DNA of 62,418 nucleotides, counting the filler, from Sphacelaria rigidula (lineage: Eukaryota): assembly GCA_964200075.2 (NCBI GenBank). It is 7 parts of 7 records of this genome, joined end to end, with 100 filler letters (N's around TTAATTAATTAA, not from the genome) between each part and the next. Parts side by side here need not be neighbours in the genome. Positions count along the whole stretch, not along the records: positions 35,728 to 44,558 come from CAXNAA020009997.1; 6 more parts are not named here. One strand, given 5' to 3'. Below the pieces are notes generated by a model. The model worked only from the letters and a program-made list of their open reading frames with translations. It made no database searches and was not told where the DNA came from. Each line of letters opens with the position of its first letter. Positions within the stretch are counted from its first letter, which is position 1. Below, piece after piece: positions 1 to 62,418 of this stretch. The translations under genes were made by a program, and so were the position numbers.

Positions 1-240
1 CGACGATCTGACTCGAAATTTCGAGCAACAAATGCCCCAAAATACCCCCACCCCTATCGTGGGATGGCTCTTTAGCCCATGTGCATGGATCGGGGGGCAA
101 AAGGATGAATTATTTTCAACACTTTTTTCTGCTTGTCGGATCCCTTATGCTGATAACAGTGCAGTATGCGGGATATGCACAGCTGACGCTGTTCGCAATA
201 AATACCTTCCCGATGAAATGGAGGGGAAAGTGAACATTTA

Positions 241-468
241 TTTCGAGCTTCTTCTGCTGTTCAAATTCCAAATCTGCGAGTGTGCATGGGATTTACGCAG
301 CAGAAGAAGCTGTTCGAAATATATCCTTTTTTTGCCCGAATAAATTGGGCGGAAAAAGGATCTGTTTTGAATAGCTTCTCCTGCTGTCCGAGATAAGCTC
401 CTTTTTGCCCGATTCAAATCGGGCAAAAAATAATTTATCTCGGACAGCAGGAGAAGCTATTCCGAAAA
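241..468. repeat. Cluster of three adjacent imperfect hairpins (probable decayed foldback MITE)
   Basis: tttcgagcttcttctgctg / cagcagaagaagctgttcgaaa (241-319); tcctttttttgccc / gggcggaaaaagga (325-360); gaatagcttctcctgctgtccgagataa...ttatctcggacagcaggagaagctattc (370-461). Confidence 0.6.
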
Positions 469-2518
469 TATAAATTTACAGATTGTGTACCAAAATAAGT
501 TGGGATTTTCCAACTTAGGAAGACCTCTCCACAGGGTTACTTGCAGGGTTTCGACAAAAACGCTATGCAAAATGCTATTACAGGTACTAGGGTTTGCAAA
601 TGCTACACAGGAGTTTTCACAAAGACTTTGGAGAACCCTGTGCAGCTCGTCCTACAGGGTGCTATTCGTCCACGTGTGTAGCCACAGCTGCTTCACTGCT
701 GCGGACATATGGGGGGGAAGATGGCTTCGCTCGGCCGTGAGTGTTTCGCGTCATCTCTGCAAAATAGAAATGCCACTCCAACCTTATTTTTTAGATGAAC
801 CTCATTTTCTAGGATCCACTGTTATATCACGATGTACGGGTCTGCTCGTAGACCCTGGATTCCGTGACGCGTTGTCACTGCGTTTGCTACTGTCATTAGT
901 TAGGATTGTTCGGCCGCGGCCAGAGGTCGCGTTGGCCCACCTCGATCAGTTACTGGCTTTGCCTTGGTGTACTTTGGGCCATCACTACTCTCTACTTCTA
1001 TGGCTGCGCCGAGCTGTGCTGGGTAAGATAGCTACTCGTAGATATAACATGATGCTATGAAACACGTGAGTTCCCAGCCAGCAGCCTACACATGAACGAA
1101 CCTACTGTGTGATTATTCATGATGGATAGCTATAGGTCGTACGTTGTGCCCACGTGAGAGCTTGGTTCAGATGAACCAATGGTATATGTGTGAGTTGTAC
1201 TACTTTCAGGTACCAACACTGCTACAGACAAATGAATTTGCGCATTTTTCGACGCCATACGTCTGTTCTGTACGCAATCCCGAGCTTCCGTTGATAGCTA
1301 TTACCGCCGCAACTTAGATAGCTGTATTGGACGAGACCTCCGACATTGCTGTTACATTCAGCAATTAGCTTGAATAATAATACTCGAGTTCATCAGGTTT
1401 CCAAGGTACCTCCAGGCGCTATTAGGCTTCATTTTCCCGTATTTCCTAATACAAGCTTTGCCGTTGCACTTAGCATTTCTTGGTGTCCCGCTCCTTTGAT
1501 TAGAGCCCGACGACCAGACACACTGCTCCTACGTTTTTAAGCACACAAATTGTGTACGACTATCACGTCGCAAAGACATAACGCTGGCTCTCCCCCTCAA
1601 TTGGGAAACCAATCGCTTCGTCGGACACGAAGTCAAACCACTGGCGGCTCGAAATCGTTTGATATGAGTGTCACGTCACCTTCAACTATTCGACGCACGT
1701 ACGCGAGCCCTGTTCGATCTTCGGGATCTGAAGACCAACCTTCGAGCGATGCTCGTTCTTCGGGGCTTGAAGACAAAACTATGACGCCGCGGCCTGTTCT
1801 CTCACGAACCGATTCGGACTCAGAGAACAGGCTTGTGCCACCGACCGAGTCATTGGCTCCTGACAGATATGTCAATGAGCCCATAACGGTGGATTCCGAA
1901 GCACCCCCTTCGCTGCGACCTGTTCTTCCGAATCCCGATGGGGAATTCAAAGTCAGGATTGTGCCCCCAGCCGAGTCGATGCCCCTGGACACACGTGCCC
2001 AGCTTGGCCCTATAACGGTTGCTTCAACCGTGGCACCCCGTCGAACGACGGTTGACAACTCTCGAGACGACTCAGTCCCGACAAAGCGTATCGCTTCTGG
2101 AGCAAGAGATTTTGTCACACGGACTGCTTCCGTTACGGACCCCCATCGCACGACTTCCGGCAGTCCCATGCGCCCTGCTGCGCAGTCCAATGTCCGACCA
2201 GCAGTCGCGCCCATGCATTCTGCCCTGCAGAATATGCATCGCACTTCATCGGCGCCGGCGCATACGCCAGTCTCAGCTCTGATCGAGGCATTTACGGCTT
2301 TATGCCAGGCCACGCTCCAAGACCAATCGGCGGCTGCTCACGTACAATTCAACGTATGATTATGCACCTGCCACGCCCAAACCCGTACGTTTGGCGCCCC
2401 AATTGGCGACATCGTGTCCTCCGTTCGTCTCTCATGAAAAATTAACGAACACGAGTCCAGTCCCTCCTCCACTCCAAACCAAAGTCTTGCTCGCGCTCCT
2501 GAACGGCGCCGCACACCG

Positions 2519-2766
2519 AACACTTTCTACGATAGCCCCTCCCCCAAAAGTGCCTGGTTATGGAAGGCAAAATCTTCAAGTAACTCGAATTGGGAACAGC
2601 CGAACACAACAAGAAACTGGGAATTCCCACGCTTGGGTTCGTTCTAACCAATGTCGCCAATATGAGGCGCTTCATGCAGCCTGAACCCGAACATCAGGCG
2701 CTGTATGGTCATTGTTTTCGTGACACTTTTAGCTGGTCTTTTTGGGAGGATATCGTAGAAAGTGTC
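2519..2766. mobile_element. MITE family A copy 1, inserted in the Gypsy gag-like region
   Basis: TIR aacactttctacgatagcccctcccccaaaag / ctttttgggaggatatcgtagaaagtgtc. Flanked by accg (2515-2518) and accg (2767-2770); an alternative reading gives a 6-bp caccga TSD. Homologous to 42303-42562 and 13634-13897. Confidence 0.85.
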
Positions 2767-4519
2767 ACCGACAGTTGGTCACGACCACGTCACCCGTGCT
2801 GGCAGTTCCAAGGATAACTCCCAGCACAGCTTGGATTCATCGCGCGTTTTCACACGCCTGAAGAATGTCGCTCATGGTCGCTCATATGACTGTAGTTCAC
2901 GACACAGTTCCAATTCATCGCGCGCTCCAAAGCGCCCAGTGAATGCCGACCGTGACCGTACTCACGAGGAAGATTCGCGGCACATATCAAGTTGATCGCG
3001 CGTTCACTCGCGCTAGAAAAGAACACCGATCATGCAACCGCGCACCCCTCCTGCTCCGCATCCGTCACGCCGCCGCCATTTACGCAATGATAATACTGTA
3101 CATGCTGCCGACATCCAGAATATAGTTTCGGACATGTCACCGGCTCTTGAATCCTCAGCTGAGGGATCCAGCCGTAATTCATCACACAACCGACGACCCC
3201 GCAATGACCGCGACCCGCCGTCCCGCTCTGATGCGGCGACGATTCGTTCCCTCCAACAACGATCGATAGATCTCGAGCGAGAACTAGCAAAGTCAATAAT
3301 GAAGAACAAAATAACCACCGCCGCTGCCGCCAAGACCACGGTGGAGAACACTGGCGTTACTGCAGCTGCTGCTGCCGCCACAACTGCCGCTGCCGCCGCT
3401 GCTACCTTGGCCGCTGCGCCTACCGCCACGCCAACTACAGTCACGGCTCCAACAACCGTTGCCGCCCCGTCTGCCGTCGATACCGACGCCGATAATGGCT
3501 CAATCAATGGACCAGTCACGGATGCCCCCGTGCGCTCGCCCCCGTCTGTGAAGGATCTCCCTCCGCTCGGCGACGAGCATTGCCCTACTAGCCTCCTCTT
3601 CACGTTGTTCCGGAACCGCTCCCGCGCGGGGCAGCTGATGATCACCGAGGATTACGCCTCATAAGCCCCAGCGAAAGGACATCCTCGACCAACAACGAGA
3701 AGCTGACGATGCCGCTGCCCGCATCCTTGTGGAGGAACACGCCGATAGGCAAAATAATCTCCAGCGGCAGGCTTCCCATGCTCAACCCACGAATACGGCT
3801 GCCCAACGCGCGCTCCAGGAAGGTCGTACTGCTGCCATGGCGGCTCAGAGACGGGTGCGGGACTTAGAAGATCATGTCCGACGGACTGCTCACGAAGCGG
3901 CTACGACGGTGGCGCGCTTGACTAACCATCAGGCCTCTCCGCCGTCCGCCGGCAACCTGCTCAGTGCTCGCCCTTCTCGCCAGCCTTCGGCCCAAATGGC
4001 CCAGACTAAGACCGGTCAGTCGTCTTACATTACCCCACGTAAGTCTGACCAACAGTCGTATGCTGCAGCCGCTGCCGTCCCCAAGACGGCCCGAACACCA
4101 TCGCCTCGAGAAGCTAGCTCAGCGGCGAATGCCGACCCTGCACAAGGCCTGCAACTCTCACCCCACGAACGAACGTGACTTTCTCGTTCTGCGGTCGATC
4201 ATACCGGCCCGTTCCACAAAACTAACCACCTCCACTGCTCCCGCTAGGCCTGAAAGTTGGTATCGCAACGCCTGCTCCACGTTATTGGTCTTTACGTGGA
4301 GCAGGGTGGTTTCTTTCCCAACAACGGCGTACCGGCCCTCACCTTGGGCCAACTGGTCCTCCATATGACCATCGGCGACTGCCCTGACACCAGCGGACGG
4401 AACCGACACAAAACTCGAATCCCAACGCCAGAAACCCTGGTACTGTCACTACGGATCGCATAGATCCATGACGTGCCCACGCCGCCGTTCTACGGTCTTC
4501 TGCGCCGCCGACAGCACGA

Positions 4520-4750
4520 GCGAAGACTTTCTCAACACAGCCCGCGGAGTCCGTGACTAATATTGCTCGCCCGACTCCCCCGGCATTATCCAGGAGCCTA
4601 ACTGACGGCCGTTCAAATCGACCCCCGTCTCCAACCTCCGCACACTTTTCAACACAGCCCGCAGAGCCCGCGACTAAGACTGTTCGCCCGGTTCCCCCGG
4701 CACTATGCAGGAGCGCAACTGACGGCCGTTTATATCGACCCCCGTTTTCA
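4520..4750 (+). repeat. Two ~120-bp direct repeats inside the Gypsy element
   Basis: ttttcaacacagcccgc(g/a)gag...cccggcattatccaggagc / cccggcactatgcaggagc...aactgacggccgtt...atcgacccccgt occurs twice. Confidence 0.8.
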
Positions 4751-4926
4751 CCCCTCCACACACCTCGTAACAGTTGTGTCACCCCGCGACTCAGACGTAC
4801 ACCCGGCCTTGAACTTGGTCCTTCAGTGCCGAGTATAAGTCTGAGGTGTGGGAGGATCAACCGCCAGTCCCTGAGGCAAAGGCTTTCCTCAGCAACCGCA
4901 CGCACAGGTGGTAGCAAGCCTTTTTC

Positions 4927-5157
4927 AAATGACCCAAGTGTTGCTGATTTGAACTTGACCACAGCGGATCATGTAATTCTCAATCAGTTGGATCGAGCTC
5001 CTTCCCCGCGATTTTCAACACGCACGGACCTACCTTCGGCCCAAATGACACAAGTGTTGCTGATATGAACGTGACCACATCGGATCATGTTATTCCAAAT
5101 CAGTTGGATCGAGCTCCTTCCCCGCGATTTTCAACACGCACGGACCTACCTTCGGCC
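4927..5157 (+). repeat. Two ~116-bp tandem direct repeats inside the Gypsy element
   Basis: aaatgac.caagtgttgctgat...aatcagttggatcgagctccttccccgcgattttcaacacgcacggacctaccttcggcc occurs twice. Confidence 0.9.
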
Positions 5158-5844
5158 GGTTCTAATAACAACCGCCCCATCATATCTCGGCTATGACCCA
5201 CCAGCCAAGCTTGCCTACGGAAAGCAGCCCACAAGGTTCGCTCCGTCATGCCCCGATGCTGACCCCATCCACGCAACTGGACGCAGTTGTGGTTTCATCC
5301 CAAAATGTTTTGGAAGTTCCCCGACCTTTGTCACGGCGAAAGAGAAAGCCCCGTAAGCATGCCCTTAAGGACGCGCGCGCATCATCACGTACACCTCTTT
5401 CGAGCGGAAATCCTCGACCTCAATCTCTCCAAAATGCAACGACTTTGAGCTCGACGGCACTATCAAGTATCCCGGAAGAAAGAAAATCGAATAGTTCTGA
5501 CGGCACTACTTCTTCAATCGATGACTCCAGCCCCGCACAATCTGGATCCCCCGTAGACGGTGATCCCTGCCAACCAAATACGATCATTTACAACCCCCCC
5601 AATGGTCACTCTGACCGTGCCACACCTGGAAATACTATACCTCCCACCCCCTTCTCTAGTGAAAAATCTGACCCACAGGCGGATCATCCGTCGTGCGTTT
5701 TTGCTGTCAGTCCCGCTGATCCTGACCAATTTACCTTGCCGGAACATGGTCCGGATCTTGTCGGCGGTAAAGTGTCTGTGGATCCGGCCACTTTCACTAC
5801 ACGCGTTGCGATCCATGCTGGTGCTAGTGCTACCACGCCTACGA

Positions 5845-8200
5845 AATGCGTGTCCTTGTTGGACAGCAGCAGCCCGCAAACATTACTCGAGAATCAACAT
5901 GAAAATAGGTGAAACAGACTGGCGCTGCTACTGCAGCTTGCGAAACCACCACCCAACCTCGAGTATCGGGCGGTTTCAGTGATTCTGCCGCACCCCTGAC
6001 CACACGAAAATCCGTACGTCTTAGTGTGCAATTTTTTCACAACACCACTCGATCTGCCAGCCTGGCAGTCTGGGCATACATTGTCCCCATCAGCTCAATG
6101 CCCCACGCCATATTGTTGGGCAGAGATAGCTATATGCGGTTTAATAAACGCACCTACCGCACGCTTTCACCACTATCGCCACATTCCACGCCTCGTGGAG
6201 AATTCAACCTCGAGCACTTTGGTACTCTCCACGGCGCCCTGGCCCACCAGAAGAATGCTCAAGCAACCGGAGCTGCTTACCACATACGATACAACGGTAG
6301 CGTTGGTATTACACTCTCCGACGCCCCTCAACTCCTAGAAGTTGCACTAGTTCGCCGAAATGGCATGCCAGCACTTACGGGTCATTATCTTGCCGAAATA
6401 TTACCCCGGATTGGCGTACTAGCCGACACAGAACAGTTTGTGTCGGGGAGACAACAATTCCTCCCTCCTACGGGTCATGCTAACTTGGAACCCGGCGATG
6501 TTTTAGGAATCGCCGCTGCTCCTCTGATGCACATCCCACTCGAGACGTGCGTGACCGAACCTGCCGCGCCAAACGCCACATCTCCGAAGGAGTTAGTCCA
6601 TTGCGTCGATGGACCTTTTTTCAACCTCGCCTCTGCGACTTTTCCCCAGGTCCACACCGTGGATCCTGCCCAGCCAAATTCCGACCCTCCTGCTGAAGTG
6701 CTTCAACGCTTAGTTTCTCGCAGATCTGGCACCAACTGCCGCCACACATGCGCGACATCAATTTTGACCTTCATGGGCCCGGCTGGGAACCGGCAGTCAT
6801 CCGAGAACTCAGTGATGTCCTGCTACAGTACCAAGACCGATTTTCCCGATCCAAGACTGATCTTGGGCATTGTAAAACGCTGCCCTTTGAGGTTACCCTC
6901 CAACCCGGCGTTTCGCCGATGCCGATTTCTTCTCGGTCATACCGGACAAACCCAATCCTTACGAAGAAGGTTAACGCCATCTTGGATGCATACTTGGGAG
7001 CGGGATTAATAGAAATTCCTCCTCTCCTTGGGCCTCGCCCCTTGTGGTCGTCCCCCAAAAGGATGGAAACATACGCATGGTCGTGAATCACCAACGGTTG
7101 AACCGCGTCACTGTGGTCGGTAAACTTCCAGTTCCCCGCATTGATGAAGTCTTCGACTTCTCAGGCGAGGGAAACATATTCAGCACCTTCGACCTCGCTT
7201 CTGGATTTTTTCAGAATGCTATACATCCTGACACAGTCCCAGTGACGGCCTTTTGTACCTCGTCCGGACTCTACGAGTGGCTTCGGATGTGACAAGGCGC
7301 CGCCACTGCCCCGGGATGCTTCCAACGCTTAATGCAGCGCGTCACCGAGGGCCTCGAGCACATCATCATATACCTGGATGACGCTATCGCTTTCGATGCC
7401 TCACCGATTACACATATCTGCACTCTATGAGAATTTCTCTCTCGCCTGCGCACACACAATTTGAAACTGTCCCCATCCAAAGCTCGCCTTGGTGCGACTG
7501 ACTTGGATTTCCTGGGGCAGTCCTTTTCGCCAGCAGGCCTGCATCCGGATCCAAACAAAGTCAAGGCGATGACTGACTTGCCGATGCCAACTGACATTTC
7601 TCAACTTCGCTCATCGTTGGGCGGACAATCCTACTACCGCAATGTTTTGCCGAGTTTATCTAAACGACTTCGCCCCCTTACTGAGTTACTCAAGAAAGAA
7701 GCCGTGTTTTCCTTCACAACCGATATGGAGAATATCACCCGCGAATCACTCCAGACGCTTACCGAAAAGCCGGTACTCTGTTTTCCTGATTTGGAGGCAG
7801 AATAAGACGACTCTAGCCTTTTCCAACTCCACACTGACGCCAGCACAAACGGATTTGGAGGAGCTTTGAATCAACCTTAGGTTGATGGCTCCGTCCTACC
7901 CATCCTCTATATCAGCCGCGCTACCCTGCCCAACGAGGCCCATTGAAGCCCGCTAGAACTGGAAGACGGAGTAATCACTTGGGCCATTAAGCGCCTTCGA
8001 CAATATCTGTTTCCCGTGCCCTTTGAGATCTATACGGACCACGGAGTACTCGAACAACTCGCCAAGGTTGGCGAACACAACCCGCGCGTACAACGATGGT
8101 TGGAGTTTCTAACAGCATACCAGTACACCATTAAGCATCGTCCAGGCAAAACCAACGGGAACACTAATCTTCTTTCTCGCCTACCCCTGCCGCCTACGGC
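5845..8200 (+). pseudogene. Gypsy pol pseudogene (protease-RT-RNase H)
   Basis: Motifs are spread over ORFs 5909-7009, 6748-7086, 7044-7292, 7461-7805 and 8016-8369, with frameshifts and in-frame stops (e.g. YEWLRM*QG at ~7290). Confidence 0.9.
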
Positions 8201-8590
8201 CGCAGATTCCAGCCCGCCCTGCCGTTTCATGGAACCCGATGAACGTGGAATTTACGCGATTAGACGTTTTTCAATGCCCGTTTACGCCCTCGACCTCCAG
8301 TGCCCGGAAACTGGTATGCATATGGGAGGACCTCGCCCTCTACCATATGACGCCGTCTTGGGTGGGTGAAAGCCCGCTGCCTCCGATTTTGTCGACTTCT
8401 GCACTTTCGGTACTCGCGCGAAGCTCTTCGCGGAGACACCTCCAGTCACCTACCTTATCTTCGACAACACGCGCTCCCGGTCTGCCGCCCGCACCACCCT
8501 GCTGCCACCGATAACACCTACAAACTTCACGAGCCACGCAGCACAAGTTCCACCGACCAGCACGCAACGCTCCGGAGTCATCCTACGATA

Positions 8591-8820
8591 GGGGGGGGGG
8601 GTATTTTGGGCCGCATCTTGCACGAAATTCCAAGGCAAATCGCCGCTGAAATCAGCAACGGTTGCTCGAACGAGCTTGTTATAGATACAGAATGCTCATT
8701 CATACCGATTGACAACGTTTTGAACCAAATATGAGCGCATTGCGAGTGTTGCAGGTCATCTGACACACTTATTAGCCGTTTTTTTCGTGCGATCAAATAC
8801 CCCCCCCCCCCCCCCCCCCC
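8591..8820. mobile_element. Putative MITE with poly-G/poly-C ends
   Basis: ggggggtattttg...gcacgaaa at the left end is inverted relative to tttcgtgcgatcaaatacccccc at the right end. Confidence 0.45.
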
Positions 8821-8833
8821 TCCATCCCCCGAT

Positions 8834-8933
8834 NNNNNNNNNNNNNNNNNNNNNNNNNNNNNNNNNNNNNNNNNNNNTTAATTAATTAANNNNNNNNNNN
8901 NNNNNNNNNNNNNNNNNNNNNNNNNNNNNNNNN
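8834..8933. other. Artificial contig spacer N44-TTAATTAATTAA-N44
   Basis: The 12-mer has stops in all six frames. The identical 100-bp spacer recurs six times. Confidence 0.97.
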
Positions 8934-9849
8934 AACATGATCTAGCTCGACTACCATCATGGTTACCGCAAAAAATACGCAAGCGCGCAAAACGAAACCT
9001 AGTCTCTTACATTTGGAGTCCTCCCGTTTCATTTGTTAACAGAATTTTGCCCTATACGCCCTCCAGTACCTCGTACCCTATATTGCTTTGTGCACAAACT
9101 CCACTGCTACTCCGTTTTTATAGCTAATTCCGTAGATGGGCGGGCTTGGTTGATTTTCCAATCGCTTGTAGCCCGCGTAGCCAGCGCGTGCCCCTCTCGT
9201 CGACAGAGTGCAACCGATATCCTCCTACTCCCCCCTGCCCCTCACCCCTGCACCCTTTCACAACACCCCCCACGGTTGCGATGATTATGTGAAAAGTGTG
9301 CGGCGGTGGACACCTCGACGTCAGATTCTTCAATGTGTCGTACATCATTCCAGCTCTTATCTGCTTCTGCGCCACTACTGTATGCCTACCTGTACTGTTA
9401 TTTTCATTATTTTCATTATTTTCTCACATTGGTCCGATCTCTCGAACCCATTGTTACCGACTATACATACCAGGATCTCCGTAGAAAGGTCCAAAGCTCG
9501 CTATTGATTTCACGCCTGCCTGCCACGTGTTCTCCACTGAGCGAAACCGGGAATGGAAGAAGTAGTGCGGACGGGTGACGGAAGATTTTGGACACGGTCA
9601 AGGTAATTGATTGATTGAATCTTTGATTCTTGCACATCAACTGATCTCCGAGGAATCCGTTGGAGATTATACTGGACGTGTTGGAGATTAATTCTGCGGC
9701 AGTACATGCTAGGACTTCAAGTAGCGCCAGTTAGATTTTTCTTGCGTCATCACTCCTTGTCGGACAATACGGACTGCTGTTCGATGCTCCTCAGGTACCT
9801 CAACAGGTGACGAGATGGTACGGCGTGAGAAGGTGATCGCAGTATTCGT

Positions 9850-10207
9850 CAGTGTTGAGAATCGCGTATCTAAATATCGAGTCCTGTATTGATCGCGATT
9901 TTCGGCAATTCTCAGTATCGGAATCGAGAGCTGGTAAACCGGTACTTTCGATACGCAAACTGGCTCTCTCGGGGGTCCCGCCTGCTAAAAAGGGGAGGGG
10001 GTACAGTAGTGCATTCACACCATCGGACTCCCCCCTTTTTTTACGAAAATAATCCTTCAAAAACAGCAAAAAAGGCGCAGAAAACCAGATAACCGGTTAT
10101 CTTTTTACCGTTTTCCGAGTGTCGCGAAAAATATCGATATCGACGTTTTTTCGTCAAATTTGAAAAAATCAAATCGAACCTTTTATTCCATTCGATTCCC
10201 AACACTG
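9850..10207. mobile_element. hAT-like MITE
   Basis: TIR cagtgttgagaatcg / cgattcccaacactg with the CAG..CTG ends typical of hAT. TSD not recognisable. Confidence 0.6.
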
Positions 10208-11404
10208 GTACAGTATACAGGATAAGCTGTGCTGAAGCTCGGTTCTGGAATGTGAGTTCCACGTAGGTTTGTGGGAATGGTCTAGATCGCCGTGGAAAGT
10301 TCCTCACGGTTCTAGAGGTCTTTTAGAGCGCCTGGAAGCTAAAGAGCTGCTCTTGGAAGCTATGAGGCCGAGACAACACGAGTGCGCCCCCACGGTGCTC
10401 ACTCCACTTCTTGGCCCAAATCTGACCCGGTAGTCAATCAGTAATATAAGAGACATATTTCCAATCTCATGTCCAATCTGACACACACCGAACTGCTGCA
10501 GCCCCCTTATTATAATGTAGCATCTGCCTTGAGGGATGCATGTGTCGGCACATCAGGCCACCATAAGCTCTGCAGTACACCCAGCTACGGCAGCTGTAAC
10601 TGTTGCGGACGCTTAAATCTGTGAGGCTTTTGACCTTGCTTGAAGGCGGATGCTCCACGAGCTGTGGACACTACTACAGTGCAATGCGGTACGGTACAGC
10701 CGTACAGTATATACGGCACGACAGCGCTTCCAAAGAACAGCCTGAGCCGGATGGCAACGATTTGCGCCACGCCACTCGCCACCCACAATGACCGTGGAAT
10801 AAATATCATGAACGAACGCTCACGGAACGGTAGTGAATCCAGGTGCAGCAACGCTGCTGCGCGGTGGACCACGAATAGTTCACACAGCCTCTTCTTCCAG
10901 CTGAACATACACGCGGCTGGCAGTAGCGAGGAGCTGTACCCAAAGGTAACGAACGTCTTGCGCGCACCGAGCTAAGTTTTACGCAACACAACCTGGCGAA
11001 CACTGATACCACGGCGGGGGCACGAAGGTCCTCTGTCTGCGATGTCAAACGTTGCTTACTTTGTGACTGGTCCATTGTGATAGAGATGGTAGGTGTGATG
11101 GATGTCCCATCTTGCTCGGTAGGGTACATTGAGTGTGAACTGGACGCAACAGTGATGGTGGGAGAGATAATAATTCCTCTTCGTTAAATCCTGAGCTCTG
11201 AAGCGACACTTCAGGGCTTGAGGATGAACCGCTTAGAATAGGGCTCTTATCCTGAATAATGTATGCTGAAACTTTGCTCAAGGATGGAGTTTGCGCCGTT
11301 ACCGGCTTTTCTCCTCCCGTCCTGATGCCAAAGGGGAAAACACAGTTTCCGAAACTCTCTCACGAAAATGACATGACAACAAGAACAACCACAATAATGA
11401 TGAC

Positions 11405-11957
11405 AATAGTCATTACAACCATAATGACAACCATAATAACAATTGAAATGATACAAAAAAAGAAATGAAAATAAAATAAGTGAATAAATTAATGGTAGGC
11501 AGAGAACGAGCGAGCGAGCAAATCAGCCGGTGCGCAGCGCCGTCACCACTACTACTCGCCTTGGTCATAGTACCGATAATTCGTAGACACTAGTCATAAC
11601 AACCACAATGACAACCATAATAACAATTGAAATGATACAAAAAAAGAAATGAAAATAAAATAAGTGAATAAGTTAATGGTAGGCAGAGAACGAGCGAGCG
11701 AGCGAACCAGCCGGTGCGCAGCGCCGTCACCACTGCTACTCGCCTTGGCCATAGTACCGATAATTCGCAGACAATAGTCATAACAACCACAATGACAACC
11801 ATAATAACAACTGGAATGATACAAAAAAGGAAATGAAAATAAAATAAGTGAATATATAAATGGTAGGCAGAGAACGAGTGAGCGAGCAAACCAGCCGGTG
11901 CGCAGCGCCGTCACCACCACTACTCGCCTTGGTCATAGTAGCGATAATTTGCAGACG
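11405..11957. repeat. Three tandem ~180-bp units spanning an exon 3' end and splice donor
   Basis: Unit ...tagtcat(t/a)acaacca...aaatgaaaataaaataagtgaata...ggtaggcagagaacgag...cagccggtgcgcagcgccgtcaccac...tactcgccttgg(t/c)catagta... occurs three times. Confidence 0.95.
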
Positions 11958-14900
11958 CCTGGCTGTACAAATTGTGCGCCGAGGTCACACCCGTACATGT
12001 CTCAGTGATCACCGTCGACGTATTCACCAGAAACTCGGGGTCCGCCCAGCAGGGGTCGTGAAGGAAGTTGGCCCAGATGACTTTGTACAGGCTGGAATTG
12101 ATGATGGCGTTGAAGGCCTCGTGGGCGTACCACACCACCACGACCAGGACTATCCAGATGGGCTTGTTCACGTTCGCCAAGAAGTCGAAGATCCGTCTGT
12201 TCCACTTCGCGCTGTGAATCAAGTTATTTTTTTTCGAGAATAGGAGGAGAAGGAAGAACGGGGGGGTGCTCATGATTCTGCATGTCGTAGTCATGAGATT
12301 ATTTACATCGCATTTCTGCAAGCCGGTACGGGGCACACGCCGGATTATCCCCGGACCAGGGTCGCCATCAATCATCAAGCGCGAAGCGCCGTGATGTGTT
12401 CGGCGACATGCATGAGGGGTGACCTGCACCCTACCAGGACTGCTGAGCTCGAAGCGTATCCTAATTATCTTGCATATGGATGACAGCCTCCGATAAGCCG
12501 CTTCAATTTCTGGTAACGCCACTTCGGGGGGGGGGGGGGGGGGGGTCGGCACTGTAATGCGTGTGAGGACCGCGTGCTTAGGGGACCGCATCAAAAATTT
12601 AACATCCCTAAGGTTAGAGTTAGGGTTAGGGTTAGGGTACCTGCAGGGACTGGCCCAATGGGCTTTGAAAAACGTCGATCCCGAGGTGTTTGAAACTATG
12701 ATGCGGTCCCCTAAGCACGCGGTCCTCCCACGCATTACAGGAACTTTTTTTTCTTTAGACGTGTCTAAATTTACGTCGGGCTGGATCTCATTTTTGAGGG
12801 ATGGCACCATCTTGAAAGGGAAATCGCGTCTAAGCGTGTCTTAGAAACGTCTATTAATACTGTGCGGTCTCACCCCTGCTACAAGGCGTGTCCAGGGACG
12901 TATGAACGCTCACAGAAAACTGGTCAGCGACGACGCGGGAAAGCTCTACCAATAGTACCACCGCACCGGCTCCTAGCAGTGTGTTTGCTTGTACAAGTCT
13001 TCATCGCAGCAAGGGCTCGCCTGTATGTGAGCTGCCCAGGAGTTCAACTGAAAACCGAAGACCTTTAGATCGCTTGGAGTATGACTTTCAGGCGCGCCGT
13101 GGATCGACAAGCCGTCTCCGCTACATATACTGCACAACAAAAACTTCAACCATCAATCCTTGCTGTACCAATAGCGCATACATCCCCGTGCACATCGGAA
13201 ACCGTACGAATGAAAAATCGGAATATATATATTAATATGAAAACATTCAAAGACCAAAAGAAAACGCGAAAACTAAAACTAGTACAGAACAAGTACTTGT
13301 GGAAAATGTTGAAATATTGAAACCCTCTTAACTTACCACTACTCTACAGTTTTACGGATATATATATATACATGAACACACATATATATATAAACATCGG
13401 GATCTTCCCGGTAGGAGTATTCGTAAAATTTCAAGGATCAACAAACCACACACAGTCATTCGCGATGTGCGCGACTACTGCACGTGATGGAAGTCAAGAT
13501 GACGGCTACTAGCATCCATCGTGATCAAATGGTTGATGGACACACGAGACCGCCAGAAAGATGCTACCACAGTACCTTGACCATGCATATCCTCGCGTGC
13601 GACGTACCGAAGCACGGGAAAATGACAATAGCAGACTGATGCCGGGATAGATCCGCAAGAAAAATGGCTGGTTTAAGGAGGCAAAATCTACGTGTACACC
13701 AAAATGACACCAGCCGATCACACCGAGCAGCTGGAAGCTCCCACGCTTGGGGATCGTTTTCGCCGATGTCGCCCATATAAGGCGCTTCATGTCGTCTGAA
13801 ACAAGCCATCATGCGCTGTATAGTATAACCATTTTCTTCGTGACAGTTTTGGGGCTTTTTTTTTTTTTGGGGGGGGGGGGCTATCACGGCATCACTCATA
13901 ATGAAAAACCACGCACACGCCTCGACAAAAAAAAAATCTCGATGGATTTGAAATAAATAGTACGAAGTATGACATAAGGCCGCTCCTTATAGCGAACAAA
14001 ACAAGAGTCTTACAAATGACAAATCCGTTTCGAGTCTTTCTTCGTCGTTTCACGTCCTAAAAGAGAGCTAGGCGGAGTTTGACACCTTGGAATGACTTAC
14101 TTGCTCTTTTCTCGTTGAGACGGTTCTCGGACATGTTCGCGTCGTCCGGTGTCCGAAGTCTTCATTTTGTAAAAACAACTTGCACTTTTGTCCAAAAACG
14201 GTCAAGAACGGTCATTTTATTAGAAAAATGGGTATTTTTTCTTTGAAATTGACTGTCTCTGGGGAAAATGTTCGGCCAAAATAAAACCTGCGGCCACCGG
14301 AAAACGCGAAGATGTCCTGTACTCTGTCATGAGGTGGAGAGGCGGTTGCAGCATCTCCTTCCAAGAACCGTAGATTAAGTAGCGGTTTGTGCAGATTCAG
14401 AGTTTTCAGCAGACGTAAAGTCACCCGAGATCCTTGGATCTCGGGTCTGAGCAGTACGTAGACAGATCGGATGATGTCCCCCAGCCCAGTGAGCAGTAAC
14501 GCCTCTACACTCTGGACAATAGATTATATTGTAAAAAAATGTAATGCGTACAGTATGGAATATATTGTCTGTTGCAATAGGTGCAATAGTTTGTACTGTA
14601 CGCAGTATACTTTTTGACTGTATTCTGTTGTCCAGGGTATGAACGCTTCGGTTGTGGATAGAGATCATGGCGAGACGGCTCTCCCACCTTCAGCCACTTC
14701 TGAGGTAAGACATTCTTCTGCTTCGATTACTATTTGCCATTTGGTGAATACAAGTGAGAGCTACGAACGAGGATAGTCAAGCTACAAACAAGTGAGAACA
14801 AGCTGCTTCCCATCTGGTCGATCGGCACGTATACCTACCGCGTGAACTGCAAAAGATTAAGGAAACACAGAGTGTGCCAAACACATACTTGCTGTCCACC

Positions 14901-15621
14901 AAACTAATTGAAGATTGTATCGTGCGGTTACAAAAGAGAGATGTACCCGTCGCATCCTCATCACAGACCGCCGCAATGAGTAGAGCAAGTCATCTCAAGG
15001 TGTCAAACTCCACCGAGCTCTCTTTTATTGCGTAAAACGACGATGAAGGGCCAAAAATATATTTTTTCACAGGATCTTTGTTTTGCTTCCTATAAGAAGT
15101 GGCCTCATGGCACACACACACACACAAAAAAAAAAAGCAGAAACAGGGAAGAGGTAACAAAAACGAAAAAATCGAAAGAAACAGAAGACATGAAAAGAAA
15201 AAAAAATGAAGGACAAAAAGAACACAACACACATATCATATCATATCATATCATACATATGTAAATGATTCACCATATTCAGTCGCTCTTCGTATTCAGC
15301 ATGCATGTACAGACAATAAAAGAGTGCTTCTTTTGCATAACTACGCCCGCGGGAGTCGCCCCTTCTAAACTCTTGTTACCCTCAAAACACTTACCCGTAG
15401 ACGACGAACGGAGGCGTGACGATGACGAGGAACGCGAGGTAGAGGACGTAGATCGATGAGGCGAAGTTGACCCTGCGCACCAGTACAGTGATGGCGTCGG
15501 TGGCCGCGTCCATCGCGCTCTCCGCCAGGGTGGTGTTGTACTCTGCTTCCGAGGTGGTGTTTCTCCCGAAAAGATCCAGCGACTTCTGGGAAGTGTCGTA
15601 CTGCACGAGCAATGCCGTTGC
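11928..15621 (-). CDS. Partial multi-exon gene, predicted multi-pass membrane glycoprotein of unknown function (exons 15621-15395 and 12211-11928; possible further exon from 9683)
   Basis: aaacag|GCA...TACGG|gtaagt joins in phase 2 to cacag|CGCGAAG, giving ...IYVLYLAFLVIVTPPFVVYGAKWNRRIFDFLANVNKPIWIVLVVVVWY... with hydrophobic segments and N-glycosylation sequons (NTT, NSS, NTS). The second exon ends at CAAG|gcgagt. Confidence 0.7.
12552..12740. mobile_element. MITE with ~40-bp TIRs and internal (TTAGGG)n
   Basis: ctgtaatgcgtgtgaggaccgcgtgcttaggggaccgcatca / tgatgcggtcccctaagcacgcggtcctcccacgcattacag; internal ggttagagttagggttagggttagggt. Confidence 0.85.
13634..13897. mobile_element. MITE related to family A but with different TIRs
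   Basis: Internal cccacgcttggg...atgtcgcccatat.aggcgcttcatg...gcgctgtat...gtgacagttttggg matches family A. Ends are gactgatgccgggatag / ctatcacggcatcactc. Confidence 0.7.
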
Positions 15622-15641
15622 CTGTTTTTCACGATGACCAA

Positions 15642-15720
15642 GACATATTTGGAACTGAAAATACATATGTGGAACTATAAATACATACTGGGAACTATAA
15701 ATACATATTTGGAACTGAAA

Positions 15721-15751
<31 letters not shown>
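15642..15751. repeat. ~20-bp minisatellite (acata..tggaact.aaaat x4) followed by (TA)n
   Basis: Read directly from the sequence. Confidence 0.85.
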
Positions 15752-15752
<1 letters not shown>

Positions 15753-16088
15753 GTAACACAGTCGGATAGTGAGTGTGACTTATCCTAGCCGGATGGTGGG
15801 TGTGTGTGTAGGTTGTAGCTTCTCACTCGGTGAAAGGGTACGGAGTGTGCGGAGCCGTGACGTGGACTTGAACAGGATGGACTTTGCAAGTCGGTTTGGG
15901 TTGAGGTACAGAACTGACAGAGCGGGGGAGGCACCCACGAGGATACCTCCCGAGACGGCAGAATGACGACCCCAGACTGGGGATTGGAGGATGACAGTCC
16001 CAGGGTGACAGACCCGGGAAGATGGTTCGGGTTGACTGGCCCGGGGTTATTAGTAAGCAGGTCGGGTCATACAGAGGTCATAATAACA
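15752..16088. mobile_element. Probable solo LTR inserted in a (TA)n tract
   Basis: TGTAAC...ATAACA ends (TG..CA), GC-richer ~337-bp block, TA-rich microsatellite on both sides. TSD ambiguous. Confidence 0.45.
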
Positions 16089-16664
16089 CACATATATATA
16101 TACACACAAATATATACCGTATTCGAAAAGAACTACAAAGTAGTTATGGCTCGTCTTGTTTTGGTTTGGTTTTTTGTTCAACGGTTGCTTGTGTCACGAT
16201 GACCTGTACATACGTTTGAGAAGTATGATATAACATATATTTTTTACTATCAAATAAACGTAGATGATCATCATAGCTTTTTTTCTTGTTCCTTGATTTT
16301 TTCTTGCTGTATTAAACGAATGACGCATCCTCCATCCCCCCCCCCCCGTTGGGGGAAAGTAGGAGTTGGGAGAAACTGTGTAAGGTGATGTGGGCAGAGA
16401 TGTATGTATAGCTACGCTCTTCGACTATTCGCTACGTGTTCCCAGTGTTCAATATTTACAGTATGACTGAACATCGAATCGTCCCGAAAACGTTTTTTTA
16501 TATATTCTACGAGGGATGGTTGATCTCTTGAGACTAGTAACTACAGTACAACAGTACTGCGCGCGCGTCTGGCGTAAGAAGGAAAGGTACGGGTACTTCA
16601 AGATGAAGGAAAGAGTGTGACAAACGGATATCATCCATTTCTCGTAGCCTTCTTTCTTTTGTCC

Positions 16665-16855
16665 GGGATGGAGTTCGTTATGGTTACTGACATTTTGCGA
16701 GGTCTAAACTGTAGGGTGTGGGTGGATGACGTTTTCTGTTTTGCTGAAACCGAAGAAGCATTGGTAGCTTTGCTTGACGAAATTCTTGGCCGCCTGGACA
16801 GTGTTCGTCTGTTCGTCGCTGCGCAGAAGAGCACCTTTCTTACTCGCGAAGGTTG
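16665..16855 (+). pseudogene. Gypsy-type reverse transcriptase fragment with WVDD motif
   Basis: TDILRGLNCRVWVDDVFCFAETEEALVALLDEILGRL...AAQKSTF matches the RT catalytic region layout. Confidence 0.75.
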
Positions 16856-17765
16856 GCTTTGTTTTCATTCATAAGATGGCATCGATGAACGCTTGCGCGA
16901 AAATGACGTATCAGGCCAACTACCTCCGTCACTTGGGAGTGGCCCACTCCACTTACTGCCTGAGAGAGGCTCTCAAAACACTCGAGCAATCATCTTTGTG
17001 TACGGTGGGATTGACTGCACGTAAGTGAAAAAGAGAAGATGCACACAATCACTCACACAGACTGAATCGTTTTCGGAAATTTCGAATAAGAACAATAATA
17101 GAAAGTTTCTGCAAACGCCTTTTTTTGTCATTTCAGAGTGCAAATATGTCAGGATCAGAGGGTAACGAAAACTAGTTCCCCTCCGTCAAATGTGATATCC
17201 CCTTCATTTTTTTCCGATTATGAGTTTTTATTTTTTTATTGTGCACTCTGACATGACAAAAAAGCGTTTCCCGAAACTCTCTAATGAGAGACAGAGACAC
17301 AGAGGCACACAGAGACCGAAGGAGAGAAACGGAGAGGGACAACCGAAGCATGCGGGGTTGCATATCCATTTTTGAAGGTTTGTGTGCCCATTTGCTCGTC
17401 GACCCTAAGCCAATGCTATCGTACTGTAAATTACGTACGTACGGTAGACTAGAGATCTTTCAAGTGTCCCGGAAATGTTTCGGACAGGAAGTGCAGCGAA
17501 CCATCTCGAGAGGTGATGTCACCGTTTGCCTGATCGTATTCTGCATAATATTCACGAAAAAACAAAACTAGCCGCCGCCGAAGGATCGAAATAACACCCC
17601 CCCCCTCCCCCCCTCAATGGTCGAACGACTAAGGCAAGCAACAAATGAGTACGCCCTCCCCCTCAGCCTGGTCCGGCGAGAACCCGGCGTGCTCCGTCCC
17701 GGCTTTGTAGGGGCGGACCCCCGATGGGGTTGGCGTCGGTTGGCGATGTCGCGACGAAACACGCC

Positions 17766-17865
17766 NNNNNNNNNNNNNNNNNNNNNNNNNNNNNNNNNNN
17801 NNNNNNNNNTTAATTAATTAANNNNNNNNNNNNNNNNNNNNNNNNNNNNNNNNNNNNNNNNNNNN
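17766..17865. other. Artificial contig spacer
   Basis: N44-TTAATTAATTAA-N44. Confidence 0.97.
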
Positions 17866-17893
17866 GAGGGAGAGGGGAAGGGGAGGGGGGGAA

Positions 17894-17931
<38 letters not shown>

Positions 17932-19229
17932 GGCCTCTCGGGTATATTCAACAACAAAAAAATGCAACAAACTTGAATGTTTCAGAAGATTTTTGGTTGA
18001 GCTTCGCCGGCCAGTCACACAATTGCGTCATTTCTGACCCGCTCTTTGACAGGACGTGTCTCCCTATGCCAGAGGACAAGCCGAGCCCACGCCTATACGC
18101 CGATAACCAATAAGGATCGTATATGCGAGGAATTGCGATTTGCAACGATTTCCACCGTCGAAAGTGGGTGTACCTTGGTAGACAAGAAGCAGTTAGCTGA
18201 GTTTATTTGACTAAAGTTGACGCCGTGTGGGAGCGCTGACCCAATCCGCGACACGAAAATGCAAGGGGTGTGCCGGGAAGAGACGGATTGATCCTTTGAG
18301 ACCACGAACTCGTCGCGAGGAAGGGAGGGGTTCATAGCGTGAAAATGAAGAAAAAATGATGCTACAGGTCATCGATCTACGGGGTGTTATCCATATTATA
18401 TGCTCTTTATTCGCGCAGAATCCTCAATGCTCTAAAAAAAATCAAACCCACGGAAGAAAAAATCCAAAACCTAGATCACCGGCATCGATAATAACCCACG
18501 CGGAATAATATTGTCCACAACAGCTTTGGTGCCTTTAGGAGCCGGTGGAACGGCTGGTGCTCCTTGATTCTGGCATCGACTGCCACGGGCGTGCACATTC
18601 GTGTAGGCATTCTGTATACGCGCAAACAAATGCAACCGCGTTGTCCGTGTTCAGGCTTGCTTGATGTCATCGTGCCCCTCATCCCCCACCCCCCAACCAA
18701 AAGCATTTGCTATGCTTGAGCCACATGGCAAAGCCTCCGCCCATCTCGTTCGTTTGGAGCAATGTTGCTCATTAATGCGGAGAACCCGTTACACCCACTC
18801 TCAGTTGTCATCATTCCAGCTTGTCGTGATTGGACGCGGACTCTACATTTTCAAATAGGGGAGGTGAAAACATCCAGACGTGATACCAGTGGGTATCCGC
18901 ACAGCAGACTTCTTTCCTCTCCGTTTCCTCATTGAAACGCAGGTGCAGTGTACGGTGCACGTCTACACACATTTTTTTTCAAAGTCCGTGCTTTCTATTC
19001 ACGTGGTTGCCAACGAATGAGTGCTGACGAGTAGCCACAGCAGCAGTACTACAACCCAACCTTGCTGAAGACACACTTTTGTCACCGCACAACAACAAAT
19101 TCCAACTTGCACGCATTTTCTCTCTCGTTCCTTCCCTGCTCCCGCCTGTTCTGTCGGACCTCTTTCGGGCGGGTTAACCTGAACGTCGACAACCATGGCC
19201 GGGGCGGGGTGACGACCACCACTCACCCG

Positions 19230-22200
19230 ATGCAGTTGCCTTTGTCACTGCTGAAGACGGCTCAGGGCCAGCCCATGCTGGTTGAGCTCAAGAATGGCGA
19301 TACCTACAACGGACGATTGGACAACTGCGACAGCTGGATGAACATCAAGCTTAAGGATGTTATTTTCACCTCTAGGGTACGTCCGCAAACGCAAAGCACA
19401 CCAAGATTCTCATCACTTGACTATACTTTAGTCTAGAGATCATTTGTGGTGAGGGCAGGGTTGTCTTCCGTGACGTGACACTTGAAGTAAAGCCTCTCGG
19501 AAGCGTGGGCGGCGTTTTCGTGTGCACCGAATGAAAACGAAAACCCGCACAGGCCCATCCCCGAGCTGTACGTTCGTTCTTGCGTGTCTGTGTGCGTGTC
19601 TGTGCGTGTGCGTATACAAAACCTCGTGTGTTTTTTTTATTGATTGATTGTCGCACTTTAACTGACCCCCCAGGGGTCCAGCCGTGGTGTCCTGATGAAA
19701 CGTGTGTGAGGTGGAGACGTGACGGGGTGGGGTAGACCTGCCTCATACTCGGAGTACGACAGTATTCCGGTGACCCAAATCGACGATGACCCGAGGTAAC
19801 GTAGCATCCATTCCACCAAACATGCGGAGGGATGATGTCTTGCCGCGTATGCGTGGGCGCGTTGAAGATGACGATTTATACTAGTGCTGCAACCTCTGCA
19901 ATCCCTAGACACCAAATTGCGCAAACTGTGTACCATGTCAGAAGCTGTAAAGCTGTCCGTATTTTTTCACTGCAGCAATGAGCACTATTATCACCGTCGG
20001 GGGCAGGGGGAGGGGGGCAGGCAGGCAGGCAGGCAACGTCTTCACTAAACTGAACAGGTCGGTCCAATGAAAAATAACTGCCACGCACACCGCTCACCGA
20101 ACTTTCCATACCCCAAGTTCCCGTCTGGGCATCGAGGGGCCTCCCGTCTCTAGTGAGCTCGCAACCAACAGGACGAAGTGAAGAGGCAAACGGCCGCAAA
20201 ACGCTCTTTTCGTTTCAGGTAGCGTTACATTGTCATATATTGCGCGGTAATTTATGGTGGAGGGAACGGTCATTTTAGACCAATTTTCATAACTTCCATG
20301 TGTTTTTGTGATATTGGATAGTTTCTCCGTTTGTTCATATTTCCTACCGTAGAAATGGGCACGGTTGAAGCGTTATTCAAAACGACTTGATCTCGACCAG
20401 TAGGTCGGTTTCAACTCTAATTGTTACATTTTACCCTCACGATGAACGAACGCTGGGGAATGCTCCCTTCTGCATTGTGCAATCTGTCAGATTCTTGCTG
20501 CTTTGTGGGTGATGAATATTTCGCCCCATGCCTGAAGGTCCACTTCATGACAGTCGTGCCCCGTACCGCGCCATCCCGTACGGAAATTGTAGACTCTATA
20601 CCCTACTCTACCCCCTCCCCGAAAACGTTCCGAAACCGCACGAAATAAACAAGGATGCCGACAAGTTTGTGAAGATGGTGGAGGTGTACGTGAGAGGCAA
20701 CAGCATCAAGTACGTCACTATCCCGGATGAGGTTCTGGACATGGTGCAGGAGGAGGACTTGTCCAAAGAAAGTGAGTCTGCTCTCGAGGGCGTGGCAGTG
20801 GACACACCGAGAAGTTTTTATGTAGCAGCGCCTTTTTCATTTGATGGACACGGGTGCCCCGCAAACATTTGACGTGAAGAATATCCGTGGACGTACTGTA
20901 CCGCGTGACTGCCCATTACAAGAGATGTGGCTGATCTACGCGATGATGCTCTGTTCCGTTCTCGACGTTGATCCCTTCGTATAGCACATAACCCTTCACA
21001 CCCCTCCCTTCCCCGTGCGGGTCTGATCCTCAAAGTATGATGAATACTGTTCATCTCTTGACCCAACGGAAAATGAAAAATATCGGTGAGCAACAAGAAA
21101 ACGTATCGTACAGTTGTAACCCGGTTAACAGCGGTTTTTTCGGCTTTGAGCAAGTGTCGAATAATCACGTATCCAAAACCAGAGAAAAATCCCTCATTTT
21201 CTCCTTCCTAACTCTCAAACACGTCTCGCTTGGGGGTGTATGCCCCCCCTCCCCTCTCTAAGCTAAGAAAGAACTTGGATGCTCGAAAACGATAAGTAAC
21301 ACAGCAGTGAAAGCAGAGTTGAGAATGGTCTCACTTGAAACAACCGAAGGCATGACAAAATTACGATGACAATATAGCTTGAAGCACATACGGATAAAGA
21401 GATTGCCAGCCATAGTCGATAAGGTTGTATGGAAGAAAAAATCGAAAGGACATGGGGAATAAGATGGGATAGAGAAGTCGGAAAAGAATGGAAGGAGATA
21501 GGAGGAAAACAAGACGAAATACTGTCCGCAGGTGAAGGCGCGGGCGCGGGGTACAAGACAAGAGTGAGGGTTATGATGAAAACAAGGGAAAAAGAAATGC
21601 TCAGACGCGAAGCAGACGAGGAAAAACACCTGGAGAGATATACGGGGGGGGTTGAGAGAGGGGGTAGGGATGAAAATATATTTGCACGGCCCGATGGACG
21701 CAGCGAAAATTTGAAACTGCGAAATCGGGTTGGGGACCTGGACCTGCGAGAAAGAAGAAAGAGATATACCAGTAGTCGAAAGGAGGAGGAAGTAGATGCA
21801 CAGAATTAATTGCCTCAGTGGCAAAGCAATAGAGAGCAGAAGTCATACAGTGGCAGAATGTGAACTATACAAGGGGGAACGGGACGTGCCAGAGAGGGAA
21901 ATGCGGGATTTAAACGAAGGTGGCATGATCATTTGACGCATTGGACAGTATCGGGAAAACAATGGATATACCAGGAGATATATGGTGGCCACAGATGACG
22001 AAAGAGGACCGGGATAAGATATGCAGAAGATTTTTGTGTACTGTATGGAAAAACCGTGATGCGCACCCAAGTGTTTGGGGTGTCTCTATTAGGAGTAGAG
22101 ACGGTGCTCCGGCTCTAAAGGGATGCGTGCTCAATGGTCAAACCACTGAGGCAAGCAACAAATGAGTACGCCCCCCTCCCCCCTCTCGTTTCAAGAATAT

Positions 22201-24405
22201 AGGTGTAGTCGCAGGTAATAGTCCAGCTCCCGAGTTTCAGTTAGGGGAAGTCTCTCAGGTGCGGGCTGTTGTTGAAGTCACGTTGAAGTCTTGTGTATTT
22301 TCGCTACCCTCCCAACCCTCGACCCTTTCGGTTGTCGGTTGGGAATCACGCTGTGGAATATGCCACTCACTGCGTAAGCTAAGCAACCAGGTTACCGTTT
22401 TTTTCATTGAGGTTGCGCTTTTTTCGCGGTAACCATGGTGGTGGTCAAACTAGTCCATGATGTGCGGGTTGAGAGGAAATACGATAAGCATACTGTGTGC
22501 TGTTTAAATAGCGAGACACCCATGTGGTAGTGTGTAACCCATGGCTGCCCTGAAAGTGAGGATACCAGAAAATGATGCAACTCATTGGAGACTGACATCC
22601 AAATGCAAGATAATCAGTACGCTTCGGGCCGAACAATCTTAGCAGGATGCAGCTCGCCCTTCATACGACTCGCCGAGCACATCAAGGCGCTTCACGCTTG
22701 GTTATTGAGCGCGAGCCTGGTCTGGTGAAAACCCGGCGTGTTCCGTCCCGCCTTTGTGGAGAGGCGAGGTCAATGATCACATCACTGCGGCATGCAAGAT
22801 CATAAGTACACCCCCCCCTTTCCCCTCCCCCACCCCCATTCTTCCCTGCCCTCCCCCGCGTTCTCACAAAAAAAACATAATTTCTCCCCCCGTCCTTGAT
22901 GCCTTCTTTACAAATATACTTCAAAATACCCCCCACTTCGCCCTATTTGTTCCCTCTCGGATACGTCGACCTCCAAAAATCTAGAGCGCGGTCTCGCGGG
23001 AAGGGGACGCGGGCGTGGACGCGGCGGGCGGGACAGTGGTAGAGGTGGCGGGCGTGGGGGCAGAGACGGCAGGGGTGGTGTTCGAGGAAGAGGCGAAGGG
23101 AGAGGAAGAGGAGGAAGAGGGCGCGGAGGTGACCGCGGCGGGCGAGGAGGGCGGTCCCGAGGGCGCGGAGAGGGCAAGGGTACAGGAGGTCGTGGAGACA
23201 GCGGGCGAGGTAAGGCTTCCCCCCCCACCGTGCGCGGAGTGTAGTGTTGGAGGAAGGGGTCTTACCCTTGAAAGTAACGTTTGTGGTGTAAGGTGTCATT
23301 TTCATTTGCGGAACTTGGAGTTTAGAGGGTTTCGCACGTGTGCCCAGGTTGCAATTTTTAAGAGAGGCTTGGCCAGGTTGATAAATGACGGAAGAGTTGA
23401 TCGTTTGACTCAAAATGGACCTGAAAGAATCGCTCGCGAATGAAGGGGTCGCGCCAGAGGGTCGCCCGCCGCTTCACGGCAGCCGTGGCGACAGCAGGAG
23501 GAAAGCGGCAGTTGTCGTTCAGAGTGTTTTATGTCTCACCTGTCCGATGTTCTCGATGTCGTTGGGTAAAGTGGATATGTGCGGGTGCTTGCAGAGGTGA
23601 GGTCACACTCGGTATGTGGCTGTGGGGATTTGATCTTGCCTACTCTGCGCTCTTCGAAATGGACTAGTCGACCTTGTGTATCTGTTTTGGTAAGGAGCAC
23701 CCCCCTTCTTTACTGCCGACCCCGCTGTTTTGCGAGGGTCAGTCGTTCTCCCCGGTGCGTGTAATTTCAGCAGGGTAGTTAAAATAGTCATATATGCGGC
23801 GGGCAGCAGACTACGTAAACTGACCCCCCTGCGGTCTACCATTCAAGAATTGAAGCGTGTCTCTATGTTCTCGTGCATGGACGGTTGATGCTTGCGCGTA
23901 ACAAACCTACGAGCCTCGCCGTTGCTGCCGCTTATTTTCTTCGCTTTGATGAAGGACCCTTTCAACACATACTCAGTTACCGCACTTTCTTTGTGCCTTT
24001 GGTAGTGTGGTTCGGTCGATGTTCCATGTCGCCTGCGATACTCACTATGAAAGGCGTGTCAAGACAGCTTGACGCATAGCCGAACCACAAGGAACATTTG
24101 GAGGCATCGCCGTGTCGAGAAAATTCGTACGTGTTTTTCGTTTTCGCGTAGTCACACACACTTTCTTGCCCCCCTTCTTTCCTGAATGGCACCTCGCGTG
24201 GCCATCCTCTTCGCAATATGCGATGAAAGACAAGCGATAGACAGAAAGTAGACCTCCAATTGAACCAACTGCAAGGATGTACAAGAGCAATGACGTCCGC
24301 TACAATGATACGTTATACCTCTGTCACCAAGTTACCCCGCAATCCGTCGCGTCTTCTCCCCTCCCTTATTCCGTTCCGTGCGTACATCCTACAGGGCGTG
24401 GGTAA
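19230..24405 (+). CDS. LSM4: U6 snRNA-associated Sm-like protein LSm4 (exons 19230-19376, 20654-20771, 22985-23209, 24395-24405)
   Basis: [78 protein letters not shown]...|RG/RGG-rich tail|GRG*. GT-AG sites are phase-compatible. The start may instead be an ATG-only upstream exon, and the last micro-exon is inferred. Confidence 0.93.
19641..19703 (-). mobile_element. Short retroposon 3'-end remnant with (CAAT)n tail (other copies 37372-37448 minus, 51421-51504 plus)
   Basis: ccacggctggacccctgg.gggtcagtt.aagtgcgacaatc(aatc)n is shared by three contigs. Confidence 0.7.
21260..22186 (+). mobile_element. 5'-truncated LINE (RT C-terminal region, CCHC-like remnant, C-rich tail) in an LSm4 intron
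   Basis: [23 protein letters not shown]..., then [12 protein letters not shown]; ends ggcaagcaacaaatgagtacgcccccctcccc. Homologous to 48441-49380. Confidence 0.8.
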
Positions 24406-25016
24406 GGGGCAAGAGTTACAAAGCGTAGACTTGCCAGCATCACGCCTGCCTTCGCCACTGAATCCGAGCATCCCCTGCGCGGCACGCCTCACGGTGCGCC
24501 CATCTGCCCATGCAGACGCGGGTGGAGCAGCGGAGAGGAGCATGTACGCTTACGTGAGATATGTTGTGAAGGTCAAACGTAGTAAACGAGGGTATGTATA
24601 TGCGGCTAAGTATGGACCTAGAGCGGTGACAGAGATGGGAGTGCCGCTTTTATCCACTTTTTCCTCTCGTGTTTCGGCGGGGCGGTGGGGGGTCCGCGGG
24701 GTAGGCGGAGCGACGGAAAGAGCGCTGTGCAGACGGGCCCCCGGCACATTGAGGAGCGTTGGGGACTGATGGTGTTTACGGGACTTCGACCACACTTCCT
24801 CTCGCGCAGTGTACCAATCGGAATTTGACAAAGGCTATAGCACCGAAGGCTTTCGGCCTGGGCGGTTCGCACATGGTCTTGTGCAGCATAACCGAGTTAC
24901 ATACGTGATACGTTAGTCAGCTGGAATCTGACACTGTGATCAACTATCCAAGCACAATTTGCTCAGGGTATAAATATCTCGGAAGGAGTGGAGAGGGGGA
25001 GCGGGGCAGGGGATGG

Positions 25017-25121
25017 GGGGGGTACTCATTCGATGCTTGCCTCAGTCGTTTAACCATTGACCACGCATCCCTTTCGAGACGGAGCACCGTTCCTACTCCT
25101 CATAGAGACACCTCCAACATA
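25017..25121 (-). mobile_element. LINE 3'-end fragment of the same family (further tails at 17614-17663, 26797-26872, 26884-27000, 61553-61597)
   Basis: ggtgtctctatgaggagtaggaacggtgctcc...gggatgcgtggtcaatgg..aacgact.aggcaagca...aatgagtac(c)n. Confidence 0.85.
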
Positions 25122-26696
25122 TAGGTGGAGGGGGGGGGGGAAGCGAAGGGCAGCATTTTCCCCGTGCAGTTTTGTAAATGCGGAGCGCCTGCTGTTTTCG
25201 TGTTTGTTTGTTTCCCTTCGGAAAATGTGTTGAACTTTTATGTTGGGTGTTGAAAGATGGCGGCCTCTCGGAGGCGTGCGTTTTGTGTTTGGTGTATTGT
25301 TGTTTTCTTCGGGGCGGGAGCGGGTATATCGAATGCAAGTGAGGTGGAGATATTTTGTACTGTATGTATTCAAGCGTATGAAGTATGAAACAACGCTATC
25401 GTTGGGAATTTTGTTGGCCGTCTATTTGGAGCGTAGGGACAATGGGGGTGGGCTTATGAGATGAAGCGTTCGTCCACGTTTTTTGCATCAAATTGCGCGT
25501 ATGATCTAAACCAGACGAGCGTCATGGCTTACGCTGATAACTCCGGGACTTTTCGTGTCGGGACTTTTCTACTCTGACTTCTTATTCTCGTTCAATGTAA
25601 TTTAGGCGTAAAATAGATTTCCCCCGGTGTATCACGTATGCCCACGTGTGCCGTGCAGGCTTGCGCACGCATGGATCAACCTTCAACGTGAGGGTTCATT
25701 TGACATAAACAGGAGGGAATTCCAGCACTTTAGCATGATTTGGCGTGCGCATCCATCTCCCCATTTAATTAAACGCCCTCTACTTACATCGCGACGACCA
25801 CTAGGCACGAAGTATTCAATTTTCTGTCTCGAGACCTGAGTATCGTGCACTAATAAATATAATGTGCCCGAAGAAGGATTTCAAAGCATGGTTCGACTGT
25901 CCGAAAATTCGGCAGGGTTCGCACGGGGAAGTACCGAGCGAGCAAGCTATCGTTGAAAGGTACACGCGACGCTGTATATTACCACTTCCGAGCATCTGCT
26001 CGCTTGGTATCCACTCATTCCATACAATGTTGAGAACAACGAAAATACTTGAGAAAAAAAGGCTCCGCATTCATTTTATTCGCTGGCACTTCGAAATATC
26101 ATTGGGGCGATCTCCCTTGACAGCGATTGACGCTTGTTTCGTGGAAACCAGCGGGAGCAAGTGCGCTCGACAACTCTTTCAGCGACTCCTGCGAAACTCT
26201 CGGCCAGTTGACATTCAGGCAGGTGCTCTTCGATTGTATCAGCACCGTTTCGTGTGTGCCTGCATCAGTCTCGGAATTACGGTGACTCACGTGTGCATCC
26301 CCGCCACACCCCCATCCCCACCCGGCCGCAGCGTCCACCGCTTATTGGATTTGCTGTTGGCTGGTCTGACCGGGACCACGACGCCGCAGTGACGCCAATG
26401 CGGTGATGATTGACATCAAGTCTCGGGCCGTCAACTCCTTGTGCCTTCGTGTATTCAGATGTTCGTCGGCGAAAACAACAGGAACGAAAGAGGCTTTCTC
26501 GATCAAAATGATGAGAATGATGTGGGTGTTGGTGCGTATACAGGCTCGTTCACGGTGATCACCCAAAATTGTGTCATCAGCAAATGCCTTCCGCAATATG
26601 CACCCAATAGTCGCATATATTATATCATACTGACCGTAATGAAGAGGCGAAGAGGGTGACATAGCCGGATTTTTGTTCAAGGCCGCAGCGGTGGCG

Positions 26697-26796
26697 NNNN
26701 NNNNNNNNNNNNNNNNNNNNNNNNNNNNNNNNNNNNNNNNTTAATTAATTAANNNNNNNNNNNNNNNNNNNNNNNNNNNNNNNNNNNNNNNNNNNN
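26697..26796. other. Artificial contig spacer
   Basis: N44-TTAATTAATTAA-N44. Confidence 0.97.
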
Positions 26797-27569
26797 CGAA
26801 AGGGATGCGTGGTCAATGGTCAAACGATTTAAGGCAAGTAACAAATGAGTACGCCCCCCCTCCCCCCCCCCCGAACACACACGAGCGCCGGAATGTTGGA
26901 GGTATCTCTATGAGGAGTAGGAACGGTGCTCCATCTCGGAAGGGATGCGTGGTCAATGGCCATACGACTAAGGCAGTCAACGAATGAGTACCCCCCCCCC
27001 CGAACACACCAGATGCATCCGCAACAAAATCAGATACTGTACTGTATATAGGTTTCATTCCAGGGTGTGTGCCATCACGTTCAGCGAGAAACGAAGATAA
27101 ATGACTTCAGCCATTTGGTAGAGTAATCATGGTCTCCCAGTTCAAGTGTGCGCAACGACAGCCTCGCGGAAACAAGATAGGGGTCCCCTGTTACTTCGGA
27201 CATACCGGTATCCCGTCGAACCTCCACACCCTACTGTTGTATACTTCGTTCAAGTTTTTTTTTTTCAATTTCGTGGCCATATAGTCCATGGTTGGCAAAC
27301 TCTAAAACTGCTAAATCCTGACCGTTATCTTACAACAGCCGCAGATTATTCAACGACGAACTCGCAGCAACCCTGATGCCGTGAAGGATCCGCCCTCTCT
27401 CCCTCTCTCCCTCTTTGCCTCTCTGAGTCCTCCTTGCTTGTCCACTTGGCTCATCATACACCATTGTCGAACTCGCTACACACGGCGAGCGCAAACCGAA
27501 GCATACCACTTCAATCTCACCAAGACGCAAAAGCATAGGGAAACCACACTATACTCGTAATCCTCCTCA

Positions 27570-28150
27570 CCTCTACAGGAGCCGCGGCCAAGTCCGTCCC
27601 CGCGCCGCCGGCACCGGTCGCCGACCCGCCCACCTTCCCCCGTCGCCCCGCCGCCCCGGTCCCTACCGTTCGCTGCTGATCCGCAAAGCTGGCTGAGACC
27701 TGCAGTCGGGTGGATCTACTGGCCCCTTCTCCCGCTCCATCCCTCACAGTGCCGCCTCCTACCGCGCTCAGTCGATGCAACCCACGCCCATACCCTGCTC
27801 TTAACGGCGACCTACTACTACAACGAGTACAACTGTTCCTGGCTGTCCTGCTTTCTCGCCCAGTTGCGGCAGACAACGAATCAACGAAGATATTGCGTTC
27901 GATCCCGCGCGGGTTGATTACACCACGACGTCCGAAAATGCAATCAGCACCGGCGGCCAAGGACATGGAAATCCATGCTGACGGTGGCCAGCTATACCGT
28001 CCCGGACCAGCGTTTGCGGTCGCGGCGAGTGAGGCAACGAAAGCCGCTTGAGGAGCGGTGTTGCGTCCACCTAGAGGCGGTTGCCCGCCGGTCCAGCTGA
28101 TCACTTCAGCGGATGGGTTAGCAGCAAGTAGCAAAAACAAAACGCAGGTC
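27570..28150 (-). CDS. Probable 5' coding exon of an unknown gene, divergent from the transporter
   Basis: GC-rich ~190-codon open frame starting with hydrophobic CVLFLLLAA and ending at a strong donor GTAGAG|gtgagg. Confidence 0.4.
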
Positions 28151-29433
28151 TAATGAAGCGAACGAGCAGCCCCCGCCGGCGTGGAAAGGTGCACGGGAAT
28201 GCATATGGAGAAGAGAGAAAGGGGAGGAGGAGGAAGAGAGGAAGGAGGAGGAGAGGGGAGAAGGGGGGGGGGAGGGGGGAGGGGGGGTTACGTATACTGC
28301 GATGGTGTTGACATTGGATCAACCGCCGGGGCCACGTGTGCAAGGCGTACAGGGAGTACAAGCTGTAGCGCTGACAGAGGACGGCATGAGCGTGTATTTT
28401 GGATCGAGGTGCGTGTTGACTGTTGACGATGCGTGCAATGAACATTTCGCTACGGCGTATACTATCAGGTCTTATTTCTCACCAGGTGGAAGGGCATCAT
28501 GTGGCGAACGCTTTTTTCCGGCAGCAGTTGCCAGGCAGCCTGCCTGCAACACATGTACAGTAGCTGGCGGATAGATTTAAATCGACCAACCGCCGGTCTG
28601 AACAGCATGATGCTCATCACATTGGCTTATTATTAGACCCGCGGTCTCGAGCTTGAAAAACCAACGACAAGGCTTACCCTATCAAACATCTCTTTCTGTG
28701 TTTGAAATGGATGCTTCGGCAGTTAACTGAAGGTAGTTCTCTTTACTGTAGAAAATAGCAGATTTACCACGAGCGTACATTTGAGGGAGCGATAAATATG
28801 TTGTAGATGCATGCGGAGGCATCCAAAAAGAAAAGAAGGAGAAGGGAAGAACAAATACGAAGTAGAAAACAGCGTATTCGTTTTCACATTCATTTTCAAC
28901 AGGGGGAACACAAACGATAGGCCAGCACCACTTGAGCACCTCGAGATTTCCCCGCAGCAGCAGCTGGCGTATATATATTTCTAGGGCTGTAAACTGACGG
29001 CTCTGGTCAATAATGGGAAGAGCGAAAAGGATATCCTTTACTACTGTAGGATAGTGTGGGATAATATCGTGGAGTCGCATAAAGTATGACCTATTCACGG
29101 GAGACCCTACACAGCGCTGTCGAGGAATATCTCAAATACTCCGGGCACAATAGCAGAGGCCCACGGCCCACATGTTTCTGTATCCGAGCTTCTATGCTAG
29201 CGCCATAATTTCTGTAGCGTAGGAGGGCTCCTTACCTACGACAAGAGGAAGACCGGGAGTGATTTTCTACGCGCAAAAAATCTTCGATCTGTCGACCGCG
29301 GATCTGACAGAAAGGGCAAAGGCAACAAAAAACAACATAAAACGAATCAAAATAACCCAGCGGAGCGGGCCGGCGTGCTGATAGCGTATGCAGGTGCATA
29401 GCAACCCCTTTCTTGCTTTGTCTCTGGTTACAC

Positions 29434-32400
29434 ATGGGGACGGATGATGACCGCAAGCTTCCATCGCAAGCCTTTATAGCAGATGGGGCCATGGCAAGTG
29501 TCAACACCACCGCAGCCGACAACACCATCGGTTCGGCGCCAACATCGACTTCTAGAAGCAGTGTTGGAAGCAATAGCCAGCAGGAAGCAGTATCTTCCGC
29601 TGGAGGCAGCACTAACGCCGCCGCGACGGACTTCTCGCGCAACCTATACCAGTCTCAAGGGTACACAACCGATGGCCGTAGTACAACCGCCGCCGAGGCA
29701 CACGACCATAATAATCATGATCATGGGAGCCAAGTTTCGTGGTTCGTGGTCAAACTCACGATAATCTCCGCTCTTGGAGGCTTTCTGTTCGGGTATGACA
29801 CCGGGGTCGTGTCGGGTGCGATGCTCCTCATCGCGGACGAGTTCTCGCTCACCGAACTTCAGCAAGAAATCGTCGTGAGCATCACGATCGTGGGGGCTGT
29901 GACGGCCTCCCTCACAGGCGGTCCGACCATGGAACACTTCGGTCGAAAACCAGCCATCCTCACCGCCGCCGTCATCTTTACCCTCGGCGCCGTGCTTCTC
30001 GCCGCGGCCCGGACTTACGGAGAACTGGTCGCGGGACGCCTTATTGTCGGGCTAGGCATTGGCCTCGCGAGCCTGACGACGCCCGTATATATCGCGGAGG
30101 CCGCGCCTAGCCACATGCGCGGTACACTAGTGACTCTAAATACGCTCTTCATCACGTGCGGCCAGGTGGTAGCAGGCATCGTGGACGGTTTGTTCGCGGA
30201 GACGCCTGCGGGGTGGCGGTACATGCTAGGCCTGTCGGGGCTACCGTCGCTGTTCATGATGATCGGGTTTGTCTCTCTCCCTGAGTCGCCACGTTGGCTC
30301 GTCGCCGTCGGCCGCCGACGGGAAGCGCTGTCCGTGCTTCAGACTATCCGCGGGACGATGGACGTTCACGCGGAAGTTGAAGAAATGGTGGAGTCTTCGA
30401 CCGACCGGTCGTCGCTCAATGGCGACAGGCTTCGGGCGAGCGCCACCGTGAACGATCTGTTGGAGGACCCACGCATCAGGCGAGCTCTGGTGCTTGGGTG
30501 TGGGTTGCAGATGTTACAGCAGCTGAGCGGGATCAACACCGTGATGTACTACTCGGCGACAATCTTCAAGATGGCCGGATTCACAATGAATGCGGCTATC
30601 TGGCTGGCAGCACTCACGGCGGCCTCACAGTCTGTCGGCGTATGCTTCGGGTTGTACTTCATTGAGGTCTGCGGACGTCGGATGCTGGTGCTTTCGTCGC
30701 TGAGTATGGTGCGTTTTGTACGATATGTTGCTTGCGGTTGTGTTGAAGCATTTATCCCTTCAGGCGCCAGGAGATGGACGGTAGAGTGCGTCTGACCAGT
30801 CATACTTACTGAGCATTGTTCCCGATCGAAGAGATGGACGCATCTGGGCGGTGAAACTGTCAAAGAGGGATGAGCTATACCGCACCTTCTCAGTTGTATC
30901 TGGATGGAACTGACGTACCAGCTTATTCAAAGGGCATACCCCCGACTTTTCATCGATTGGGGCCAGTGAACACATTGTTACTGCAACAGGATGCGAAGCG
31001 TTTGTGCTTTTTTTCTTGTATCGGTTTCACTGGGCAAGCTATCGAGATCGTCTTTTTGGTTGCCATTAACGATGTAAGTGTTCGCCACAAAGTTTTTAAG
31101 CGATTAGGCTACATGAACCGCTTGAATTTGGTGCATCGTACGTGTGAAGCACTGTCACGCTCAAGATTGCCAGGAAATGCGAGCGTGTCGATACTGCACC
31201 CCCTTCGCCACTATTGGTGTCGTCTGAGACTGCATGATGAGAATTGCCGGGTACCTTGCAAGTATTACCTTTCGATTTCACTGAGAATTTGGTCCACCCA
31301 GTACAAGTTGTCGCTGATTCCCGCATTTTCCCGTATTTTGCAGATCCGTCGTGTTGTATGTGAGCATGGTAGCGTGGTATTCTGTCTGTCTCATATGCAC
31401 CTTCGAAAAAAGAAAGCTGCGCTCCCCTCGTGCGGCACGCCAAGGTATGAGAGTAGTCAAACGGACCGGGGTTTCAATCACTGTCCCGCGGGGAAGCGGG
31501 GTCGATGAAATCAGAGCAGTTTTTGATGGGATCAACTCCCAAATGTGCGAAGAGCCAGTCTGTTTAAAGGACTGTTTTTGAGATATCTTGGGGAAAATAT
31601 GGGCTGCGAAAAATGCGGCAAAACGAAGAAAAAAACACTGTGATGGGTCCATGTAATTTCTGCTCCCACAGGGGTTTCATTATATTCTTCGTTGTTCTTC
31701 GCGCGCGACCGGAAGGCTACAAATGGGAACTTTCAACTACAAGATGCGGCAAAACAAGATTGTAATGCGCAACCGTTGGAACCAAATGCCCAACATTTCA
31801 AGGCATGTAACGCCATCTACAGACCCTCACGTGAGACGAACACCTTCAGACGTATCCACAGTCCACCGCAGTATGGGGCTTTTCATTGGCGTTGATGCGA
31901 TGCTGGGCGAGCAACAGACAACGCTACTTCACTTTTCACGGCCGGTTGAAGCAAAGCCGAGCACAAGATCAACGAGCTGATTGAGAGCTACGCTCTGGGA
32001 TGTCGAGCTTTTGTCGCGCATCGTTTATGTTCGTGATCAAGTTATGAACAGCTTCTAGGGGAGGGATGATATTCGCCGGGGTTCTGATCGTCCATCTCCA
32101 TTTATCGCCGGGCTTTGTGGTTCATGTGGACTCGAAACGAGTGACGACGAGCATAAATCAGTCAGTCCGCCTTCTCTCGGTTGGCATATTTTTTCAACAA
32201 GACGGTCCCGTGGTAATAATGTGAGTAGGCCCATTGTATGGCTTCACATATCTGAGTAATTTTGACATGTGTTATTTTTTCAATGAGGCGACGTACCATT
32301 TTACAATTCGTTCTCTGTAGTTGTATGGCCTGGCGCGCGGACCTGCTTATCTATGGGTTGAGGGGCATATTCCCGCTGCCCCAGACCCGATCGACCCATG

Positions 32401-34222
32401 ACGGGGCGCTCGCCTGGTGCTGGTACGTTGTGTGCTTTCGCTCGGCTGCCCTGCTTTTCGCGCCGGCAGGTAAAGAAAAGACGAATGCCTGCTATTGCGT
32501 CATTTGTGTAGATAACAGCCAAGGTTGTTTTTTACAGATTGAAAGAGCACAGGCCTCCCCCCGTTTTACTTTGAAATAGTGAACTGTATGCCAGTACTGA
32601 ACCAAATACGATTTCACACGTGTACCGAACTGATGTCATGTTCTATGCGCGGTCTCAGCACCTACCGTGAGTCTTGACGAGTCACTGTGGGCACTGCATT
32701 TGCCTCAACCCCTCCTTGTGAACTTCTGAGTTCGAGTTCTGTTCCCGCGGAGCACTCTGAACCCGAGAATATAGTACTTACTCATTTGACAGTAGTGCAA
32801 AATGGAGTATCTCAACATTTCGATATGCGGCCAGAAAATCACTTCACAGGTTCACACATCACGCGCATCACTATCTAATCTATAATGTGCGGTCTTCGAT
32901 CGGCCATCACTCCTGTCGGAGACGCGCTCACCTATGGCGTGGTGGTTTGGGTCAACACTGTAACGCGTGTATATTGATTTCACGTATTGAGCCGGTCGCC
33001 TCGGTGGCTCAGTTGGTAACCTCGAAACCTCCTGACGGTTGAGTAGGGGGGTTCAATTCCTGGAGCGATCTGCGATTTTTTCTCACACCATGCCCAACAG
33101 TGGAGAGCGACTTTGTCGTGGGTACACAAAATTCGACGTAACGGTCGATGAGGGAAAGGGGCTGCTGAACCCCTCTCGCGATCAAAAATAAAGGCAAGCA
33201 CCGCAGAAGGAAGGTGGGGTTCTAAAAAAAAATCTGTGTTGACCTTCCTCCTGTGTGACCCCACCCCGGCTGGTGCGCCCACATACACCGAAAGGTGCAG
33301 ACTGGTACCCAGGATAAATGGGACGACAACACACACAACACACGTATATATAGTAATCTCTATGCTGCACGTGGGACGGTACTATAGCACATCATAACAT
33401 ACCTCACGCGTTCTCCGCTGCACTACTACCATGGCTCCCCGCGGTGAGACACAACATGTGAATGTCTTGCTCGATTCAGCCTTTTTTTACAAACGCACAA
33501 TATACTTACCTGTACTGGTTACAGCAAATTCCTGGCTTGTTTCCCCCCGCTAACATACCTGGCACTATATTAGCGTGAGGGCACTCGGACTTAACCCCTT
33601 CCGCCCGTTCGCGTACGCGATGCAGGTGATCGTGTCGCTCTTCTGCCTGGGTGTAGGTTTTCACCTCAGCGACACCCAATCGGAAGGTTCTGGCTACGGA
33701 TGGCTAGTCGTGTTAGCGATGGTGGCCTATCTGCTCGCCTTCGGGGTGGGTATGTCGAGCATTCCCTGGACTGTCAATGCGGAAATATACCCAACGCACG
33801 CCCGCTCCCTCGGCACGTCGGCATCGACTACGACTAACTGGATTGGCAACGTTGTGGTCAGCGCGACGTTCTTGAGTCTTGCGAGCGATCGCGCACTGGG
33901 CCAGGACGGGGCGTTCTGGCTTTACGCGGCGATAGGCATGGCGGGGTGGGTGTGGCTGTATGGGTGCATGCCGGAAACCAAAGGGTTGTCCCTGGAGGAA
34001 ATTGAGCTGCTTTTCGCGCGAGAGGGGGATCCCGTACGTCCAGGGGAAGGCGATGACGGCGGCTGCGACGGAATTGGGGTTGGACGCGGCGGAGCGCAAG
34101 TTCGTTCCGGCGGGTTCGTGTTGTTGCAAGGGAACTCCCCAGACGGTAAAGATGAGGCGTCAGAGGTGCGCACGGGTAGTGGGCCTTGGAGTAGCTCAGG
34201 GGGGAACGCGAATATGACGTAG
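29434..34222 (+). CDS. MFS sugar porter, myo-inositol/polyol transporter-like (exons 29434-30708 and 33626-34222; ~623 aa)
   Basis: GGFLFGYDTGVVSGAM, FGRKPAIL, PVYIAEAAP..RG, PESPRWL, QQLSGINTVMYY, GRRMLVL, GMSSIPWTVNAEIYP, PETKGLSLEEIE. Phase-0 intron ATG|gtgcgt...gcag|GTG. Confidence 0.93.
32988..33340 (+). mobile_element. tRNA-derived SINE in the transporter intron
   Basis: A-box TGGCTCAGTTGG, B-box GGTTCAATTCC, (CA)-rich tail, 7-bp TSD cacgtat (32981-32987 and 33341-33347). The 3' part is shared with 48095-48213. Confidence 0.85.
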
Positions 34223-35627
34223 CAGGGGGGGGCTGTCTATGCTGGCATTCTCTGAGGGCACGTGAATTTTGCAGCACCTGGAGCCCTTGCGGTGTGTTGC
34301 GATTTGAGGTGAGACGTGACATTACCCGGAAATGGCGCAAAGAATGTGGAGACACGGCGACGACAACACATCGTCGTCTAGCGACCGCATTGTACAGCTA
34401 CGGCATTGCGGTATGAAGTCAGGAACAGTGATTGCCAGCGGGCCAAATGTCAAGGATGATGGTGCAGTGACGGACGGCATGGAAGACCCGGGGGCAGTCC
34501 GTCGAGTGTAATGTGACGGTTTCCTGGCGTGAGTATGTAGAACGAAAGTCTTGCTACAATTGAGCAAGTGTGAAAACCTTTTTCGAAGCCTGTTGTTTAG
34601 TGACCAGGTGGTATTTTTCTAAGTAGCTGAATCGTCTGTGCGCCTTGAAATTGGGTCTTGTTGCGTCACGGAGGAGGGAAACGAGGGTTATTTATAGTAG
34701 CATACAGCAAGTTTTTCGTGGCTCCTTGCAGCCGCAACTGGTTTTCAAGTAAGCAGCCACTCTTGGTTAGCTTGAATCTGCCGATATGTTAGTATAACCC
34801 ATGCGTGCCGGGTGTATGGGTGTCTGCGCGATTTGTGCTTGTCAAATTGGGGTGGTTTTGCGGGGGAAGATCTCGGGCGTACGTGTTCCCCTTGACGGCT
34901 ACAGGCTTGGGCAGCGTGATGTGTTTGTGGAGTCCCTCTATGCCTATTTTCTTTGGTTTCTGTTTTGAGCACCAAGTCACGCTGTGCCATTACAGTACTT
35001 TTAGTGCTAGTGCAACGTTGTGCGCTGGCGAGGCCAGTTAATGGCTTCTCTGCGAGCGACCGGGGAAATACACGTGTTCACAATTTTGTGGGTCACTTTC
35101 TGCAAAGATTTCAAGTAGGACGGGTGAAGTGCCGTCTATTGTGTGAACGTTGCTGTACAGTAAACTTTAGATACGGTGCTCACTCAATTGGGACGTCTTT
35201 TGAACACACGATTGTCGCCATCACTCGGGAGTTCGAGAGTCGATAGGGCGTTGGGAAAATAATGAAGGAAGTAGGTCGTGCTCAGGACAGTTTCTAGGAC
35301 AGTTTCCAATTTTGTGGTGTCGTAACGATACAGAGTAAAACCTCATTCATCGAGGGCGGGGAGTTCAATTGACCGCATCTGGCACGAAAACACGGTTTTC
35401 CGGCTGCAACGCGATGGATATCGAGAAGATGGAAAAACCTAAAGGCGTACACTCGTTCATTGTAACGATCCAGATTGGTTCGGTCGAGCGGGAAAATAAA
35501 AGATCGGTGAGTCCGTACGTCGGTCGAGATTAGCCGTAGAAATAGTGCATTTTCTCGAAACTTGCACACGTGGAACAGCTCATGAGCTACCCCAAATAGC
35601 TAATCGAAGGGGGCTCTCAGATCCCCT

Positions 35628-35727
35628 NNNNNNNNNNNNNNNNNNNNNNNNNNNNNNNNNNNNNNNNNNNNTTAATTAATTAANNNNNNNNNNNNNNNNN
35701 NNNNNNNNNNNNNNNNNNNNNNNNNNN
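35628..35727. other. Artificial contig spacer
   Basis: N44-TTAATTAATTAA-N44. Confidence 0.97.
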
Positions 35728-36792
35728 GGAGAGATGGGTTGATCCCTTGAGACCACGGACTCATCCCGAGGAAGGGGAGGGGTTCAAAGTGTGTGAAAAA
35801 AAAATAGTCGCAATAGGCCTACATTTTATGCAGTACATCTATTGTCTTGTGTAACTATTGGCCATATAATGTCCAAGGCATAACTATCGCACGATGAACA
35901 TCAATGGCTGTGGCACTGTCCCTGCGCTGCAAGGTTGAATATCTTATACTACTATTCCACACGCTAGCACCCTCAATGTAGAAGAGCACCGCACCACGAA
36001 GTATCCCTGCATTGAACTCTCCGCACTGATAAAGGCGTAGCATTGCCATCATCCCAAACGTGACGAGTAAATGCAATCATTATCCTTTTCTAGTTCCAAA
36101 ATATCCCCAACCATGACTCGGGGTGGAGTTTCTCTCAAAGTTGGCTATATACCCCAAAGTCGTATCGTAGTCCACAAGGTGGAGGGCTGGCAGGGGAAGG
36201 ACGGATCCCGTCAAGGATACCCTGAATCCGATTGATTAAGCTGCCGGATGTAGTGAACCCTCTAACCTGACGCTAGTACAAGCGAGGAGAGTCTGACACT
36301 GGACTCGGAGACAGGACGCACATCGTTTTGAGATGTTGACAAGAAAGGTCCGCGAGTCACAGAGACAGAACGGGTGTGATCAGCAAAGAAATGAGTGAGG
36401 GATAGATTGAGTCGCCAAGTTGCATGGAGACCACCCAGCATCACGAAGAGAAACGGGGTAGAAGAATACGAGACCACATGACAACCTTTAATATGCACGC
36501 ACTACATCGCTCCTGCGCTCCGGCAGCCTCTGTGCATTTCCTTGCGGAGGCCTTTAGAGTGCTTGTAAGCTTGCTTCAGGCAAATGTGGAAGATACTCGT
36601 TTTTTTCGACCCAAAATAATTTGGCACGGAGAGGGAAGTGGGCCGAGTGTGGTACCGACTTCAACGTTGGCATGTATCCTACCCCTCTCGAACTGCGCGC
36701 ATCATTTTTGCACCGTCCGATAGAAGCGACAGGTTCACATGGCAACGTGCCCGCGCAGCATTTCGTCGGTGCTGCAAGCGTTATCGTCTCAC

Positions 36793-39700
36793 CCTGGAAG
36801 CTCGGTCCGCCGCTGCCGACACAGCAGGGGACACCGTACGCCGTGCGAGTGCGTTTTGTTTTGACCGGGCCGCCTTCAGATCCTTCCGCATGCCTTCGAT
36901 TTTGTCGGCAGCCGCCTTCCGGCCGACCTCAGCGGGAAGTGTACCCGCCGCCTTTGCTCGACGAAACGCCTCGTCTGCGATAGCCACCTTCGCGCGTAAA
37001 GAAGAGAGGCAACGGAGCGGGACGTTAGAGCGCGTCCCGACTTGTATGACTAGGGCTCGGCAGAGATTTTGGGTCACGCCGTAGCTTGATCAACCTTGAT
37101 ATTATATGTAGAGATACACCAACCAACGAACTAATGGATGTTTGTCAACGGCTGTGAACCTAGCCTGTGAGCCCAGCTTTCATTTGAGCGGTACTCGATC
37201 ACTTCTGTTTTCACATTCGTGGAGATTATCGCATAGATTCGGTTTTGCAAAAAAAGCAAACTTGCACGCTACTCGAGGAGCTCAAACGAACTTCATATCC
37301 ACTTCGGAGAAACGCTACACACCCCTCGTACAAGAGCGCGCTACTTGTGTCTTGAAGGGGAATGCGGAACAGATTGATTGATGATTGGTTGATTGTCGCA
37401 CTTTAACTGAACCCCCAGGGGTCCAGCCGTGGTCTCATGGTAGACGTACCACAGAGTACCGGCGAAGCGAGAGAGGAAAAAAAGAAGGCTATCACAGCCG
37501 GACGATCAGATTTCTCTCGGGCTGACCGGAAAAGGTATCGACTGGGTCAATGACGTAAGTAGGGAGTAACTCGGGTATCCATATAGATGTCTAGGAGCAT
37601 GACAACGTCAATGAGTGTGCGAGGTAAGTCGGAGGTTGTCCATGTGCATACAGTACCTTCCTTTCCTTGATCGCCACATCTCGCTCCGCACGGCGTGTAT
37701 CAGCGAGCGCCTCCTCAACGCCTCCTTCCTGCTCTTGTGTCAAGTTTTAAATGGCAACGATGACGTCGGTGGCGTTGTATCAAGACGAGTTTCAGATTCA
37801 AATTAGAGCCAGGTTGTACACTAGCGCAAGACTGTAACACCCACTGGAGTTCGCACCCGGGTGCTAAGTAAAAAACACAACCCTACCGTGCAAATTGCAC
37901 TCCGACAGAGACCAAAGGTCGGTGCGGGGCAAAGGGGGATCATCCCGTAAATTTTTCGCGCTGATCATAGATTGAGCGACTGTACTGTGCAGATCGCACG
38001 GGGGTGCAGACAAAGGAAGCGGTGTGGATCACAAGGGGCCAGGTTGTTACGATGCGTGATCGAGAAATCACTACAACAGTAGTTGTATCTGATGCTGTCG
38101 GCAGAAAGGGACGGCCGCACGAGTATGCATGTACATCGTGGACACCCCGCACATCATTGGACCCCGAAGAAGCGAGAGAGAATATACAAGCTCCGTTTAT
38201 TCGCAACGTAAACACGATACGAGAGCTGGGCGACTGGAAGCATTTTCCGACGATTTCTATGTCGATATGTCGAGTCGCTGACCACGGGTAGCCGACATGT
38301 CTCCATCAACAACAGCTACAGCATACCAAGTCGACCGGCTGACTTCGCAACAGCGATACCAAACAAGTGGAGACGTCTAATCACCTCCGCCTCGAACATT
38401 TCGGCTAAGCGTTCCTCCTCACTCGGTGCGCCCCTCTCACGCCCGGGAGCAGCCACGGCTTTCCATAGGAGCTGGCCTTGGTACTCGCACCACACGCGGC
38501 GGCAAGCGCGAACAGTCGCATCGAGAGCCCGAGTCCCTTCCTTATGTCTGCCACAGAGTCGTCAGAGACGCGATTCACAAAGTCTGCACAGTACAGATGT
38601 TGTTGGTCACACGCCCGAAATGTTGACGATGAGATGTACTGCTTTCATGGGCGAGAAGATGATTACGGATCGTCAACTCATGTTTCGCGGGACGAAGATC
38701 TGAACAGGAACAAGCCAGAGCCGATACGCGATCCCGGCAAACGCCTGCAATTTCCGGCAAGTAAGTCAACTTTCGCCACACCTGTTGATGCTGCTGTATC
38801 AGTCGACGGTTTGACAAGTCGTGCTACGATGGGCATCCGCGATTTCGGAGTACCATAGTGAGGCTGGGGCATAGGCGCATTCCACCCAGAAAGATGCCTG
38901 AACTCAATGAGTGTGTTCTTATCATCAGCCTGGTTTCACGTTGTGCGTACTCATGGACACTTTTTCAACGGTGCGATAGATGTTGACACCTTGAGCGCTA
39001 ACGTGATCCATCTTCTTGGTCAGCACAATTTTTCTTGGTTCAGAACTCCGTCGACTACATTATCCCAATCGTTTACGCTCGAAGGACGAAGCGACATTCA
39101 CCCAACCTTGTCGCGGTCGACCCGCCCCGCTTAGCATCGGAACGGCGACCATCGCCGCCACCGCGTGAAGCGTTCCCGCGGGTGAAAGACGAAATATGCG
39201 CTAAATCGCCCGCCAAGTCTGGATGTACGTCCGTTTCACCGCAGAGCATGAGGTTTGAGACGCTCGAGAGCACGGCACGCTTGTCCCGCAGATTCCACGC
39301 GCGACGCACCGCCTTTGCAAGGGTTATATCACACAATATCGCTATCTAAGTGAGACAAGTAAGCCATGAGGAGCCGTACGAGTGTACCGTGGCGGCCAGT
39401 GGTATATCCGCGAGTTGGTGCATTTTAAGGTGGCGCGGAACCGTGGTTTCTAGCAGCAGCTTGTACAGTAGGGATCACATCCAAGGTGAACGATGTGTGT
39501 GTGTGTGTATCGATTGATGGATGAAGTGTTGCATATTCACGGATCCCCTTGTAATCCAGCTATGGTCACAAGATGGACCAGCCCAAGGTCAACACAGCGA
39601 AAACACTTGCCGATGTAAGCTCGAAACAGGGGGAACATCTAGAGGGAGAACAGGGGAAACTGAAAGACGAGAAACAACAGACACCGAACACATTTTTGTC

Positions 39701-42700
39701 AGCAGCACGTCAAACCACAGGTGTGTTGGGTATGCATGCCGCATTTCATTGGTCCATTTGGTTACTTCATTCATTCGAGTGGTCCATTTGGTTGCTTGAT
39801 TCATTTGCGTGGCCCACTCATCTGGGTTGACTAGATGATGGATTGTCGCGCATTCGATGGTCTTCTACGAACCTAGTCGTGGTTTCAAGGAAACGATTTG
39901 TTGAAACAAACTCGAACAAAATACTGTAGGCAAAATTACATGCAGAGATATGCCATGAGAAGCAAAGTTTTTACCGCTACAACTTACATTGCGAAGGCGC
40001 TCTGTCGCCTCTTCTTGCGCCTCCCGCCAGCCCCCCTCGGCGCACAGCATGGGCTCCTGCGCTCGCCGCCTAAGCAGCTCCCTGGCATCGTCAAACGCAT
40101 CGCCCATCCAGGCCTGCCCCCCAGTGTGCACGACAACGTCTATCCCTCTGCTGCTTCCACCTGCGCTTGCAGGGTGCGCGCGAGACATGGCTATCCGCTC
40201 ACGCAGGACCCGCCAAAGCGACAGCTCTCCCGGCGGGAGACGGTCTGGTCGATCCTCGCTGATAGCGACTACTTGCAAACGCGGCTCAAAGCACGCGCTC
40301 GGTGTCCGAAATCTGGTGTCACAAGCGGGTATAAGGCGTAGGGAGGAGGGGAAAGGCGGGCGGGAAGGAGACCGTGCTTGAGCCATGTTCTCACATTGGG
40401 CGCTTCGGACATTCTACTCGCCTCGTGTTCATCTCCTATAGCATTTTCCCTTGAACGGTTTCATCAAAAGTACCTGATGACCATACATGAAAGCGCCCAA
40501 CATCACGGAGACGCAGGAGATGGTAAGTACTGTAGGCCTTTACCACCGCGCCCAGCACCGGATCAATTTTACGCCCCCGCCTGCGCCACGCCTTGCCGCG
40601 ATAAAGTGCCGAAAATCCGAAATCATGTACGTCACGTTCGACCCGAAAACGTTGGGCGTCCGCCGGTGGAACGAAGGGGCACTTGTGATGTTAAATGCCG
40701 CAGTGCTTACTTACGATTGCTCGACGAACCTGCCCACGCGGCTACGGGCGTCTCCCGCGCAAACCCCTCCGAAGCACGCCGTGTACGTTTTCCCGGGCCG
40801 TAGAGCTTCAAGGCAACCACTCCCGCTGTCGCCGCCTATTCGGAAGGCTCGTGGGCGTCGAGAGGGAAACTGCAGGGTTGCCGAGGCTACGACGCGGCCC
40901 CGTGGACAGGCGTCGTCAGCAAGGGAAACGTGGCACGACACGCTTGCTGTTGGCCCTAGTCCTGGGGCAATGTCCACCTCGAGGAGGATCACCTGCATGT
41001 AACGAAACCAAGTAGTTACCGTAAGGAGTAGACGAGAGAGGCGCGGGGTATTGGTTAAGTTTTTTTCTGTGCCGATGTGTGTCATTTTGGGCACGATTTA
41101 TGCACCCCGAACGTATGCGTATATCGCTCGCTGTGGAGGAAAAGTATCACGGGTCGGACGAATCAATGATTCGTCTGGAAAATTACATACTTTTAGCGGA
41201 TTTGATTCGTACCGTACGAATCAGTCCTTGATTTTTGTCTTCAGCGTTGCAACCCAGGTTCGCGTAGCCTAGGCACGCGGAATGGCGCAAAAATTGCTTG
41301 GGAACCTTTTTGACCATCCGTGGACTTTTTTCCCTCTTTCGAGCAATCAGGCCTGAAAAAATCGTGGATTTGGTGATTCGAACCGGCGATGATTCGTCCG
41401 AACCGTGGAAAGTATGACCTGGTGCTGGTGGCTTTATGAGACAGATGCGTCTCATGCGTGCATGCATAAGTCCAAGGTTTGCAAACAACTGGATGACCTG
41501 GTCGATATAAACGGTTCCCGAGCAGGTAGACGGATGCCTACCGCGACGGGTCAAATGGACTCGTGAGAGGTTGAAGACGTGAAGCTAGGCGCATGCCGTA
41601 GTTTGTTGGACGACACAAAGTGATTCTCAAGAAGACGCGCAAAAACACTATTGAGGAGCAAATTTTTACATTATTTTTTGAAGAGGAGACAAAACACGAG
41701 ACTATTTAACGTACGCAATGACTAAAGTTTCAGAAATTCGATGCGGAATACGAGAATTACATCGAGAGCCCCACAAAAATGAAGAAGGCATCACAGGATT
41801 CATTAAACAACCCGTTTCAAGAAAGAAAATAACGCTATTCTAAAAGACGCATCAAACAGCAAATACGTACCCAATCATACAGCGTAGATGTACATGAATT
41901 CTTTAAGGATATGTCTTGAATGTTCATGAGTATTCGACGTTCATTGACGTACACTGGTGGCAGTTCACCCGTTGTATAGGGTAGTATCAACATCCCCTCC
42001 CTCCGTTGCTGTGAGTTTCTTTGTGCGTTTTTGTGACGAGAAAAGGTTACTAGACGTAACGTACTACGCTGGATAGCGATGAAGATCTTTTTTATACCAT
42101 TTTTTTTCTCACATACTTTTTGCGTGTGTTCGATGCCCACGCCATCATTCTTCAGGAGAAAATCGTTTTTGAGTCGTGAAATTTCGCCTGCTCTTCCCGC
42201 GCGCTTTTTTGCGAATCCTTTGTGCCGCCTACTTGACTTTGGTGGGATTTCTGCATATATCACGGTGATCGGACCAGGACTCGAACCCGGCACCTTGTGG
42301 TCGAAACTTTCTACGATAGCCCCCTCCCCAAAAAAGTGGCTACTTTTGGGAGGCAAATTGTTCACGTAAATCGAAATTGATAAAGCCGAGCACACGGAGA
42401 AGCTGGGAATTCCCACGCTTGGGCTCGTTATCATCAATGTCGCCCATATGAGGCGATTCATGCAGCCTGAAACCAAACATCAGGCGCTGTATGGCCATGT
42501 TCTTTGTGACAGTTTTGGGCTGTTTTTTTTTGGGGGGGGGAAGGGCTATCGTAGAAAGACTCCCTCCCGAAGCAATCAGTGTCACGTCCTAGTGTCGCCA
42601 ATGTGAAGAGTTGATGGGTTCTAGCCGTACTCTTGTAGTAGTTTGCCCCTTCTCTACAGGGTTATATCCGCATGTCCTCTTGAGAAGCCACACCCCCAGT

Positions 42701-42984
42701 TCCAAGAAATCTACAGGTGAGAGCCATATCCAAACGATCGAGTCTGCGGGCAATCGATGCTACCATACTACACGGCCTACGTGAATCATTCGTCAGCCCG
42801 GTGACCTGCAACTACTAGTCTACCTCGAGAGCATCCTTACCGCTGAGTTGGACGTCACTTCCCCGATGATGGGACCAACGAGCACGCGTACGCCCGGTCT
42901 GCAGATCAGTCGGGCCCCGTAGGTGTACACATCTGCAGAGTCGGGGCACGGAAAGTGGTGTCCGTGCGCATCTTGATGCGCTTC
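36793..42984 (-). CDS. Partial gene, PhoD-like metallophosphatase-fold protein with degenerate active site (exons 42984-42841, 40992-40730, 40312-39988, 39312-39107, 38547-38385, 37728-37657, 36987-36793)
   Basis: All six introns are GT-AG and phase-compatible. Spliced product: VLVGPIIGEVTSNSA-VILLEVD...LRPGKTY...RVGR-FRTP...IDVVVHTGGQAW...LRN-AVRRAWNL...VLSSVSNLMLCGETDV...ACRRVWCEYQGQL, then an Ala/Glu/Lys/Arg helical stretch. Confidence 0.78.
42060..42302 (-). mobile_element. 5'-truncated tRNA-related sequence, probably a SINE, abutting a MITE
   Basis: Minus strand reads gaccacaaggtgccGGGTTCGAGTCCtggtccgatca (T-arm/B-box and 3' acceptor side). The 5' half is absent and the distal boundary is approximate. 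Confidence 0.5.
42303..42562. mobile_element. MITE family A copy 2
   Basis: gaaactttctacgatagcccctcccc ... gggctatcgtagaaagactc; internal sequence collinear with 2519-2766. Confidence 0.85.
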
Positions 42985-43223
42985 CTGGCGTGGTGTAGCA
43001 GAATGGGATTCCCGATGTCATCGACGCACACCGACGGAGAAGAGGCTCGCAAGTCTGAGTGCCAGCGAGTTACAATACGTGAAAAGATATATCTGCTGCG
43101 TGAAAGTATCGTGTCCGATCGACAAGGGATACCTGGCCGATCTTATATTATCAGATACCTGAATGAATGGTTGTTATTGATTATCATCGTCATCGTTAGA
43201 ATTAGTAATATTAGTAATAGTGA

Positions 43224-43266
<43 letters not shown>

Positions 43267-44558
43267 TCCGCACATGGTACTCTGAAATTGAGCATGTGTT
43301 TGCACGTGACGGGCGCTATTCTTGGCAGAAGGTCGATACGCTTGTCGTGGAATGTGACGGCACTCAACCTACTCGGAGTGTGATCGAAAAGAAAACCACG
43401 AACATAATTCGATTGGTTGACGATCGCTGCTCTATCCACTCGGATTGCTTTTTACTACATAAAAAACACCACTCAGTTATGGCCTGATATTACAATAACA
43501 GAGACTGTCAGAAAACCTGTTAGTGTTGCGGGTGCTGGTTCTTCGGTTCCACGGAAAATGCGGCTGACATGTTGCAGGTTTTTGATCCAAGCACTAGGTC
43601 GCCCCGGTGTTCAAGCTCATGTGTCAACACCCAGTTTGGGCAAAATTAGTGGCCCAAAACAGAGCCAAGAGTATATTGCTCGCGCACGTCGCAATAACAT
43701 CTAGATGTATTTGCAGGATTGAATGCCCCAGCTAAGCAGGATATTGATTGCCAGAAATGCCGAGTACTATACCAGGAGTACCTTGGTTGACGACATCCCA
43801 AAACGCACGATCCACGGATCTGGCCCTACAACGGTCCCCTCAATAAGCTTTTCCTAGCCTAGATTTCATGTCGTGAGCGCCGCACACAGTTGGAGATGTC
43901 TCTACACACATACGGTGTGTAAACTTCACTCCAACTGCCACGTGTAGCTCTCTCTCTTCCACAGCTACCGTCAAAATCTTGATGCGATCCATTGCCCTAG
44001 CGTTTTTCGGCGGCGGAGAAACACACCTCTGAGCAGCACGCGTTTCTTCGTGCTGCTGGACGCACGAGCTTTGTGAATGACCTCTGAGGATAGGAGACAA
44101 CTTCTGTATAGAGTGGCATTGTGCGTGCCTTACTGCAGCGCGGGGTATCTGCGGTGGCTCTAATCCCGTTCATTTAAGATCGTGCATGAACATCCACACA
44201 TTGAAGAAGGATACCATGCCTCTACTTGAGCAAGTATCAGTGCGAGCGCGACGTTGTGCCTTATACTATATTCGAGTCACTGACAAAAAGCCCTGCTGAA
44301 TCCAATCAGTTAAGTGGCCAATATTGCACTCAAATACTTCATGTAATATACATTGAACCTAAATATGTAGCGAATGTTGCGTTCGGATGAGTTCAGACCC
44401 AGGTACACCGGCGAATTTTCGGAGGTTTTTGAAGACGCAATGGCCCGACAGCCACGGCGAGAGGTCGAGTCTTCACAAAAGCTCTCCACATGTTCGATCG
44501 CATTTGTCGAGATCGTAAGGGCGAGGCATAGGTGCCTGTGCTGTCAGCGCGTTTGGCG

Positions 44559-44658
44559 NNNNNNNNNNNNNNNNNNNNNNNNNNNNNNNNNNNNNNNNNN
44601 NNTTAATTAATTAANNNNNNNNNNNNNNNNNNNNNNNNNNNNNNNNNNNNNNNNNNNN
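44559..44658. other. Artificial contig spacer
   Basis: N44-TTAATTAATTAA-N44. Confidence 0.97.
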
Positions 44659-44974
44659 GTTGTGGGGGGGTGGGGAGGACCGAGGTAAAATTAAAAAGGC
44701 CGGGGAGCACCCCCCCCCCCCCCCCCCCCCCCCCTTTGTTCTTGGAGGTTCTCGACAACGAGGTAAACTTGAAAAAATCGGGTAGAAATCCTTATGGTAC
44801 AGTGCTTACTTTCGCCATTGTTCACGGTACAGTATCTCGAGGTATCTCCCCTTCAATTCAAAACAGGTTAATCTTTCCCTGCCCCTCCCCCCTCAGGTCT
44901 CGCCCATAACAAGGTTTTCCTGAAATCGAGGGGATAGGACATGGCTTGTTGGTAGCGTTCCTTGTAGTGTGTAC

Positions 44975-47900
44975 CTTCTGCAGTCAGCGGAACCCCACCG
45001 GTGACCAGAGCAGCCCATCTCTCCTCCACCTGAGGTGCGTTACTGGAAATAGAAGTACGCTATTTCGGGGGTTTCATGGAAAATCATGCAGTATTACTTT
45101 GTCATCTTGGACTTTTTTTCTTCAGCTGTATGGTATGCGAATCTAGTCGTAGATCGTATGCTTTCGAAGCAACTAGAGCCATCATTCCCACCACCAGCAA
45201 TAACACGCAACCCACCATGCACCCGTTGGTGTCGTCAAGCAAACTGCCGGACTGAGAGGATGCTATCTTGAGCAAGAAGTCCCTCAGAGACTTGAGCGAA
45301 TTCTCTGGATCTGACATGAGCCTCTCCTGGAAGTCTTGTAGATCCCTCGGGGAGAGTTCACGCTGCAGCCGTCCCACCTGGCGCCGAAACATATACAAGA
45401 AACAGTACACCAGACATTTATCTTTGAATAATCCACCGTTGCTTTGTAACATTAGCGCCATGATTGGATCGCTTCGTATGTAGTGTATCATCAGTAGACC
45501 CTACGCAAAATGCTCAGAGTAACTTCGACGTTGTGGCTGGGCCCAACGTGTGGATTGGCTACCAAGGTTGAACAACCACAAGAGAGATCTCCCGACGAAG
45601 CACATAAATTTGAACATCAGCGCGATAACATGTGACCTTGTCGTGTAGCTATGGAGGATAACATGGAAGCGAAGTAACCCACTCTAACAATAAATTACTG
45701 TACGCAGTCTAACTCTCATGCATGGCATCGTTGAACCCAATGTGCTCATTGCCTGGCTGAAAATTCCAAGATTCATCATTATTTCTCCAAACGAAGATAC
45801 ATTAAATCGCTGTGCGCGTTATTTCCTGTACACCCCTCAGCGCGATCGGTACACAGTCAGTACGCGTCAAAATCTTCACTTCGGGAACCCTGTTGCGTGT
45901 CGCCCTGCAGACCAAAGCAGCGATATGAAGCTTCTACACCAGTCGCGGAACGTTTTTGCCGCCTGTTGGTGGTTAAAGGTTGGTTGACTGCGAGGCATTT
46001 TGTTTCTTTTCGGATAGACAAGGACAGACACAGTTTTGGCACATCGCAACAATCATACGCACGCACACACACGGAAATTACACCGCGAGAAAGAGGTGAG
46101 CATGTACAGCACAACAGAGGTATCCAAGGGTCTTCCAACCCAGGGCTCTCGACATATCAGCCTGCAAACATGTAACGACGCAAAGTTCAAGTCATCAGCG
46201 GGACGAACCGTTAGTCGCAGTACAGAAGAAATGTTATGTAAGTGCAGAACGCTATGGTCACATTCGGGGAGTACAGGAAACATGTGCGCGCGCGTGTGTG
46301 TGTGTTTGCGCAAACATCAACCTCGAGAGCCTTCTTTATTCCAATGGTCAAACATATACATCTGTGCACTTGTTCGGTGATGAGTGGCCGTGGCGCGCTT
46401 CCTCGCTGTCCACCGTCAAGATTAATGTCGCCAGAGATCTTGGTGGGGTTCAAAAAATGACGACTGACCCGCTCGGGGCGTCGCTCGTTGTCCCTGTCAT
46501 TACCGTTCTTTCGAGAAATCTCATCCTTGCCAGAGAACACTCGGAAACCACCCGCAGAATATCCCGCAGGTACTATTTTGGAACCTCCTTCTGAAACCCT
46601 TTCAGAGATTACTCCGAAACTACAGAATATCCCGCAGGTGCTATTATGTAACCTCCTTATGAAAACCGTCCGTATTTCTATTTACCATGACAGCATGATC
46701 GCCGTGATGGTGTCCGAGATTTCTATAGACAACACGTTGGTCCAGTCCATAGACCACACCAAGTTCCGTTCTGCGCATCCCCCGGTGAGCGTTGCTAAGA
46801 GAGGTCACTGTCGCGCTAAATTTACCCCGATAGTGCCGACTTGATAGACTTGATGACCAACGACCTCTTCGTGAAGATGTTTGCCATTTGTTCGTTCGTG
46901 GACACGTGCATCAGTTTCATCGTCCCATTTTCGATATACTCGCGTGTGCACTTCAGCGTCATGTCTACATGCTTGGTACGCTTCCTGAAACCAGCCTTTG
47001 ATGCCGCTCGATTAGCAGCCGGATTATCACAGAACCGTGGGGTTCTCATGGCGATCCCCATGTCGTGGAGGATGTCTCTCGTGACAATCGCATGACGTAC
47101 ATCGTAAAACAAACGCTGTCCATTCTGCCCCCGATGGCGATGAAGTTACTGGCATCTGTGGCTTCGAAATTCAGGCGATTTGTGATCCGTTGATGAGTAG
47201 GAGATATCCGGTGATGCTCCAGCGGTTCTCCGTGTCTTGACCTGTAAGTCGGAATTCGAGCCATGGTGTTCTCGTCCTTGGCACTTCTCCCGTTTTAAAT
47301 ACCGACGTTAAGCGTGCGCGGAAGGTAGCGGAGTATATGTTGTAACCCCCGCCAGTGTTGAATGGAGAGAGACACTACAAGCCGGCCTCGTTTTTTTCAC
47401 CAGGAACATCAGCTTCCCCGAAATTCTCGTGTAGGGGAAACGTGAACTGTCGAGTTCCTCACCATGATCTTGTCTCGTCGATATATCTATTCCCGGGTCG
47501 AGCACAGTCGAAACCTTGCGGACATCGGTGTACCTCATCCCTTCGACGACGATACTGCTAGCGTATAGTGCCTGATCAAGCTTGGTGCCTTCGTCCGGAG
47601 CATCGAAGTCTCGCTCTTTGTGCCTTTGCATCAGGTGATTAACCCTCTGCTGCATTCCCTCTTTGAAGTCCTCGACTAAAAGGATACCGTCCACACACGC
47701 CATGAACACAGCAATCCGTCCGTCTTCTACGCAGCAGTAGTTCGTGCACTCGGCATACCTGCTGCTTTTTCCATCCAACGCTAACAATAACGTTGCGTAG
47801 CTCCTTTCACATTTCAACGCCAATTGCTTGAAACCGTAGATGGCGTCAAGTACCCTCACGATGTTTCCATCCGGAAGCTCCAGCCATGCACCTTCCGAGA

Positions 47901-50900
47901 GTGGGGCATTGAAATACACTTGATTGAAGTCCAGCGCTCAAAGTTTTCACATGGCGGATTCGGCAAGGGCAGTGCCACTACATCGAAACCGATGACTGTG
48001 CTAAATGTCTTGGAAGTCTACCCCGGGACGTTGAGTGAGGCTCCCTTTGCCACGAGACGTGCCTTCTGCCGTTCGATTTCCCCGGGGTATTAAAAACAAA
48101 TAAGAAAAAAAAGCTCCTGTGTTGATCGTCCTCCTGTGTGATCCCGGCTGATGCGCCCACATATACCGAAAGGTGTAGACTGGTGCCCAGAATAAATGGG
48201 ACGACAACACACAGTAAACTGCACGACATGTACCGAGGGTGAGATGAGTGGATTCGTCAAGATTATGGACCTGTCCTGAGGGAGGGAACAGGGAGGGTGT
48301 GCGTGATAGACACATGGACCGACGGAACGAAGGAAGAAACTGACGGAATCACGGCTTGGAAGTGGGCCGCTCGTACACAAGGCAACAGCTATGGGCATTT
48401 TGTACAACCCCGATAGGCTCACAACCAGCAACCAGGTGAGGAAGGGAAGGTACTCATGTGTTGCTTGCTCTAGTCATTGACCATGCATTCCTTTCGAGAC
48501 GGACCATCGTTCCTACTGCACATAGAGACATCCCCAGCGTTGGGGCGCTCATTACGCTTCTTCAATACATCACACATAACCGCTTTTCATAGATCTCGTC
48601 CCCTTCCTGTTTCGCTGTCTGTGGCCACCATCTATCTCCTTGTGTCGCGGCCGTCTACTCGCCATCATCTAGTGTACCAAACGATTTCATGCCACCTTCG
48701 TTCACTTCGCTCATTGCCCCCTATAGCACACCCCGTTCCTCCTCGTATAGTTCACATTCTGCCGCTCTATGATTTCTACTCTTTACTGCTTTGGAGCAAT
48801 TCTGTGCTTCTACTGCCTCCTCCACCCGACCACCGGTATACCTCCATTTTGGCAGGTCCATGTCCTCCACTCGAAATCGCACTTTCAATCTTTTCGCGTA
48901 GTCCGTCGGGACGTGCAGGCATGTTTTCATCGCAATCCCCTTCCTTCACCCCTCGAACATTTCCAGGTGCTCTTCCTCGCCTCCTTTTCATATTAGCACT
49001 TGCTTCCCTCTTACTTCCATCTTGTTTTACTCTCGACTTGTACCCTCCATATTCACCTACGGACGGTGTCTCGTCTAGGTTCCCTCCCCTATCCTTCCAT
49101 ACTTTCTCGACTACGCTATCTCACACTGCTCTAGCCTGCCTTTTCGTGAGTTTCTTCCACACTGCCTAATCAACTATGGCTAGCTATTTCTTTCTTGGCA
49201 TGTCCCTTACATTATACTGTGATTTTGATGTTCTCATGTCTCTATTTCCTTCGAGTGGGTGCATTCCCAATCATGCCCTCAATGCTGTATTACTCGTCGT
49301 TTCAGAGCTTTCAAGTATTTTCTTAGCTGCTGTCATCTGTACTCTTTCCAGCTGCTTCACCAGCTTCGCGTTCCCTTCCCACACTTGTGCATATTATGGT
49401 TTCGGTACAATCACTTTAATCAGAATACACCTCTTAACCCTTTGGGAACCCTCCCCTTCCGTCCCCGGGCCAGACGCCTCATTGTTTCAAACCCTAGCAA
49501 AGAAGAAAATATGGGAACAGAAAAGACCGACGGCAACCATTTTCACGGCGGAAGACTACAGAAAAGTCCTCCAACATACACCGTGCGCGCACTAAAAATG
49601 TCACCCCGGTGCGGTCGGATTAGTTTTGTCCAGTGAGGGACGCAACGGGTCAAGTTTGTTCAAGTTTGTGCACACAGCCAAAATCAGCACTTGCGTGCCT
49701 GAAGTCTATACAAACAATAACCGGAACCACCTGTCTATTTTCTAGATACCGAGTCCCGTGCGGCACGGCACACGCACGTTTTTTACGGGTCTGAAGAACA
49801 CGGCTCGGGCTAATATTTTTGCGTGAAGGCTGTAAATACTCAATCATATGTTGAAAAAACAGAACCTCAAAATCCTCACTTTTCCATTGCCAGTACCAAA
49901 AGGGTCAATCCTAGTTTCCAGGTGCGTGTCTTTCAGTATCACGTATATCTTGCGTATTTGTGCTTTGCTCTTTCTTACTACTTCATTTATGTGTGCATCC
50001 TAAGGATAGTTTTGTCAAGTGTCTCTACGCCAAGGTATGTGCACTGGTCTACGATCGACAATTCCTCTTCTCTCAACTTCAATTGAACTCTCTCGGATTT
50101 TTCTTATCTTGGTTACATCCAAGTATACCCTAGCGCCTTCTCTATTTGCTTCTGCAATCATTTTGTTGTTTCTGAAATCCCCACGAAACCATCCGCGAAC
50201 ATCAATCCCGATACCGTATCTCCTCCCAATTTGACTCCTTGCTTTGCTGCTTCTATTGCTATAATCATGCTAACAGTTAATACTTGACTAAAGTGGGTGA
50301 TAGCGTACATCCTCGTGCAACTCCTTGTAACATATCAAGATATTTCGATGATCCCCCGCCTAGCATCATTATGCTCCTCGCACATTGTAATATTTTGTCC
50401 CATTCTCCACATCTTTCCTCTGGTCCCATCTTCCCACATCTTTTTCCACGGCCTAATTTTCCGTACTGTGCCATAGGCCTTCTGTACGTCTACAAATAAT
50501 CAGTATGTTGTCAGCCACGCGTCTTCCCTACCTTGAATAAACTCACCTGAGGTGAAAACATGGTCTACGCAGCTACGGTTTGGTCCAAACCCTACTTGCC
50601 CCTCGCTGATTTTTTCTTTTTTCTTCAGCATCGTTCGGACTCTCTCGTTCAGAGTACTGCAGAATGTTTTCCTGCGGCGCTCAGAAGTGTTATCCCTGGA
50701 TAATTTCATGGGTCAGCGTTGTATGCTTTATTGAAATGGTTTACTGCTACTACTCCCCTCCACCTCTTGGGTGTATAGTCCTTTTCCCGGACCCAAGTAT
50801 ACGCCGCATCCCACCATGGTAATCATTCCCTCTCTCCCGTATTTCATAAATCCATCAACTATTTCATCTGCCCCTGCTAGATTCCTCTCTCGTAAATTAT

Positions 50901-52694
50901 CTGCAACTAACTAAGCCCATTTTCTTCCCTTTTTGATGCCTCTAGCGCAACATGAAAAGATAGCGTCGTTATCTCATGTTTATCGGGCCTGCGTTGTCGT
51001 GGAGTAGAGAAGATGGTTAGCTTCGCTATTTCATGTCCATGTCCGGGTTGTGTTCTAGACGCACAAAGAAAGGATGATCTGTTTAGTTATTTCATGTCTC
51101 TATCCGGTCTTGTTCTGTCCATGAAAATGAAAAATGGTCAGCTTCGTTGTCCCACGTCTATCTCGGGGTCGTCTTCTGGGACTGCAATGAAAAAAGTGAT
51201 TGAGTTAATTATTTCATGTCTATATCAGGTCTGTGTTTCAATATGGGAAAACAAAATTGATTGAGTCCTGTCATATCTACTGTATCTGGTGGTCTGGGGG
51301 ATTTTTATTGTCTGACGTCGGTCTCTGGTGTATGTACGGTGACAGTGTGTACATTTCATGTCTGTGCTCTGGTGACTTGTTTTTACAAAGTCGTTTCCAC
51401 TCGACACAACTTTTCTTGAGTACGTCTATCATAAGACCACGGCTGGACCCCTGGAGGGTCAGTTGAAGTGCGACAATCGATCAGTCAAAAATCAGTCAAC
51501 CAACCGAGGTGTCTTGAGAGAAGAAGGGGCTGAGCATGACATCACACCTGGTCTGTTAAAGTCCTGTGGATCTGCAGGGTCCCAGCAGATCTACGGCGTG
51601 CTCGTAGAATATGAATACTGCATGTTTCCGCTACGGTCGCGAGTTCCTCTTGTATTTGTTTGGAGGTCAGCAATGTTAATGTATTCCTGTACTGAGCAAA
51701 TGGTGATTTTCGCCTGCTGACCACGAGAGCCTCAGACTAGGCGATTGATAATTGTAAATATCGAATCACATAGCTATTAGAGCGATCTTTATTGAGTGTA
51801 AACTCCTGTGGAACAGTCACGAGCTGAATGGTGTTCATTTTCATGAAAACTTATACATTCGTATTAACCGCAGATCCTTCCCAGGAAGGTGTTTCTGATG
51901 CTTGTTCACCCATATACATATATATTTGAACTCTCGAGAGAGCAAACTGCAATCTTAACGTGAAGCTACTACTATTGCTACAATGGTCAAATGATGATCA
52001 TGATAGCATGAATACTGCTATGTGAATAGTAACAATAGTATTGATTTATTACAGTGTCATAATTTTTTACCTGTTCTACGCATATCCACAATTTGCGTTA
52101 TGATGATACCAGTCGTGTGAAGCATAACATTAACACCAACAGCGATAATAGTAATGCCAGCAGCGATAAGAACAGAACTAACAGTGCTATAGCAGTAACC
52201 ATTCCACGTAAATTTATCCATGTATCATGATCATGATCACCATCGCCGGTGCTACCGATAAGAGAAGCACTCATCTTGATGATAAAAAACTAACCGTGAT
52301 AGAAATTGTAACAGCGATACTAACTGTAACGCGGTGCATACTCTCTCGTCTTCCGCGTAAAGCTAGTACTACATATTATTACCAATGTAAATGATAAACT
52401 CCCAGCAATACTGATGGTGATAACAGCAATACTATCAGATATCAACCATACTACTATTAGTGTAGTGCCATTCTCTCCGACCTGTTCTCGCCCGTCAAGG
52501 CCCAAAGCAGAGGCGCCATGCGCAGGCTCGTGCAACTCTTCAACTGTTTGTACCGTGGAGGCGTTGGCCGCATCGCCGTGCTTCTCCTCTTCTCCACCCG
52601 TGCCGTCGGTTCGCAGCTTTTTCAGGGGTGCTGCGCTGGACTGCGTGGCTCGGACAAAAGCGCACACGGCTATGACGGAATTCTCGAAAACGCG
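44975..52694 (-). CDS. Partial multi-exon gene of unknown function (candidate exons 52694-52482, 46525-46370, from 45377, from 45029)
   Basis: Open frames bounded by AG/GT sites with phase-0 starts: RVFENSVIAVCAF...DGREQ | DEISRKNG...LITEQ | VGRLQRELSPRDLQDFQERLMSDPENSLKSLRDFLLK | VEERWAALVTGG. No family recognised. Confidence 0.5.
46845..48085 (-). pseudogene. Ty1/Copia RT-RNase H remnant
   Basis: KARLVAKG...PGVDF, YFNAPL...LELPDG...AIYGFKQ, CDNPAA...RTKHVD...EQMANIFTK; frameshifted. Confidence 0.9.
48095..48213 (+). mobile_element. 5'-truncated copy of the SINE at 32988
   Basis: ctgtgttga..tcctcctgtgtga...gcgcccacata.accgaaaggtg.agactggt.cccag.ataaatgggacgacaacacaca is shared. Confidence 0.85.
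48441..50900 (-). mobile_element. Degenerate LINE (RT through 3' tail), interrupted by a piggyBac-type MITE
   Basis: ISEGQVGFGPNRSCVDHVF, FVDVQKAY, GVARGCTLSPTL, TRI|KRCILIKVIVPKP*YAQVWEG, LKVRFRVEDMDLP, AECELY; 3' tail as in 21260-22186. Confidence 0.85.
49438..49904. mobile_element. piggyBac-type non-autonomous element
   Basis: TTAA|CCCTTTGGGAAC ... GTACCAAAAGGG|TCAA. Removing it restores the LINE frame (TRIKRCIL). Confidence 0.8.
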
Positions 52695-52773
52695 CTGCAA
52701 CAAGCGTACAGTAGAGTGTTCGGTCGCGTAACGTGCATGAAGGGGAGGTGGGGCAGGGTGAGATACGTTTACT

Positions 52774-52952
52774 CATTCTTCCTGGTTGCGTCTGACCACG
52801 CTACGTTATTCGCCTATTTTTGGCACATTTTCAATCCATCTTCCCAAGGGACGGTACACTTTTCCCATTCTTCCTGGTTGCGTTTGACCACGCTACGTTA
52901 TTCGCTTATTCTTGGCACATTTTCAACCCAGCTTCCCACGGGACGGTACACG
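52774..52952. repeat. ~93-bp tandem duplication (partial third copy near 53052)
   Basis: cattcttcctggttgcgt.tgaccacgctacgttattcgc.tatt.ttggcacattttcaa.cca.cttccca.gggacggtacac occurs twice. Confidence 0.85.
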
Positions 52953-53488
52953 ACTTGCTTTTTTTGGTATCGAGATGGATCACCACTCTCGCTCCGCGTC
53001 GACTCTCGTCAACGCATCTCTTTTCTCGCCCATTACCCCTATTTAATTAGATTTGACCACGCTACATTATTCCTCCCCCCTCTCCTTTTCTTTTTCTTCT
53101 TCATTTTTGGCACACTTTCGACAACTTCCCTACCTCGAGACAGGTCCGTGGTTTCAAGCGATTATCGACCCATCTTGCCGAGGATACACGCCTTTATACG
53201 CTGGTGTCACAGATTGGAACAACATGGAATGCTCACTCTCACACCTCATCGACTCTCGTCAAAAAGTAAACTCTCTTTTGCTACTCACGTTCTCATGGTT
53301 CCAACGACGCAAATCAGATACTCCTCAGGACAAAATAAAACATATGCATCTGCCAAGACGCGAACCCACATTATTCCCACCTATTGTTTTTAGTCGCATC
53401 AGCAGACAATGGGGGGGGGGGGGGGGGGGGGGGGGGAACAAGAAAAAAAAAAAACCACCATGGACCGGACCCCAACCACCCCCCACTA

Positions 53489-53588
53489 NNNNNNNNNNNN
53501 NNNNNNNNNNNNNNNNNNNNNNNNNNNNNNNNTTAATTAATTAANNNNNNNNNNNNNNNNNNNNNNNNNNNNNNNNNNNNNNNNNNNN
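53489..53588. other. Artificial contig spacer
   Basis: N44-TTAATTAATTAA-N44. Confidence 0.97.
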
Positions 53589-54374
53589 GGGGAATGTGCC
53601 CATCTGATCAAAAGTTTGGGCCCACATTTTCTCGTTGATTAAACCTCATGTCTAGTAATTCCTATACATGACAGAGGTGGCTTCCATACTAAAATCTCAC
53701 CCCCGATCGATGCATTCAGCGGATGACGACGAATTTTGATGTGGACATTCTCTGGAGCAAGGGGAGACGATAGATACCCTCACCTTCACCTAACTCGTTA
53801 TCTATCCCGAGATATGGCGCACATAATTTTCCATACTAAAATCAATATATTACGAGCAGAGGCACTAGATGTCATTAATCTGGACATAGCGTCTCAATTT
53901 TTTAGGGTTGTTCGATAAAATTTCGTGTATTGGACCACAAGTGCATCATAAAATAAAATAAAACGGCTTGCTACCTTTTCTCATTTTTCTCATTTTTTTT
54001 CGTGTTTTTAGTGGAGTTTTGAGGGAAAATGAACGTTGCTCTCAGGCCTTATCGCACTGTTGTAGCTCAATTTCTAGAATTATGATTTGAAAATTAGCAT
54101 GGGATATCACAGAAGTGTGCCGAAAAACAAAAATGGGCCTTCATTTTTTATTTTTCATAGAGGTTCGGACGTTCTCGTGGAAAATTGGTCCTGACCATAG
54201 TAGAACGCCCTGAACCAGTGAATAAACATGAAAAAAAAATCAACCTAACCCACTTTTTTATTAATTATGCCTTAGAGAGCGCCCACACCAAATTTCAACA
54301 CACGAAAACCAAACGTGGGCCAATGAGTGGTCTGCGAAATACTGTTCCGAATTTCTACCGACCCGGTTTTCGAT

Positions 54375-54646
54375 AGGCCCATGCTATATAATACATTCAG
54401 AGTTGGGCACTGAAATTTGGTATGGACAGTGCATAGGGCATAAGAAGAAAATTAATGAAGTATCAAAAGTTTTTTTTTCATGAGTTAAGGGCAATAATCG
54501 GTTTTCAGGTATCACCAAACTGCCCTTAACTCATAAAAGAAATAAAAAATAACTTTTTTCATTTCAGTAATTTTTTTTCATGCCCTATGCACTGTCCGTA
54601 CCAAATTTCAGGGCCCAACTCTAAATGTATAAAAGAGCATGGGCCT
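54375..54646. mobile_element. Foldback MITE with ~120-bp arms
   Basis: aggcccatgct...tacatt.agagttgggc.ctgaaatttggta.ggacagtgcatagggcat...atgagttaagggca is inverted against tgcccttaactcat...atgccctatgcactgtcc...agcatgggcct. Confidence 0.85.
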
Positions 54647-56577
54647 GCAAACTTCAAATCCGCCTCCAGGCTGGCCCAGCTTGTACAACATTCCATACTA
54701 CAGGCCCCAGGCGTGTAGATCCATCCACCGCAGGGCTTCGCACACAAAGGAAAAAAAATAATGACGTAGTTGTGCTATGTCTGGATTGTCGAATTGCCCT
54801 ATAAGTGGGACAAGTTACACCACTGGTATATCACGATCATCCATCAAAAACCGCGAAAGAAGTAAACACACATATGACCAACTCGGTCACGAAATGAAAA
54901 CACTCCACATCTCATAACTCCTTCGTAGATCAACAACAGGAAATAAACCTTCACTACTGGGCGCTCTGGAGCGCCATACGAACCACTACTGGATCTTGCC
55001 CACGACATTCGGGACAGATCAAAAGTACAAATAGAAGCACAAGGATGACTATTTTGTACCCTGTACACAAGAGGCGTGATATGATCATGCACGATCACGA
55101 CCATCACCTCATGAAGGAAAACAACAAAAAGCACGGCTTCTAGTGGCCAAATTACATCCTCAACGACGGGCAGTCTGTGCTTTCGTCCTAGGATGTGTTC
55201 GACTGGGTATTTCTTATGTTCGGGTATCTTCATAAACCGTACTCAAGGCCCAAACTCGGGTAGAGTATCGAGATCGTGGTCAACAGTTCCCTGATAATTG
55301 GGTAGAGTTTGGAGATCGGACCATCGCGACACAAATTCTTCGGGGGGAAACATACCCGGGTGTTTACCCTACCCAACACATCTTCGATACAAACGTCAAA
55401 AGTCATACGGGCAACCACCAATAAAACTGTCGACGACATTGAAAAGTTGTTAGTTCATCAACGTACAGAAGCAGGAATGACTTGTTTTACCCCATGCAAA
55501 CACACAATGAGTCGGTGATGTGATAAAAACACGCGTTACCACGATCATAACGAGGAAAGGACAACCATGTTTCCTGATGCAGACTTGAAGCCAACAATTC
55601 CTTCCCGCTGGGCACCACGCCGAATGAGCTTTACAGCTGATAAACCTGATCGACAATATCGACAACTTCTCAAATCATTGAGAACAGCAGAAGAAATAAA
55701 CTCTTCCGCACCCTCAAAACTCGAAAGCGCCAACATGCGTGATGATGCACAAAGCGAATAGCCCGCCACCCAACATGGAGATCAGCCCAAACTCCTCACC
55801 CGTCGAGCCCGCGGCCGTTTAAAACGAGCGGCATGGCGGACGAACTACTTCGCTGTCCATCATGACAAAATATTTTTACTGGACACTCATGAAACGACGT
55901 TTCCAACACGACGATAATGGGGGATGAAATTTACACATTTTAACCAAACCCAAAGGACCAAGCGCGCGCAAAATGAACCCCTATGCGACGACAGCCTTAC
56001 ACACGCGTGTATCCAACAAAACTATGGAGAACACATTACCGACCGGACAGAATTGTTACACAACTGCGGTACAACAGCAAGACGAAAGCACTTCGGGTGA
56101 CTAAACGAAAATAGGCACACGATACGTCTACAGTAAAATATTTTGAATCATCGACTGACCGCAACGCTTTTGTAAAGTTTATAGCTACGAGTGAAATGCT
56201 GTGGGTATCTTCCGTCTAGTTCAATACGTAGTCGCACAGGGAACCAAACCAAACTTAGATGGGGCGGTAACCATGCACGATACCAAACCCCAAACCCTCC
56301 CCCGCTCTGGATGCCTTCTTTCCCCTGACCACCCCGGTGTATGCTACAGTGCATCTGCAGCTTGTCAATTGAACCCCTCCACGTTTCAAGCACATGGGCG
56401 TTGAATAGTTGCGGGGGACGGCCCAGCTCCTAATTTTCAGTTGGGGTCAAGTCCCTCAGGCGCAGGCTGTTCTCACGTCGCACTTCTATGAAACTTCACT
56501 GAGTGTGGTACCACCATAATTTTTCAATCCTTTTTTCACTTGGTGTGTCTTCTCCGGAAGCACAACGTGCTATATAC

Positions 56578-57795
56578 TTATACGCCATCATCACGGTGTG
56601 CGTTCGGATGCACGGGGCACTGCCAGCCTTCGTCGTCCCCGGGACACCCGTTCAGCCTCGCCCACTCCAGCACGTCCAGGTGTCCATTCTGGGCGGCGGC
56701 GAAACACGTTTCGTGGTGCCACGGGCACCCGTTAGCCCGCGCCCACCGTAGGATATTGAGATGCCCGCCCCATGCCGCCCATCGAGTGACATCCTCGTTC
56801 CACTCGCAACCGTTCGCCCGTGCCCACTTGAGCACCTCCAGGTTACCACCCCACGCTGCTTCGATGCAAGTGCTGGTCGACCACTCGCACCCGTTCTCGC
56901 GCGCCCATCGGAGCACCCCAAGGTGACCTTGACGTGCGGCGCCGCTGCAAACATGCGGGTCCCACGGGCAGCCGCGTTCACGAGCCCATTGCAGGACCTC
57001 GAGGTGTCCACTCGTGGCCGACCAGATGCAGGTGGCCTCGTCCCAAGGACACCCGTTCTCCCGGCACCACCGCAGGATGTCGAAATGTCCGTTCCTTGCA
57101 GCACCACTGCAAGTATCTGTACTCCAGGCGCAGCCTTGACTCCGCGCGTACTGCAGGATTTCGAGATGTCCGCCGCTGGCGGCTGATCTGCACGTGTTCT
57201 GGTCCCAGCAGGCGCCGTTCTCGTGCGCCCACTGCAGAACTTCGAGGTGTCCTCGCTTCGCCGATTCGCTGCACGTGCGCGCATTCCACGGGCAACGCTG
57301 CGCGCGCGCCCACTGCAGGATTTCAAGGTGTCCCTCGCGAGCAGCTCCACTGCACACGTACACATCCAAGGCACACCCCTCGTCGCGCGCGTACCGGAGA
57401 ACTTCAAGCTCCCCCGACTCGGCGGCCGCCGACGCTGTGTCCCGACCCCAGCCGCACCCATGGGAACGCGCGCACTGGAGGAGCTTCACGTTGCCGAGGC
57501 GCGCTACGGCCGTGCATACGCCAACAGAACGTCTTAGGCCGCACGCGAAACTGTACTCGAGTTGGGATACGGTGGAGTGGGCGGTGACGGCCCTCGTGTA
57601 CTTCGGGCGGTTCGTCGCCCAGGCGTCACGCCACTCCCTCGACACGAGCGCAAAGAACAGGTATTCTTCGTCGTGCACAACTTTGGCGAGCGTGCGGATG
57701 ATGTCTACGTCGCTCACGAGCGGATTGTCTGTGCATCGCTGCTCGACCCCCGTCGCACGTGGTGCCGTTTGTTTGCTGCCGCCCTGCATGTGCAT
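56578..57795 (-). CDS. Intronless F-box-like + ankyrin-like repeat protein (405 aa, 11 x 27-aa repeats)
   Basis: ATG in gccaccATG context. N-terminal DIIRTLAKVV..EYLFFALVSREWRDAW, then repeats xxxCxxAAxxGHLEVLQWARxNGCPWD. Confidence 0.9.
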   Translation of the reverse strand: MHMQGGSKQTAPRATGVEQRCTDNPLVSDVDIIRTLAKVVHDEEYLFFALVSREWRDAWATNRPKYTRAVTAHSTVSQLEYSFACGLRRSVGVCTAVARLGNVKLLQCARSHGCGWGRDTASAAAESGELEVLRYARDEGCALDVYVCSGAAREGHLEILQWARAQRCPWNARTCSESAKRGHLEVLQWAHENGACWDQNTCRSAASGGHLEILQYARSQGCAWSTDTCSGAARNGHFDILRWCRENGCPWDEATCIWSATSGHLEVLQWARERGCPWDPHVCSGAARQGHLGVLRWARENGCEWSTSTCIEAAWGGNLEVLKWARANGCEWNEDVTRWAAWGGHLNILRWARANGCPWHHETCFAAAQNGHLDVLEWARLNGCPGDDEGWQCPVHPNAHRDDGV

Positions 57796-59981
57796 GGTGG
57801 CCCGTTCAAAGAAAGAAAAGTCTGCTGTCACGAACGAAAGTACTGTAGGCCGCGCCGATGATATTCATCCGGCAAGTACGTGGTGCATGACCGGTCGTCC
57901 TGGAGGTTGACGGAAAACGGTAAAGTCGTGTGTGCACGTAGTGCAGAAGGGGGAAGACAGCATGAATCAATGCAATGTTCCTATATCATTCCCTGTATCC
58001 TCGATGTTGTGTTTCGCAGAGAGAGAGCGTGGCAACGGGGAGGTTATTCAGTATACGCTTACGGTTAGCGTCAAGGTAGGACTGAGCCCCTCGACCGCGC
58101 ATGCAATGTCACACAAAAACGATTCAAGACGCACGAATGGACGATGTTCACCGACGGGTGAGTGAAGCCGCTTCTACTGGTATCGGATCCATCATACCAT
58201 TCAAACTCCACTCTCTTCAGTGGTAACGTTGCTTCTCAACCAGTTGAACGAGGGGTCACGTGGAGATCTGCCAAAAAGAAACAAAAAACACATATCACAC
58301 GGCTTCGTGAACACACAACAAGGATACAAAGGCTTCTCCAGTCAAAATTCTAGTTTTCTTTTTTCAATCAAGGTGAGTGATATTTACCCAGTACTGTCTC
58401 CTGGTAAAACGGTCGCTGACCACCCCCTACAGGACAAGGAATGAATATGAGAGTAGNNNNNNNNNNCCCCCCCCCCCCCCCGCACTACCCCCAACCAGCC
58501 CCCAAGCTCGTGGACGTGGATGTACTCCAGACTGACAGGTCACAACATGACTGTCTTGAGCTTCGGGTGCCTGGTTCAAAGGATAGCGAGAGGGCGATGT
58601 AAACACTCGGGATGAATTTGATCCGTCCAGAAAAAAAACATTAAGAAAGGGATTTCTCAGATACGTTGATCATGAAAGAAAAACGAAAAAAATGATCGCA
58701 GATCAGAGACGAAACTGCAACTTATTTCTGCGCTACTTTTTGCGCCGTCCATAATCAGCAGCACTGTAGGGAGCCAAGTTGGAAATAAAGTCGATTGAGA
58801 CGTGTGCCACGCGTAAATCGTTTTCACTTTGGCGTGGCGAAACGGCGATCCGTCCGACGTGTTTGTTCGTGGCCAGGCAGCATCAAAACCAGAGGAAAAT
58901 ATAGCACACAAATGCACACGCGTAAAAATACGAGTTAATAAAAGTAAATGTTTTTGGACGCATGAATCAATATCATTCCATGTGTTATGTTGCTACAGTA
59001 GTGCAAGTGATTTGTGCGGGATTCTATGGCATTACTCAACAAAATTAATCAGAAAAAAAAAATCGGGTTCCCCAACCACTGTTCCATTAGGATTTTCATT
59101 TTCTCTCAGAAAATCATGGCAAAAACTTCGGGTGAAGCACGTCCTGCTGCTCCAGAACCACGTTTCTGGTTCGCAACATGCGGCGCGACCACTTTTATAC
59201 TGGGTTCAGAATGCTGTGAAAAGCCCCGAACTCCGAGTTCTGGAGTGTTACACGCCGGATCTACAGCAGCACCACAGGACAACCGACCTATATGCCCGAA
59301 GATACTGCAGATGGAGCAGTATGGGCGCATACCCTCAGGGCAGTGTCGCAACAGACCGTTGACAGACTTGGTCCGCAGTGAAAGTTTTTGAGGTTGTGAC
59401 CAAAAAAAAGCGGCGAAACAGCAGTCATCCACACACCAGAAGGGTATGGAAATCATCGGTGCACACGATTGCGGGGTTCGTACATACAACTTCAAGGGCT
59501 AAATATGCTATGCAGGTGTCCAAGGGGCGTACTACGGCCTTTCATATCCGAGAGAGGGTTCAAAACCCATACTTTCAGGTTTCAAATGTGCCTACCACGT
59601 AGGGTCCCGGTGTGACCCCCGCATGCACCCAGTTGTACGTAAGGGTACCGACCAACGTGTATCCGCGGCCAATCAGGGGTAATATCGACTGATACACTGC
59701 TGGTAAGTACGTGCGCTGAGTTTGTACTCCAACGAGCGCCAGGGAAACTGTGGTTATCCTAGAATCGATCCGAATATAATGTTTTCTAGTAATACGTGTG
59801 CGTTTTTACACCCGGTGACGTCAGTACTGCACAGGTGGCCTCGAGACTCGAGACAAAAAGACCGCCTGGAATATAATCTGTAGAACAATACCCTGTAGTT
59901 CGTTTCAAACGCAATAATTGAGAGAGCTATGCCACATTTCCGAGGGCGGCATTGTGCATGAAGAATACAGCAGCGGAATTC

Positions 59982-61527
59982 CAAGGGTAGGTCGAGTAGA
60001 GTATACTCAATACTCAGTATTTCTGAAGAGTCATACTTCTAGTACTCGAAGTTTGAGTAGAGTATTTGAGATCATACTCAGTCTACTCGAAATTTGAGTA
60101 GAGCATTGAGGTCATACTCACGTGATACTTTATTCTCATGTATTACTGAGAGTGCTTACTCAATATTCGAGTAGAGTATTCGAGGTCGTACTCGATCTAC
60201 TGAAAATTTGAGTCGAGTATTGGAGGCCGTACTCAACGTACTAAAAACTTGAGTAGAGTGTTTGAAACCATACTCAACCTACTTGAAATTTGAGTAGGGT
60301 ATTTGAGGCCGTACTCGACCTACTCAAAATTCGAGTAGAGTGTCGCAGGCCGGGTCCGATGTACCGAAGACCTATAACTTCAACGTCTTCCTTCCTCTGG
60401 CGACTGGCGACTGTTGCGATGTTTCCCCGTCTCGCACTGTTTCCACCGCTGCCTCTCCCATGAAGGAGTCACGTATGTGGCCAGTAGAGTCACTCATTTT
60501 TTATGGTCATCATTCGCTCATACTCCTTGTTGCCTGTGATGTAACGCCGCCCATCTAACTGATGGCCATCGTTCGCCCATGCATTCAACACAGTCTGTGA
60601 GGCGACGTCACGAAGTCGCCGACGTCAGGGGTACTCACCATACCCAAGGGTACTGGATACTCAAGTATTACTTAGAGTGCTTCCTCAATATTTGAGTAGA
60701 GTATTTGAGGTCGTACTCGATCTCCTCAAATTTGACTAGAGTATTTGAGGCCGTACTCGACGTAACACGGGATCTTACAAATTGGGGATGGATCTTTCGG
60801 GGGGGATGAGAAACCCAGAGAATTAAAATCTTCGTATCCACACAAAATTTTCGAAATTTGGTTCCATTTCTTCACCTACTGATAGCTTCTGACAACTGCT
60901 ACACGCCGTAGAGATTTGGATTTCGATCACCGAAATGTTGGGGTCCTAGGGGAAAAACCAATTTTGGGGAATTTCAGGTGTCCGAACGGACGCCAAAATG
61001 GTTCCGAAATCAGTTTTTCACATAAGGCCCCAACATTTCGGTGATCGAAATCCAAAGCTCTATGGCGTGCAGCAGTTGTCTATAGCTATCAGTAGGTGAA
61101 GAAATTGAACCATATTTCGAAAATTTGGTGAAGATACGAAAATTTTAATTCTCCGGGTTTTTCATCGCCAAAAAAGATCCATCCCCGATTTGTAAGATCC
61201 CGTGTTACGTACTCAAATTTTGAGTGGAGTATTTGAGATCATACTCAACGCACTCAAAATTTGAGTAGAGTATTTGAGACCATACTCAACGTACTCAAAA
61301 TTTGAGTAGAGTATTGAGGTCATTCTCAAGTGATCATCTATGCTCGAGTTTTACTGAGAGTGCTTACTCAATATTTGAGTTGAGTATTTGAGGTCGTACT
61401 CGATGTACTCAAACGTCGAGTAGAGTATTTGAGGCCGTACTCGACCTACTCAAACGTCGAGTAGAGAGAATACTTGAGTATGTTACTCGAGTACTCAAAA
61501 GTACATACTCTGCTCGACCTACCCTTG
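59982..61527. mobile_element. Non-autonomous TIR transposon (hAT/P-like ends) with arrays of palindromic ~38-bp repeats
   Basis: TIR caagggtaggtcgagtagagtat / atactctgctcgacctacccttg. Flanks cggaattc / cagaatgc (6/8 match, eroded 8-bp TSD). Repeat unit tactcaaaatttgagtagagtatttgaggccgtactcgac. Confidence 0.8.
60764..61206. mobile_element. Nested foldback MITE (family B) with ~200-bp arms
   Basis: acgt|aacacgggatcttacaaat ... atttgtaagatcccgtgtt|acgt. Excision restores the host unit gtactcgacgtactcaaa. Confidence 0.9.
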
Positions 61528-62230
61528 CAGAATGCCCCCCCCTTCCTGGTGGCCAATGGTCACACGACTAAGGCAAGCAACAAATAAGTACGCCCCCTTT
61601 CTAATACTGATATAGCGTGCATTTTGTCTCTAGGTTCAAGCCTGAGTATGTCTGAGAGCATCTCATCATAATTCTGGTAAGAAAATCACCGAAAATGGCA
61701 ACACGTTGGGGACTCCATCTCTGTGCAGTACCTTTCATAGACATGCCCTACAGCAGTTGTTCGGTGTTCAATCTCGCCCTACAGCAGTAGCACTGGGGTG
61801 TTGAAAGATATCCGCTGTAACAACTTTCTCCGAGTGTGGTTTTGGACCGTAGCCGTCCCCCCCTAAAAACGCATCGATTTGACGGTTTCAAACACAAGAA
61901 CGATTTTATAGCAATTTTTTCATCCGTCTGACCATTACATAATGAAGTGAAACATACAACATTTATGGTTGATGGTTACTAAACCATCTTCTATGGCAGT
62001 CTCCAATCTCGATTTTTTCGAGCATCGTGAGAGAAAAAATCGGGGTCTCACAATTTCCGAAAGATTTCCCCCGATTTTTTCGGAAAATGAGGGGAAATCG
62101 TTCTGAGATCGTGACACCCCGATTTTGAGGAGGTGACGTACGCGCATTGGCGTATAATGGTAGGGTAAGACTGGGTTTGATATTTTTGCAACTGCAGCAG
62201 CAGACAGTCTCGTGACAACGCAGGGCTTGC

Positions 62231-62392
62231 CTGCCCACGCCAGCTAACACTATATTCGTGAGAATCAGAGTGTAACATCGGATTCAGAGTGAGACCCGAA
62301 ACAAGTGACTTTATTGTCGATTTTGACATCGCCACAGTTCGAGGAGTAATGCGCCCAGCTGGTGGAGCGATGGCTTCAATGAAAGCTGTCAC
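62231..62392 (-). CDS. Possible isolated coding exon
   Basis: gtgtag|GTG...GGGCAG|gcaagc open frame (VTAFIEAIAPPAGRITPRTVAMSKSTIKSLVSGL...). Requires a GC donor. Confidence 0.25.
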
Positions 62393-62418
62393 CTACACGA
62401 TCAATTTGACACATCACT

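Follow-up and report, generated by a model that had tools for sequence, protein, structure and literature searches.

Tandem PhoD-fold repeats with lost metal ligands in a Sphacelaria rigidula gene and its stramenopile orthologues

A gene of Sphacelaria rigidula encodes a tandem pair of PhoD-fold repeats, the first of which carries an inserted helical hairpin, and each repeat retains at most one of nine metal-ligand positions. The finding sits within the window, the whole 62,418-nucleotide stretch of contigs joined by N-linkers that was analysed, on CAXNAA020009997.1 (G000:C9997, here C9997; positions 35728-44558). The seven exons on C9997 make up the first third of a brown-algal gene that is intact; they lie on the minus strand, and every intron is GT-AG. 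Spliced together, they give 1,368 nt, or 456 codons with zero stops, and the product is 59-60% identical to the Ectocarpus and Hapterophycus proteins, in agreement with the preliminary description, which had proposed seven exons in one open frame. The GC content was 0.64 in exons versus 0.485 in introns. All 12 splice combinations compared were open, and no alternative outscored the chosen model against three orthologues from brown algae; the least certain boundary of that model is the exon D donor (39107 versus 39102).

Exon A (42841..42984), which is exon 2 or later of the gene, encodes the end of the N-terminal helix and, in repeat 1, the beginning of the Fn3-like domain, with the GP..G.V motif. 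Exon B (40730..40992), both junctions of which are found in RNA-type contigs, encodes the Fn3-like (DUF7800/PhoD_N-like) beta-sandwich, and the metallophosphatase-fold core begins in exon C (39988..40312; 57-70% identity to six homologues). Within exon C, the position of the Cys ligand (40257-40255) reads Glu and that of GDxxY (40128-40108) reads HTGGQAW, and in exon D (39107..39312), assigned by homology outside the RNA-type cover and with a donor uncertain by a few bases, the WDDH(D/E) position (39246-39229) reads LCGETD; the two altered motifs described earlier were thereby placed. Exon E (38385..38547; X1 record 4, X6 record 16) encodes a helix with a terminal EYQGQL, after which the charged insert begins. 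The two helices of the antiparallel hairpin follow in exon F (37657..37728; RNA cover inferred from depth bins) and exon G (36793..36987), which ends in a phase-0 donor. The charged helical run past EYQ.QL, previously put at about 100 aa, measures 117 aa, with 39% D/E/K/R versus 25% across the whole seven-exon model, and forms a hairpin in the orthologue models.

The gene resumes on G000:C5558 with 14 further exons, giving 21 exons and 1,648 open codons in total. The phase-0 donor of exon G matches the phase-0 first exon of C5558 (231-467), where the PhoD core picks up again, and the 21-exon model is 53% identical to Ectocarpus across 1,475 columns; two C5558 exons require GC donors. The earlier suggestion of a larger protein cut at both contig ends, with this domain as one of several repeats, was thus borne out with two repeats. 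A high-copy repeat (35728..35880, no strand assigned) occupies the end of C9997 within the intron leading to C5558, and the start of C5558 carries a copy related to it (78% across 64 nt), in inverted orientation when read along the gene; this repeat pair is the probable cause of the assembly break. At the other end, two protein queries and three patterns (with 50 of 98 and 30 of 55 matches checked for two of them) did not find the N-terminal exon, and no first-exon candidate was seen at 43001-44558.

The proposed junctions were compared with the RNA-type contigs X1, X6, and X7, which are guessed to be RNA (no run is on record as such) and come from three samples of one study at depth 2-7. Two of the six junctions were joined directly (exon 1-2 in X1 record 5 and exon 2-3 in X6 record 17), two (exon 5-6 and exon 6-7) were supported by depth arithmetic alone in X1 record 4, and two (exon 3-4 and exon 4-5), together with the 3' part of exon C and exon D, had no cover in these contigs. 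X1 record 5 extends 142 letters upstream of exon A, letters that are absent from C9997, and X7 record 26 exits C9997 at 36792 with 21 letters remaining. The DNA-like run X2 continues through the introns. Expression of the gene was low in the RNA-type contigs, for which sample stages are not given.

The fold was assessed on structure models of two orthologues rather than of the S. rigidula protein itself. The top match of the Thraustotheca model (pLDDT 87.8) was PhoD 2YEQ (Z 27.4, rmsd 3.2, 404 residues), and 2YEQ also ranked first among 48,161 chains for the Hapterophycus model (Z 17.3, rmsd 4.2 over 300), so the PhoD fold proposed from the S. rigidula sequence was upheld. The Fn3-like N-domain is all-beta in both models and falls within the 2YEQ alignment; 23 of the 31 long homologues gave DUF7800 matches at E<=0.1, mostly below the cut-off. 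Pfam did not recover the domain: none of nine exon or ORF pieces reached the PF09423 gathering score, and there was no match on individual exons or in the homologues P0003, P0005, and P0218. Among other homologues, the Achlya protein gave a sub-threshold PF09423 match (E 7e-5) and P0185 one above threshold (29.8 bits). A sequence-profile search of the family alignment against the PDB returned only a weak fibronectin match; PhoD was reached via ligand-bearing eukaryotic relatives (profile E 8.8e-15 and 2.6e-9) and via the fold. An exon-by-exon PF09423 search across the S. rigidula genome gave no match, which does not prove absence. Fold-search matches to the hairpin (Z 9-11, axonemal entries among them) were set aside as generic helical similarity.

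Bacillus subtilis PhoD (2YEQ; PF09423 plus PF16655) and Streptomyces PhoD-type phospholipase D (9UYA) have an Fn3-like N-domain and a metallophosphatase sandwich in the same order as here. B. subtilis PhoD, however, is a single-domain exported Fe/Ca enzyme, whereas this family, at 13-14% identity to PhoD, has two repeats, a hairpin insert, no ligands or signal peptide, and MGxxxS in the orthologues. Plant purple acid phosphatases (1KBP, 1XZW, 6HWR) likewise combine Fn3 and metallophosphatase domains, and repeat 2 of the Thraustotheca model matched them at Z 25; they are, however, secreted dimetal enzymes whose ligand motifs are absent here, and the sequence ancestry of the family runs via PhoD. 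Also related is an uncharacterised cytosolic eukaryotic PhoD subfamily (the P0064 cluster of Ceratiomyxa fruticulosa, P0092 of Entosiphon sulcatum, P0121, P0123, P0149, P0153, P0209, and P0210; profile-profile probability 100, E 4.8e-82, 453 columns), which shares the GP..G.V and EYQRQLWD motifs. P0123 also has an MG start and two repeats, but the subfamily keeps seven to nine of the nine ligands and mostly lacks a long insert (four members have about 29-36 aa, P0092 has 84).

PhoD binds phosphate through its three metals, and single Ala changes at seven of the scored ligand positions abolish or cripple the enzyme (PMC4223295). At the Fe3+ ligands (Cys180 or Asp, GDxxY Asp/Tyr, and GDxH His, with Tyr and His assigned by motif and not by residue numbers from that paper), repeat 1 reads E, G, and W, with GAC for GDxH, and repeat 2 reads G, S, and N, with GGGLH for GDxH. 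At the Ca2+ ligands D265, D266, N271, N272, and D436, repeat 1 reads G, E, P, D, and A, which keeps only the allowed N272D, and repeat 2 has G and E at 265/266 and G at 436. The Fe3+/2Ca2+ centre cannot be built, and the protein would therefore be a pseudo-phosphatase. Across the family, the 80 fully aligned repeats that lack the GD aspartate retained 0-3 of nine ligands (zero in 31, one in 36, two in 12, and three in 1), compared with 7-9 of nine in nine fully aligned relatives with that aspartate; the ligands were therefore lost long ago and throughout the family, rather than through decay of a pseudogene. A decaying pseudogene or annotation artefact, to which the fragmented assembly, the missing N-terminal exon, and the two GC donors might point, is effectively refuted by the long open frame in 21 exons, by the spliced transcripts, and by substitutions of the same kind in orthologues across stramenopiles, and the earlier view of an intact gene held. 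Judged from these residues, the protein is a conserved pseudo-enzyme, intact, expressed, and conserved, with its catalytic residues lost and its activity presumably with them.

It is very improbable that the enzyme is still active through rewired chemistry with other metals or none. The His and Gln of HxGGQ are near-invariant (140/144 and 130/141), D265S is tolerated in a related subfamily, and a His lies near the GDxH position in S. rigidula repeat 2, but ligand-bearing relatives show the same invariance at both residues, and the ligand positions vary freely to G/S/A/P/R with no new conserved polar set in their place. The Tyr-ligated Fe and His2Asp1Asn1 divalent site of purple acid phosphatases (PMC4223295) has no counterpart here, as the GDxxY Tyr is missing and there is no conserved His or Asn at the other loops.

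A residual Ca2+ site is possible, because the D266 position holds D/E in 30 of 36 repeat-1 units. A dead enzyme with a remnant repeat-1 pocket for one Ca2+, a phosphoinositide, or a phosphopeptide, and with signalling via the hairpin, would also draw on the acids at 181 and 268, on a multi-repeat paralogue with an EF-hand-like N-terminus, and on the dominance of Ca2+ signalling in zoosporogenesis (PMC5322657), and it is compatible with a scaffold role. However, Ectocarpus, Hapterophycus, and Nemacystus have Ala at position 266, 181 and 268 are conserved equally in ligand-bearing relatives and look structural, PhoD binds phosphate through its metals, and no phosphate-related data were found, which makes such a sensor unlikely. 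Of the scaffold or sensor role offered in the preliminary description, the scaffold is the best reading; the phosphate/phospholipid sensor was not supported, since the metals' ligands have been lost and such expression data as were found point to zoospore formation.

MGxxxS/T at a true N-terminus is the N-myristoylation consensus. Among 74 N-terminally complete sequences, 63 begin with MG and 61 have S/T at position 6, the exceptions being mostly ligand-bearing relatives. In six orthologues, the top 19-residue hydropathy within the first 40 aa was <=0.68, with no hydrophobic N-terminus, and a signal peptide appears to be absent from them, unlike in exported PhoD. The MGxxxS start of the S. rigidula protein is taken from the orthologues because its own N-terminal exon was not found; the protein is most likely N-myristoylated and on the cytosolic face of a membrane. 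The orthologues' myristoylation motif, the pan-stramenopile range, and the developmental link are not visible in the stretch alone.

Orthologues were found in brown algae, oomycetes, Triparma, Aureococcus, and MAST-4, most of the stramenopile ones with a hairpin insert of 80-137 aa; a metagenome scan found no close DNA relatives. Repeat-2 units form a single clade (UFB 95; SH-aLRT 99.6), and ligand-lacking and ligand-bearing units split at SH-aLRT 96.9, with a 7- to 8-ligand group nested among dead units at weak support in the 66-unit tree on 246 columns. The family probably originated from the cytosolic eukaryotic PhoD subfamily, with ligand loss and tandem duplication that would be older than the split of brown algae and oomycetes. 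PhoD is treated as a phosphate-scavenging marker, and here its fold persists in brown algae, oomycetes, bolidophytes, and pelagophytes although its chemistry has gone; "PhoD-like phosphatase" labels assigned automatically to the orthologues are therefore misleading.

The Phytophthora infestans orthologue PITG_14227 was expressed at 10-17 CPM in mycelia, rose to 55-59 in sporangia and 316-320 in cleaving sporangia, and fell to 19-32 in zoospores; the peak was 25.5-fold over mycelia and 5.6-fold over sporangia in one isolate of one oomycete in which 22% of genes are >10-fold up in some spore stage. The axonemal gene RIB72 had a profile of the same shape. The adjoining PITG_14228 (304-fold; r=0.997 with PITG_14227) is probably the missing 3' third of PITG_14227. 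IFT46, also adjacent to the orthologue, peaked earlier, in sporangia, as did BBS1 and Cdc14. PITG_14227 stood at 0.25-3.6 CPM in early tuber infection, and PITG_14228 at 0-1.4 throughout infection.

The best reading overall, and on balance a somewhat probable one, is a membrane-tethered pseudo-phosphatase scaffold used in forming flagellate cells. The protein, of about 1,700-1,850 aa, would carry the MGxxxS lipid-anchor motif and a short helix at its N-terminus, as in the orthologues, then two tandem repeats of an Fn3-like domain and a PhoD metallophosphatase fold, the first enclosing the antiparallel helical hairpin of about 100 aa, and then a helical C-terminal domain. Two dead domains and a projecting hairpin would offer binding surfaces at the membrane and would therefore serve as a scaffold during flagellate-cell formation, in oomycete zoospores and, by orthology and with presumably the same timing, in brown-algal gametes and zoospores, where the task might be flagellum or basal-body assembly or the organisation of cleavage membranes. 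Dead enzymes as scaffolds are already a known kind, and Plasmodium GAP50 and retromer Vps29 use the metallophosphatase fold as a membrane-associated scaffold. GAP50 (3TGH) matched the orthologue model at Z 16.4; both are precedents in manner of working, with single domains, another superfamily branch, another anchor, and no sign of orthology.

Sporangial cleavage entails large-scale membrane remodelling, and a dead scaffold for general membrane traffic or cytokinesis, like Vps29 and independent of flagellate cells, would owe its cleavage peak to bulk membrane building. The expression profile unlike those of IFT46 and BBS1, the low-level transcription in the algal samples, and absence from a comparative flagellar list are consistent with such a role, but near silence in growing mycelium and early tuber infection makes it quite unlikely. 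No diatom, Peronospora, Hyaloperonospora, or Bremia name occurs among the 65 and 18 matches listed (8,000 candidates scored), many of which carry no species name; this argues weakly against it, flagellate Plasmopara and Albugo being equally unlisted. The string "14227" is absent from three supplements of PMC3471859 (257 P. infestans flagellar genes), a list that would miss stramenopile-specific genes because it was built on homology to other eukaryotes.

If the zoosporogenesis link is true, the scaffold would be a candidate stramenopile-specific component of flagellate-cell formation and a PhoD-branch addition to the few metallophosphatase-fold scaffolds. A broader proposal, which we put forward tentatively, is a previously undescribed family of double pseudo-PhoD proteins, myristoylated and found throughout the stramenopiles, together with the EF-hand multi-repeat paralogue, as a structural component that is specific to the lineage and belongs to the heterokont flagellar or cleavage apparatus, common to seaweed gametes and oomycete zoospores and overlooked by flagellar catalogues based on Chlamydomonas homology; if true, a phosphate-scavenging enzyme fold was recruited for cell morphogenesis. 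No description of a double pseudo-PhoD family was found in the literature searched, and the readable supplements of PMC6264045 held no match to the family. The accessible rows of the P. parasitica zoospore membrane proteome (PMC12223298) include two PhoD-like proteins of 451 and 610 aa with signal peptides, which does not bear on whether the orthologue occurs there. The PhoD-like mention in the available portion of PMC8035641 concerns a different protein, Pythium M67-PhoD-MORN.

The window strings together unrelated contigs, with N-linkers between them, and the seven-exon gene lies on one of these contigs, C9997 (window positions 35728 to 44558). Homology places the source organism among the brown algae. 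The exons, all on the minus strand with GT-AG boundaries, are A (42984-42841), B (40992-40730), C (40312-39988), D (39312-39107), E (38547-38385), F (37728-37657), and G (36987-36793); the introns measure 417 to 1,848 nt and have a GC content of 0.485, compared with 0.64 in the exons. Spliced in phase, as the preliminary description had proposed, they yielded 456 codons with zero stops and a protein 59 to 60% identical over its full length to the Hapterophycus protein P0005 and the Ectocarpus protein P0003; that this intact frame belongs to a pseudogene is exceedingly improbable. Very high-copy short repeats occupy parts of the introns (35728-35806, 37374-37450, 41285-41411, and 42414-42527).

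RNA evidence came from the contigs of three runs guessed to be RNA, all from a single study. Two predicted junctions were confirmed directly, the A-B and B-C introns being skipped exactly in record 5 of run X1 and record 17 of run X6, respectively; E-F and F-G were inferred from depth bins that agree with the 118 letters left over in X1 record 4, and C-D and D-E had no cover in these contigs. The DNA-like run X2 read through the introns. An RNA-type contig, X1 record 2 (depth 2.3), maps to 36623-36773 in the intron after exon G, where read-through of the donor meets a stop three codons on; it may be pre-mRNA, DNA, or a short isoform.

The protein had also been suspected of being a larger, multi-repeat one split by the contig ends, and this proved correct. 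With the Ectocarpus protein as the query, the remainder was located on contig C5558, which adds fourteen exons, placed by homology and phase only; the whole frame encodes two repeats in 1,648 stop-free codons and is 53% identical to P0003 over 1,475 columns. Exon G ends in a phase-0 donor, the first acceptor on C5558 has the same phase, and in orthologues the two sides of this join are contiguous. At their ends, the two contigs carry related copies of a repeat, inverted when read along the gene; these probably caused the assembly to break. The complete Ectocarpus form, P0218, has 1,846 aa; searches of the assembly did not recover the gene's first exon (about 33 codons), and X1 record 5 carries 142 upstream letters. 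The C5558 exons include two with GC donors and one 25-nt micro-exon, giving two probable GC-AG introns in this part (L019:1101-1125 and 4910-5146), one of them following the micro-exon.

A phmmer search found 248 relatives at E ≤ 0.001, of which the best 150 were listed, and a profile search found 65 long proteins. The matches listed included brown algae (Ectocarpus, Hapterophycus, and Nemacystus), oomycetes (many Phytophthora species, Pythium, Globisporangium, Lagenidium, Saprolegnia, Achlya, Aphanomyces, and Thraustotheca), Triparma, Aureococcus, MAST-4, and one record labelled Durusdinium. They share a layout in which an MG start and a short helix precede two repeats, each beginning with GP..G.V, and a helical tail closes the protein. 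In a redundant set of 74 N-terminally complete sequences, many from Phytophthora, 63 began with MG and 61 had S/T at position 6, the N-myristoylation consensus; no hydrophobic N-terminus was present in the six orthologues checked. In the Nemacystus gene model P0179, the orthologue is merged with an Omp85/Sam50-like gene (PF01103), which is probably an artefact of gene prediction. A paralogous class with at least three repeats and an EF-hand-like N-terminus occurs in oomycetes and in this genome, where the EF-hand-like region is accompanied by a dead PhoD repeat, HVGGQV (C4776, L092; C4793, L090 and L093; C22718, L091); its relatives, of 1,400 to 2,500 aa, have at least three repeats and in some cases a long charged tail.

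Pfam gave zero matches to the exons and, for brown-algal orthologues, weak DUF7800 and nothing else. The proposed PhoD fold was upheld by AlphaFold models of two orthologues. For Thraustotheca P0055 (pLDDT 87.8), Bacillus subtilis PhoD (PDB 2YEQ) ranked first in Foldseek (E = 5.6e-16), with a VIA-align Z of 27.4 and an rmsd of 3.2 over 404 residues; its repeat 2 matched purple acid phosphatases at Z 25. For Hapterophycus P0005 (pLDDT 82.1), 2YEQ was the top match among 48,161 chains (Z 17.3). The ESM Atlas also returned PhoD clusters (0.94 to 0.96). The charged helical run noticed earlier is modelled as an antiparallel hairpin inserted behind the EYQ helix (P0005 helices 395-442 and 449-491). 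The inserted loop measures 80 to 137 aa in most stramenopile orthologues measured, compared with about 29 to 38 aa in two other stramenopile members and in four relatives that bear the ligands.

According to PMC4223295, PhoD activity is abolished by C180A, D265A, N271A, N272A, and D436A and nearly abolished by D207A and D266A, the iron is Tyr-ligated, and all three metals hold phosphate. These positions, the GDxxY Tyr, and the GDxH His were mapped via eukaryotic relatives that retain them. The metal motifs are indeed lost: repeat 1 has E, G, W, G, E, P, D, A, and a non-His residue and repeat 2 has G, S, N, G, E, and GGGLH, so that each keeps at most one ligand position. The loss is common to the family's repeats. 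Of 154 units without the GD aspartate, the 80 aligned at all nine positions keep 0 to 3; where this aspartate is present, nine units are fully aligned and keep 7 to 9. Gly replaces D207 in 34 of the 36 repeat-1 units, and Cys180 is kept in none of them, with Asp there in 2. The His and Gln of HxGGQ are nearly invariant and look structural because ligand-bearing relatives share them; a rewired enzyme is very improbable. The sole ligand remnant, D/E at 266 (30 of 36 units), would suit a residual Ca2+ or lipid sensor, a reading that takes in the originally proposed phosphate/phospholipid sensor and that we consider unlikely. A eukaryotic PhoD subfamily comprising P0064, P0121, P0123, and P0149 (alignment A3) carries Ser instead of the essential D265 (WSDND) and retains the other eight ligands; it may be an enzyme with an altered metal or an evolutionary step towards the dead family.

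Repeat-2 units formed one clade across lineages (UFB 95, 66-unit tree; SH-aLRT 99.6, 28-unit tree), and the duplication therefore predates the algal-oomycete split. The 28-unit tree (455 columns, ligand columns still included) separated dead from ligand-bearing units (SH-aLRT 96.9). The 66-unit tree (246 columns) placed the partly substituted group, with weak support, inside the dead units; a single ligand loss is thus likely, short of proof.

The product is very probably a conserved, ligand-less PhoD-fold protein. It descends from PhoD phosphatases yet fails their ligand and export tests and therefore should not be filed as one. GAP50 and Vps29 are metallophosphatase folds serving as scaffolds, and the product may work likewise; the scaffold half of the proposal is the one that we favor, and we lean towards a myristoylated scaffold that works at a membrane when flagellate cells form.

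In supplement 2 of PMC5322657 (Phytophthora infestans isolate 88069), the orthologue PITG_14227 had CPM of 10 to 17 in mycelia, 55 to 59 in sporangia, 316 to 320 in cleaving sporangia, and 19 to 32 in zoospores; RIB72 had a profile of the same shape, and the BBS1, IFT46, and Cdc14 peaks came earlier. PITG_14227 spans only residues 1 to 938 of the 1,313-aa form, and its neighbor PITG_14228 is probably the missing end of one gene split by annotation, because across eight cleavage libraries it follows PITG_14227 (r = 0.997), and it rises 304-fold above mycelia. These two alone, among 36 genes in the examined table part, exceeded mycelia 20-fold and both sporangia and zoospores 5-fold, thresholds applied by eye and post hoc; the base rate for >10-fold in any spore stage is given there as 22%. 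In a second data set (PMC5635513), PITG_14227 was low in early cultures and up in late ones, as was the paralogue PITG_00075.

The other neighbor, PITG_14226, is listed as IFT46 in the PMC3471859 supplement, and a Globisporangium model fuses the orthologue with IFT46; this adjacency, not seen in brown algae, is a weak hint of a flagellar link. Against a flagellate-cell scaffold, PITG_14227 is missing from a 257-gene flagellar list. Hit lists contained no downy mildews or diatoms, nor the flagellate Plasmopara and Albugo. A general membrane-traffic scaffold, not tied to flagellate cells, seems unlikely. The orthologue adjoins IFT46 in Phytophthora and Globisporangium (PITG_14226 to PITG_14228; P0181 and P0106), and a leishmanolysin-like gene adjoins it in Pythiales.

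No published description of the family was found in the literature searched, which included few subscription papers; in UniRef, two orthologues from saprolegnians bear an automatic PhoD-like name. On adjacent contigs, ORF motifs indicated a multi-exon MFS sugar/inositol-transporter-like gene unrelated to the PhoD-fold gene (29356-34222, plus strand) and a broken copia-like reverse transcriptase/RNase H remnant (46800-47940, minus strand).
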